A stretch of DNA of 64,000 bases from Pelomyxa schiedti (lineage: Eukaryota; Protista; Evosea), in contig JAHLWZ010000562.1 of assembly GCA_020536535.1 (NCBI GenBank), positions 33,551 through 97,550 on the forward strand, written 5' to 3'. The notes under the pieces are model-generated. The model made no database searches. It had not been told where the DNA came from and worked only from the letters and a program-made list of their open reading frames with translations. Shown piece after piece: positions 1 to 64,000 of the stretch; position 1 is the stretch's first letter, and each line of letters begins with the position of its first letter. A program made the translations under genes and the position numbers.

Positions 1-1422
1 GGGGAGGTCCTTGTACCAGCCAACGAGTGGAGTTGCATGATGAGAGCTTCTGAGACAGTATACTTTGACAAAGAGCATTGGAAAATGGTAATTAAGCAGG
101 ACCTGGTCCCGTCTTGCAGCTTGAATATGGGGAAAGATCTGGGGTCAAGGCCGATCAGTCAATCAGTGCAGGAAGAGCCAGAACCAGTTGGCCCATTCTT
201 CGAAGCAACTGAATTGCGTAACACAATAACATCAATGGAGTTCAAAAAAGCTCTCTGTGCGATATTGGATGTCCGGCGCGATTCGAAACACACTGGTGAT
301 AAACAGGAAGAGAAGCAACGCACAGCAGATAAATTGCAAGAGATGGCAAATTGGAGCTATCTGTGGGTTGACAGTCTCAGCACGAAGTATTTCTTCAAGG
401 GGACTGATGTTACCGTCGCCCCATCTCATGGGGATGCTCCACTGCCCTCCCCTTGTGTGTTTGATCCCGTGCAGAAGAAAATTATCGCAACCGGTGAACC
501 CATGTGCACCACTATTGTGGCAAAAGAAATTGTGAACTTCCTACAGTTGGACATCGATTACGGCTGTATCTCTGCCATGCTTCAAACGAGCAAAGATAAA
601 CTATTGCAAGCCATCATTCAGCTGGGCATTCCCATCGGGTTGAAGAACTTCGCACAGTGCGGAGAGCCAGTTCTGGACTCGGAGCACTACCTCTTGCAAA
701 AGAAACTGTTCAGCATCACCTTTGCCAAAGGGGAGATTGTCACCTATGTTGACGCCAATGAGACATGGCGGTACGGGCTGGTGCTTGCTTCGGGCACAAC
801 CGTGGAGCCTTCAGTCCAGATAAATTCCTGCAACACATCCACATTGCACCCATCACTCATCATGCGCATGACTCAGAAGCTTTCCTCGCGGGAGTCGCAG
901 CAGCCGGCAAGCCTCAGGGAGATAGTCACATCCGCCAACACCCTTGCCGAGAACTTGGCGACACTGAGCTTCAATCAACAGTGGTTCGCGCTTCTCCGCA
1001 TGGCGGCGGTGTTGGAGACGTGCAAAGCAGACAGCCCCGAGGCAACGCGGGCGTTCCGCATGATCACCAAGCACCTCGACCAGCTCCCGCCGCTCCTTCT
1101 GCTATTCAAGCGGAACAGCGAAATCGCGGACCTTGTGATGTACTACCTGTGCAAGGAGGAAGCTCTTGCACTGGGCCGGACATGCAAGTGGCTGTACCGC
1201 GTGGTGACCTCCAGCCTGGTTTACCGCTTTCTGGCCACGAGGTCCGGAGTTGTAATCTCGGATGAGGCGGGGGTTGAACCCCCGACCAATCGCACCAGAA
1301 CAACTCCGGCACGCCGGCGTGCTGCGCAGCGGCGCCGTGCCCAACACACACCAACCCCCGTGATCGACGATTGTGGGTGCCTCCATTGTCCTTTGCATTG
1401 TGGTCTTGGCAACCATTCTTAA
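1..1422 (+). CDS. 3' part of a sacsin-like protein with a C-terminal F-box-like motif (5' end outside the window)
   Basis: Frame is open from base 1 and intronless. 'FAKGEIVTYVDANETWRYGLV' resembles the sacsin C-terminal SH3-like region. 'NSEIADLVMYYLCKEEALALGRTCKWLYRVVTSSLVYRFL' fits the F-box pattern. Confidence 0.5.
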   Translation, partial: GEVLVPANEWSCMMRASETVYFDKEHWKMVIKQDLVPSCSLNMGKDLGSRPISQSVQEEPEPVGPFFEATELRNTITSMEFKKALCAILDVRRDSKHTGDKQEEKQRTADKLQEMANWSYLWVDSLSTKYFFKGTDVTVAPSHGDAPLPSPCVFDPVQKKIIATGEPMCTTIVAKEIVNFLQLDIDYGCISAMLQTSKDKLLQAIIQLGIPIGLKNFAQCGEPVLDSEHYLLQKKLFSITFAKGEIVTYVDANETWRYGLVLASGTTVEPSVQINSCNTSTLHPSLIMRMTQKLSSRESQQPASLREIVTSANTLAENLATLSFNQQWFALLRMAAVLETCKADSPEATRAFRMITKHLDQLPPLLLLFKRNSEIADLVMYYLCKEEALALGRTCKWLYRVVTSSLVYRFLATRSGVVISDEAGVEPPTNRTRTTPARRRAAQRRRAQHTPTPVIDDCGCLHCPLHCGLGNHS

Positions 1423-2121
1423 ACTGTAATTTGGTAACAAAGAAACACAGCACTGTTGTCCTTCCATGAGTTTTTTTCTTACTTTGAAAAGGATGTTGTA
1501 TTGTTCAACCAACAAGTTGTGATGGTTTTTCGGTTGCAAGGGTGGTGGTTTCAGCTTTGGTGTGAGTGGCACGTCCTCACGGGGAGTGACTGCACTCGTT
1601 GTTGTAGTGGTCATTTAAAGTTTGAAAGAGAAGAAGAATATGTTTATTATTTTACTTGTTCTGAGGTGAGTGAAAGCGGCGTTGCTTATAAGCCCAGAGT
1701 CCCATGAATTCCGAGTATTCTGTGGACGCGATGCACAGCATCAGGTGTCATGGAATTCCCAGAAGTTGTCCGACTTCTGAGGGTCGCTCTGTGCCGACAC
1801 CGCGATTCCCTTTTTTGGGAAGTCATCACTTTCACATTGGCTTCCTGTTGTGACCCCTTCACACGGAACAGAGAGAACCTGGACCTTTTCTGCCCCGTTG
1901 ATGCCAAAGATAAGAAACATTTTATTTTTTCCCAGGCCACCTCAGTGGGTACTTTTTAGAGAGAACTGAATAAAACACCTTCGCTCTGCAAATGCAGAGG
2001 CAGAGTGAGCCCCATCATCCTCAAAACTTGGGCTTTTATCGGAATTTGATTCAAGTTGATTGCAGCCGGAAATCGAATTGTTTTGCCATCGACTTGGGAC
2101 GGAGAAATTTGACGGCGACCA

Positions 2122-5100
2122 ATGGCCAACACCAGTGATCATAGTGACGGGAAGGAAGAATATGACTACTTCTTCAAAATCCTTTTAGTGGGAGACTCGA
2201 ACGTCGGCAAGGTTGTGACAGTTCTTTCTGGAGATTTGAGTGGAATCTTACGTTTTCCAAGACCTGCCTATTACTTCGATATGTCGACGATACGTTCACA
2301 GAAAGACGCAATAACGTCAGCATAGACTTCAAAATAAAAACACTTACTGTGGAAGGAAAGATTATTAAAGTGCAAGTGTGGGACACTGTCAGTAAGGAAC
2401 GATTCACAACCTCGTGAGCTTCCTCCCTTAAGCCTTCAAGTTCCATTTTCTTGTGGCTTCTCTATTAAATATTGGAAGGTACTATCGGGGTGCTCAGGGG
2501 ATACTTGTTATGTACGATACCACTGACATGGAGTCTTACACGAATGTGAAGCAATGGTTAGGAGAAATTGACCGGTACGCGCATGAGGACGTCAACAGGT
2601 ACCTAGTTGGCACGAAGTGTGACTTAGAAAAGCGGCGTGCTGTTCCTACCCAATTAGCCTCAGAATTTGCTACGAGCATGATGCTCCCCTTTATTGAAAC
2701 CAGTGCCAAACTTAATATAGGTGCCGATAAGCTGTTCCTCGATATGGTCTGTTCCATAAAAAACCGCGTCGCGCAGGTAGATACATCGGGGGCAACAGTA
2801 CTCCCAAAACCTACCAAGGCCCCAAAAAAGAAGTTCTATGACGGAGCTGCAAAATTCTTGTGGGATCTCTACTGGCCAAGAGAAGAAGCTCTCAAATTGG
2901 CAGCACTTGAAAGGGCAAAGTCCACTGGAGAGTATATCCTTAATGAAGTAGGATTGACTAACTTGCCCAAAAATTTTGGAACTGACAAGCTTTCTACACT
3001 TACGTGCGTGAATCTCAGTAAAAACAACATGCCATACTTCCCTGTGGTACTTTGCGCAAATCTCTCCATGACACTGGTCAAAATCATTCTCTCACACAAT
3101 TATATCACAAGTGTCCCCGCGGAAATTAACAGAATGGGGGCGTTGACAACACTGGATCTCTCATATAACTGCATCTCAAGTCTACCTGAAGAAATTGGGT
3201 ACTGCAGTCGCCTTGTGGATATCAACTTGGAGCACAACGCTTTAAACACCCTCCCTGCGACATTGTCACGCATTTTGCAAAATGCCAGTGCCACCTTAAA
3301 ACTTAGCAGCAACCCAAATCTTGATGTTCCAAGTGCCATTTACTCAGATCGCGTTGCCCTTCTACACTACTTATTGCAAGCACCTTTGGGGGAAGAAACA
3401 AGGTGGAATCAGGTAAAATTAGTTATCCTTGGATCCACTGCAGTTGGGAAGACAAGTCTGTGCCAACATTTGCATGGCACATATAATAAGACCCCATTGT
3501 CAACAGATGGTGTCTCTGTCAATCTCACACCATTCACAATTAACAACGTGGAGTTTTGCTCCTACGACTTTGGTGGACAAGTAATATTGCAAGAGACTCA
3601 CCAGTTTTTCCTTACAGGTTGGTACTTGTCTTCAAATGTCCTTCGATTGATATAATATTAGGCCGCTCTCTCTTTGTACTGGTTTTTAACCTTGCCCGCA
3701 TGCATGAAGCCTTTATTGAGTTCTATTTGACTCAAGTAATGAACTTGGTGACCTCCTCTATCAAACCCCCTATTATTCTCGTTGGCACCCATGCCGATAC
3801 TGTTGGATTTAAAGCACAATCTTTGTGTACAAGTATACAACAACAGTTCACAAATCGGGGATTGAGAATTGTCAAGTGTCTGCCAGTGAACGCTCAATCA
3901 GGGACTGGCTTACCTGCTCTCAAAACATGCCTTGTAGATGTTGCCACAGAGTTTCGTTTCCTCTGAGAGAAGATCAAGTGTTCTTGGGTTGTATTACACG
4001 ATAAAATCAGGTTGATTCAGCAAAAAACACAGGTTTTATGAATATCGCTATTGCTTTCCTTACAACTTTGTTCAAGACTATGCAATGGTCACAATTTTGT
4101 GATATGGCTAGGAGTTGTGGTATCGACTCCGAAAATATTTCCAATGCAGCTCTTTTCTTCCATGAGGTGGGTTCGTTATTATATTTCAAGACCGTGGCAC
4201 AGCAATTTGGTAAACATCCTTTGGTTGTAATCCAACTAACTTCCTCAAAGATATCATTGTAATCAATCCACAATTCCTTGCTTCGCTTTTTTCTACGGTA
4301 ATATCCGTGCAACAATCTTCTTTCATCAGGGATGGTATTTTAGAGGCACAACATCTCCCCTTGATGTGGAAACAGTTTCCACCTGAACAGCACCCTTTTT
4401 TACTTAGTCTCCTAGAGTATTTCAATGTAATGATCCCTCTCAAGGCACTGAAGTATGCTCACAAAAATAACAATGCACCTCACTATTTGCTGACACTAAG
4501 ATAGTGAAGCAAATTCATCGCGATATTTAATTCCATACCTTCTACCTACAAAGGAACCAACCGGAGCAATCACAGCATGGCCAACTGCACTTGCTGCCAC
4601 CGATGTACAATACGGGAGGATTTACAATTTCCAATCTCTTCCAATGGGTCTATTTGGAAGGGTGCTCGTGAGGCTTCTAGGAATGAACAAGCACCATGCC
4701 AGTGGAAACTTGTTTTGGAAGAACAATGCCATCATTGTGCACAATAATAACGTTGCCACAACACCAGCCCAACTCCATTATTTACGTGTGGAGTTTGTAT
4801 GCGTGGCAGGTGCAACCCACCAACTTCATATCTATTCAAGATCTGCACGCTTCGTGCATCCCACTCTCTTCTGTGATGCAATTTCTGCTATAGACACCTG
4901 CTTGGAATCTTTCTACACCTCGATTACAAGGTCAATAACAAAGGAAGTTGTGTGCAATCACTGCCAAGTTCCGACCCACCCCGGGGATGCACAGCAGTTT
5001 TACTTCCGATTTTCAGATGTTGTGCAAGCACTGGATAGTGGAAAACGTGTGATGTATTGTCAAAGAGGAGGATGCGACGTTGTGGTGGACTCACTTGTAC

Positions 5101-7660
5101 CGGACTTATCTGTATCCCATTTGAACCTTATCCCTATTTCTTCTTTGGAAAAGCAGGGAAGACTTGGTGGAGGTACATTTGGCGAAGTATTTAAATGCAC
5201 CTGGGCTGGGAAAGATGCAGCCTGGAAGACAGTAAAACAACTTGTGTGTACTGTAACAGTTCGTACTCTCAATAAGATTAATTATGTAGGACAATAATCC
5301 TAGCAGTCAAGTGGAAAGGTTCTCTGCTTTTAAGAAAGAAGCTGAACTTATGGCCGGATTAGATTGTCCATATGTGATTCAGTTGGTTGGTGTGACAGTC
5401 CCCCCGTCAATTGGCCTTATTATGGAGGTTTTTCCCCTTGACCTGAAATTGCAATTTCACACTTGGGCCAAGTTTGCATCATTTGGCGACTTGCACTCCA
5501 TGGTCCTGAGAACATCTCTTGACTGGAGACAGAAGCATCTCATTGCCCTTGATACAACAAGAGGTCTGGAATATCTTCACTCACTCTCTCCACCAATTGT
5601 TCACAGAGGTAAACCCTAACGATCCTAGGCATTTAAATCACTTTAATTCCACAGATTTGCGTTCCCCTAACGTTTTAATATTTTCGTTAAGTGATTCCTG
5701 TGAGGTGATTCACGCCAAAATCTCTGACTTGGGTACTTTTCATTTACTTGTTTGAAAATTTTATTATTGATCTGTTCTTAGGACTCAGTCAAAAGGCAAT
5801 TGGAGATATTGGCGGCACATTTCACGATAAATATCAGTGCTTTGCACCAGAAGTATTTAGTATTCACTCGAAATCATACAATGAATCATCAGATGTTTAT
5901 GCTTTGGCTATGGTCTTTTTTGAACTTGCATCTGGAACATACCCATATGATGAATTTCACATATTACCGAAGTACTGCACCTCAATTGGAAAGCTGAAGG
6001 AACAACAACTGAAATCTGATATCCTTGAAGGGTTACGGCCCACAATCCCAGAGTCTTTTTCCACAGTGTTTTCAGAGCTTCTTCCAAGGTGCTGGTCTGG
6101 TGTACCGCACGATCGGCCCAAGGCTTCACAGATTGTCTCGCGGATAGAGCAATTATTACATATCCCCCCAGTGAAATCGCATGGCAGCATACAGGAAAAG
6201 CTTCATTTAGCTGGGACCATAGCTGCGCCAGCATGTGACCTTACTCTACTATCACAAGACCAAGTAGGTGAGGGGCAGTTACAAAAACCCGTATGGTCAC
6301 TTTTGTGGGTTGGAAATATACTATTTTGTGGTTGTGAAGATGGGCAACTCGTCCTGGCCACTATATCTACCACAACAAATACAGAAGCAGTTCTTTTCAC
6401 ATCAATACGAGTACATGAGTCTATAATCTACACACTTGCATTTTGCGATAATCGCGTGTGGTGTGGTTCTTGTAACGGGCTATTGCACAGCTTCTCAGTG
6501 GTTAATAACCGAGCTGAGCAACCACTGCAAATATTTCAGGATGGATGGATTATCTCAAGCATAGGTATTGTAACAACTAATGACAAGCAATATCTATGGT
6601 GTGGGACACCAACAGATAATTGTTGCATTGCTGTGGTTGATACCACAAGGAAAATATTGCAAGATACTATCCAATTAGATAGGTTAGTTGGCGCACTGAT
6701 CCCAAAAATGCTAATCCACGCAACTTCGACAGCAAACACCCTGTGTCAAGCATAAAGCAATATAAACGGTGGGTATGGGTGGGCTGTCAAGGCACCATAG
6801 TCTTATTTGATTGCACCTTGTGGCAAGCGCAAACAGAGCTGAAGATATCGGCACGACATCCCGTCTTCTCCATGCAAATACACGAGAAGAACGAGCAAAT
6901 GTGGTGCGCAGCAGGTCCGTGTGTTGCCGTATGTGATGCCAACACTGCTGAAGTCATTCTGCGAATCGAAGTTGGACTTGTTGAAGGAGCTTCCACTCTG
7001 CTTGTGCCGATTGTTCAAGACTTGTGCATCGATGAGGACACCGACATTGTGTGGTGTTCCGATAGCGCTGGCCGAATGCATGCATTTTTCGCCGGGTCAC
7101 TCACTAAGACTCTGTGCTCGCCGATTCCAGACCAACCGCCAGGCCGCACTGTGTTCAGGTCTCTGTGCATGTCAAGAACCAGCAATGGCAAAAAGTACTT
7201 GTGGGCGTCCACTATATCCAGCTTCAAAGCTCTAATAAAGTACCAGCCGATATGCTCGGCCCCTGTAAAGACACCACCACCTGCAGATAATATTACTGGA
7301 AAGACCGGGGGGCAAGTTGATACACCTGCTATTTCAACTACAACTTCAACTTGGACAGCCGCAGTTCCAAGCCCAGTTGTGTCCAGAACCATCAAAGGTA
7401 TGCCTCCCATATTTTCATTTCCCTGCCATCTTCTGACTATCTGTGCAGTTTCAATCACGTACAAGGGAAGGTCCAAGGTGGTTGTTGTGGATTCCCAAAT
7501 GACTCTGCAGCAGCTGCTCCTAAAGAATTTACCCCGAGGCCTCAAGCCTGAAGAGGCTGCATTTGGTACACCTGATGGGGCGGAGCTGGACTCGGACCTG
7601 ACTGTAGAGGCTGCAATCAAGATAGCACCAGAGTGGCACATCATTGAGAAAGACTGGTGA
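2122..7660 (+). CDS. Multi-exon Roco kinase: Rab1-like GTPase - LRR - Roc - COR - TKL kinase - WD40-like - ubiquitin-like; one in-frame TGA at 3964-3966
   Basis: Rab: YDYFFKILLVGDSNVGK, YYRGAQG, ETSAK. LRRs: LxxLDLSYN. Roc: GSTAVGKTS, STDGV, YDFGGQ, THQFFLT, ILVGTHAD. COR: FFHEVGSLLYF, INPQFL, YLIPYLLP, PMGLFGRVLVRLL. Kinase: LGGGTFGEV, IVHR|DLRSPNVL, KISDLG, APE, SDVYA. Short GT-AG introns restore the frame. Confidence 0.85.
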
Positions 7661-7860
7661 CCAAACAAAAAAGAAAAACTTGTTTATCCACTGACCCCAG
7701 TGCATTTTGATGATAGTTTTGGTTTTTTGTCAAAAACCTCGCTTTCCTTCCCCATTTTTCTTTCTGGCTCTCCTCACTGGAGACTCATTTTCCGGGCATT
7801 CCTTATCTTCCACAGAAAAGTGTCCGAATTGGAATTGTGGGTGTTGGTACGGCAAGCGGG

Positions 7861-9989
7861 ATGTGCACAGGGCAATCTGTTGGGGACGGGGCAGTGGCTC
7901 TGGAAGAGGAAACTCTGCGTTCAGTCGAGAGGCACACTATAACTTTTGTCAACCTCAGCGGTATGGTTTCTTATGGCAACATTCAAATCGTCGACGAGAG
8001 TTGAACCCAATGCTTTTTTTTTTCCTGTGTTTTTTTGTTTATTTCTTTTCTTCTGTAAGCCAAGAATGTGGGACCACGTGAGGCGTGCTGTATCGCACGG
8101 GCACTGGAAAATAATCACTCTGTAGAGACTCTGAACCTGGGAAGTTACGTTGTGTACAACAAAAACCTAGGCGGAAGCACTGATAGATTGTATTGTGTTT
8201 TATTTCGTGTGTCAATGCAGGAAACAATATTTCTGATGAAGGAGTTGCGAGTTTGGCCAAATGTCTCAAAGTGAATTCTTCACTCCAAAAAGTGAAACTG
8301 AAATGTACGTCGTGTTTTAATTTTTTTTCTTTTTGCCTCACAGAACCAACAGATAACGGGATTGGCCCAACTGGAGCCCAGGCATTGGCGGAATGTCTGC
8401 CATTCAATAGAACACTGAGAAGTCTATCCTTCAGTGGTACCAAAGTTTCCGTGCAAGAAAACCCTGTTAATCACCAGTAGAAAATGGAATAGCCACAGCT
8501 GGTGCTGAATTTATTGCTTCCACTCTTTCTGACTCCTATCTGGAAAGACTGGATGCTAGTGGTGTGTCACTATGTCCGCCCAACTGTCGCTTCCAATAGA
8601 AAATTCCAGTAAATTCCATTGAATCGACTGGTTGCCAGTGTCTCCTAAAAAGTCTTCTCTCAAATAGCCACCTAAGAAGTTTCGATCTCAGTTGTGAGTT
8701 TTTCTCCCTCAAATGTAATTTGTACTTTCTCTCTTATAGTGAACAATATTGGCGCATCAAAGGGCTCAGATATGTTGAAACAGGTTCTTGAGAGCAACAA
8801 CACGTTGACAAAACTCACTTTAGGAAGTATGTGTATGCTCTTCTGTGTCACCCCCCAATCACTTTTTCAGTGACAGCTCTGGGTGCAAAAGGTGCGCAAA
8901 AAGTAGCCGCTGCACTATCAAATAATTGCACTTTAAAAAAGCTGGACTTGATTCGTATGCCACATCGTATTGTCTTTCACAATTCATTGCCACTAGTTAA
9001 TACCATTGGTGACCAAGGTGCCTCCTGTATTGCTGAGAGTTTGACGACTAACCATTGCCTTGAAGAACTCTTTTTAGCAAGTAGATTAATGGCACCCTAT
9101 TCATTGCTTAACTGAGAAGCCTATTAGGAAATGGAATTGGGCCAGAAGGGGCTAAGAGTATTGCCGAAATGCTTTGCTTAAATCAAACGCTGAAAGTTTT
9201 AGACCTGAGCAGTATGTTTAATTGTGTGTCCCGAGTGTAATTTGATGAAGGAAATTTCGTTGGTGGTAAAAATTCAGCAGAACGAATTGCAACAGCATTA
9301 TGTTCAAACAAATCGTTGAAAGTCTTAAATCTTAGCGGTATGTAATTGAGTGTTTCATCTTCTCCTCACTTGAAGCAGCAAATGGAATTCGAGCCCATGA
9401 AAAGTTTTCCGAAATGATTACTGTCAATACAACTCTGAGAGTCTTAAATATGGCCTGTAGGGAGAATTGTAAATTAACGAAACTAAAAAAAAAAGCTAAT
9501 TGCATTGACGATCCTGGGGGACAAGCCATTGCGCAAGCCCTCTTACAGAATGAATCCTTGAGGGAACTGTACCTTCCAAGTACATATGATTGTTGAAATA
9601 AGGAAACTCACATCACTTTAAAAATAAAAAGGTAACAACATGACTCTCCTCAGTGATCCCTTTTTTGCCCAAGTAGTTGATAAATCTGATTCCCTCAATT
9701 TTTTGCACCTCAGTGGTGTGTAACCCCTTCCTTTTTCAAACTATATTTACCCCCTTTCTCACACACCCCAAAAGAGTCCCGGCACTGGAGCTCCACAATT
9801 CAGGCCAGCATTCGGCGGCTTATCCGCGCACGCAGCGTCGCCATTGCAATGCTGTGTGCCCATCTATCCCGCTGCGGAGCACAGAGCGGCCTCAGGGCCC
9901 TTTCCCCCGATACACTTCAAGATATAGTCTCACTCTTCAACCGGTATTCTTTCAACTTTTCACTGTGTGAGTGTGGAGCGGGTGGGTAG
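7861..9989 (+). CDS. Ribonuclease-inhibitor/NLRC3-type LRR protein, about one repeat per exon, with a C-terminal RCGAxS motif
   Basis: Repeated ~28-aa units (NNISDEGVASLAKCLKVNSSLQKVKL; NGIGPTGAQALAECLPFNRTLRSLSF; NTIGDQGASCIAESLTTNHCLEELFL) separated by ~40-nt introns. ATG at 7861, TAG at 9987-9989. Confidence 0.8.
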
Positions 9990-10232
9990 TTGATAGTGCA
10001 ATGCGCAGATTCTTATTCACACCCCTTTTATATACAGGCACACGCAACTCCTTCTGAGTTTAAATTAACCTCGTTCTGCTTTGCTTTTGTGTGGCTCTGT
10101 CGAGACGGTTTCGGCCTTGTCTCTTTCCTTGAAACTTTTTCCGTTGAACCGACCCGGCGTCGTTTAACCGCCGAACGTTCGAAAAACCAATTAAAAAAAA
10201 TAAAAACCTAATAGTGTTGTTGAGATCTCATT

Positions 10233-13075
10233 ATGTCGAAGAAAGTCGCGTGCACCGAGTCGGACGATGTTGTGGACGAGGCAGATGACGTAAAGGTTGT
10301 GGTCAGCAAGTCTAAATCAAAGTCAGTAAGCATAGAAGTGGCGAAGGAATCTGCAGCGGCGACATGCATTACCACATCTACATCTACGAGTTCGTCGTCG
10401 GCGTCTTCGGCGTCTGCCGCGGCGCCGTCGGCACCTCCTATGACGCTGATCTTAAAGACGCCATCTGGGAAAGCCGTGTCTGTGGACGTTCCGCCCTCTG
10501 AAACTATTGGGGCACTGAGGACACGAGCGTGCGCTCTGGCGGGAGGTTCAGTTCCGAAGTCACGTGCCACCCTTGTCATCAGGGGAGGCAAGGTATCTAT
10601 TGTCTCCGATTTGGCTTTGGGAGTAATTTCCTTTCTTTCTCGCTTATCTGTAAATGAATAGGAGTTGACGGATAACTCATTGAGCATCGTTGCTGCTGGC
10701 TTGTCAAATGAGTGCACTGTCACCCTGAAAATTGCCGACCCACCTCCGATAGTGTGTAACCCTCCAGCTTCACTAGTAATAATAATATCTCAAGGGTCCT
10801 GACATTGAAGTAATGATCAAAATGGCCAGCGGGGAATGTTTCCAGCAGCAAATTAACGGGATAAATGACGTGCTAGATCTGCGATCCCGTGTGGCAACCC
10901 ATGCTTCCGTGGCAGTTGACCGGGTTACCTTATCACTTGCCGGCACCGAACTTACAAACGGAACTACATGCAGCGATGCCGGGCTTGTTCGTGAATGTGT
11001 AATCAACGCTGTTGTGAAAGAGGCTCCACCGACTCCAGCGGCCCCGCCACCAATAGGTGGAATGTCGGAAGAAGAGAAACAGGCACTATTAAACAGTTTT
11101 GCTGACAGTTCCAAGGTAATAGACATCCTCTTCTGCTTTGATACAACGGGTAAATCTTCTTTGCTTTTGTTGTGCAAGCCAAGTAAACTTAAAAAGGGAG
11201 CATGTATAGTGTACTCCAACAAGTACGGGATACTATTGAGCAAGCATGTGAGCGTCTTGTTAAAGAGATTAAAGGAATTCGTATAGCTATAATGGCTATT
11301 GGTGATTACTGTGATGGTGTAACCAACTATGTCACTGAGTACATTGATCTTTCAAATGACGCCAAAAAGCTCTCCAAATTTGTTCGTGAGGTAAAAGCTA
11401 CCAGTGGTGGGGATACTCCAGAAGCTTATGAATGGTTTGAACCTAAAATCGGTTTCGAGGAATTCACCAATAGTACAGGGGTCTGAGACAAGCGAGATCT
11501 CTGTCATGGAGACCTGACTCTTCCAAAGCACTTGTAATGATTGCGGATTCCCCACCTCATCCGCCGTCATATACGAAGGAGAAGATCTGGTGGAAGACCG
11601 AAGCAGACAAACTTGCACAAATAGGTGTAAAAATCTACGGTGTGCAAGCTATGCCAAATCCTCAATATAGAAGTTTCTTTGAGGAGCTTGCCAGGCGTAC
11701 GGGAGGACTGTATGTTCCGTTCAGCAACTTCAACTTAATTACCGAAATGTTCCTTGCTGGTACATATACTTTGGAATTATGTACGTTAACTTTACCCCAG
11801 TGTGTTACCGTGAGGCCAATAAAGCAAAGCTGGAGAAATTCGCTGCGGAAATGAAGGCAGATGGTAAAATGAACGAAGCAATGACTCAAATGATTGACAC
11901 ACTATCTCAGCCAGACATGGAAAAGAAAACGTAGTTTTCATGTTATTCTCCTCTCCTCTCTCATCACCTACTGTAGAAAAGACAAGAGTAAACCTAAAGA
12001 GTCGGAAACAACTTCCACAACAACCACTTCAGCCCCCAAAACACCTAAGTACAATCCAAGTTGCCATGAGGATTGGTGGTCCCGAAAAAATGATCATGGT
12101 TCCCCCCAGTACCGACTTGTGATGGGGAAGTGGCTTCCAACAACAAACATTCTTCCATCTTTCGAGGATATTGTGGATGGAATTTCCGACATATTGCCTT
12201 CCCTACCATCATTCTCATCTTCAACTCATTACTCTCCTCCTCCTACTGCATCTGGTACCGAACAAAAAATTGTTGTGTTGGGTGCTGGTGGTGTGGGCAA
12301 ATCTTCTATTGTGATTCAATACATCCAGAGCCACTTGTTTGTCTTCTATTGGGACCAATTTATAAAGCACTAACATCTTCCCTAGTATAGAGGAATATGA
12401 TCCAACCATTGAAGACTCTTATGTAAAAGAACTAGCATCTATTATGTACTAACTGTAAGTAGAGAAAGCAAGTTGTAGTAGATGGGTCTACTGTCATGTT
12501 GGATATCCTGGATACCGCAGGTATTTCCTTACTTTGTTGGTAGCAAGGTTTACTAATTCCCAGAAGGTCAAGAAGAGTTTTCTGCCATACGTGATCAGTG
12601 AGTCTCTTCTTATTTTTGCAAACTCTTACTATGCCAAGGTACATACGAACTGGAATGGGGTTTATTGTTGTCTATGCAGTGAACAGCCCGTCTTCATTTG
12701 ATGAAGCTCCAACCTTTCACGAGCAAATTCTAAGAATTAAGGATACTGACCAAGTTCCATGTAAGCTGTACTTTTTTGACTGCGAAATGATAACTCCGGG
12801 CAGGTGTTATCGTAGGAAACAAAATAGACCTGGAATCTGAAAGGAAAATAACCACAGCACAAGGAACGGAACTAGCCAAGAAGCTCAACGCGCCTTTCTT
12901 CGAGTCAAGTGCCAAAACGCGGATAAACATTGAGGAAACCTTCACAGGTTTTACCCCTTTTGTTGTGTCATAGGCTAACCTGGTGCCAGAGCTATCAAGG
13001 CAAATAACAGCCAAGGCCAAAGCACCCACACCCCCATCCAGTTCTTCTTCTTCAGGAGGCTGCCTTGTGTGTTGA
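10233..13075 (+). CDS. Ubiquitin-like x2 - vWA - Ras GTPase fusion ending in CaaX-like CLVC
   Basis: Ubl1: MTLILKTPSGKAVSVDVPPSETIGALR. Ubl2: VMIKMASGE..VDRVTLSLAGTEL. vWA: DILFCFDTTG|SM, GDYCD, GGDTPEAYE, IADSPPH. Ras: GAGGVGKS, YDPTIEDSY, DTAGQEEFSAIRDQY, GNKID, ESSAK. Ends GGCLVC-TGA. Confidence 0.8.
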
Positions 13076-13267
13076 ATTTCGACACCCTTTGTACTGTGTT
13101 TCAATAGCCCGAAAGGGAGAGAGAGAAAAAAAAAGCAAAACCTTACGATTTCATTTACCATTCGAATTCCTCGTTGGTTGGGGTAATGCCCTCAGTCCGA
13201 CAACTTTTTGATGGAAGACTGAGAAAGAGGAAAAAAGCAAAAATTTTAAAATAAGGAATCTTTGGTG

Positions 13268-14633
13268 ATGGTGCGCACTGCCACTACTTTTTTTTTCCCT
13301 CCTTTGTTTTATTGAACGTTGGGTTGTAATGTGGCCGTAGTCTCGACGATACGATACACGGACTACGATCTTTTCTCCGGAAGGTTGGTTTTTAACGCCC
13401 CTCTGTCTCTCATCGTATAGTTTCGCGTCGTTGTTTTGTTGTTTTTTTGGAGGTGGCAACACAAACGTGACTATGACTGACGTTTGAGTAAAGGGCGATT
13501 GTACCAAGTAGAGTATGCCATAGAGGCAATTTCTCATGCAGGAGCAGCTGTTGGTGTGCTGGCACGTGATGGAATTGTTTTGGCTGCTGAGAAGAAGTTG
13601 TCTGCAAAACTACTTGATCCTGGTCAATCCAGGTTTGCACCCGAAAAAGAACTAAACAAACCTACAAAAAAAATGGTCCTCAGAAGTATTTTGCAATTAA
13701 CACTACTTAATCTTTCATCTTTGTAACATTGTATCTCATAACCTTTCATATCCCAATGGGAGCCTTTTTTTTTTAATTCCAAAAAAGTGAGAAGATGTAC
13801 CTGATTGACAACCACATGGCATGTGCAGTAGCCGGTATTACTGCAGATGCAAACATCCTTGTAAGTTATCTTAGGCTGTCTTCACAACGGTGTGTTATTT
13901 TATCTAGATAAGTCTCAACATCTTACATTTACATCAGCTACTTATATCGATACAACGAGCTAATGCCAGTCGAGCAACTCATCCAGCAGGTGTGTGATTT
14001 GAAACAGTCGTATACACAGTTCGGAGGACTTCGCCCATTTGGTGTATCGTTCTTGTATGCAGGATGGGATGAACATTTTGGGTTCCAGTTGTATATGAGT
14101 GACCCAAGCGGCAACTATGGGGGGTGGAGAGCTACAGCAATAGGTTTGGTTTCATCATGCCATTTGTGAGCAGGGATAATATTGTTCCTTAATCAGGAGC
14201 CAATAATCAGGCTGCTCAATCGATCCTGAAGTCTGACTACAAAGAAGACATTAACCTCAACGAAGCCCTCAAGCTAGCTGTCAAAATTCTATCCAAGACA
14301 ATGGACTCCACCTCAATGTCAGCGGAAAAACGTACGGTCCCGCACACCACTTCACTCTTCAATCCTCAAACTCTCAAATCACCCCTACGCATAACATACC
14401 ACCCATCCCTTCACACTCCCAACTACCTATCGATCCACACTCAAAACCCGCACCTTCACTCCAATATCTCGCTTTCAAGTTCTAACACTAACACCCACAC
14501 AGTTGAAATCGGACACCTCACGCTGGATGCGGACGGCAACCCCAAGTTCCACTCCATGACACCAAAGGAGCTCGTTGCGCTCTTGGCCGAGTGCGAGGTA
14601 GCCGAGTCCACCACCACGTCCTCGTCGTCTTGA
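13268..14633 (+). CDS. PSMA4: 20S proteasome subunit alpha-3 (alpha type-4)
   Basis: ATG-only first coding exon, then [15 protein letters not shown]|[59 protein letters not shown]. Confidence 0.95.
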
Positions 14634-14825
14634 TCGAGTTAAATTTGGCTTTAATTTGCTTGCTTCGCCGGGTTTTTTTTTTGTTTTTTCATCGCAGATT
14701 CGTTGTCGTTCTGTGTCTGATCAGACAAACCCAAAAAAACGAAAAGATTTAGACAAATTAAAAAAACAAAAGAAACCCAACGACAACCATCAAAGAAACA
14801 AAAAACTCCCGAAGGGTCACGATCC

Positions 14826-15802
14826 ATGTCTACAGATATTGCACGTGAGTGCTCCACGCCATCCCACAATTCCACCTCACACCCTCTCCCTCTGCATTTA
14901 AAATGCACACGCTAACTTTTTTTTTTTTTTTTTCCATTCCTCTTTCTTACGGTTTGTAACACATACAATAATAACAGCTGAGTGTGGAAAATGTGGTGTA
15001 GCTGTTAGTAGCAATTACCTTACTGCCGTGGGCAAAAGGTGGCATGCAGCCTGTTTCGTGTGCGCTTCGTGCAACTCGGAGCTGTCTACAAACCCCTTCG
15101 TGAAAAAATCGTGTGCTTTCACACCCGCCTTCATCCCATATTTTCATTTTACTTGAGTAGTATCACCCTCGCCATTTTACTTATAATACTGTAGACCCTT
15201 ATTTCTCTTTTTTAACATAAACCTTCACTTTTTCTTAATTCTTATTCACAGCGATGGCGCGTTGTGGTGCGTGAGGTGCAATGACGACCACAAGCGCAGA
15301 ACTGCTCCCAAGTGTTCCAAATGCGGCATGGAGATTATGGATTCCCAGTACATTGAGGCTTCAGTATGCACCCAATTGAACATTCAGTGGCATTATGTTC
15401 TAACCAATAAATCAAAACCCTAGGGCAAGTCGTGGCACAAGTCATGCCTCTCTTGCGAGACCTGCAACACTCCCCTAACTGGGCGTTACTTCACAAAGAA
15501 GGGAAAGACCTACTGCCAGGAACACTATGACGAGCACTTCTCCCGAGACTGCCATACCTGTGGAAAGCGAGTCCTGCGTTCAACAGAACAGTGCATTAAA
15601 GCCGTATGCCCTTTTTTCTTTATGTGCTCCTTTTTCCTTTTTTTTTTTTCTGTTCTGTATTTATTCACACATTTTTCAGCTTGGACATGGATTCCATTCG
15701 ACTTGCTTTGTATGTGTCAGGTGCCACAAACAAATGGATGTATCCGACAAGTTCTATGAGGAACACGGCGCTCCCCTTTGTTTGGCTTGCCACGGCCCCT
15801 AG
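14826..15802 (+). CDS. Three-LIM-domain (paxillin-like) protein
   Basis: Spliced frames give CGKC..KRWHAACFVCASC..WCVRC; CSKC..KSWHKSCLSCETC..YCQEHY; CHTC..GFHSTCFVCVRC..LCLACH. Confidence 0.85.
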
Positions 15803-15986
15803 ACCATTCGTAATTCCTATTGTAACCCCAAGATAGCTAGAAAAAATAAAAAAGAGTAATTTCACCAATCTCCCTTTGTTCTTTCTTGTTACCACCTTTG
15901 TACCCCAAGACAAGAAAGTCGTAAAGATAAAGAAAAGAAAAATTGGTAGTGTTATAAGGTTGGGTTGAAATGTGTGTACTATTGTG

Positions 15987-18194
15987 TCACAGTGAGATAC
16001 CAAGCTTGAGCAGCTCCTGTTGGCAAACTGGGCCCTGTGCGAGGACTATGTGTGCCACTGCTTCACTGACACTCTCAATGATGCAGGCGTTGACCATCCC
16101 TCCGATGTCCAGCAAGTCCCTGATTGGCTCGGGGATGAGAGACTCGAGAGGGTCAATGACCTCCTTGATGAGGGGGATGACTACTTTCTGGATGGGAGCA
16201 AGGACTGGCCGCTTGACAAACTCAATAGCGTACTTGGATACCAGGAAGAGGATGTTCTTGCGGGCGCACTTCATGGCTTTGCGGTAACCAATGATGAAAG
16301 ACTCGTTGCACTTTGTTGGCCAGTCTCGGGTATCGCTTGCGTTGGTCATGGCGCCGTAGAGGTAGTCTCCAAACTTCCAGCTGAACTTCTTGAGCATGCG
16401 CTTGTGGATGTACTTCTGAATGTCGCAGGAGAGCTCCCAGAAAGCATCGGGTACAGGCCCAAGGTCAACCAGCAGAGTGGAAAGGTCCCACCAGAGCTCC
16501 CTTCCTGCACTCCTAATCTCATACCCGCGCCACCTGGTGCGCCATGCGGCGTCCCACTCCTCCCAGTCCAACTTCTGTTGTACTTCGTCAATCTTGGAGG
16601 GGTCTGCGGTTTTGGCGATCTCGTCTTTTTGCTTCATCAAGAAGACGATTACGTCCATGTAGTTCTCGGGGTCGATCAACTCAATGAGGGAGTTGGCGAT
16701 ATCGATGATCTTAGAGAATGGAGAAAGAAGAAGCTTCAGTGCATCGTGAGCAAGATCCTTGCTGCACTCCCCAACCATGGCTTCAATCTGCTTTTGAATA
16801 GCATCCTCCATCTTCTTGTAAACATGCTTCTTGGTATCATGGACTATGTCACGAATATCACGTGCCTTCTCAATATCCATAGTCATAATGGCATCGTTCA
16901 ATTTGGTGTTAATGTCGGGAGCTTTCTCCACGGCGGGTTGAAGAGATTCAACGAGAGGAGGGATAAGCTGCCTGAGGATGTTGCCCACAACCCGTTCAAT
17001 CTGTTCCACGATGGGGGCAAGTGCTGCAGCCATACCACTCTTAATCTTGCCCTTAATTTCGGCTTTCACTTGGACGATTTTGTCAAACTGTTGCCCGAGG
17101 ACCTCCTCTACTTTCTTCCTGAGAGGCTTTGCTTGCTCGGCAGCAGCATTCCACGTCGCGGTAACGACGGGACCAACTGTAACACTTACTGACCTACAAA
17201 ACATAAGGGACGAAATACAAAAAAAAATTGATGGAACCTGTAAGCTAATTTAAGAGCGACCTTCCTGGCGGCTTCGGAGGGTGGGCACGCCTGGACAATG
17301 TCGTACCACATTTCCTTTCGAATTTCCTCAACGACCAGCTTGGAAATGGCCTCGCCTTGGGTGTCCCAAACAATCTTCTTCCAAACCCAAAGGTCCCATT
17401 TCGTCCGTTCAATAGCGGCATCGAAGACCTTATCACCAAGAGGATCATCGGATTTTACTGAAAAGCGTCAGGACAGAGATGAAGGAAATGAACGCAAACC
17501 TAATCCAAGGAATTTAAGAAGCTCTGGCTCTTTGGTGAGAGCCTCCACCTCAGTCAAAGACTTGAGGTAATGAGTAAGACTCTTCTTTCGATCTTTGAGG
17601 AACTCCTTATGTAAGTTGCGGGCGCCGAAAGCAGAGCTTGCACCAGGGAGACGAGCATCAGCTGGCACCTTCTTGCCAAGCTGTTCACGGGGTAAGGCCA
17701 CAGAAAGGTGAAAAAACAATCGACCTTCTTGTTAAGCAACTTGAATTCCTTGTACCTTCTGCTCTTGGTGGCTTCTCTTGTCTTGTAGCTTGCAACGACA
17801 ATGTAACTCTAGTGCCACAAAGAAGAAAAATTAAGTAAAAAGGGTAAGTTGACATTAACAGGCATACCACGTAGGGATCAATATCCTCATCGAGCTTTTC
17901 CCAATTAGCAACCTTGGCAGACAGTTTGTCTTTGTTTTTCTTAGTTGGCTTGGTGCCTCTTGGTCTTCGGGGCTTTTGTTCAGTTGGGCCACGTGCAGCC
18001 CTCTTTTCTTCACGGAGGCGTTTCTCCTCCTCTTTGCGCTGTTTTTTCTCTGCGTTTTCAATGAGTTCGTCTTTGAGGCAGTTGAGGTAGTTTGAAGTAA
18101 AACGCCCTCCAACGCGTTGTGCAATTTGCTTAATGGTCTCGAGCTTTCCCGCGTCCACCGGGTTGCTCGGTTTCAAACTGGACAAGAACGACAT
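15987..18194 (-). CDS. PX-domain protein with a Niban/FAM129-like helical C-terminal region
   Basis: PX motifs SRRYKEFKLL, LPGASSAFGARNLHKEFLKDRKKSLTHYL..LLKFLGL. A 405-aa helical exon ends ESLIPEPIRDLLDI..LGISL*. Confidence 0.65.
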
Positions 18195-18701
18195 GGATCT
18201 GTTTGCAAAGATGTCGGAAAATTATACGATACGCACCACGCAACGTGCGGGAAAGGGAAAAAAAAAAAAAAAGCGTCCCCGAGACTCGACCCGCGTGTGG
18301 TTGTTTCTTGGTAAGTGTGTGGTTTGTGCGTGAGATCTTCGGCGTCGTTTTTGATGTCCGTTGTCCTTACCTTGTGGTTGTTGAGGGGGTTTTTCTTTTC
18401 TTTTTGTGTTTTCTTTTTTTTTCCTTTTCGTGCGGTGTGCACAGGGCGTAAAAATGGTATTTCCAAAAAGGAACAGAAGACCACAATTGCTCGGACACGT
18501 TCGTTTTTAGATCTCTCAGTCCCCTAGGGGCCTGCTGCTGCCTCCAAGCCAATTTGGTGCTCTCTGGAGCGCGAAAGCTAAATTAGCATCCACCATTTCT
18601 CTTGAAACTCGCCTCCCTAATTAAAATCACTGTCGCTTCGCCAAAAAAACAAAAAAAAACCGTCCACAAGCAAGTATTCGAGAGACGTTGGGAACGAAAC
18701 A

Positions 18702-23494
<4,793 letters not shown>

Positions 23495-23615
23495 TGGGTG
23501 CTCTGTTCCTTCTCAGATGTAACCATAAGAACGTAAAAAAAAAACCAGCACATAAGTCAACCCTATCGTTTTTTTTTTCGAAAATCCAAGTTTTATGTAA
23601 CGTAATGACCCCTGT

Positions 23616-25722
23616 CTAATGGGTTTGCTTCTTCCTCTTGAGGCCGAGTACTGCATCCAGGAAGGTGCATTTGTTCAGAGCACAACCGGCTGCATTAACT
23701 CCACAAATAAGAGCCCCAGGAACTCCACCGAATTCCACTTGTTCTCCAGCAACAAGTAGACCAGTACAGTGAGCCAATCTGCACTGGGGCTTGTGGTTCT
23801 TGGCCCAGTCGAAATTGAGCCTCATAGCATACGAAGCCCCGGGGTCTTTGCCGAGCCAGTGAAGGGTTGAGAGTGGGGTTCCGAATTCCACGTGTTTCAG
23901 GTGGTCTTTGCATTGAGGCCGGGCTGCGATTAGCCGTTCTATCATGGCATCTATGTTGGGAGTGAGGGCTAATGGTAACCGGATTGTGAGGGGAAGCTAC
24001 AGACCTCCCAGCTGCGATTTGAATTTGAGGTATTCTGCTGGCCGGCTCCTAAATTTAGTTTCTTCCCACTCGGCAAACCAACTGTAGGGAGTCATGACAA
24101 TTCCAACCAGAGATGTGAAATTGCTGTTGCTTGCCAGTTTCGCCTCGGTGCAGTAAAAGCCAAGGGGCATGTAATCGAACAACTCGCGCACATCATCTGG
24201 CCTTTTCTCTGGCAAATTGAACTATCCAGAGTAAGTACATGTAAGCTCGAAGTGGTAACTTACCGGTGTGTCCAGTTTGGCTGTAAATACATCTTTATTT
24301 GGTAATACGCACATAGTGGGAGACAAGCCAAGATTGTTCCAATTATCATCCAGCCCCACAAAGCAACAAGAATATCCTATTCCATATTCTTCAGATTTAG
24401 GTACATACGACATAAACTTCCCAGCGCCCTACACAGGAGATATTCAGTACTTATTGGAGGGTACCCCATACCATCGACGCTGTGTTGGCAAATCCAATAG
24501 TGCTAATGACACAGTCAGCAGAATACTGTTCACCAGATTTTGTTTCGACTCCGGTGCATTTAGACCCAGAGAACAGGAACTAAATTATAGCGGGTAAACC
24601 ACTACTTACACAAGATTGTCTTGTTACCTTAGTTACTTTGCACGAGGTTTTGATTGCGCCTCCGCGATTGCGGATTCCTTCAAGCATAGCGCTGGCAATT
24701 GCTGGACCACCTCCTATTGGGTATGATCGAGTAAAAGTGCCCCAGGTCATTGCCAGACCTGCATTGGCTGGCATTTCGCTTGGACAAGTAGCCAGGACGT
24801 TGCAGGAAGACAGCCCAAGAATATGCCTCAGCTGCACATTACTTGTCAAATCTGTGCAATACTTGGATGTGTTACTATCTTTTTTTTGGTGGGAATAATA
24901 CTTGTTTCCACGTAGTAGATGTTAAAGTTGAGCCAAATATCGCCCATTTGATCTTCAACAAAGCCCTGAGGAGGAATGGAAATTCATTCAATGCAGAACG
25001 GAGAACAAGTTCACTTCCAGCAATGCTTCCGATACTACGTACGAGGGTAAAATGCTTTGTGATAGCTGCACTTTCAGTGGGAAATTTCTCTTTGAGGTAT
25101 CTTTCACGTGCGTCTCCTTCAAGAGGATTGTGAATCTCATTTGTGACTTTGCCACTCGGATCCAGGGAGTAGAAAGAACCCAGGGTTGCGTTGTGCCATT
25201 CATATTGCACCTTATTTTCACAAAGAGTATGCATGATAAACGACTTCAAATCATCACCTCTCAGCATAGAACCATCCAGGCAATGTAAGCCAACTTCGAA
25301 AGAATAAGGTCCCCTCTGTTCAAGCATTAGCCCACGAAACTCCACATTATAATTAATGGTCAGCAAGTTAAATTTGGATTTTCTTTAAGAATGAGAACCC
25401 TGGGCAAACTAACCTTGAAAACATACATTGAACCACCAGGACTGTGATGTTGTTCGAGAATCAAAACTCTCTTCCCGGCTCTACTCAGTACTGATGCCGC
25501 AGCCAAACCGCTCACCCCTGACCCCACTACTATCACATCCCACAATTTGCTCTCGTTCGAAGTGGCGGTGGCACTACTTGAAGCCTTCGATTCCCGCGTG
25601 TTCGAGTGCTCCATGAACAGAGAGTGTGAGGAAACAAACCAGCGGGAAAAAAGCTTGGCGAGGAGTATCAGTGCCAGGCCTGATGAGCCCAACAGAAGCA
25701 CCAGGTCCCACCAGGCTCCCAT
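23616..25722 (-). CDS. All-trans-retinol saturase (RetSat)/phytoene desaturase-like FAD oxidoreductase with an N-terminal membrane anchor
   Basis: Hydrophobic N-terminus; WDVIVVGSGVSGLAAASVLSRAGKRVLILEQHHSPGG (Rossmann plus GG motif); FEVGLH; YPIGGGPAIA; GTPLS..GASYA; LLVAGEQVEFGGVPGAL. Confidence 0.85.
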
Positions 25723-26105
25723 TTTTATTCAGGAATATCAGTAAAGAAAGGAGGGGGAAAAAAAACTCGAAGGGAGTTCCTCTGTTGCGAGTTCGGTTCT
25801 CTCCACCCACTGGAAAAGGTGAAGGTTTGTGTGGCTGGTACATCACCGCACACAGCGAGATTTGATGGAGATGGCGCTGCCACCTGCCGCAAATAGGAAG
25901 ATTGCAATGAAGTTTCACAACGATTCACTCCGTGATTGAGAAAGACTCGGCGATGACAAACGCCGACAAGACGAACCCTATTTTTAACGTCCTGGAAAGG
26001 ATTTTCCCTCTTTTTAAGTACAGGAAAGAAAAAACTGTCAAAGTCGAAAAAACCAGAAAGGAAAACCTCTACAACAGAAAGAAGGACAAACGGTTTGACA
26101 CAGCC

Positions 26106-28324
26106 ATGAGTGGCTCAACATCATCTGACGAAGAGGTGCATGCAACTCCTATTGTAATTGTAGCTGGCCCAGACCTTGACACTGGTTGGTACTCAACGGG
26201 TTAATAAAGTGATAAGTAATAACTGTACAGTGGATGGAGAAGGGGATTTAACCTAAATATCTCAGATTTCACTTCAAAGTCTCATTTACTTGTTGATGGG
26301 AAGGAAGCCAGCATAGCCTTTCTGCGGGAATACTTTAGGAATGGAAAGGTTACACATGAGTCTTACATTTCTCGATTTCTTAAACACACTAGGATGCAGC
26401 GAGGGCCGATAAAACTGTCAGAAATAAGCAAGGGTACTTGTCACTCTCTGGAGTATACTTGAAACAGTTCCTCCATAAGAACAGAGGCGAAGCTGGAGCT
26501 GCAACTGTTATACACTATTTCAATGACTCTACAGCTGCGGCCTATGACAGGGCAGTTGCAAGTGCTTCAGTGCTGCTAATCAGCACCACTCTGATGCCCA
26601 CTTGGAGCTTTGTAGAATCCCTGGCTGATAGGGCCAAGAGAATCAATCCAACTATCACGGTTATCGCTGGTGGTGTAAGTGTGTACAAGTAAGTAACTGC
26701 ATCCTATTTCTTTATCGGTATTAAGTCTCCTTCAGGATAGCCAAAGCAAGGAAGATGCTAGACGCAGGCCTTTTTGAGGCAACTCCCAAGCTGAGGGAGT
26801 TCTGGAAGTTTCTTATGAAACCGTACCAATCCAAAATTGACTTTGCAATTGCAAGTGTAGCCGGGGAACAGATTTTGTTGACTCTCCTGGACTGTTTGGA
26901 GCAGGTATGGATCTGTTTGTACTGGAAGAGAGTAGTCTAACTTCTTTGTTAAGGGATCTGATGCCTGGAAAACCATGCCAAATGTGATATGGTACGATCC
27001 CTCGGTTGGGGATTTTCATATGAATGAGCGTGAGTCCTTCCACATTATTAATAACCTTAGTAATGATTCAATTCCGTTAGTTGTGGAAGAAAAGTCTTCA
27101 GACTGTGAGGTTGATTGGTCGCGAGAAAAGTGCCCTGAAGGGAGTATTTACCCAGTGCAGGCTGGGCAAGGATGCCCATACAAGTAAACTTTTCTGTCGT
27201 GACGCTGGGTCTAAATAAAGTTTGAAGGTGTGGCTTTTGCGATTTTGTTGCTCTAGAACCTGTTGTGTATCGATGCAACACCAATGCTGTCATGAATACT
27301 GTGAGAAGCATCCCCTTATACAAAGGGCATAGACGAGTAAGTTTGTCTTTTTCTTTCCAATCTAAATCATTTAAGGTGTGGTTTACAAATGATAACTTGT
27401 TGGTCACACGCTCAGTGGCAGTGAATTTCCTCACAGAACTCATTCGACAGGATTTGCACTGTCGGTGGTACTCCTTCTTGAGGTTAGATAGACAGGACAT
27501 GTTAATCACTACCAACATATCAATTTCAGACTTGACGCTGTTGCCGATGCAGAACTGGCCGATTTAATTGCACAGTCGGGTTGTGAAAGGGCCAATTTTG
27601 GATTGGAGAGTGGAGATCAAACGATCCTTGACAATATGGAAAAACATTGCCGTGTTGAGGTTGTTTTCCATGCCAAATATGTTGTTACTTAATCTCAGCA
27701 GGACATTCCACGTGGTATCAATTTCCTCCTGGAACGGAACATAATTGTGCGTGTATCCGTAATTGTGGGATATCCAGGAGAGACAAAGGAAACGATCATG
27801 AAGACAGTGAAACTTGTCAATAGTATCCAAGATACCGGAGTGTTTGAGGTGAAGGTACGAATTTCCAAGAATGACAAAAAAAAAAGTCGTTTTCGCTCAT
27901 GCTTTCTTTCCAAAAGGTGTTCCCGCTTGGAATTTTCCCAATGGCGCCGATTTCGACTCGGCAACAGAGGCAAAGATGGGGACTGCAAGGAATAGGACTT
28001 GTGTGGAAACATGACACAATGACATCAACTGAGGCGGCATTCTACGCCGACAAGTTCGACGACTGGATCAGGCCCACAATTGGCTCCGTCTACTGCGCCG
28101 AGAACTGCTTCTTCTTCGACGTTGCAGACCCAGCAGCCAGAAGGACGGTGATCGTACTCCGAAACATTGTACACTCCGATCATTTTTCCCCCTGCAGTTT
28201 GATGGTTTCTTTAACCAAAATGAAACAGCTGAGGAGGCGCTCAAGGGGAAACAGAGAGGACGGGGATCCAAGGACAGACGAGCAAATCTGGGCAGCCCTT
28301 GAGGAAGTTTTGACTGCGAACTAA
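26106..28324 (+). CDS. Cobalamin-binding (class B) radical SAM enzyme, PhpK-like; intron-rich
   Basis: B12-binding domain: LSGVYLKQFL..LLISTTLM..AKRINPTITVIAGGV. Linker: GEQILLTLL..MPNVIW..VDWS. CxxxCxxC is GCPYK|CGFC, split by an intron. Also WFTNDNL, WYSFLR, GLESGDQTILDNMEK, IVGYPGET, WKHDTM. Confidence 0.85.
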
Positions 28325-28393
28325 AGTCTCTCCCTCTTTGTTTTAAATAGAAATTTTTGGAGATTTGCCTTTGGGTTTTTGTTCTGTTTCCTT

Positions 28394-30508
28394 CTACACA
28401 TTTTGTTCAGAAGTACTGCTTGGAAGATAATCCTTGGCCAATTGTAAGAGGTGACCACCAAGTTTTTGTGGTTGCTTGTGTTCTGCAACAAGGGAATAGA
28501 ACGCATTTGTGAATGACTCCTCCAAAGCTGCCCAGAAGCCACATTCAGAAAGTGAGCTGGAACCATCAAAATTTTCCTATTGTTAGTGGGGTTCCGCGGT
28601 TAGTATTACTGAGAATTTGACTTGAGTCATGCACATACAAATGGGAGGTTAACGTCGAATGACAGAGGAATAGACTCAGAGTGTTTGTTTACGTATGGCA
28701 CAATCACCCTTGCCATTGTGTTGGCGATGATGGACAAGTTCGGGTCTGGGATACTGGTTTCCTGCAGTCTCACGTGCTTGAAATTGGTATCAAAATGCAT
28801 CAGTACTTGGGGCTTCTCTTTTCTCTTGAGTTTCTGTGCAAGTGTTCTATTAGGAAAAGGAGGACGGGTGTAAACAGATATTACCAGTTTGTCATATCTG
28901 CTTGGGTGCACTGTGCTGATATTAGCACAAAGGTCAACAGTACCGTGACAGATCCAAGCTATAGGTGGGGCTGCCCTATAGCTGAGAAGCTGTGCTTTCA
29001 AGTTTGTCATGTGGAGGTCGGTCTGGGGGATTCACTTGTAACTAAAAAGGTGTTGTGTGCTTAATTATTGCGTACCTCTTTCTTGTGTAATTGCTTGCTT
29101 GGCCTTCGGAACAGTGTAAACAAACTACCTGTAAATGCAGTTGGTGATACTAGTGTGATTGACCGTGTAGGTTACCGTCAAACTGGCCAGCAGCCGACCT
29201 GCACATGAGCAAGTCCAACACAAGCCAATTTTGACGGAGAATATCACACTGAATTTCAAACAATCCAACAGAGAATGGCCTAAACATATCAGTGATAGTT
29301 GGCACAACCAAGAACAAACCTCGTATATGGAGCTGGTAAGTAAAGAGTGACTGACACATCCCGCATGCGGAATTGGGAGAGATTAAACCCTTTTCTGCTT
29401 TTTCTAATCTCAGTTGTTTCGAGTTCCTCCTCTCTGCGCCTGTCGATTATGCCTTTCACCCCTGTGCAATCGATTTCGGAAATAAGACCTTTCCCTAAAA
29501 AGTTTGGGTTGGCACCACAGGCGCATAAATGGGGATGCGAACCTACAATCCAGTGCAGAAGGGACAACTTCACATCAACCGATTCTGCAGATAAATCAAA
29601 GGATGCATCTGGTTTTGAGCTGTCATTTCGAAGAGCGCGCACATCACTCACTCTGATCCGCCTCTTCTTCCATAACACAACCACGCTATCGGAAAACTGC
29701 AGCTGCGAATTTGTCTGAAATTCGAGATGTTTTCTCACGTGCCTCACAACAAAACCTTTTGCCAAGTAGTGTCAGACTTGGGAAAGGGTAATGAAGCCAT
29801 ACCTTGAAACCGAAGAGCATTTGAAGCACTGAGCACAATTGAGGCAGCAGTAGTTGTAGCGACGAGTGCAAGAACGCCAGAAGCCACTCCAATCCACCAT
29901 CTCAACAGCGGCCTAGCTAAATAGGTTAAAGCCTGTTACATAAGAATACTTAAAGTGCACATAGATTCAGTTGAAGAGCCAACGAAATTTAAATTGTAAC
30001 AACACTCTCAAATCAAAGTCAATTTCATTCACATTCACATTCACACAACAAAATACCAAGTTTTGCGTCTTCCACGCGGGGTCGCCTCCGTGTCATTGTC
30101 CTTCTTGGCGTGTTTGTTTTTGTTCTTTACATCCCGCCCTTTCGCAATTTGGGTAGCTTCCGTGGCCAACGGCGAATCGTCGCACGCTGCTGTTGATTTA
30201 AATTGCGCGCCGGCAGCCGAATCGCCGTTGGCAGCGCTGGCTCCATCACCACCACTGGGACCAATGACGTCATTGCACAGCAACTGCTCGGCCCACGACG
30301 TTGCGGAGTGCATGTTGGATGCAACTGCGCTCCTTCGTGAAAAAGACGGTGCACTGGCCGAGGCCAAGAGCACCCTTCGTGAAGTGAACGAGGGTGAGGA
30401 CGAACGCGAGCGTGCTCCCATAATTTGGCGGCGCAGTACGGGGCCCACCACACCGACCAGCCCAACGAAGTGCCGACAAGACACACCGCTCCCAGGCACC
30501 AACGACAT
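28394..30508 (-). CDS. Mdm31/Mdm32-family mitochondrial inner-membrane protein homologue
   Basis: Arg/Ser-rich, acid-free N-terminus. TM segment WWIGVASGVLALVATTTAASIVLSASN. Motifs FDLSAESVDVKLSLLHW, GKGLISEIDCTGVKGIIDRR, RPFSVGLFEIQCDILRQNWLVLDLL..AAGQFDG, NFDGSSSLSECGFW. Confidence 0.7.
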
Positions 30509-30638
30509 CCTTGAACAGTTTGATTTCCCGTAACAGATTCAATTCCTCGTCCGAGATGATAACCAAGAACTGTTCATTATTGGCTTCCATTCAAATACAA
30601 CAAACTTGACACACGGATTTTAAGAGTTCATACAGTAA

Positions 30639-33600
30639 CTAGAACAGGGCGAATTTATGGCCAACACTCTTTGACAACCAAGGAGTCTGAGTACCTTTGG
30701 ACATGGACTGAACAAGAACCATAGTTTCGTCCATGATGTCATTGAACGGAGTGCTTGGTGCCGATCTCTCAAGAACTGTGTACTCAGGGGTTAATAGTCC
30801 GTGAGAAGAGGGATTCGGAAGGATGAATTGAGTGGGCATTGTGCGCGTGTGTTGTGGGGATCTGCAAGAGAGAGAAAGAGAGAAAGAATTTCAAATGAGA
30901 CACACCTTCAAGAAGACAACCGGTGAAGAACCCATGGTTTCTCCGATTCGGCAACTTGCATGTATCCCCGGTTGTTTTTCCTTGTGAGTGGTTGGTTGTG
31001 AGAAATTTACAATCGAAAAAAGAGGGAAAAGAACCTGGACTTGTGGGATAAATAACGATACAACCACTAGGGAAATCTTCCTTTGCCAATTGAGTGGTCG
31101 ATCCAAATCCTCGCGTCTGTTGAGAAAGGAGTGAGTCACTTGCTGCTAAGTACAACCAAACTGAATTTACGGGAAGTCAGGAAAAAGAACGGAAAATACC
31201 CTCGTTTCATCCTCGTCATCCGATTGACGGCAGGCATCAAGGATGCCAATCACCAGATCAGAATGCCGCTTTATCCCATCCAAAATGTCTCCAGCCATTG
31301 GCGCTTTGTGTTTCATCTTCTCGAAATTGGGTTCCTCAAAAGCAGCTGGATCCTCAGTCATCAGAAGGAAATTATGTCCTTTCAGTTGCCGCCCATGCCC
31401 AGCAAAGTAAAAGATTGTTGCAACCTAATGATGAACGATAAATTCTCCTGCATGGTGGGCACACTCACACACTGTGTTAGAAATATATCTTTGCACGGTG
31501 TGCGGTGATTTGTTGGCTTGGCCTGTACCTTATTTCCTGCTTTTCTTGTTCCCTTGAGGTTTGACTTGAAATCTTCCAAGTGACACACAAAGTCTTGGAG
31601 ATTTGGAACATTCATTTGCTGTGTCACTTGGAACTGACACTGATTGCGCAAAAACTAGAGGTGAAAGAGATTAGAAAGTCAGCGAAAAAAAAACATGAGA
31701 ACCTGTGCAACAGCCTCTGCGTCATTCAGAGAATTTGAAAGCGGGCACTGGCAGTAAGTTGCATTTCCGAGCACAAAAGCAAAGCACTTGTAATTGAGCT
31801 CTTCCCCTCCAAGTGCTTTTGCCAGGTCAACCCTGGGAGGCTGATGTTGTGGTGGTGGAGGCGTTTGGGTGGTCTTTGCGGCAAGGGCTGCTGTCGTTCC
31901 GAGAAAAGAGACCCTTGTTGGCGGCTTCAAACACAAAGATGCCCTGGGGAAGTAAGAACGATGAGGGTGAGGGTGGATTCGTTTGTTGTTGTTGTTTGCT
32001 TTTTTTTTAATTGTCCGTCACCTGGAGGAAATGGTCCATCGTCTATTGCGAGTTGTTGTTGCAGCAGAAGAACTGGAAGAAGAGTTCAAGTTGTTGATGA
32101 GTTCTTCCACGATGAACTCGGCGTCACCAAGGATGATACCCAGGGCGCATAATTGTTGGACGGTGTAGTGTGCAAGAGTTCTGCCACGCAGTTTGTGTGC
32201 CTGGATGATCTTCAGGCAGCTCTCTTCAACTCCTTTGGATTTCAGCCAATTATAAGTTTGTTCTGCATCAGCTGTCTGCAGGTCAAAAGTGAGCGGTGCA
32301 TTTTCCACTGATGTTGTTAAAGGTGGTGGCAATGGTGGAGATTGGTGTCGGTGCGGCGACGCAAGAGGCACGTTGTTTGGAGGAGGCACAGTGACTTTGC
32401 CAGGTTCCACTGTTTGTTGCATCAAGTGTGGTGGTAATTGTGGTGGAAGTGGGGCAGGTTGAACTGTGCAGCAGTACTCAGATGTCAAAGGCCTCCAGTC
32501 TGTGAGTTTAAAAAGAGTTTGGGCAACACAATTTAGTGGAAAAGCAAGCCAAGCACTTTGGGGGAATACACAACCACAAAGATCATCTTGTCTTGGAACT
32601 GGTGAAAAAACGGTGCAGGGCTTATGCGGAAACATGGGAGGTACTATCTTATCTTTCAGTCTTTCCAATTTGGAAAGTTTTTTCTGCAATGAAGAAGATG
32701 GGGGAGGGAGTCTTGCCTTCTGAGTCTCCCTCACAAGAGCAAAAAAAACTTCATCGACATTTGTGTTCAATTTTGCACTGACCTTTTGTTTTTGTCATGT
32801 CATTCAAAGAGAACAGGGATATTTCATGCTTTAGACACAGACCTCATAAAAAGGACAATTCAGCTCTCGTGCGAGTTGTTCTCCCTCGGACTTGGAGACC
32901 TCTCTTTGTCTGTCCAAGTCAGACTTCGCACCCACCAACACTATTGGAGGGCTCTTGCAATCTTTAATAGTTCTAATCCGCTCGTAAAGGTACTTTATGT
33001 CTGCAAACGATCTTCGGGATGTTATGCTGTACCTATTGTGAAAGTAAGCAGGTTTCACACTGGTATCATTTCTCATCACCCAAGAGAAAACACCTCAGAG
33101 TGTCTAATATATTGATCTCTGAGGAGACTATACCTGTTGTACAGGGATTGAGAAATGTGAATTGGGGTTTTTTTTTTTTTTGGAAACGTAACTCTTCCTG
33201 GCCGGCTTGGAAAATTCAGTTTGTTAGTTAAGGGAAATACCCCCAAAGAGATACCTGTATCAATGATGTGAAGTACAAAAACATCATCACCCACTCTAAG
33301 TTCTACTCTTATGCAGAGTGAGAAGAAATAATTGAGAACGTGAGCCATACCGATACGAATCTTCGACAGTGGGGTCGTACTCTAGAATTGTAAAGAAAAG
33401 AAGGTTGGCAGAGACATTTTACCGGAACAAAAGCAATGCTGAATCATAAGGTGAACCACACAAAGAAAGAGTTTGGGGAGTAACCTGTACAAATCTGACT
33501 GCCATAGCTGTGGTTTGATTATTAAGTATTGAATTCAAGAGAAGCAAGAAAGTAGTATTTACCGACCCGACTTTGCTCCAACTGCTCCACTTCCAAGGAG

Positions 33601-36010
33601 ACATATCTTGATTTCTCTGCTGCATTTTTTTTCCTGGAAAACTGGCTTCGAGAGCAATTTATTCGCAAACAACTCGGCAGGGTTTCCACCTAAATCCAGC
33701 AAGAAATCCTGAGGGGTGTGGAATCTCTTTTCCAGATGGTTGCAAATTGCCAGGGCACCAAGCTCTCCAATTCCACACTTCTTCAGGATCAATGATTTCA
33801 GCAGGTGGTGTGGATTGGCGTCCAAACCAACCGCAATGAAAATGGCCCCATTATCTGCAAGAAGGAGGTTCTCACTGAGATCAACTTCAGACAGGCTCTT
33901 GTTGAACGCCAACATTGATGCGATGACCAAGGCATCATTGGGAAGAAGGTTGCATCGCTGCAAAGAAAGAAGGGAGAGTGTTCTCGAAGTGATGATAGGT
34001 GCCACCAGTTCGCTCAGATGTTTTGTGTTCACACCCACCAAAAGGAGCTTGTTCAGGAAAAATGCATGTGGTGAAATTGACGAGATCACTTGGTCACAGT
34101 TTTGTTGTTGTTGTTGCCCCTCCTCGACAGCCTCTTCTTGTGCACTTTTGTTGTTCTTGTTGGTGAATTTGGATGCGCTCCTCGATGTTTGGGTTGCAGT
34201 CATCAGGGCAGTTTTCGAGGGTCCCCCTTCAATTCTCAGTTCTCCAGTCACAACGCCAGGAGGAATGACAGAAAGGTATTTCACAGCCAGAGAGTCCTCC
34301 AAACTGAATTTACAGCACACTTGACAGCAATATGCAGGCCCCCACCTCAAAACACAAGATGCGAGTGTATCAAGGATGGTGGCACTGGTTCCGTTGTCTA
34401 GATTTAACAGGCAGAAGACTGACTTGTTCGACATCAGCAATGCTTGAATCAATTTCTCCTTGCTGCGGTCAACACCCAAAATCCCAATGCTCCCACAAAT
34501 CGACTCCCTATTTGTTGGTTATTTTTAGTTCAGCTTCTATTGAGGAGGTATATTAAACCTGGCATTGGAAAGATTGCTTGGAGTATTTGCAGCAATGTAA
34601 GGTGACGAAGAAGAAGAGTCCACAATTAAGCTGTACAGAAAATGGTTGATCAGCGATGTGGTTGACAGTGCTGCTCCCGCTCCTTCTTGAATGTAGCCAC
34701 CAACCAGTATTGCTTCTGCACTTGAGGAATCCTCCTTGCCTGTGAATTTACATATGTATGTGTTGCTTCAGTTGGGCGTGTGATAAATTTCATGGAAACC
34801 ACCCACCAATGTCATCATAGACATTATCAGATCTGTTGGCCTTTCTTTCCAGAAGAGTGCTGTTTTGCACTCCCATTTCACCCAAAGGCCCACACCACAC
34901 AGCCCTGACAAGCCCAATATCCACAGCTCGGTTTACCTGTGGTGTTGGTGAAGTGATAAGGCGGCCATATTTTAAAAATTAAGTCATGACTGAAGATAGT
35001 TCCTTATATAAGAAATATATAATACATATATTGATTTGATCAATTAGCCAGAGGGATGGATTAATGACTTACATCAAACGATGTTGGATCCCTGGGCACC
35101 ACTGAGAAAAGAAAACTGACTGTCTGCTCTGGTTCCAACCAAATTAACTTTTTGAAGGGATTCAAATGCAATCCAGAGTCCTTTATCATCAGAGGAGGTG
35201 GGTGTGGTTGCCAGGTTTTAACGAGTGTGGACGAGTAATGCTCATGCAGATCCATTGAGACAGAGTCAAGAAGCAACGATTTGTGTGATTCATTTTTAAT
35301 TCCTGCCTCCACAAATAGGGAGGAAGGTGACAGCTCACACACCTAAAATTAAAATTTGTTATGAGTGAGGGGCCATATATATTGGCTTGGCAGGAACCTT
35401 TGCTGTTACGGAAAGTGCCATTTGGCACTTAAACCTGAACATCTTGGTGTGACTTCTTCTTGCTTGGCCAGACAAAGCTAAGCACCTCAGAATATAATGC
35501 ACTGGTTCCTCCAGTGTGAAACTGACAGGAATTACTGAGCCCACTTTTTTTTTTTTTTTGGAGAAAGAGTCAACACAGAAACAGACTTTACTGGATACAT
35601 GAACTCAACCAAGCCATTGTTAAAAGAATATATGTATGTATAAACAGATAAATACCACCGGGATCCAACAGGGCGATGGAATGGGTGGTCTTTGAAACAA
35701 TTTTAGGGGTTGCAACGTCAAAATACCCCACATCCACCATGACCTCCACATCATGAAGTCGTTCTTCAGTCGAAGTGTTAATCACGTTTATGAGAACCCT
35801 CACTTCCTCGCCACAGTAAGCGATGGAAGTGGATTCACAAGGAACCACCAGGCTCCCTCCCATAATCCCTGACGCGGACGCCGCTCCATCTCCATCTCCA
35901 CCACCACACCTTGGTTTCGCGACGGCGTCAACCGAATGTGGAATACATGGCGCCACGCAAAACGAAGGTTTTCTAAGTCTAAGAACTTTGATATCCACGA
36001 TTTCACCCAT
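30639..36010 (-). CDS. Putative single gene: TRAPPC13(DUF974)-like - RNI-type LRR - Ras - Pro-rich - SAM - caspase-like (peptidase C14, paracaspase-type)
   Basis: TRAPPC13-like: IKVLRLRKPS, YCGEEVRVLINVIN, KMFRFKC, LFVEAGIKN, IGLVRAVWCGPLGEMG. LRR: LSLQRC..VDLSEN..LILKKCGIG. Ras: YDPTVEDSY, DTAGQEEYSLLRDQY. SAM: TYNWLKSKGV..LRGRTL..LCALGI. C14: AFVLGNATY..LSNSLNDA, FYFAGHG, ILDACR, HGFFT..L, QTPW. The junctions checked (TRAPPC13-like/LRR, within Ras, SAM/C14) are bridged in frame by GT-AG introns. Confidence 0.7.
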
Positions 36011-36222
36011 GGTGACAACGACACCCCGTTGCGTCCTCCTTTTCAAATGATTCGCCCTTCTTTGATTCTTCGTCTTGGAGAAAGTACAACGACATCAACT
36101 ATGTGGTGAGACCAGACCAAGCCATTTGAAGGCGAACCAACCAACACGCTGTTCATTGAGAAAACCAAAGATTAAGTCTCGGCACAAGTTGCCGAAGGAA
36201 AAGGTGCCGAGGGTGATAAGAG

Positions 36223-37371
36223 TTGCCGAGGCGTTGTTCGGGCTGGTGGCGAAGGTTTGCAAGGCTGCGTTGGATGCACGCGACTGCCCATTTGGCTACA
36301 ACAGGAAATTGGAATGCAAGTCATCCTACTTTGCGTTGCGTTGGAGTGTGCGGCGATGACTGGTGGTGGTGCCGGCGAGCGCGGGGGAGGTGTGCTTCGT
36401 GGATACTGTCCAATAGGAGGAACAGGAATAACCTCAGGGAGTGCTTTGTGGTTCTGAGAGGTCTCTGTGCCGCGGGGCACCTAGAGGCTGCGAAGTGCCT
36501 TGCGGATCCTCACCAACCTGCTGCTGATGATGCTGCCGTCTCTGCTGAGGTGGCTTATTGACAGTGGCTTGTGAACTCCATCAACACGTTGCTTGCACAT
36601 GATTGCGTTCAAATAGGCGATGTCAAGCTGGCAGCTTGGATCGTTGACAAATTTCGTGTTCCGCTTCCGGATTTAACGAGTGAGCATAGCTTCGATTTCT
36701 TGTATATCTGTATGAACAAGAAGGACAACGCTGATAATTGATTTCTTGCAGAGGCAAAAGCCAAGCCCCCGCGTAAAGTGATAATAGAGGGCCTTTTATC
36801 TGCCGAGTGAGGAATATTTCAGTTGCCGACTTCTTGGACAGAACCTTTCAAATCAATGCGGAAAATTACACAAGTTCTCCTTTTAACTTAAGATTCCTTG
36901 CCTACCATTGCTTGGTGATGATTTTTGCACTGCCGCGGAACTTGCTTCACTTTTACGTTCAAGGTCTTGCTTCATGGTTGATCAGCGTACTGGGACTCAC
37001 TTTGCCTCGTGTGTGTGGCGAATGTTCGTTCTTTAACTAAGACTCCAAAAGATTTTGCAAAGGTCCTGGACGAGACTCTCTGAATCTTCCGACGCGGCGA
37101 TTTTTTCCGGTCAACGATTCAACTTTCATCTTGGATGATGCTGCTGAAGATGTTCCCTGGCATCACCGTGGACATTTGTAAGGGAACACTTCATGGACAC
37201 TGTGGCTCTTCGCCATGTCAGAATGCCACCGCGCTGCACGTAGGGGGAGCATTATGGGACATACTAGACGCAGTTTGTTCATCTGATCAACGCAACTTGC
37301 CGGTTGGTTGCTGCGAGGGCTCGTCGTCACTCATTGCTTTTCGTGTTTCCAGTACGCCAATCAAACAGTGA
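36223..37371 (+). pseudogene. Decayed member of a lineage-expanded ankyrin-like repeat family
   Basis: Ankyrin-like segments VLRGLCAAGHLEAAKCL, GDVKLAAWIVDKF and RNISVADFLDRTF lie in different frames, with several stops and frameshifts and no intron signals. Confidence 0.5.
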
Positions 37372-37609
37372 ATTCGCTTCAATCGTGAGACCATCAGCAG
37401 GGGGACCTGGTCTCATCTATCGGCGACTATTTTCGGTGATTTGTTGATGTTCCTCACTATTTTTAAAGGCAGAAAATTGGCCGAAACGAGATATTCTTCA
37501 AAAAAAAATCTCGAACCAACTCAACTGCTGGTCGCCTCACGAAAGGCCGCCGTTCACTACAACAACGCCAAAGTCGTCAGATCTCGCAAACGAGCTCGAC
37601 ATCCTCCCA

Positions 37610-38813
37610 ATGGGAAGAATCACAAACAAATCGACTGAGATTTCCCCAGAGTCCCCACACACGCCCCGTAGCGATTGCAGCCAGCGTGATACTACCGACG
37701 TGGCGTCCGACATTCCTCACGCCCAGCAGATCTGCTCGTGTTTGATTTGCCAGCGCGAAACTCCACTTTGTTTACGCAAACGACGTTATCCAACTTGGTG
37801 TGTTGGCTGTCTCGCTTCGTAGTTTTGAGTTCTCGTTTCCTTGTCTTTTTTTTGTTTCTTCGTGTTTTTCCCCGTTACGTTGTCTACGTAGTAACTTTTT
37901 ACGTTGCTGTTAGGGATAAAGTCATTCGAGTTGTATTTTATTGCCTCTCGCAGTTGTACCCTTCAAAAAAGTACTTTAGGTATATTGCTGTAACTTTCTA
38001 TATTTTTCCCTAATCCTCTTCTAGTCTCAAGGATGATGTATATAATTTCGTTGAGGAGCATTGGAGTAGAGTGTGCCTAAAGAAGCGGAGGGCTGATCAT
38101 TGGCGAAAGTCTATGCAGGACACCATCTCTCACAGTAACTTGTTTGAATCCGGCGTAGGCGAATTCAAGTATGTTGCAAACGTTAAATATATCCTGCAAC
38201 CTTATTATTATTCTTTCACTTGCTTCTCATTTTGTGGTATACAATGCATATCATAGTATTCTAAACATTGTTGGAGAATCATCACTTACCAAGATTAGGA
38301 AGCTTGGATACTGGAGGCCTTTGAATTTAACTGACCCGTGGGCTGATGACGCTGCTACCCATCCTGCTGAGAAGAGAGCCGCTCCGCCTATTTACGATTC
38401 CTCAAGGTCGGCTCGCCTTTTATTACTTCATGGAATATAACGTTTAATGTCTAGTGAATCCGAAACGAAAGATGAAGACCCTAATGTTGTACCAATACAA
38501 ACACCTGAAACTGACTACGAGTGTTATCACCCTCAGCAAGCACAATGCTGTACCTCACCATTCCGGCCCCAAACAAAGAGGAGCAGGGTTGTATCTCAGT
38601 ACACTACAAGTCAAATGCGTACTAATGAGAAGACTGTAAACGAAGTGCATACTAAAGAGGCCAAACTAGACAGTGCCTCTTCTGTACAAGTGTGCTTTCC
38701 GAACTTTCCTTTTGTTTGTCTCCTTAACCTCCCTAAAGGATAATGGGGACCAGTCCTTGAGGGAACTGGCTGAACTGTGTGTATTACTAATAAAACAAGA
38801 ACAAAATTCCTAG
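37610..38813 (+). CDS. Cys-rich plus Ash2-like winged-helix putative DNA-binding protein (resembles an Entamoeba hypothetical protein family)
   Basis: CSCLIC..W|..IRVVFYCLSQLYPSKKYF|SLKDDVYNFVEEHWSRVC..HWRKSMQDTISHSNLFESG..|LGYWR; ends LRELAELC..NS*. Confidence 0.6.
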
Positions 38814-38868
38814 AACAACATTCTCTTTGTTTATCTTTTTCCTTGTTCTTTTGCAACGATGTTCTACC

Positions 38869-41754
38869 TTAAATTCTTACCTCCTGGTGAGTATCAGGAG
38901 CACCAAAGTCGAGTTGGTGATCATAGTGTAATGGGGGCCTGCTGAATGCCGGCTTGAAGTGAATTACCATGGGGATTGCAAAGAATCCCCACCCACATCG
39001 TTCTACTTCAAAGGGTGCCTTTTGGGTTAAAATGTAAGCAGGGACTGAAATATTACATAAAGGGAATAGCACTTACTGTTGACACTATTATGTGGGAAGG
39101 CTGGAATGAGGGGTGTAGCTCCACTTCAACTTTTTCAACAATGTCTATTTCAAGGAGTTACTCAAAGAGCCAATACAAAAACAACACACCTTCCACTTGG
39201 TCACCACGAACATACAATTTCCATTTATGTGTGAGCTATGGAAAATTCAGAGGGAAAAGCGATGGCAAGAAGGGGGAAGCATACTCGTTTATCAGGAAAC
39301 GCCACTGACAACGTGGCCTCAGATGCCGGGACATCTGTGTGCTCATTCCCAATCACCAACATTCTCCCAAGAACTGGTGGTGAGGCCGAGTTCGAGGTAG
39401 AGGCTACTGTTGATGCAGTTGTTGAGGGCGGCGGTTCTCTGCTGGGCACTTTTTCGCATGTTGGTGCTGATGATGGCTGAGATGATCGGCGAATCATATC
39501 CGCCTTGGAGGATGTGACATAGGCACTTTTACCGCAGCACCTCTGCTTTGAATGGCAGTCGCTCATCCACACCATCTTCTTCGATCCCTTGCTATTGTAG
39601 TCTTCTCGGCTATCCAGCTCAGACATACACTCTCGTAAGTCTTCTAAGAGCCTTTTTTTTTTTTGTTGTTGTTTTTGGGATTTGTTTTTAGTGTTAGAAG
39701 ACAATGAAGTCCAGGAGAGTAGCCATACAGTATTGAGAGTGGATCTGTGTGTGTGATTGATGAGGTAACTTGTGTTATTGCTGCCTGGAGAATATTTTTT
39801 GCTGATGCAAGGTCTCCTCCCTTTGCAGTCTCGTTTGCTCGTCTGCGACAGGTTAGAGTAGTCGTGGAAGTGGGTGAGTGTAAACCGGAGGGCATCTGTT
39901 GTCAAAATCCGATTGCGTTGCAAATCAATCGCAGCATTAATCTGAAGGATTATAATATGTGAAGGATACAAAGTATGTATTCAGGAAGAGTACTGGTTGG
40001 CCAGTTGGGGTAGATTCAGTGCGTGACACACACAGTGGTGTGGAGAGAGTTTCGTTTCTACCAGCAGCAATGTTATACAAAGTCAGTTGAATGTTGACAA
40101 TTTCCATCCGCTCTGGGGAGTAAAAAAAAAAAGCTTTAATGACGAAGAAAGGAAACAAAAAGAAACCTTGGACTGTGTCCACTTGAGGGAGGTGGACCAT
40201 TGCCAAAATATCTCGGGACTATGTTTTGTTAGAAGGTCGCCACAATTTGATTACGCACCTCTTCAATGTAGATATCCCCAAGAGATACGGAACTGACCTA
40301 TCAAACTGATTCAGGAAGAATTCAATATAAGAGGGAGGCAAACCGTTGGCTTGAAATCGGAGGTATAGTTGGTCATGAGTTGTGAAATGACAGTTCCATT
40401 GACAGCTTCAAAGACGAGAGAAATGTTTTGCGCACAAACACTCAAGAGTCCACCTATGCAGTCTGCAAATGATCCAGGGATCTCTTTTTATTGTTTTAGG
40501 GAAATATATACAAGGGCATCGGCTTACTTTCGGTATTTTCAATGTAGTAGTACATTCCATGCCCGGCATTTGCGATATCTCTTTAAAGACTATAAGGATA
40601 AATTGGAAAAACTGGAAATACCTCAGGAGAACTGGATCGTGGTCGGCACCAAACCCAAACGTGAATCTGGAGAAAAATTAATGATATGAAAAAAGGCAAG
40701 AAGCTTGCATTGTGGTTTGGCCTTTGATCAAAGACAATGGAGTTGCAAGGGCAGGAATAATTTCAGCTCTTCAGAAACAAGTTAGATACGGAGTAACCGC
40801 ACATGCACACACGATTTAGTGAGCCCAGAATTTGCAAGACCATCCGTGAAAAGAAGAACTGATGCAACTTCTGCACCACTGTGACAGTGTTGGCACTTTT
40901 GAAGAAACAAGTCTGGAATTATACCCAGTGCGTCCTTGAAGTTGCGTGAGACCCTGGAAGAGGCCTCCACTAAGGTTGGTGCAACTACCAGCTTTAATTT
41001 TGCCTATAATATCTGTGGCAACTCTCTGTTGACCGTTACACTGGAAATTTCGAGGGAGTACAAACTTTCCCTGAAGCGTCCATATGCCTCAAGCTAAGAG
41101 CCACAGACACCGCAGTGTCGTATGTAACAATACAAAATTGGTCCTCAGACTTTAGTTGCTGTATCATAAACTTCAAAGACTCACCCACCAGTTGTAGCTT
41201 GTCACCTCTCATGCTTCCACTATTCACAACATCATAAACAACGCAATACGATACAAAACGATGACACCCAGCACCCCGGGTTTGTGTATCTTTTTTAATT
41301 ATTATGCAATGAATTAATATTACCTCTTGTCCACCACAGCCACTACGTCAACTGGGGGCCTGGACGGCCTGTTTTCAGCACTAGCAATCACACTTGGCGC
41401 CGTCACACTGGCCATCACAATGACATCATCCTGGCTGTTGTAAGCCACGCTCCCTCGCTCAGCTGTTACACACAACGAAAATCCACTGTCACTAGTGACC
41501 CTCTGTGCACCTCCAATGTCACTCCCACCACCACTTGCAGTAGTTGAAGTAGTAGCAGTTGTAGTGGAACTTATGCAGCATGTCCCTATATTACTAGTTG
41601 GGGCAGTAGTCCCTGGTTCTGAGCCAGTGGTCGCACTTGCACTTGCACTTGCATTTTGCGGTGACGTAGAGGCGCTCGTCTGCAGTTGCAAATCAGCAAG
41701 TGCCGACGTCGCTGCGGCAACTTCGGGTGAAATTGGTTGCGTCGTTCCGGCCAT
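38869..41754 (-). CDS. vWA-domain protein fused to a C-terminal YEATS domain
   Basis: vWA: RPPVDVVAVVDKS|GSMRGDKL, TNLSGGL, VLLFTDGLANSG, GTVISQ. YEATS: LVIGN, IVEKVEVELHPSF, APFEVERCGWGFFAIPMVIHFK..HQLDF. Confidence 0.75.
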
Positions 41755-41881
41755 CTTCGGTTACCAACTTTATTTTTTTTGTTTTTTTCTCATTCGGGAA
41801 ACTCTAAAAAAAGGGGGATAGAATACAGTGCCAAGGAGGCAGGGCAGAGTTTTATTATTTGTTTGTACATACAAAGTGGTT

Positions 41882-44223
41882 TTAGGGATTGTTTGGTGCT
41901 GGTTGTTGGTTGGTGTTGGGTGTTGGTTTTATTTTTCGGTTTCTTTTTCGTTTCTGGTTGGTAGCTTGTTGTTGCTGCGGCTGAACTTGGGTGTGCTGTG
42001 TTGCTGCGGGTGTTGGTGTAACGATTTGTGGATTGCTGTTGACCGCTAGTACTGGCGGGAGGGTAGTTTGTATTGGTTGTGCCTGTGTTAGTGTTTGAAT
42101 TTGCTGCAGAAGTGGCAGCAGGTCATTGTTTATCTGTTGTTGTTGAATTGCGGCCGCGAGTTGATCAGAGAGTGTGTGCATGGTCAAATCGAGGCTACTG
42201 GTGGCTGATTTCAATTCGCTGAAGGAATCAATCAGTTCCCGAGCAAAGGTGCTGTTACTCCCTGGATCAGTCGGCATAGCTTCTTTTGTTGCACATGGTG
42301 GTTCTTGTGGATGTGGAATTTCTGTTGTTTGCGGGGGAATTGATGAGGATTTCACAGCATCGCTGGGCGGAGTTTCAGGCACACAAGCGGAGCTGGGCTG
42401 TTGCGAAAGGGCTGGAGTGGGATTGGGTTGATCAGTATCGGTTTGTGTTGATACTTGGGTGGATTGATTATGTGTATTTATAGGTAATGTTGCGCTTGTT
42501 GCCGGCTGATTTGCTGGTGCCGGTGTCTGTGTAGTTTGCTGCAGACGGCTTATGGCCGACAGAAGCTTGAGCCTTGCTCCAAGCGATATAACTCCAAGGG
42601 TTTCCAAGTGGTGTTCAGTAATAAATGGCAGAGCTTCAAGTGTGACTTCTTCTCTCACAAACTGCGGAGTTAAGCCATCCAACCCAAGCTGGTGTAACCA
42701 TTGGCCAACGCTCGTATAGTGCGTAGGGTCTCTGACTTTTACAGCTGGTGGTGCCACAGGTTTTTTTATAACTGTTTTCTTGGCCTGGTGTTGTTGCTTT
42801 GCTTCAATATCGCGTAAAACCCGACCTAGGTCAAGAAAATATAACTCTTTGAAAAGTCTCGTCCCGTTGCCGCCACCAAATACAACTAAGAATCCGTTTT
42901 CACAAAGAGTTGCAGTGTGCGTGCATCGTCCAGTAGGTGCCGCACCCACAATAAGAGATTTCATCCTGGAACAATATGAATGATGGTTTTGGGAAATAGA
43001 ATTACCATGTGCATGTAGGAAACGATGTGTCCAAGAAGTAAACATCATTCAAAGTCTTTCCGCCATCACTGCCACCAAAGAGGACCAATTTTGAGTCCAA
43101 TGTGGACATGGTGTGCCCAGCTCGGGGAGACGGCTCATCTCCATCTATTTTGGCCACCTTGTGGTGGTGAGGTTTTTTGTTGTACACAGGTTCCGACTAG
43201 GGGGAATACCTGAGACCAAGAGAGCGTAACAGTGTCAAGCTCATATAGATCATTTAACATTTTGCCTCCATCATGCCCCCCAAAAATCTACCAAAAGATG
43301 AGATAACTGCACAAAGAAGTATATATGACCTCACCAACATTTTATCTCCAACAAGTGCTGCAGTGTGTCCCCACCTTGGAGTAGGTGGTGACCCTGATAC
43401 TGCAGGCCTTGACCAAGCCATTGTATCTATATCCAAAACATATGTATCATTGTAGAGGCGACTTGGGAAGTAAGGCTACAGTGATGAGGGTGTGGCCTAC
43501 CTGTCGTCACCCCCGCCAAAAACGATTAAACTCTTTCCAGCAAGCACTGTAGTGTGCCGAGACCTTGCAGCAGGGCTGGTTCCAGCCACATAGGCCTGAG
43601 TCCACGTGAGACTCCCAACATCTAGCAGATGCACATCATTCAAGAAACTAGAGCCTGCACCACCCCCTAAAGAAAAAAATCCACAGTAAGCCCTCGTAGA
43701 CGAAAAAAGCACAAGGAGATACAAACCGAATACGTATAGAATCTGTCCCACAGTGGTGGTTGTGTGTCCTGAACGTGGTACAGGTGCATTCCCAGTTATT
43801 TCCTGCCCTTAGTCACTCACCACCCAATCAATAAAAAAGGATTATATTTATATTACACTGCCACGCTTTCCCACACCCTTTTTCCCAACAAATCAATAAA
43901 AGTAAACAAACAACAAACCAGTAGCAACAAATTGCACGTCCACGAAGTCAAGTAGCCCATCCCCAACACACACGGCAACGCAGTTGCAATTCACAATTAC
44001 CAACTACTATTACGCAACACAATATGCAACTGCGGCGCCCAGTGGGCGCACATACAGGGGTGTCCCACCGCATTGTTGCCAGCCTCAGCGTCGTGACCTC
44101 GTTGAGCAGCTGGCTGCCGTTGAACCCCGCGAACATCCACAACATCCCCCCGCACACGTTGATCGTGTGTCCGCATCTGGGCCCCGGGCCAACCCCACTG
44201 CAACTGGGCCGAGTCCACGCCAT
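41882..44223 (-). CDS. Kelch-repeat protein with a SAM domain and low-complexity tail
   Basis: Repeated PxPRxGHT..FGG units (GPRCGHT, AARSRHT, TPRWGHT, SPRAGHT, TGRCTHT). SAM: SVGQWLHQLGLDGLTPQFVREEVTLEALPFITEHHLETLGVISLGARLKLL. Confidence 0.85.
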
Positions 44224-44549
44224 CAAAAAAAAACAGAACGAGAAACAGCAACCTTTGGTTTCCGTGCTTCTGCGAAGGTTTTTTGAGAGAGCGGGGCCAC
44301 AGGCTCCAGAGAGAAAAAAAAGATTCAGGACAGGTCTGTGAGTGCTATAATCAATGAAATCATACTGTAGCTCAGTTTCTCATCACTTGGGTGCTTTAGA
44401 TAGCACACGTAACTTTTCGGCACAGAAAAAGAGTAAAACTTTTGTGGAAGAAGGTGATGTTGACGGATTATGGGAGTGGTGCCACCTTTCTGTTTTTGTT
44501 TCAAGGATTGTTTTTCACATAGAATGCCTGGTGACAAGGGATGAATTAC

Positions 44550-46340
44550 TCAGAATATAGGAGGTGAGTGTAGTTTGGGGTCTCTTCTTTCAATTGTTGT
44601 AGAGGGACTCTCTGTGATCCCGGTGGGTGTGCCCAGATGATTGTTGGTTGAAATGCACACTTCCACTCCAGAGTGGGCAGTACCCTCCTCAATAGTGCCG
44701 AGTTCTATGGGATCCTCCCTGTGTGACTTTCTATTAAATCTAAGTAGGAAGTAGAAGAAAGATTTTCGGGGGAAGAGAGCTAGCAATCGCCCCCGTAGTG
44801 TGTAAGATGAAGATGGATTGTACATTGTGGAATATGGAGCTTTCACTTGGGACTCAGCTAGTACTTTACTGAGAGCTCGCTTTGTAACTATTTGTAGGTT
44901 AGGTAAGAAGAGACAAAGTACGGGCAACATACTCCATGCAATGATAACAATTAACAGTACTGTTGTTACTGTAAACGCGTGAGAAGAAAAACTAGTAAAA
45001 GAAAATGAAACCAATGATTATAGTCACGGTAATTAAAGTCTTTGTTCTGCCACCTTGTGGAGGGTAACGTTTGGAGAAAGAATTATGGGTAAATACCTTC
45101 TGCAGACCAGACTTGTGACAGATCTTTCAATAACGTGCCTAAGTAAGTATATGCTAAAGTACCTATGAGAAACTGTAAGCTAACTATAAGTGAACAAAGT
45201 AGAAAAAGAGTACCAGGAAGAAGCCCAACGAAAGTTGCCAGGGAGTATGTCGTAAATGACACCTTGGTTATTCCCAGTAGGTAACAACACACGCCGAAGG
45301 GCATGATTGGGGAGAGACGTAGCAAGGAGATTAACAAGAAGCCTTTGTCAGAGATCGCCTGGATAAATTGGAAAATTTAGTGAGGAAATGCGTTTTATAT
45401 ATACGAGAACGAAACTCTGTCAATGGCATGGAAGTAAGTATATGATGCAGCCTTTTCCTCTGCCCATTTCCGTAAGAGTGTGCGTCCCAGCAAGCATGCA
45501 AGCATTGCCCCACCAGTACAACCACCAACACTAACAAAGGATCCCAGCCAGAAATTATACAAAAATCCCGCAGCCAAATTCAGAGGCGTTCCCGGCAACA
45601 CTAGTTTCCCCCAAAAATGGAGGATATTGGTAAGGTAAACTGTAGAAAGGCAATGCATGACCACACTCTATTACATCCAACTCTACCCATTTTAAAATTG
45701 AGCAATACAACGAAATCTATCTAGCAAAAATACCACCACCCAAGAAGAGAAGGAGAACCCATAATTACGCACTGAACACGATGGCCACAGCATATAAGGC
45801 AGTCAGTATGGCACACCCAGGGCCCGTGGGGGCCGACTCCACGAGCTTCAGGGCGCCCAGCATCGCGTTCTGCACCGGGCTGTTCGGTATGCACGACATC
45901 ACAAACAGAGTCAGCGCCACGGCGGACAGCACCACGGCCCCGACCACCTTCCCGCTGCACCCCCCGCCCCCGCCCCCGCCCCTGCAGTTGCAGCAGCACC
46001 ACCACCCCGCGGCCCCCCTCCCGCCGCCCGCCGCGCTGTCCCCGGCGCACCCGGCTCCCGCCCCCGCCTCCGCCATAAACACCCTCGTCGCTGGCCCCCC
46101 CGCTGCCTGGTGCTGCTGCTGGTACTGCCGCGGCGGCTGCGTGAGGCTGCGCAGGGACTGCAGGCACAGGACGACGAGGCGGCGGCACAGGCCCTGCGAC
46201 TGGAGCGCGTAGGTGTTGGTCACCACCAGGTCCGGGTCCACCGCGAGCGGGAGTGTGTGGGCTGTTGTTGGTGTCGACGTCGACGAGGATGCTGCGGATG
46301 ATGACGAGGGCGACGACCCCGCGTAGGCTCCGGAGTACAT
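44550..46340 (-). CDS. TVP38/TMEM64 (DedA/VTT, SNARE-associated Golgi) membrane protein
   Basis: LPGTPLNLAAGFLYNFWLG..GCTGGAMLACLLGR; LLRLSPIMPFG..YLLGITKVSF..ATFVGLLPGT. Confidence 0.85.
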
Positions 46341-46562
46341 ACAAGGCAGTCCGGGTTTCTTTTTTCTTTTTCTTTGTTTCGTTTCTGCTTGGGGGTTTTT
46401 TTCATCACTACACTTTTTGGGGAATGAAGGGGGATACGGGTGTGCAGTACACACCAAAGAACTTTATTTCTAGTGTGTTATAATAGTGCGGGTGGTGGGA
46501 AGTAAGTAATGTTGGTGGGTGATTTGGGGGTTTGGGAATAGAATTTGAATGGCTACATAGAA

Positions 46563-49500
46563 TTAGCCCAGGACTTTGCCTTCGCGGAGGAGCTTGGCCC
46601 ACATGTCACAACAAGCCTCGGTTTTTTTCCATGCTGTGGATATGTATTCAACCTGGGTGTGTGGTTGGGTTAGAATTGCTTAATTGTGCTTGTGTGGGGT
46701 GGAAGATGAGGAATCGGAACCTTTTCTTGAATACTGTCACAGAACGTGCGATCCCGCCATAGGAAGAACACATTGCCAATGTTCAAAACAGTCTGGAGGA
46801 ATTAGTAATTTCAGAGGACATAGCGCGGGGATATACCAGCTGGCAGGCGTGGCATAGAGCATTCCATGTACTACCGGTTGGCGCTTCTGCCACTACATAG
46901 GTGTCTGTGCCAACCGCAAACATTCCTGGTACTGGGTTTCGTAGGTATTCAATAAACCTACCGATTCCTGGAGAAAGCACATTTTTCCACGAAGGAGGTG
47001 ACGCAATCATCACATTGGGGGGTGATATTTGTCCCATTGCACACCAGATTTTATCTTCTGGGCCCATCGCCTTGAAAGAGTGACAATACAGAAAAAGTTA
47101 GGTGAGTATTGTACCTTAACCCAACCATCCCATCTGGAGCCTTGGTCGACAGCCGCAATTCTCCACTCTCTATTCAAAGTTAGGGTAAATTAGTAAGATA
47201 TGACAACATGGCCGGTTTTATAGTCTCTGGTTGTCCAGGTTCCGTTGTAGTAGTTTTCTGGTATTGAGGTGCAAATCTTGAAAACGTATCAGTAAAACAG
47301 AGACAGATGAGCGTAACCTACTTGGCATACTGCTTACAACTAACCGAGACATCTCTCCACTGCTTACATGTGCAAGCACAGGCATTGAGATCAGTAACAC
47401 TCAAGTAGCTTTACAAATTACAATGAGAAAAGTTAACTTCCAAGGCCGAACCTGAAGATTATTGCAAGGCATTCATTTGGTAAGCCCTGGTCAATTTGAG
47501 CTGTTATACGCTCCTTGGCAGCATTTTTGTCCCTGAGTAACTGTATGCACTCGGTAAACGGTGGAATGTGGTGTACAGCCATCTGTGGTACACACTAAGA
47601 CTCACAAGCAATAACAAAGTAATTATTACCTCATATGGTGTAAACCCCAGGTGGTCCTTTGCGCGCATGCACATATCTGCACCCTTTCCAGCGAGACATT
47701 CCAGGAAAACAGTGCTCTTGTTATGTGCTGCAAGGTGGGCCAAAGAGTAATCCCCAGACACATCCCATTCAGCTGAGGAAAGAGGTATCGTGTCGAACAC
47801 TTGTTGAATGAGTTCAGGGTAAATGAAGAGAAGGTGGAGGGGGCTCCACTTTGTTGGAGAAGTGATCAAAGACTTGGACGTAGCACGAGGGGAGCGAGGA
47901 GGTGTTGTATCAGTTGAACTAGGGCAGGCTTCAGCAGGTGGGGAGGCAGTAACATTCTGAGCCATGCAGGTGGCAATAACCTTTAAAATCTCTTTTACAA
48001 CGTCAATCTGTTTGTATGACAGTGCAAGATATAAGGCGTTGTAGCCTGAAGGGCCAATGACATCTATCAATACCTCCGAGTGACGCACAAACCACAAGGC
48101 AAGATTGGTCTTTTTGCGAATTATGCTTGACATGAGGGGGGTAGTCATATCGGCTAATGTTGCATTGACGTCTGCTCCAACACTGCACAGCAACTCAGCT
48201 ATCTCTGGTGACTGAACAATATGAAGCACAGGTTTTCCATCAGAATCGCACAAGCCCTTGACATTGACACCTGGGGCAGACACAGCAGCCTTCATAACCG
48301 CAATATTATCCTGGGAGGCAAGAAGCGGAATGGCGCAGTGAGGATCAACACCCACTTCGAGCAACTGAAATGCTAAGTCGTTATTTTTGTGATGTGCAGC
48401 CCAAAACAGTGCGTTTTTCCCTGTACTGTCCTTATGGTTCACGTTAATCTTCGGAAGTTTTGTTATCCAGGCGGCAACGTCATGCTTTCCGCGAACAATT
48501 GCAGAAATTAGTGAGGAGTGCTGTTTCTTCCCTTTGGAAATTGCATTGAAATCTGCTCCAAGTGAAACCAGGAGTTCAGCTGCCCGAATACTATTAATTT
48601 TATGCACAGCATTCTTTAAGGAAATCGCGCTTGCTTCCACTTCCCCGAGGTTAGGATGAGACGTTGACACTAGATGAAGTAAATCAGCTCTATCCAATTT
48701 GGCCATAGCTCGCAAACAAATAGCAGTTGGCTTTGCCCCAGATGATAAAAGATATGCAGAAATTGCCAAGCCTTCATGCGTAGTATTGGTCAAGGATCGC
48801 TCCAATGCAAGGGATAGAGCAGTAGTGTTCTGCTCAGCAAATCCTGGAGAAGTAGCTATGAGTTCCAAACCAGGGAGCCAGCTGACTTCCACTGCGCACA
48901 TAAGTGCTGTGACTTTCTCCTCGTTTGAAAGGCGTGGGCACTTTAAAATGCATCCAAGGCAAGTTCCATTCTTTTTTTTCACAGCAAAAGAAGCTGGGGA
49001 TTGTAAATTTGGATCAACTCTGGTGCATTCCAATAAAGTGGAGAGAAATGACGCAGGAGCTTCGTTCTCTATTGCAAAGTGTAAGGCTGCTTCATTTGCC
49101 GGTGTCAAAGCATTTACGTTAGCATCTGGTTGCTGAAGAATTGCCCTTGCCATCGCAAGGGAATGCGGTCCGGCTGCACGAAGAGCCACAAAGTGCAACG
49201 GAGTAAACTGGGAAGGAAGCCAGCAAATATTAAGGCAGTCAGGAGCGCATGTTGCCAAAGTTTGTACACAAGATACTTGATTACACATTATTGCAGTGAG
49301 AATTGGGGTATAATTTTCTCTATCCCTTTGGCTAAATAGTGTACTTCCCATTGCACGAGCAATTGATGAGAGACAATCTGCACTGCCAGACTATTTGTAC
49401 AGTGAGTTGTTTGTGAATTGGGTGGTGATAAACACACGTAGGCAGCCAGATGTGCCGGGTTGTACTCATCAAAATTCACAAGAGCTCCTGTGTTATTGGC

Positions 49501-50286
49501 TTCTTCTAGTTTCTGAAAACTGAATTAGAGCCATAAAAAAAGAGGTCAAACATACTGCAGCTCCAAGTGCAGTTAATAAGAAATCGAGTAGAGCAGGGTT
49601 GGCAGTAAGACAGGCCAAGTGTAAAAGTGTGTTGCGTTTGGCGTCAGATTTTAAAATGACGTCTGTGTCACCTGCCATGCTTTTTACAAGTGCAAGGTTC
49701 CCTGTTACAGAGGCAAAAACTACCTTTGTACTTTTCAGGGTAATCAAATGTTGATGTATAATACTACCGTGGGTGAAGGAAATCCTGCCGAAACAGCTTC
49801 AGCAAAATATGAAACTTCCAGTTCGTGAATTTTAAGTTTGTTCGAGCGGAATGATTGGTCAGAGGCCTCTTCAAGACTATCCAAAATAACTCTAGTGATT
49901 CGTCATTTAAAAGCATATATTGGGAATTCACTTCAGACGGTTCTTTATATGTAAGATGGGAGCAGAGTGGCTGGCCTGCTTTGACAAAAAGGCAGGAAAT
50001 GCCTCTATTCCTGTTAGAACCTGGATGAAAAAAAAACAAACCATTGAATTCAGCCGAAATAAACACCAAAGAGTTGAACAAACCTTTTCAAAGAGTTGCA
50101 TGAAGTTGTGAAATGGGTCTTGTGCTTTCAATGCTGTGTATGTGGACTTGTGTGTAGCTTGTTCTTCTTTGGGCCACGAATTATGAATTCGGGTCAGCCT
50201 TTCTCTCATTTGAACATGGTCCGCCTATTGTTTCGTTTCTTGGTTAAAAACTGTACGTTCTACAACAAACATACAAACTCTGTCAT
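46563..50286 (-). CDS. Ankyrin-repeat protein with an F-box near the C-terminus
   Basis: Many ankyrin repeats (NTLLHLAC, YTPILTAI, FTPLHFVA, GKNALFWAA, TTPLMSSI). Spliced F-box LPNECLAIIF|SYLSVTDLNACACTCKQWRDVS at ~47330-47485. Ends are approximate. Confidence 0.75.
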
Positions 50287-50819
50287 TTTTGTTTAAATCA
50301 TAATAAACAGCATTAAAACACGTGAAATTACCCAACGAGAAAAAATGTGGCCAAAATAAAAAAAAAAAAAAAAAAGAGGGAATGTACATTTTTGGGGCTG
50401 GATGTAGCAGGACACGCTTTTGTTGCTCCACTTGCAGCAGCCTCTTTTTTTGGCGGGGCCGATGTGAACGACTGTGGTTTGGGGTCTGCCCGCTTCGCTG
50501 TCGTTCTCATCGAATAGATTGGTTTCTTTTCTTAACTTGATTTCTCACTGTTCGGCTAAAAAAAAACCCGCCTTTTCGAGAACCGAATCTTTGAGTTTCC
50601 TCTTGTGTTACCTGGTAAGTGACTATGCAAGTTCTGTTTCTTGTGTGTCAAGTTCCTGTGCTGTCACACAAACCAAATGTGGGTTTCTATGGTCCACACA
50701 GGTTTCCTTCTGGAAGGTACACTGTAGGTTGTGTTTCAGTACAAAAAAGGAATGAGAAACAAGAAAACATCTATTTTCCTGAGTGTGTTGGGAACTGTAC
50801 AAAGGGTAATTGTAGGAAT

Positions 50820-51872
50820 TCAGGAGGAGCCCAGCAGGTCACGCAGTTGCATGTCAGCCTTCTCGAACCCACCAGCAGCAGAGAATTTGTACCACCGCAC
50901 TGCCTCACGCATGTCCTTCTGAGTCCCGATTCCACTCAGCACACACCTGGCCACATTGAACAGGGCAGAGGGCGCACCCTGCTCCGCACTCAAGTGGTAC
51001 ATCCTCAGTGCCTCGCGGGTGTTCCGCCCCACCCCATTCCCCTGTTCCAGGCAAATTGCAAAGTTATTCTGTGCGTCCCTATATCCCTGTGCCGTGGCCT
51101 GCAAGTACAAGTGGATCCCTCTCTTCTGGTCCATTTCGACGCCAACCGCGTGCAGATAGCACCACGCCAGGCTGTACTGTGCATAAGCATTGTTCTGGGC
51201 AGCGGCCGCCGAGTACAGCGACACGGCCTGCGCCAGGTCCTTCTCGGTGTCGACCCCCTTCTCGTATATCTGGCCCAGGTTGTACTGCCCAAACGAGTTG
51301 CCCAGCGACGCGGACACGCGGTAGTGCTCGATGGCCTGCGCGTTGTCCAGCGGCACGCCCATCCCGTGCTGGTGGCAGTACCCCAGCGAGAAGTGGCCCC
51401 AGCTGTCGCCGAAGTCGCACGCCAGCCTGTAGTGGTGCACGGCCCGCGGCAGGTCCTCCGCGTTGCCCAGCGGCCAGAAGTACGAGCACCCCATCAGGAA
51501 GTTGGCGAAGCCCAGCACCTTGGGGCCGGCCGCGGGGCCGCCGGCGCAGGCGAGCCGCAGGACGTCGACGAGGTAGGCGCGGGAGGCGGGGCTGCAGGAC
51601 TGGGCGATGGCGAGCAGGTACTCGCGGGGGTAGGTGTCGACGGCGGCGCCGCGGAGGTAGGCCTCGGGCCGCGTCTGGAAGATCACGCGCATGGCGACGT
51701 AGAACAGCGCGCTGCCCTCGTGCTGCTTGACCTCCTTGCTTACGGTCGCGGGCGTGGAGACAGGAGACGTGGTGGTGGCCTGGGGGCAGATGGCGTGGCA
51801 CGTGCGCATTGCCTGCTCGAGGTCCCCGTTGGCCAACTGCGTCAGGAGCAACACCCCAAGTTCGGTCTTCAT
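50820..51872 (-). CDS. Sel1-like repeat protein
   Basis: About six SLR units, e.g. GQYNLGQIYEKGVDTEKDLAQAVSLY and AQNNFAICLEQGNGVGRNTREALRMY. Confidence 0.9.
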   Translation of the reverse strand: MKTELGVLLLTQLANGDLEQAMRTCHAICPQATTTSPVSTPATVSKEVKQHEGSALFYVAMRVIFQTRPEAYLRGAAVDTYPREYLLAIAQSCSPASRAYLVDVLRLACAGGPAAGPKVLGFANFLMGCSYFWPLGNAEDLPRAVHHYRLACDFGDSWGHFSLGYCHQHGMGVPLDNAQAIEHYRVSASLGNSFGQYNLGQIYEKGVDTEKDLAQAVSLYSAAAAQNNAYAQYSLAWCYLHAVGVEMDQKRGIHLYLQATAQGYRDAQNNFAICLEQGNGVGRNTREALRMYHLSAEQGAPSALFNVARCVLSGIGTQKDMREAVRWYKFSAAGGFEKADMQLRDLLGSS

Positions 51873-52084
51873 AGTTGCCAATTAGTTGCTTTTATCTCCT
51901 ATCTATTAATCTTGCCCCCAAAACCAGACTGGCAGGCAGTTCTTCTCTGCACACTGAGCAGTGACTGGGGAAGGTATCCCCAGGATTATGGTTATCCCCG
52001 GTACTCAAGCCAGAGATTCCTCATGATTCCATCCGAGAAGAGAAAGGAAACAACACAACAGTAACGTGCACCCCACTGTGGGCG

Positions 52085-53572
52085 TTGTGGGCCCGAGACC
52101 AAGTTGGTGCGATCGCGGCTGCGTCGGCCTCTCGTGGCCGCGTCGCATCCCCGACGACTACCACGGTGCAGGCGCACGGCCACGCGATCGCGCAGCTGCT
52201 GTGGGCCTACGTCGTGGCGACGCAAGTGACCGTAATAGTCAACGTGGTTGGCAGGATGCAGAACAGCGACGACGACTACGACGGCGACGAAGACGACGAG
52301 GACGAGGACGAGGAGGACGAGCAACCGGCCCAGCAGGCGCACCCCCCCAGGGAAGACCCCGATAGCCGCCGGTCGATGTTCTTCAGGGTGTCTCCTCTCC
52401 TCCTCGGGGGCACAAGCGGCGTCGAGCTGAGGCCCTGGCGCCTCGAGTGGGTCAACGACACCCACGTGGCGCGGTTCAGCGACGACCTGCACCCGCGCCT
52501 GCTCCTCTACAATGCGCCGCCGCCGCCGCCGACGACGACGATGGCCGCCTCGGCCGCGGCCCCCGCCACCACCGCGATCAGCAGCCGCGGCGACAGGGGC
52601 AGGGGCAACGGCTGGGGGATGGGCAAGCCGGACGGCCGCGTGCAGGGGCCCAGGAGGAAGAGGCTGACCGCCGAGATCAGCGGGGTCGGGAGGTTCCACG
52701 TCCTGCAGTACGAAGTCAGCGAGGCGTGGATTGCAGAGTGCGGGTCCGGAAGTGCCGACGAGGACGGCTCGTTGTGGCTGCTGATTCAGCCATCCAATCC
52801 TCCTCCTCCTTCTTCTTCTGCTACTTCTACTACTACTACTGGTGGTGCTACAACACCTACTTCTTCTAATTCTTCTTATGTTGTTGTTGATGGAAACATG
52901 GAGCAGCTTGTGGTTGTTCGACTTCCATATGCAAAGAGAACTCATGGCGTACGCGGAGTGATGTTCAACAAGCCAGCACCAAATGAGGTAATCCTGTCTG
53001 TGAGTCCATGGGCACACAAGGGTACTGTGTTCTTTGTGTTAATTGACGCCGCCAAGACGCACGCAACAAAGAGTCTCACTGTGATTGGCTCCACGTGCTT
53101 CCAGATTGCTGACAATCAGCATATCAGCAAAGCAGTGCATGTACGCAGGAACACTGGCAGTGGATTTTTCGTTGCCGAGTGTGCAGTGCAGGATGATGAC
53201 CATTCTGAAGTGTGGCACATAGAGGAAACCACTGGAGAAAAGCGGGTTCTGGCCACCTCTGATGACCCACTGTCCTTGTCGTGGCTGGGCCAAACAAAGT
53301 TCATTGTATGCCATTCTGCACCAGGTGAACCTGCCTATGAAGTGTGGGATTGTTCAATCATACCGCCAAGGTCACTCTCATGCAACACAAGCTCAACAAG
53401 CTGCACAAGTGATATGACCTCTGTGCAAGAAACTGTGGCTGAATCATGCTGTGTTATACAACCCATCCAAGGCACACTTGCGATTCGTGATGCACTCACA
53501 AGCTTCACTGTTCTCACAGTCACATTCCCTCAGTGGAACTCCCTTTTTATTGATGCCACTTTTTCCTTCTGA
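52085..53572 (+). CDS. Lineage-expanded hypothetical protein (N-terminal ARDQ..RGRVASP motif, beta-rich C-terminus); start codon unresolved
   Basis: Intronless 495-codon ORF. ARDQVGAIAAAS..RVASP..AIAQLLWAYVV and FRVSPLLLG parallel the neighbour at 53713. No in-frame ATG upstream of the motif, so a 5' exon may be missing. Confidence 0.7.
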   Translation: MWARDQVGAIAAASASRGRVASPTTTTVQAHGHAIAQLLWAYVVATQVTVIVNVVGRMQNSDDDYDGDEDDEDEDEEDEQPAQQAHPPREDPDSRRSMFFRVSPLLLGGTSGVELRPWRLEWVNDTHVARFSDDLHPRLLLYNAPPPPPTTTMAASAAAPATTAISSRGDRGRGNGWGMGKPDGRVQGPRRKRLTAEISGVGRFHVLQYEVSEAWIAECGSGSADEDGSLWLLIQPSNPPPPSSSATSTTTTGGATTPTSSNSSYVVVDGNMEQLVVVRLPYAKRTHGVRGVMFNKPAPNEVILSVSPWAHKGTVFFVLIDAAKTHATKSLTVIGSTCFQIADNQHISKAVHVRRNTGSGFFVAECAVQDDDHSEVWHIEETTGEKRVLATSDDPLSLSWLGQTKFIVCHSAPGEPAYEVWDCSIIPPRSLSCNTSSTSCTSDMTSVQETVAESCCVIQPIQGTLAIRDALTSFTVLTVTFPQWNSLFIDATFSF

Positions 53573-53712
53573 AGTGACCTCAACAACTAATTGTTGTATT
53601 ACCCCATGATTCAGCCATAATCAACAGACCGGAACGCAACGTCGTGGGCCGCCCAATCAACTATCACCAGACCCGGCTGTGAAAAAAAAAAACATCTTCA
53701 CAGAACGCCATA

Positions 53713-54895
53713 ATGTTAGGGTGCGCCCGCGTGGACGGTGCAATCGACGCACGTGCGCAGTTCGTGGCTGTGGGCGCCGGGGTAATTGTGGGACGGTGCG
53801 GGGCGCACAGCGCGGCGCGGATGCTGAGCCCGCAGCTGGCGTCGGACCTGGGCCGGCAGTGGATCGTCTGCCGGGCCCGCAGCGGGTTGTTCAAGCTCAT
53901 ACAATCCACGTCTGTCGCGACATCCGAGTTCGTCGCCGGGTTCTCTGTGTCCCACACGCTGGGGCTCGTCGACCCCGTCGCCGAAGTGTGCCGAGGCGAC
54001 GTCGTCGCCTGGGTTCAGGGGAGTGGCGGCTGCTGCGGTGGGGGTGGGGCCAGGGCGGCGCGGGCGGATGCCGATTGTGGGAGGCGCAGCCCGTTCAAGC
54101 TCGCGGTGGTGAGGAAGTGGGTCAATGGGAGCCAGGCGAGGCTTGCGTTATGGGATGTGGAGAGGAACTCCGAGGTGAGGCTGGGCGCCCCCGACCAAAT
54201 TGTGGATGTTAACGACGTGGTTCTGTGCAACCGCAAATGGATGGTTGTTTTCACGTTCGGGCATATCGTAATCAGGAAAATGATGCCCATTGGCCTGCCA
54301 TCATCATCGTCAAAGCCCACCGCCAAGCCTCCCCACATCGCCATGATCGACAAGCCAAACTGGCTGTCGGGAATGATTCTATCTGATGAGGATTCCGTAG
54401 CTGTGATTCAGAAGAATACGTGGCAGTGGGATGACTTCTCCCTCCTCATTATCGACTTGCCCAAATCACACGCCACGGGTACCTTGTCCTGCGCGACCAG
54501 GCCGGTGAAAGGCCAGCAGCAACGGCTGTGGTGTTACGATGGGAAGCTCTACGTTTCCTACTTTCCGGATTCCACATGCCAGTGCATCGAATGCGTAACA
54601 ACAGGGCAAAGAATATCCGTCATCGAGCCAATTGGCACCCTCACCCACATAGGGGGTCCATTCTACACCCTCCCCAATGGTCTTGAGGACAGCTCATCAC
54701 TCTACAACATGAATCACCCTCCTGGCAAGGTACTGCGCGTCGTGGAGGGAACAAGCTCAAGGACAACAAAGTGGGTGAACCAGCTCAATTCAACAGACTG
54801 CTCCCCAGTCATTTGATGTTGCAGATGCAGTCTCTGGAATCCGTATCTTCACACTCCAAACAACAGCTGCCTGTGGCCTTTGCGGTGTTTTCTGA
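53713..54895 (+). CDS. Second member of the same family (ARAQF..RCGAHSAARMLSP; CNRKW); 2-nt frameshift near the C-terminus relative to its duplicate
   Basis: ORF 53713-54816. 'cagctcaattcaacag' at 54781 versus 'cagctcatgattcaacag' at 55801; the duplicate shows the in-frame end ..CGLCGVF*. Confidence 0.7.
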
Positions 54896-55335
54896 CAACA
54901 AGAAATAACTGGGAAATTTGCTCACCACAAACAAGGTACAACAACAATTTTTACATTTTGACCTTTAAATACAATCAGACTCCACAACAAAGCATGCCAA
55001 AGGGGTAAATGCGAGCACACCTGATGACACTGGCAACCATACTCAGTCTTCTGTCAAGGATCCTTTAAGGGGAAATGGTACAATGATAAATAAACTCTCA
55101 AGCATAACATCTTCACAAGGTGATGCCCGTGCTATCAGAGATAGCATTGTTCTTGACAACTGCAGACCAGATGCAGGTCTTGTGAAGCGCTGGGCTGAAT
55201 CCAGTTACCCCTTCCTGAAGGAAGTGTTGGATCTGGCTGCTAACCACGAGTTTGAGGGCAAAGCAAATTTCATTCAAGAGTTGTCCACAGTGCAAGCCAG
55301 TAGAGAGAGACAAGCAGAGATCAAGAAAAGGCAAG

Positions 55336-55435
55336 NNNNNNNNNNNNNNNNNNNNNNNNNNNNNNNNNNNNNNNNNNNNNNNNNNNNNNNNNNNNNNNNN
55401 NNNNNNNNNNNNNNNNNNNNNNNNNNNNNNNNNNN
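55336..55435. other. Assembly gap (100 N)
   Basis: Run of N. Confidence 1.
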
Positions 55436-55917
55436 ATACGTGGCAGTGGGATGACTTCTCCCTCCTCATTATCGACTTGCCCAAATCACACGCCACGGGT
55501 ACCTTGTCCTGCGCGACCAGGCCGGTGAAAGGCCAGCAGCAACGGCTGTGGTGTTATGATGGGAAGCTCTACGTTTCCTACTTTCCGGATTCCACATGCC
55601 AGTGCATCGAATGCGTAACAACAGGGCAAAGAATATCCGTCATCGAGCCAATTGGCGCCCTCACCCACATAGGGGGTCCATTCTACACCCTCCCCAATGG
55701 TCTTGAGGACAGCTCATCACTCTACAACATGAATCACCCTCCTGGCAAGGTACTGCGCGTCGTGCAGGGAACAAGCTCAAGGACAACAAAGTGGGTGAAC
55801 CAGCTCATGATTCAACAGACTGCTCCCCAGTCATTTGATGTTGCAGATGCAGTCTCTGGAATCCGTATCTTCACACTCCAAACAACAGCTGCCTGTGGCC
55901 TTTGTGGTGTTTTCTGA
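55436..55917 (+). repeat. Near-identical copy of 54416-54895 (3' end of the preceding gene) immediately after an N-gap
   Basis: Direct sequence identity apart from a few substitutions and a 2-nt indel. Sequences diverge right after the stop codon. Confidence 0.9.
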
Positions 55918-56698
55918 ACAAGGAAGTTCCTACTGTGTTGATTTGTTTGCACGAAAAGTCCCAACTTGTAGGTCTCGGTTGGTGTCCTGTGGCACTTGGA
56001 TCAAGGGTCTGAAGAGTGATGGGAGAGTAATGAATGGGAGAGTAATGAAGGGGAATCTGAGGGTGCCTCCCTCAGGAGTTCAGTGTCCAAAGACGAAGTT
56101 TGGAATTTCTCCTAGACTCAGAGATCCTAGTTGAACATTTCGCGGATTTGTTCAATTAGGCGAAAATTACCAAGCCAGAACGAATTCTCGTCAAAACCAG
56201 TTCGCCGCAGTTGCAAACGTGGGGAAATATCACCGGACTTATAAAGCGGGGGGATCTTGCACCCTCATTTTTTTCAAAAAAACAAGTAACCGGGAACAAC
56301 AAGGCAACCAACCAACCGGAGGAACGACACGACACGAACACGACACACGACGACACAGGACAAGGCGAACTCGAGGTACGTGGCGTGGCGTCTGGTTGTT
56401 TTTATGTTTGTAGATTGTGGTTGTTCACTGTGATGTTTTTTTTTTTTTTTTTTTCCCTTTTCCTTTTCCTTTTTTTTCTTTTTTTTTTTTCGTTTGTGTG
56501 TCGGTCTCGCTGACGACACATTTGCAGGAAAAGAGAGCAAATCACGACACGGTTGCGGCTGCGGGGGCGACGCTGGCGATGCATGCGATTGCACTGTTGC
56601 TGTGTCTCGTTGGGGGAGGAGCACGGCGGCGGAGGCGAGACGGCGCTTTTCGAGACAGCACCACATCAAGCAGATTGCAGTCGGAGAAGAGAGAGCAG

Positions 56699-56741
56699 CG
56701 TGGCGGTGGCGGTGGCGGTGGCGGTGGCGGCGGCGGCGGCG
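56699..56741. repeat. (GGTGGC)n/(GGC)n microsatellite
   Basis: Directly visible. Confidence 0.9.
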
Positions 56742-56949
56742 CTGTTTACTGTTTGCTTATCTTTGCAGTGGCTGTATGTATCCAGGTGACAAATATTTTA
56801 ATCTCTCTCTCTCTTTTTTTTTTTTTTTTTGTAGTTTACACATACAAACAATATGTATATAATAATTTCCACCGCTCGGTTTCTAATTATTATAATGGTA
56901 ATAAGAATGCGTAGCGTTTTTATGAACTGTCCTATAGAATAATCCCCCG

Positions 56950-57560
56950 TCTTTATCATCCTGTCTTCATCTTTGTGTTTTTTGCCTGACATCATCTTTA
57001 TGTCTTTGTTTATCCTCGTCTTGATGTCTTTTGACATCATCCCTTATGGCTTTATTTGCCCTCGTCTTGATGTCTTTGACATCATCCCTTCTGGCTTTAT
57101 TTGCCCTCGTCTTGATGTCTTTTGACATCATCCCTTATCTTTGTGTCTTGGTCTGTAATCATCTTTATGTCTTTTGCCTGACATCATCTTTATGTCTTGG
57201 TCTGTAATCGTCTTATGGCTTTATTTGCCCTCGTCTTGATGTCTTTGACATCATCCCTTATGGCTTCATTTGCCCTCGTCTTAGTGTCTTTTGCCTGACA
57301 TCGTCTTTGCTTGACATCATCTTTATGTCTTTGTCTGTCCTCGTCTTGATGTCTTTGACATCATCCCTTATGGCTTCATTTGCCCTCGTCTTGGTGTCTT
57401 TTGCCTGACATCACCTTTATGGCTTCATTTGCCCTCGTTTTGATGTCAAAGACATCATCTTTGCTTGACATCATCTTTATGTCTTTGTTTGTCCTCGTCT
57501 TGATGTCTTTGACATCATCTTTATTTCTTTATCTGTAATCTGTCATCTAACATCCAGTCT
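56950..57560. repeat. Degenerate ~45-bp minisatellite with an internal hairpin TGATGTC-TTT-GACATCA
   Basis: GACATCATCCC recurs at 57033, 57078 and 57124 (period 45-46). Unit is approximately GACATCATCCCTTATGGCTTTATTTGCCCTCGTCTTGATGTCTTT, with shuffled sub-blocks. Confidence 0.9.
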
Positions 57561-59047
57561 TTAACTGCCATATCATCCAATCCATCCTGCCGGATATCTG
57601 TCATCTTCATGATTTGGAGTTTATTTTGAAGGCAGTGTGCTGTAAAGGTACTACTAAAGAGGTTCGATTTAAGCCACTGACAAATTCCACACAGGAAAAC
57701 TCTGCTCTGAGAAATTGAGAAAAATCGGCACTTTTTTCAACAACCAAACGAAGGTACATTTGATTTTCCGATACCAAACGACCGACCAACCTCAATTACA
57801 GGGTGGTAAACCCTCGTTCCGCGGATGGAACTTTAACCTTGACTTTACACTTGACTTGGTGATCCAAAATGGGACACAGAACCTACCTACGGGTGCGTGG
57901 GCCTTTCTTGCGTTGTTTCTTTTCCTCAATCTCCGCACAGAGGCTCCAGGATACACGCATTTGAGCGCAAACACTTGATGCGCATAGTGACGCGATGTCG
58001 TTTGTGATGATGACCCCACCCGGGCTTACACATTCGCGATAAATAGGATGAAGGGGAAGGTTCTCGAGGTTGCTCGAGGTCGAGAGTGTGGACCCTCACC
58101 GCAGTGATGATGACTAACTATGTACGGCCCCTCACTACGGTTCCCAATCTCTCACTTCCACTTTAGATATTAGCAGCCCGGCACCCATCATCATCATCAT
58201 CAGTGTTGCTTTCTCTATGGATCCGTCCGAGAACAGTTTGGGATATCACAACACCACTCCTCAACCTCGCGAAGCAAATTTTCTCTGCCGCCACCACTAC
58301 CTTCAACACCCCCCACCATCACGCACCGTACCCACCCACCACTTGTGCAATCCCGCTGAGTGATGTCATCAATCAATCATCATCCCTCCACGCACCCACC
58401 CCCACTAAACGAGCACAAACACAATCCTCCTCCTGGTTGGGGAGGAACCTTTCGTCTCCTTCACGTGAAGCAAAAAAAAACAAAAAAACCCTTCAATTGA
58501 TGGCTCTTCGCGGAGTTCGTTGTTTCATTGTTTCTTCTCCCAAAGAAACAGAGGAGCGGAGCTCGAACGCCGGTAGTCGTGCTGCAGGCGGGCGCGACGA
58601 AAAAACAAATACCACGTCATCCCACAACAACACCCCTCATTCATTCCGCGTTGCAGCGAGCGCGGGTGGGGAGACTCCTCCCGCCTCGAACACGTGTTCA
58701 GATCAACGCGCCACTGGCCTGGCATCATCCTTCCTCCTTTTCCTTCCCTCTGTCAGTGACTCGGTATCACCTTCTGCCGGTGGGTGGTTTGCCGGGAAAG
58801 GAGGAGAGGGGTGGGTATCCCAGAGAGACTCCTGTCTGTTTAAAAATCCCTGACACTCACGAAGAATGCCATGCTATTATCACTCAGAAAACGAAATCAT
58901 TTTGTGTCGACACACAGAGGGATTCCTCGAGGAAGCTGACCTTTTGCACAAAATGATTGCGAAGAGCACAGCCACTGGTTGTTGTTGAATGCGATGCCAA
59001 CGTCAGGATTTTTTTTTTCATCCCTTAGGACTACCAAAGGGACCAGA

Positions 59048-59116
59048 ACCGCAGCCGCAGCCGCAACCGCAACCGCAACCGCAACCGCAGCCGCAACTGC
59101 AACTGCAACTGCAACC
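59048..59116. repeat. (GCARCY)n hexamer microsatellite; 59093-59213 is repeated at 59314-59434 across a gap
   Basis: Directly visible; identical flanks on either side of the N run. Confidence 0.9.
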
Positions 59117-59213
59117 ACACCCATAATCCATAATTACGGCCGCAGGGGGCACTGCTCCGAGGACGACGCCTCTGGATTCTGCGACGTGTCTCACGTGCAC
59201 TCGAGTACGCGGA

Positions 59214-59313
59214 NNNNNNNNNNNNNNNNNNNNNNNNNNNNNNNNNNNNNNNNNNNNNNNNNNNNNNNNNNNNNNNNNNNNNNNNNNNNNNNNNNNNNNN
59301 NNNNNNNNNNNNN
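59214..59313. other. Assembly gap (100 N)
   Basis: Run of N. Confidence 1.
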
Positions 59314-60574
59314 GCAACTGCAACTGCAACTGCAACCACACCCATAATCCATAATTACGGCCGCAGGGGGCACTGCTCCGAGGACGACGCCTCTGGATTC
59401 TGCGACGTGTCTCACGTGCACTCGAGTACGCGGACCCAGAGACTCGGCAGCCTCGTGTCATGGCGGGCCTCTCTGTGAGGATTGACTGCCGAAGGGAATC
59501 TCTGACGAAATACTTCGGCTTTTCTCACCCGTCACCTCTTTTGGATGGATTTGTTGCGCCGTTTCTTTTGGGAGTCAAGTCAAGATACAATCACTTCAAA
59601 TTATTATTTTGAACAACTCCCAAGCTCGTGCATTGAAGAAAGACCACTTGGGAATGGGGAGAACATAAGAGGTATTACTCTATGGGATAACCAGTATTAG
59701 CTCACAATTCAATGAAGTGAACGGCATGCTCCTGGAAGTACTTCTGCCATTTCCCCTTCTTCTTCTTATTTTTACAGGAAAAACAAACAGATGCGATACA
59801 CTTACAGGAAATCTCACTTCCTTGTCAAGTAAGCACTCGAGTTAATAGTCTTTTTCTTATTTTGATGTAGAAGAGATGCAGGAACTAAAATCTCCCTGAA
59901 ATTCTTTATTGATCCAAGAAAATGGAACTACAAGTTGATCAATTTTTCCTGTATTTCTCGGTTCTCATGGAGCTCTCTACTCAGAGATGGGAGGCTCTTT
60001 CTCTTTGCCTGGATTAAGGTCTGTTGTTTTTTCAAATTTAATTTCTCACGTATCAAGTTCTTTGAGTTTCTCAGCACTTGCGGATGAGGGCATTAGTTCC
60101 AAGGCTATATCTTCAAGAGCGGACTTTATTAGTGCAAAACACAAGGTGAAATCATGCAATCTCCGCATAAACATTAATCCAATTACTCAGAGTTAGTAAC
60201 TAAATATTGTCACAGTAGAAGCTTACCTAGCGGGGAACTTACCAAGCATTTCATTTAGAAAGTGTTGCACAGTGCCACTGGTATGTGACTTCCTTTTTTT
60301 TTTCCCCTTCGGCTCACATATATTATTCAGGTGGCGGACCTGCTGACAATATATCACCAAGGTACATTCCTTCTCCCTTTTTTCTTATCACCACTCAACA
60401 ACAACAGGACAATGGATGCCACTGACTAATGGAGTGCAATGTCAGGCTTTACCCGCCATTCACCCGCTTTACCTCGGCACCGACACCCCTCGCTCTTGCA
60501 TACCTACACTCCCGCTCCCTGGGCTCCTACACTCCACTCTGCCGCGTTCCCAACTTACACTCACTCCACCCAGC

Positions 60575-60915
60575 CTGCTGGCTGACTGGGAAGTTGGGCA
60601 GGTCCCCTTGTCTTTCCTCTTTCTTCCTCTCACGTTTTCCACAGACGTAAGCCGACACCTTTGGAAATTGTTCCTCACTGACTTGGAATTCGGTTTGTAC
60701 CCACTATAGCCTTCCCTGGTCCCAGTAACATGCCGGCAGATACCCGTAATGATGGAGAACAGCACTGATTCCAAGGCAGACTTCAGTCGGACCTGGCCCC
60801 TGTTACTTGCTGACTGGGATATTGGGTAGGTCCCCTTGTTTTGTCTTTCTCTTCCTCTCACGTTTTCCACAGACTGAATCCGAAACCTTTCCGAAATTGT
60901 TCCTCACTGACGTGG
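60575..60915 (+). repeat. Two diverged ~110-bp direct repeats, each containing an intron-like GT..pyrimidine..CACAG; probably a decayed repeat-protein gene
   Basis: gctgactggga..ggg(c/t)aggtccccttg..cttcctctcacgttttccacagac..aaattgttcctcactgac at ~60580 and ~60808. Confidence 0.65.
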
Positions 60916-61796
60916 GTTGGTATGTCCTTAACCATCATTGGCTCTGCTAACATTATGGCAGATAACCGGAATGATGGAGCACAGCTGAATAACACAGCAG
61001 GATCAAGGTGCCTTGTTGTTCCTCTTTCCAAATGCTGACTCCATTTTGCAGGTGTGGATGGGATGGCATACTGTGGCTGGACCTGGCCTCCCTGCCGCCC
61101 GCTTCCTCACTCCTACATCCTCCTGTGTGCTGCCAGTACCCACACCAGCATGCTGGCTCTGGTTGCACTCTCATTGTCTCCAGAAGCACTCTGCTGTTAC
61201 CCCCCACACCTTACACCCGCCTAAGGGACAAAGAAAGGAGAGTCAATTGATGGATTCGTGTACTCAGTGCTGTCGAGGATTTGTTGCATCCAATCTGGGG
61301 TAGTTTGGATTCCGTTTGATCGATGTTTGTGAATGGCTCTGTTGCGTCCGTCGCAGTGTTTGCGTTGCGCATGGCCGCTGCCATGTGACGGCGTTATGGA
61401 GAAAGGACTCTGACCCAACCCACAGAATACCAGAGACAAAACACAACACAAGACAACTTTTTCTGTTGCGCGGCCTGTATTTCCCTGGACCAATTTTACG
61501 GTACGAATGCCACATTGCGCGTCTTTTTTCCAAATCTCCTTGAGCCGTGCACTACGGTGACAGGTTCAGCACGCGGTGGGCACTTTGAACATGGAACGGA
61601 TCTATGGTGGGTGGCGAGTAAGGGACATCGATCCCGGTGTGTTGGGCAATGAGCTACTTGCGGAAACACACCCGTACTGCACTGCGATAGACGTGGAACA
61701 ATGCTTGTACGCCGCTGGTTTTAGGTAAACGCCTCAAATCACTCACTTTCTTTGGGTGAGCATTAACCCTTAATTATTACTGTCACATCTAGGGGA

Positions 61797-62375
61797 GTGG
61801 TCGCTTTCCCGACACAATGTCCCTATGACCGCGATGCGTCGTTACATAAACTTCGATTCAACACATGCGCTGAGGCAAAGTCAGCGTTGGCGAGCGACGA
61901 TTTCTTCATTAAGCAGAGCACATACTCTTGGCACCTCACACTCAAGCCGAAGCCTTGTGTGTGCGCCCTGCTTGCCGAAATGACACCCCCAGTGCCGCAA
62001 CACCATAAACAGCAACCGTCCCTGCAGCAAACCCATCGGCCCCCTCAGCAGGCCTCCCAGCAATCACATACACAGACTTTGCATCAAAACCTGCCATTTC
62101 AGCACGGCCAGCGCACCCAGAGTCCCCAAGTCCCCCTCCAGCCGGATGCACCTCGATTCAGATTCCAGCAGGGTGCATCCCAATCCCAATCCCAATCCCA
62201 GTTTCAGCAACCAGATTGGCAGCAGAATGGGCCTCAATTCCAACCCCAAGCGTGGACTCAACCGGGCCGCACTGCAGTTGTGTCAATCGAGGAAATACAG
62301 GACTGCACCGAGGATGACGATGCCAAAGAAGCAGCAACCACAGCAGCACCAATTGTAACCTTACCAGACGACTAG
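61797..62375 (+). CDS. Possible last exon of a hypothetical Gln-rich protein
   Basis: 192-codon ORF preceded by a plausible GT..AG intron (~61725-61792); Q-rich low complexity; no recognised domain. Confidence 0.3.
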   Translation: MVAFPTQCPYDRDASLHKLRFNTCAEAKSALASDDFFIKQSTYSWHLTLKPKPCVCALLAEMTPPVPQHHKQQPSLQQTHRPPQQASQQSHTQTLHQNLPFQHGQRTQSPQVPLQPDAPRFRFQQGASQSQSQSQFQQPDWQQNGPQFQPQAWTQPGRTAVVSIEEIQDCTEDDDAKEAATTAAPIVTLPDD

Positions 62376-62459
62376 CCAACACACCAGCAAACACTACCCT
62401 ACAATCATCCTGGTATTTAAAAAATTTAGCTACCCACTATGATCTAGTTGAAACGGGAG

Positions 62460-63480
62460 ATCTTACGACCCAGGGGAGTGAATGGTCCACAAGTACTAAG
62501 CATTCGAGAACCCAAACTGCAATCAAAAAGTCCTCGAGGACACCATCAAAATTGTTTTTTGCACCTCCTGTAGTAGCCTCCGGTTCTTGAGCCTTTCATC
62601 ATGTCAACCACTGCGTATCGTTACTGCCTTTGAACTTGACCTCGTAGAGCGTTCATTGTTTTTGAGTCGTTACCCAGCCGTACTTCCTCAACTTTCTGCT
62701 CCAGCACCCAAAAGTAATTCTGTGCTCCCTGATACAATATAGCAGCGACTCCAGAATCTTCGTAACTCTTCAACGTTTCTCCGGGATCTGGTTGTTAGTA
62801 GCCCATCTCGACTTAAAGGTGTGTCCAAGGAAATTCTTATCAAGATAGAATTGATTCAAAATTCGCACTTAGAAGGTTTCAACCTTTCTCGAGCTTCATA
62901 CAACACTCAAATACTTATTCCAGATGTTTCAGATGATCCTCAAATGTCTGTGAAAATATGATTTCACAGATTTGAGATACAACATGGTAAGCAAGTTGCC
63001 ATTGCTTTCCAGAAAATTTTTTGTGACATTCCTCTCTGGTAAGTAGGCACCACAGCATTCACTAAATCATCTCCAGGTGTCCTAAGGCTCAACTGAAAGC
63101 AATTTTTGGTATGTCTTCCTGTTTCATCTTTACTTGTCAGTAACCGAATGCATGTCGCTTTGACCAAAATCCGTTCTCTGGCTAGGAAGTGAATTGTACT
63201 TACTCATGACAGGGGGCATAGTATGTCCATCCTTGACAGTGATTGTGTTGAGGCGTCGATAGTCAACATAAAAGCGCATTGAACCGTCCTTCTTCACAAG
63301 AACGACAGGTGCCGTATGAACTATTACTGTATCTAGTCACGCACCCACATCAAGTAACTTTTTTGAGGTTCTTCCTTCCCTTTCTCACGTTTATCAGGCT
63401 TTACTGTGTGTCTTTCACAACACATTGAGGGGGTACATCATCAGATGCCAGCTTGATTTCGTGCTCACTTTTATTTCTCC
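62460..63480 (-). mobile_element. Degenerate Ty3/Gypsy LTR-retrotransposon pol (RT/RNase H) relic
   Basis: Minus-strand PVVLVKKDGSMRFYVDYRRLNTITVKDGHTMPPV (~63210-63310), upstream HEIKL..P, downstream FLGH-like remnant; many stops and frameshifts. Confidence 0.8.
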
Positions 63481-64000
63481 AAGTTCTTGAGCTGTTACCG
63501 CGATCTATGCTACGGCTTGCCCCCTTGTACAACCGAATAGGAGCTTCCCTTGTGTTAGCCAACTTCAAATTGCGAAATTTCTAGTCTCCGTGTGTATACA
63601 GAGCTGATTGTGTACAAATACCGTGTATGATTCCTTCTCTTGCACTCGTCAACAATTAATAATGCTCCAGGATGTAATCCGGTAGATTGTACTCACTTCA
63701 ATCTTCATGGTAGTCCAGCCTGAAATTGTCAAATCGTTGGCTGAAATATACTATCTTGGTTGCTCTGTTCTCCACCTTGCAATATGAACGAATTGCAAGA
63801 ATGTAAGGTGTCTCCCTTGTATATTGTTGTTTCATTCACAACCCAGTGGTGCTGTATCTTTCAGTCAGTGAGCAATTCGGTCATGCTGCTTGCAAATTTC
63901 TTGACTTGGAGAACATCAACACTACAAGCTGATGCCACCCCAATCATGAAGTACGGCTCTACCCGGCGTCGTACAGCAAGTTGCCAATTCCCAACCAAAA

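What the first reader, a model, noticed from the sequence alone, without database searches (positions are those of the whole stretch)
30639..36010. LRR-Ras-SAM-caspase-like protease fusion, possibly headed by a TRAPPC13-like domain: candidate single-chain sensor/switch/protease
Seen in sequence: the SAM exon (..WTISSR) is joined by a GT..AG intron (~31944-32021) in frame to ASLCLKPP..AFVLGNATY. This peptidase C14 domain keeps its dyad: His in FYFAGHG (~31395) and Cys in ILDACR (~31230). Upstream are a Ras domain (YDPTVEDSY, DTAGQEE; atypical P-loop GSGAVGAKS and G4 GAKSD) and RNI-type LRRs. Established: caspase-fold proteases are activated by induced proximity, SAM domains oligomerise, and LRR plus NTPase plus effector is the logic of NLR/apoptosome immune receptors. 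Dictyostelium paracaspase is a stand-alone domain. Inference: a small-GTPase-gated, SAM-polymerising protease for protist immunity, cell death or endosymbiont control. I do not recall this architecture being described.
Basis: partly seen in the sequence, partly recalled or inferred. Interest (0 to 1): 0.9.

Follow-up and report, generated by a model that had tools for sequence, protein, structure and literature searches.

The report
Amoeba GTPase-SAM-paracaspase fusion gene
The anaerobic amoeba Pelomyxa schiedti has one gene that joins a trafficking-complex domain, leucine-rich repeats, an oddly altered Ras switch, a clustering (SAM) module and an intact MALT1-like protease; it is a unique member of an undescribed family of about 23 SAM-protease genes and may be a signal-triggered protein cutter.

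Summary
The window is Pelomyxa schiedti. 36010-30639 (minus) gives a stop-free 21-exon, 1324-aa model whose last 1275 aa equal public model KAH3761129.1: TRAPPC13 (N+M, no C domain), RI-type LRRs, Ras, Pro-rich linker, SAM, C14 protease. The protease folds closest to MALT1 (Z 24) and keeps His, Cys and three acidic S1 residues, so it is probably Arg/Lys-specific. The gene is a chimera of three native families: a TRAPPC13 duplicate, a 14-locus LRR-Ras family and a SAM-C14 cassette at 23 loci with different front ends (LRR, MORN, Sel1, ankyrin-PARP). Two paralogues carry SAM and C14 in one exon, and another shares the disputed intron. The odd GTPase motifs are inherited, not decay: 10 of 14 LRR-Ras share the P-loop insertion and all 14 lack the G4 Asn. 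No SAM-C14 protein was found outside Pelomyxa and no paper describes it. The scan noted the SAM-C14 family earlier on other contigs. SAM-driven dimer activation is the likeliest mechanism; GTP gating and an immune role are untested.

The parts
30639..36010 (-). Whole gene: 21 exons, 1324 aa; residues 50-1324 are identical to KAH3761129.1, which starts at a later Met
35398..36010 (-). TRAPPC13 N-terminal domain (exons 1-2); ATG 36010 is the better start because the Pfam match begins at residue 4
34807..35342 (-). TRAPPC13 middle domain (exons 3-4); introns 2 and 3 sit at the same places as in the full-length TRAPPC13 gene on contig C83; the C-terminal domain is absent
34740..34806 (-). Intron 4 (67 nt), the TRAPPC13-to-LRR junction; if retained, TGA at about 34790 ends a truncated TRAPPC13
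34559..34739 (-). Exon 5, Ser-rich linker, stop-free, no in-frame ATG
34508..34558 (-). Intron 5 (51 nt, phase 2); the LRR-Ras paralogue P0014 has a phase-2 intron within one codon of this place
33628..34506 (-). Ribonuclease-inhibitor-type LRR unit with a polar insert
32720..33609 (-). Ras/Rap-like GTPase domain over nine small exons, 42-48% identical to KRAS, Rap1, RIT1; no CAAX because it is internal
33568..33594 (-). P-loop with a one-residue insertion between Gly and Lys; shared by 10 of 14 LRR-Ras loci
32918..32929 (-). G4 motif with Ala in place of Asn; all 14 LRR-Ras loci lack this Asn
32500..32574 (-). 75-nt in-frame intron without a stop; Ras end and SAM lie in one open frame whether or not it is spliced
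32309..32461 (-). Proline-rich linker
32069..32287 (-). SAM domain of the family-specific type (28 hits in the genome)
31944..32021 (-). SAM-to-protease intron, 78 nt, phase 2, in-frame TGA at 32020-32018; no ATG inside it and no in-frame ATG in the next exon
30642..31798 (-). C14 paracaspase-type protease domain, complete from first to sixth strand
31395..31397 (-). Catalytic His
31230..31238 (-). S1 Asp (MALT1 Asp462 position) and catalytic Cys
31721..31723 (-). S1 Asp on helix 1 (MALT1 Asp365 position)
30964..30966 (-). Asp at the MALT1 Glu500 position, by profile alignment

Best explanation
One gene, built by exon shuffling from three native gene families, encodes a regulated Arg/Lys-specific cysteine protease. 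Shown: domain order, open reading frame, intact dyad and S1 residues, MALT1-like six-stranded fold, purifying selection, family context. Inferred: the protease needs dimerisation like MALT1; the SAM supplies that clustering, as the constant partner of the protease in the family; the variable front end decides where and when clustering happens. Here TRAPPC13 (N+M) would tie the protein to TRAPP-type membrane traffic, in place of the myristoylation-like start or MORN repeats of other members, and LRR-Ras would hold it off or release it on binding a partner. The Ras keeps switch I, switch II and G5 but has altered G1 and G4, so it is more likely a fast-exchanging or partner-binding module than a classical GEF/GAP timer. 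My odds: LRR-Ras-SAM-C14 is one chain 0.93; TRAPPC13 head included 0.8; active protease 0.85; SAM-driven proximity activation 0.55; nucleotide state gates it 0.3; role in defence or symbiont control 0.3.
For: Stop-free model equal to the public one. SAM and C14 in one exon in P0004 and P0008; phase-2 intron at the matching place in P0016. 23 of 27 related C14 loci have this SAM within 1.3 kb. Front ends differ: LRR, MORN, Sel1, ankyrin+PARP_reg. pS 0.67-0.89 against pN 0.22-0.27 to 12 paralogues. Best structural match MALT1, Z 24.0, rmsd 2.6 over 208, above metacaspases at Z 18.8 or less; profile E 7e-28. MALT1 needs dimerisation and uses Asp365, Asp462, Glu500 for Arg (PMC4357240). SAM multimers are needed for SARM1 function (PMC10252437). 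LRR-Ras unit 41% identical to stand-alone P0014 over 544 columns.
Against: No RNA evidence obtained here. Many SAM domains do not polymerise, and only a monomer was modelled. Bacterial orthocaspases, the nearest sequence relatives, can self-activate without a trigger (PMC5756287). The full architecture exists at one locus in one genome. Unchecked scan notes report several other GTPase fusions in this same window, so fusion is a habit of this genome and need not mean tight functional coupling.
Confidence: 0.55

Rival explanations
1. One reading: the Ras is a working GTP/GDP switch that gates SAM polymerisation and protease firing, as the NTPase does in NLRs or the Roc domain in Roco proteins.
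For: Switch I, the G3 motif with its Gln, the P-loop Lys-Ser and G5 are intact; Ras fold at pLDDT above 90 in its second half; the altered motifs are conserved across diverged paralogues, which points to a kept function.
Against: No other retrieved SAM-C14 member has a GTPase, so the cassette works without one.
Confidence: 0.25
2. Integrated-decoy reading: the TRAPPC13 and Ras copies are baits that mimic host trafficking and signalling proteins; their modification by an intracellular microbe releases the SAM-protease.
For: Both are diverged copies of host proteins with a normal copy elsewhere; the effector-facing switch I is kept while the nucleotide pocket is altered; the host lives with several prokaryotic endosymbionts (PMC10579272).
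Against: The Ras changes are older than the fusion and are shared with LRR-Ras genes that show no linked protease; no sign of rapid diversifying evolution was tested; no effector is known.
Confidence: 0.12
3. Two genes: a truncated TRAPPC13 gene ending at about 34790 and a separate LRR-Ras-SAM-C14 gene.
For: Retaining intron 4 gives a stop; intergenic gaps here can be about 130 bp (stop 30639 to the neighbour's ATG 30508).
Against: Exon 5 has no in-frame ATG; the first usable Met (34434) would cut about 26 residues conserved with P0014; intron 5 matches P0014's first intron; the TRAPPC13 copy stops exactly where its C domain should begin; the public model joins them.
Confidence: 0.18
4. Artefact or dead gene: a chimera from whole-genome amplification or assembly, or a neutral fusion on its way to loss.
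For: The genome came from amplified single cells (PMC8887013).
Against: No 32-mer of the gene occurs in any fetched locus from another contig; all parts are far diverged from their paralogues; the Ras-SAM junction lies inside one open frame; 20 introns splice to a stop-free 1324 codons; purifying selection on SAM and C14.
Confidence: 0.05

Closest known systems
MALT1 (type 1 paracaspase, MEROPS C14B)
   Same: Best structural and profile match; six-stranded caspase fold, His-Cys dyad, acidic S1 residues at the three known positions.
   Different: No death domain or Ig domains; SAM sits where MALT1 relies on BCL10 filaments; only about 22% identity.
Type 2 paracaspases and metacaspase-like proteases of non-metazoans
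   Same: DxCR motif, no metacaspase-type extra strands in the model.
   Different: Described as protease domain only (PMC5978004, PMC5756287); this one is the last domain of a 1324-aa, six-part chain.
Bacterial orthocaspases (C14 with TPR, Sel1, WD40, FGE domains)
   Same: Nearest non-Pelomyxa sequences, 29-36% identity over the protease only; repeat domains fused to C14.
   Different: Their protease is N-terminal in the hits seen, none has this SAM, and the Pelomyxa genes are intron-rich and form their own branch (SH-aLRT 98, quick tree).
SARM1 (ARM-SAM-SAM-TIR)
   Same: Repeat sensor, SAM oligomeriser and enzyme effector in one chain (PMC10252437).
   Different: One SAM, a protease instead of a TIR NADase, extra Ras and TRAPPC13 units; analogy only.
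Roco proteins (LRR-Roc-COR-effector)
   Same: LRR, then small GTPase, then effector; weak Roc Pfam hit (1e-13).
   Different: The GTPase is Ras/Rap-type (Ras Pfam 4e-46), there is no COR domain, and the effector is a protease.
NLR and apoptosome receptors
   Same: RI-type LRRs resembling those of NOD2 and NLRP3 upstream of a caspase-fold effector.
   Different: No STAND ATPase; LRR lies before the NTPase; protease in cis.
TRAPPC13 (TRAPPIII subunit)
   Same: N and middle domains, two shared intron positions with the genome's full copy.
   Different: About 30% identical to that copy, lacks the C domain, fused to other units.

Membership tests
Peptidase C14 (clan CD) | Caspase fold with His-Cys dyad | tested here: met
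   Pfam 84 bits against cut-off 21.4; model and fold search
Paracaspase-type C14B | Six-stranded sheet without the two extra metacaspase strands | tested here: met
   Predicted model ends after the sixth strand; MALT1 Z 24.0 against metacaspases 12.6-18.8
Paracaspase-type C14B | Acidic S1 pocket (MALT1 Asp365, Asp462, Glu500) | tested here: met
   Asp at all three aligned positions; by alignment, not by assay
Paracaspase-type C14B | Arg-specific activity that needs dimerisation | not testable with these tools
   needs biochemistry
Type 1 paracaspase (MALT1 orthologues) | Death domain and Ig domains | tested here: not met
   none in Pfam scan
Type 2 paracaspase | Protease domain only | tested here: not met
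   multi-domain chain
Amoebozoan paracaspase clade | Groups with Dictyostelium or other amoebozoan paracaspases in a tree | not tested
   no such sequence came back, so the tree cannot tell vertical descent from bacterial transfer
Ras family GTPase | Ras fold, effector loop, G3 and G5 | tested here: met
Ras family GTPase | Canonical P-loop length and NKxD motif | tested here: not met
   one-residue insertion and Asn to Ala
Ras family GTPase | GTP binding and hydrolysis | not testable with these tools
   needs biochemistry
Roco proteins | Roc followed by COR | tested here: not met
   no COR in Pfam; a helix and Pro-rich linker follow the GTPase
NLR / STAND receptors | NACHT or NB-ARC ATPase | tested here: not met
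SAM domain | Five-helix SAM fold | tested here: met
   pLDDT above 90; Z 10.6, rmsd 1.4 to PHC3 SAM; Pfam below cut-off
Polymerising SAM domains | Head-to-tail ML/EH assembly | not testable with these tools
   only monomers could be predicted
TRAPPC13 | N, middle and C domains in one stand-alone subunit | tested here: not met
   C domain absent; full copy on C83

The most novel reading that the evidence does not exclude
A unicellular anaerobe has independently built a repertoire of about 23 single-chain receptor-proteases on a SAM-paracaspase cassette, and this member couples protease firing to the state of a Ras-like switch with a new P-loop geometry, parked on TRAPP-positive membranes to sense intracellular bacteria or trafficking damage.
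Probability: 0.2. Interest if true: 0.9.

Novelty: new variant of a known kind. Interest (0 to 1): 0.68.

Why it matters
Non-animal paracaspase-type proteases are described as bare domains. A family in which one is tied to a SAM and to exchangeable sensor-like front ends suggests that sensor-cluster-protease signalling arose separately in a single-celled eukaryote. The SAM-C14 unit is small and can be tested directly for proximity activation. The LRR-Ras family, with a conserved longer P-loop and no G4 Asn, is a separate testable oddity in GTPase biochemistry.

Tried and rejected
Because the reason was not given I also left out a typed DNA-pattern search for the P-loop. My joined 1324-aa model was assembled only inside scripts to check the frame and was never sent to a search; searches used single exons or the public protein P0001 that a tool returned, so the first 49 residues were searched only as part of exon 1. 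The look-up of encoding contigs returned nothing for P0001 and P0014. Paper searches for Pelomyxa with caspase, paracaspase with SAM, and archamoebal C14 found no description; a review of atypical small GTPases does not mention such a P-loop insertion. The careful tree did not finish; the quick tree is cited, and most of its outgroup rows are unnamed metagenomic hits. The TRAPPC13 part was not folded (both jobs used) and has no PDB sequence match. Rejected: separate C14 gene (no start codon available), stop read-through (the stretch has intron features and a paralogous intron), metacaspase, Roco, NLR, recent decay of the GTPase motifs.
Full report
Source. The genome has 52.4 Mb in 5337 contigs, as published for Pelomyxa schiedti (PMC8887013). 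A search with the SAM exon returned this gene's public protein, KAH3761129.1, 1275 aa, named only 'gtp-binding protein rit1'.

Gene structure. Hand-placed GT..AG introns from ATG 36010 to TAG 30639 on the minus strand give an open frame. With the public choice of one acceptor and one extra 75-nt intron the model has 21 exons and 1324 codons, and residues 50 onward equal the public protein exactly. The earlier ATG is preferable because the TRAPPC13_N match starts at residue 4. No RNA reads could be examined, so splicing rests on sequence logic, paralogues and the public annotation, which used transcriptome data but whose support at this locus I could not see. My joined model was not used as a search query.

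The three junctions. Ras to SAM: the end of Ras, the Pro-rich linker and SAM lie in one stop-free frame of 258 codons, so no splicing assumption is needed. SAM to protease: the 78-nt intron holds an in-frame TGA. It contains no ATG, and the next exon has no in-frame ATG, so the protease exons cannot start alone. In paralogues P0004 and P0008 SAM runs into the first protease strand within one exon, and P0016 has a phase-2 intron after a similar linker ending. TRAPPC13 to LRR: exon 5 is open and lacks an in-frame ATG; the first Met at 34434 would remove about 26 residues conserved in the stand-alone LRR-Ras P0014, whose first intron matches intron 5 in phase and within a codon in place. This join is the least certain, about 0.8.

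Domains. Pfam on the public protein gives TRAPPC13_M, Ras, a weak SAM_1 and Peptidase_C14. The SAM-C14 model (mean pLDDT 83) matches MALT1 best (Foldseek 6e-13; Z 24.0, rmsd 2.6 over 208 residues), then caspase-9, with metacaspases lower, and its first 80 residues match SAM domains at Z about 10. A profile of the family and its nearest relatives finds MALT1 at 7e-28 and caspases at 4e-10 or weaker. Asp residues align with MALT1 Asp365, Asp462 and Glu500, which set Arg specificity (PMC4357240). The LRR-Ras model (mean pLDDT 77) matches Ras/Rap GTPases at 42-48% identity and RI-type LRRs such as those of NOD2, NLRP3 and RanGAP at Z 17-19.

Family context: the protease cassette. The catalytic exon finds 27 related loci in the genome and the SAM 28; 23 of the C14 loci have this SAM within 1.3 kb, mostly with the same exon layout. 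Annotated members carry different front ends: LRR (P0002, P0009, P0019), MORN (P0004, P0008), Sel1 (P0018), ankyrin plus PARP regulatory domain (P0005), and unknown regions. Seven of 18 begin with a myristoylation-like motif by a rough pattern from memory; this gene does not. Against 12 paralogues, synonymous differences are near saturation (0.67-0.89) while non-synonymous are 0.22-0.27: old duplicates under purifying selection. Outside Pelomyxa, the best hits cover only the protease, at 29-36% identity, and the named ones are bacterial. The SAM found no outside partner, nor did the Atlas show a SAM-C14 cluster. The Pelomyxa sequences form one branch, but without amoebozoan paracaspases in the tree the origin stays open.

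Family context: the GTPase. The LRR exon finds 14 LRR-Ras loci. Ten share the extra residue between the P-loop Gly and Lys, four have the normal length, and all 14 lack the G4 Asn. So these features predate the fusion and are maintained. From general knowledge, not tested here, the G4 Asn contacts the guanine base and the P-loop backbone, so the two changes may be coupled and probably weaken or speed nucleotide binding.

Family context: TRAPPC13. A full-length TRAPPC13 lies on contig C83. The window copy is about 30% identical, shares two intron positions, and stops where the full gene enters its C-terminal domain. TRAPPC13 sits at the joint of the TRAPPIII arms in a complex that activates Rab1 for traffic and autophagy (PMC8204870).

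Mechanism. The most likely reading is a proximity-activated Arg/Lys protease: MALT1-type enzymes need dimerisation, the SAM is the fixed partner of the protease across the family, and SAM multimers drive SARM1. The variable front end would set location and trigger. Orthocaspases that self-activate (PMC5756287) show that proximity control is not guaranteed. A defence or symbiont-control role fits the host's biology (PMC10579272) but has no evidence here.

Novelty and verdict. No paper was found on these proteins. Earlier scan notes describe the same SAM-C14 family from two other contigs; I confirmed the family myself. New here are the five-domain chimera, its assembly from three families, and the conserved P-loop and G4 changes. 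Other notes on this window list further GTPase fusions (unchecked), which suggests that such shuffling is common in this genome and tempers the surprise. It is real as far as sequence can show, undescribed, single-locus and mechanistically untested: new variant of a known kind, interest 0.68.

Noticed in passing
L058-L071 (contigs C562, C1082, C944, C1038, C471, C795, C866, C934, C582, C1009, C839, C171, C4, C361): A 14-member LRR-Ras family: 10 have a one-residue P-loop insertion, all lack the G4 Asn. Worth a finding of its own. (My notebook says 12 for G4; the alignments show all 14.)
   Followed up: partly
P0017 (L005/L023, contig C694): 1263-aa model with two C14-like domains and a different, canonical-scoring SAM between them.
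   Followed up: no
P0005 (L021, contig C865): Ankyrin repeats plus a PARP regulatory domain directly ahead of the SAM-C14 cassette.
   Followed up: no
P0007 and P0131 (contig C721), P0012 (C448), P0010: Public models that end after the SAM or start inside the protease although the DNA continues into C14 exons; probably split annotations, or real truncated forms.
   Followed up: no
L038 (contig C388, about 1400-1500): One protease exon is on the opposite strand to the rest of the gene, a local inversion; probably the copy described in s1-411120.
   Followed up: no
L001-L003, L006, L007 (contigs C511, C165): Other C14 genes that score higher in Pfam but are not close to this family; possibly metacaspases.
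   Followed up: no
window 41882-43048 (-): Exon with a Kelch repeat and a canonical SAM domain, unrelated to the family SAM search.
   Followed up: no
window 47504-49351 (-): 615-aa ankyrin-repeat ORF.
   Followed up: no
window 50619-54816: G+C-rich stretch (up to 0.64 against 0.45) with long ORFs on both strands and no Pfam hit.
   Followed up: no
window 35544 and 35535: Two in-frame acceptors for intron 1, 9 nt apart, just after a run of 16 A; the public model uses the upstream one.
   Followed up: partly
window 30905-30776: Last intron has an inner AG near 30861 that would give a frameshifted, shorter tail lacking the sixth strand.
   Followed up: no
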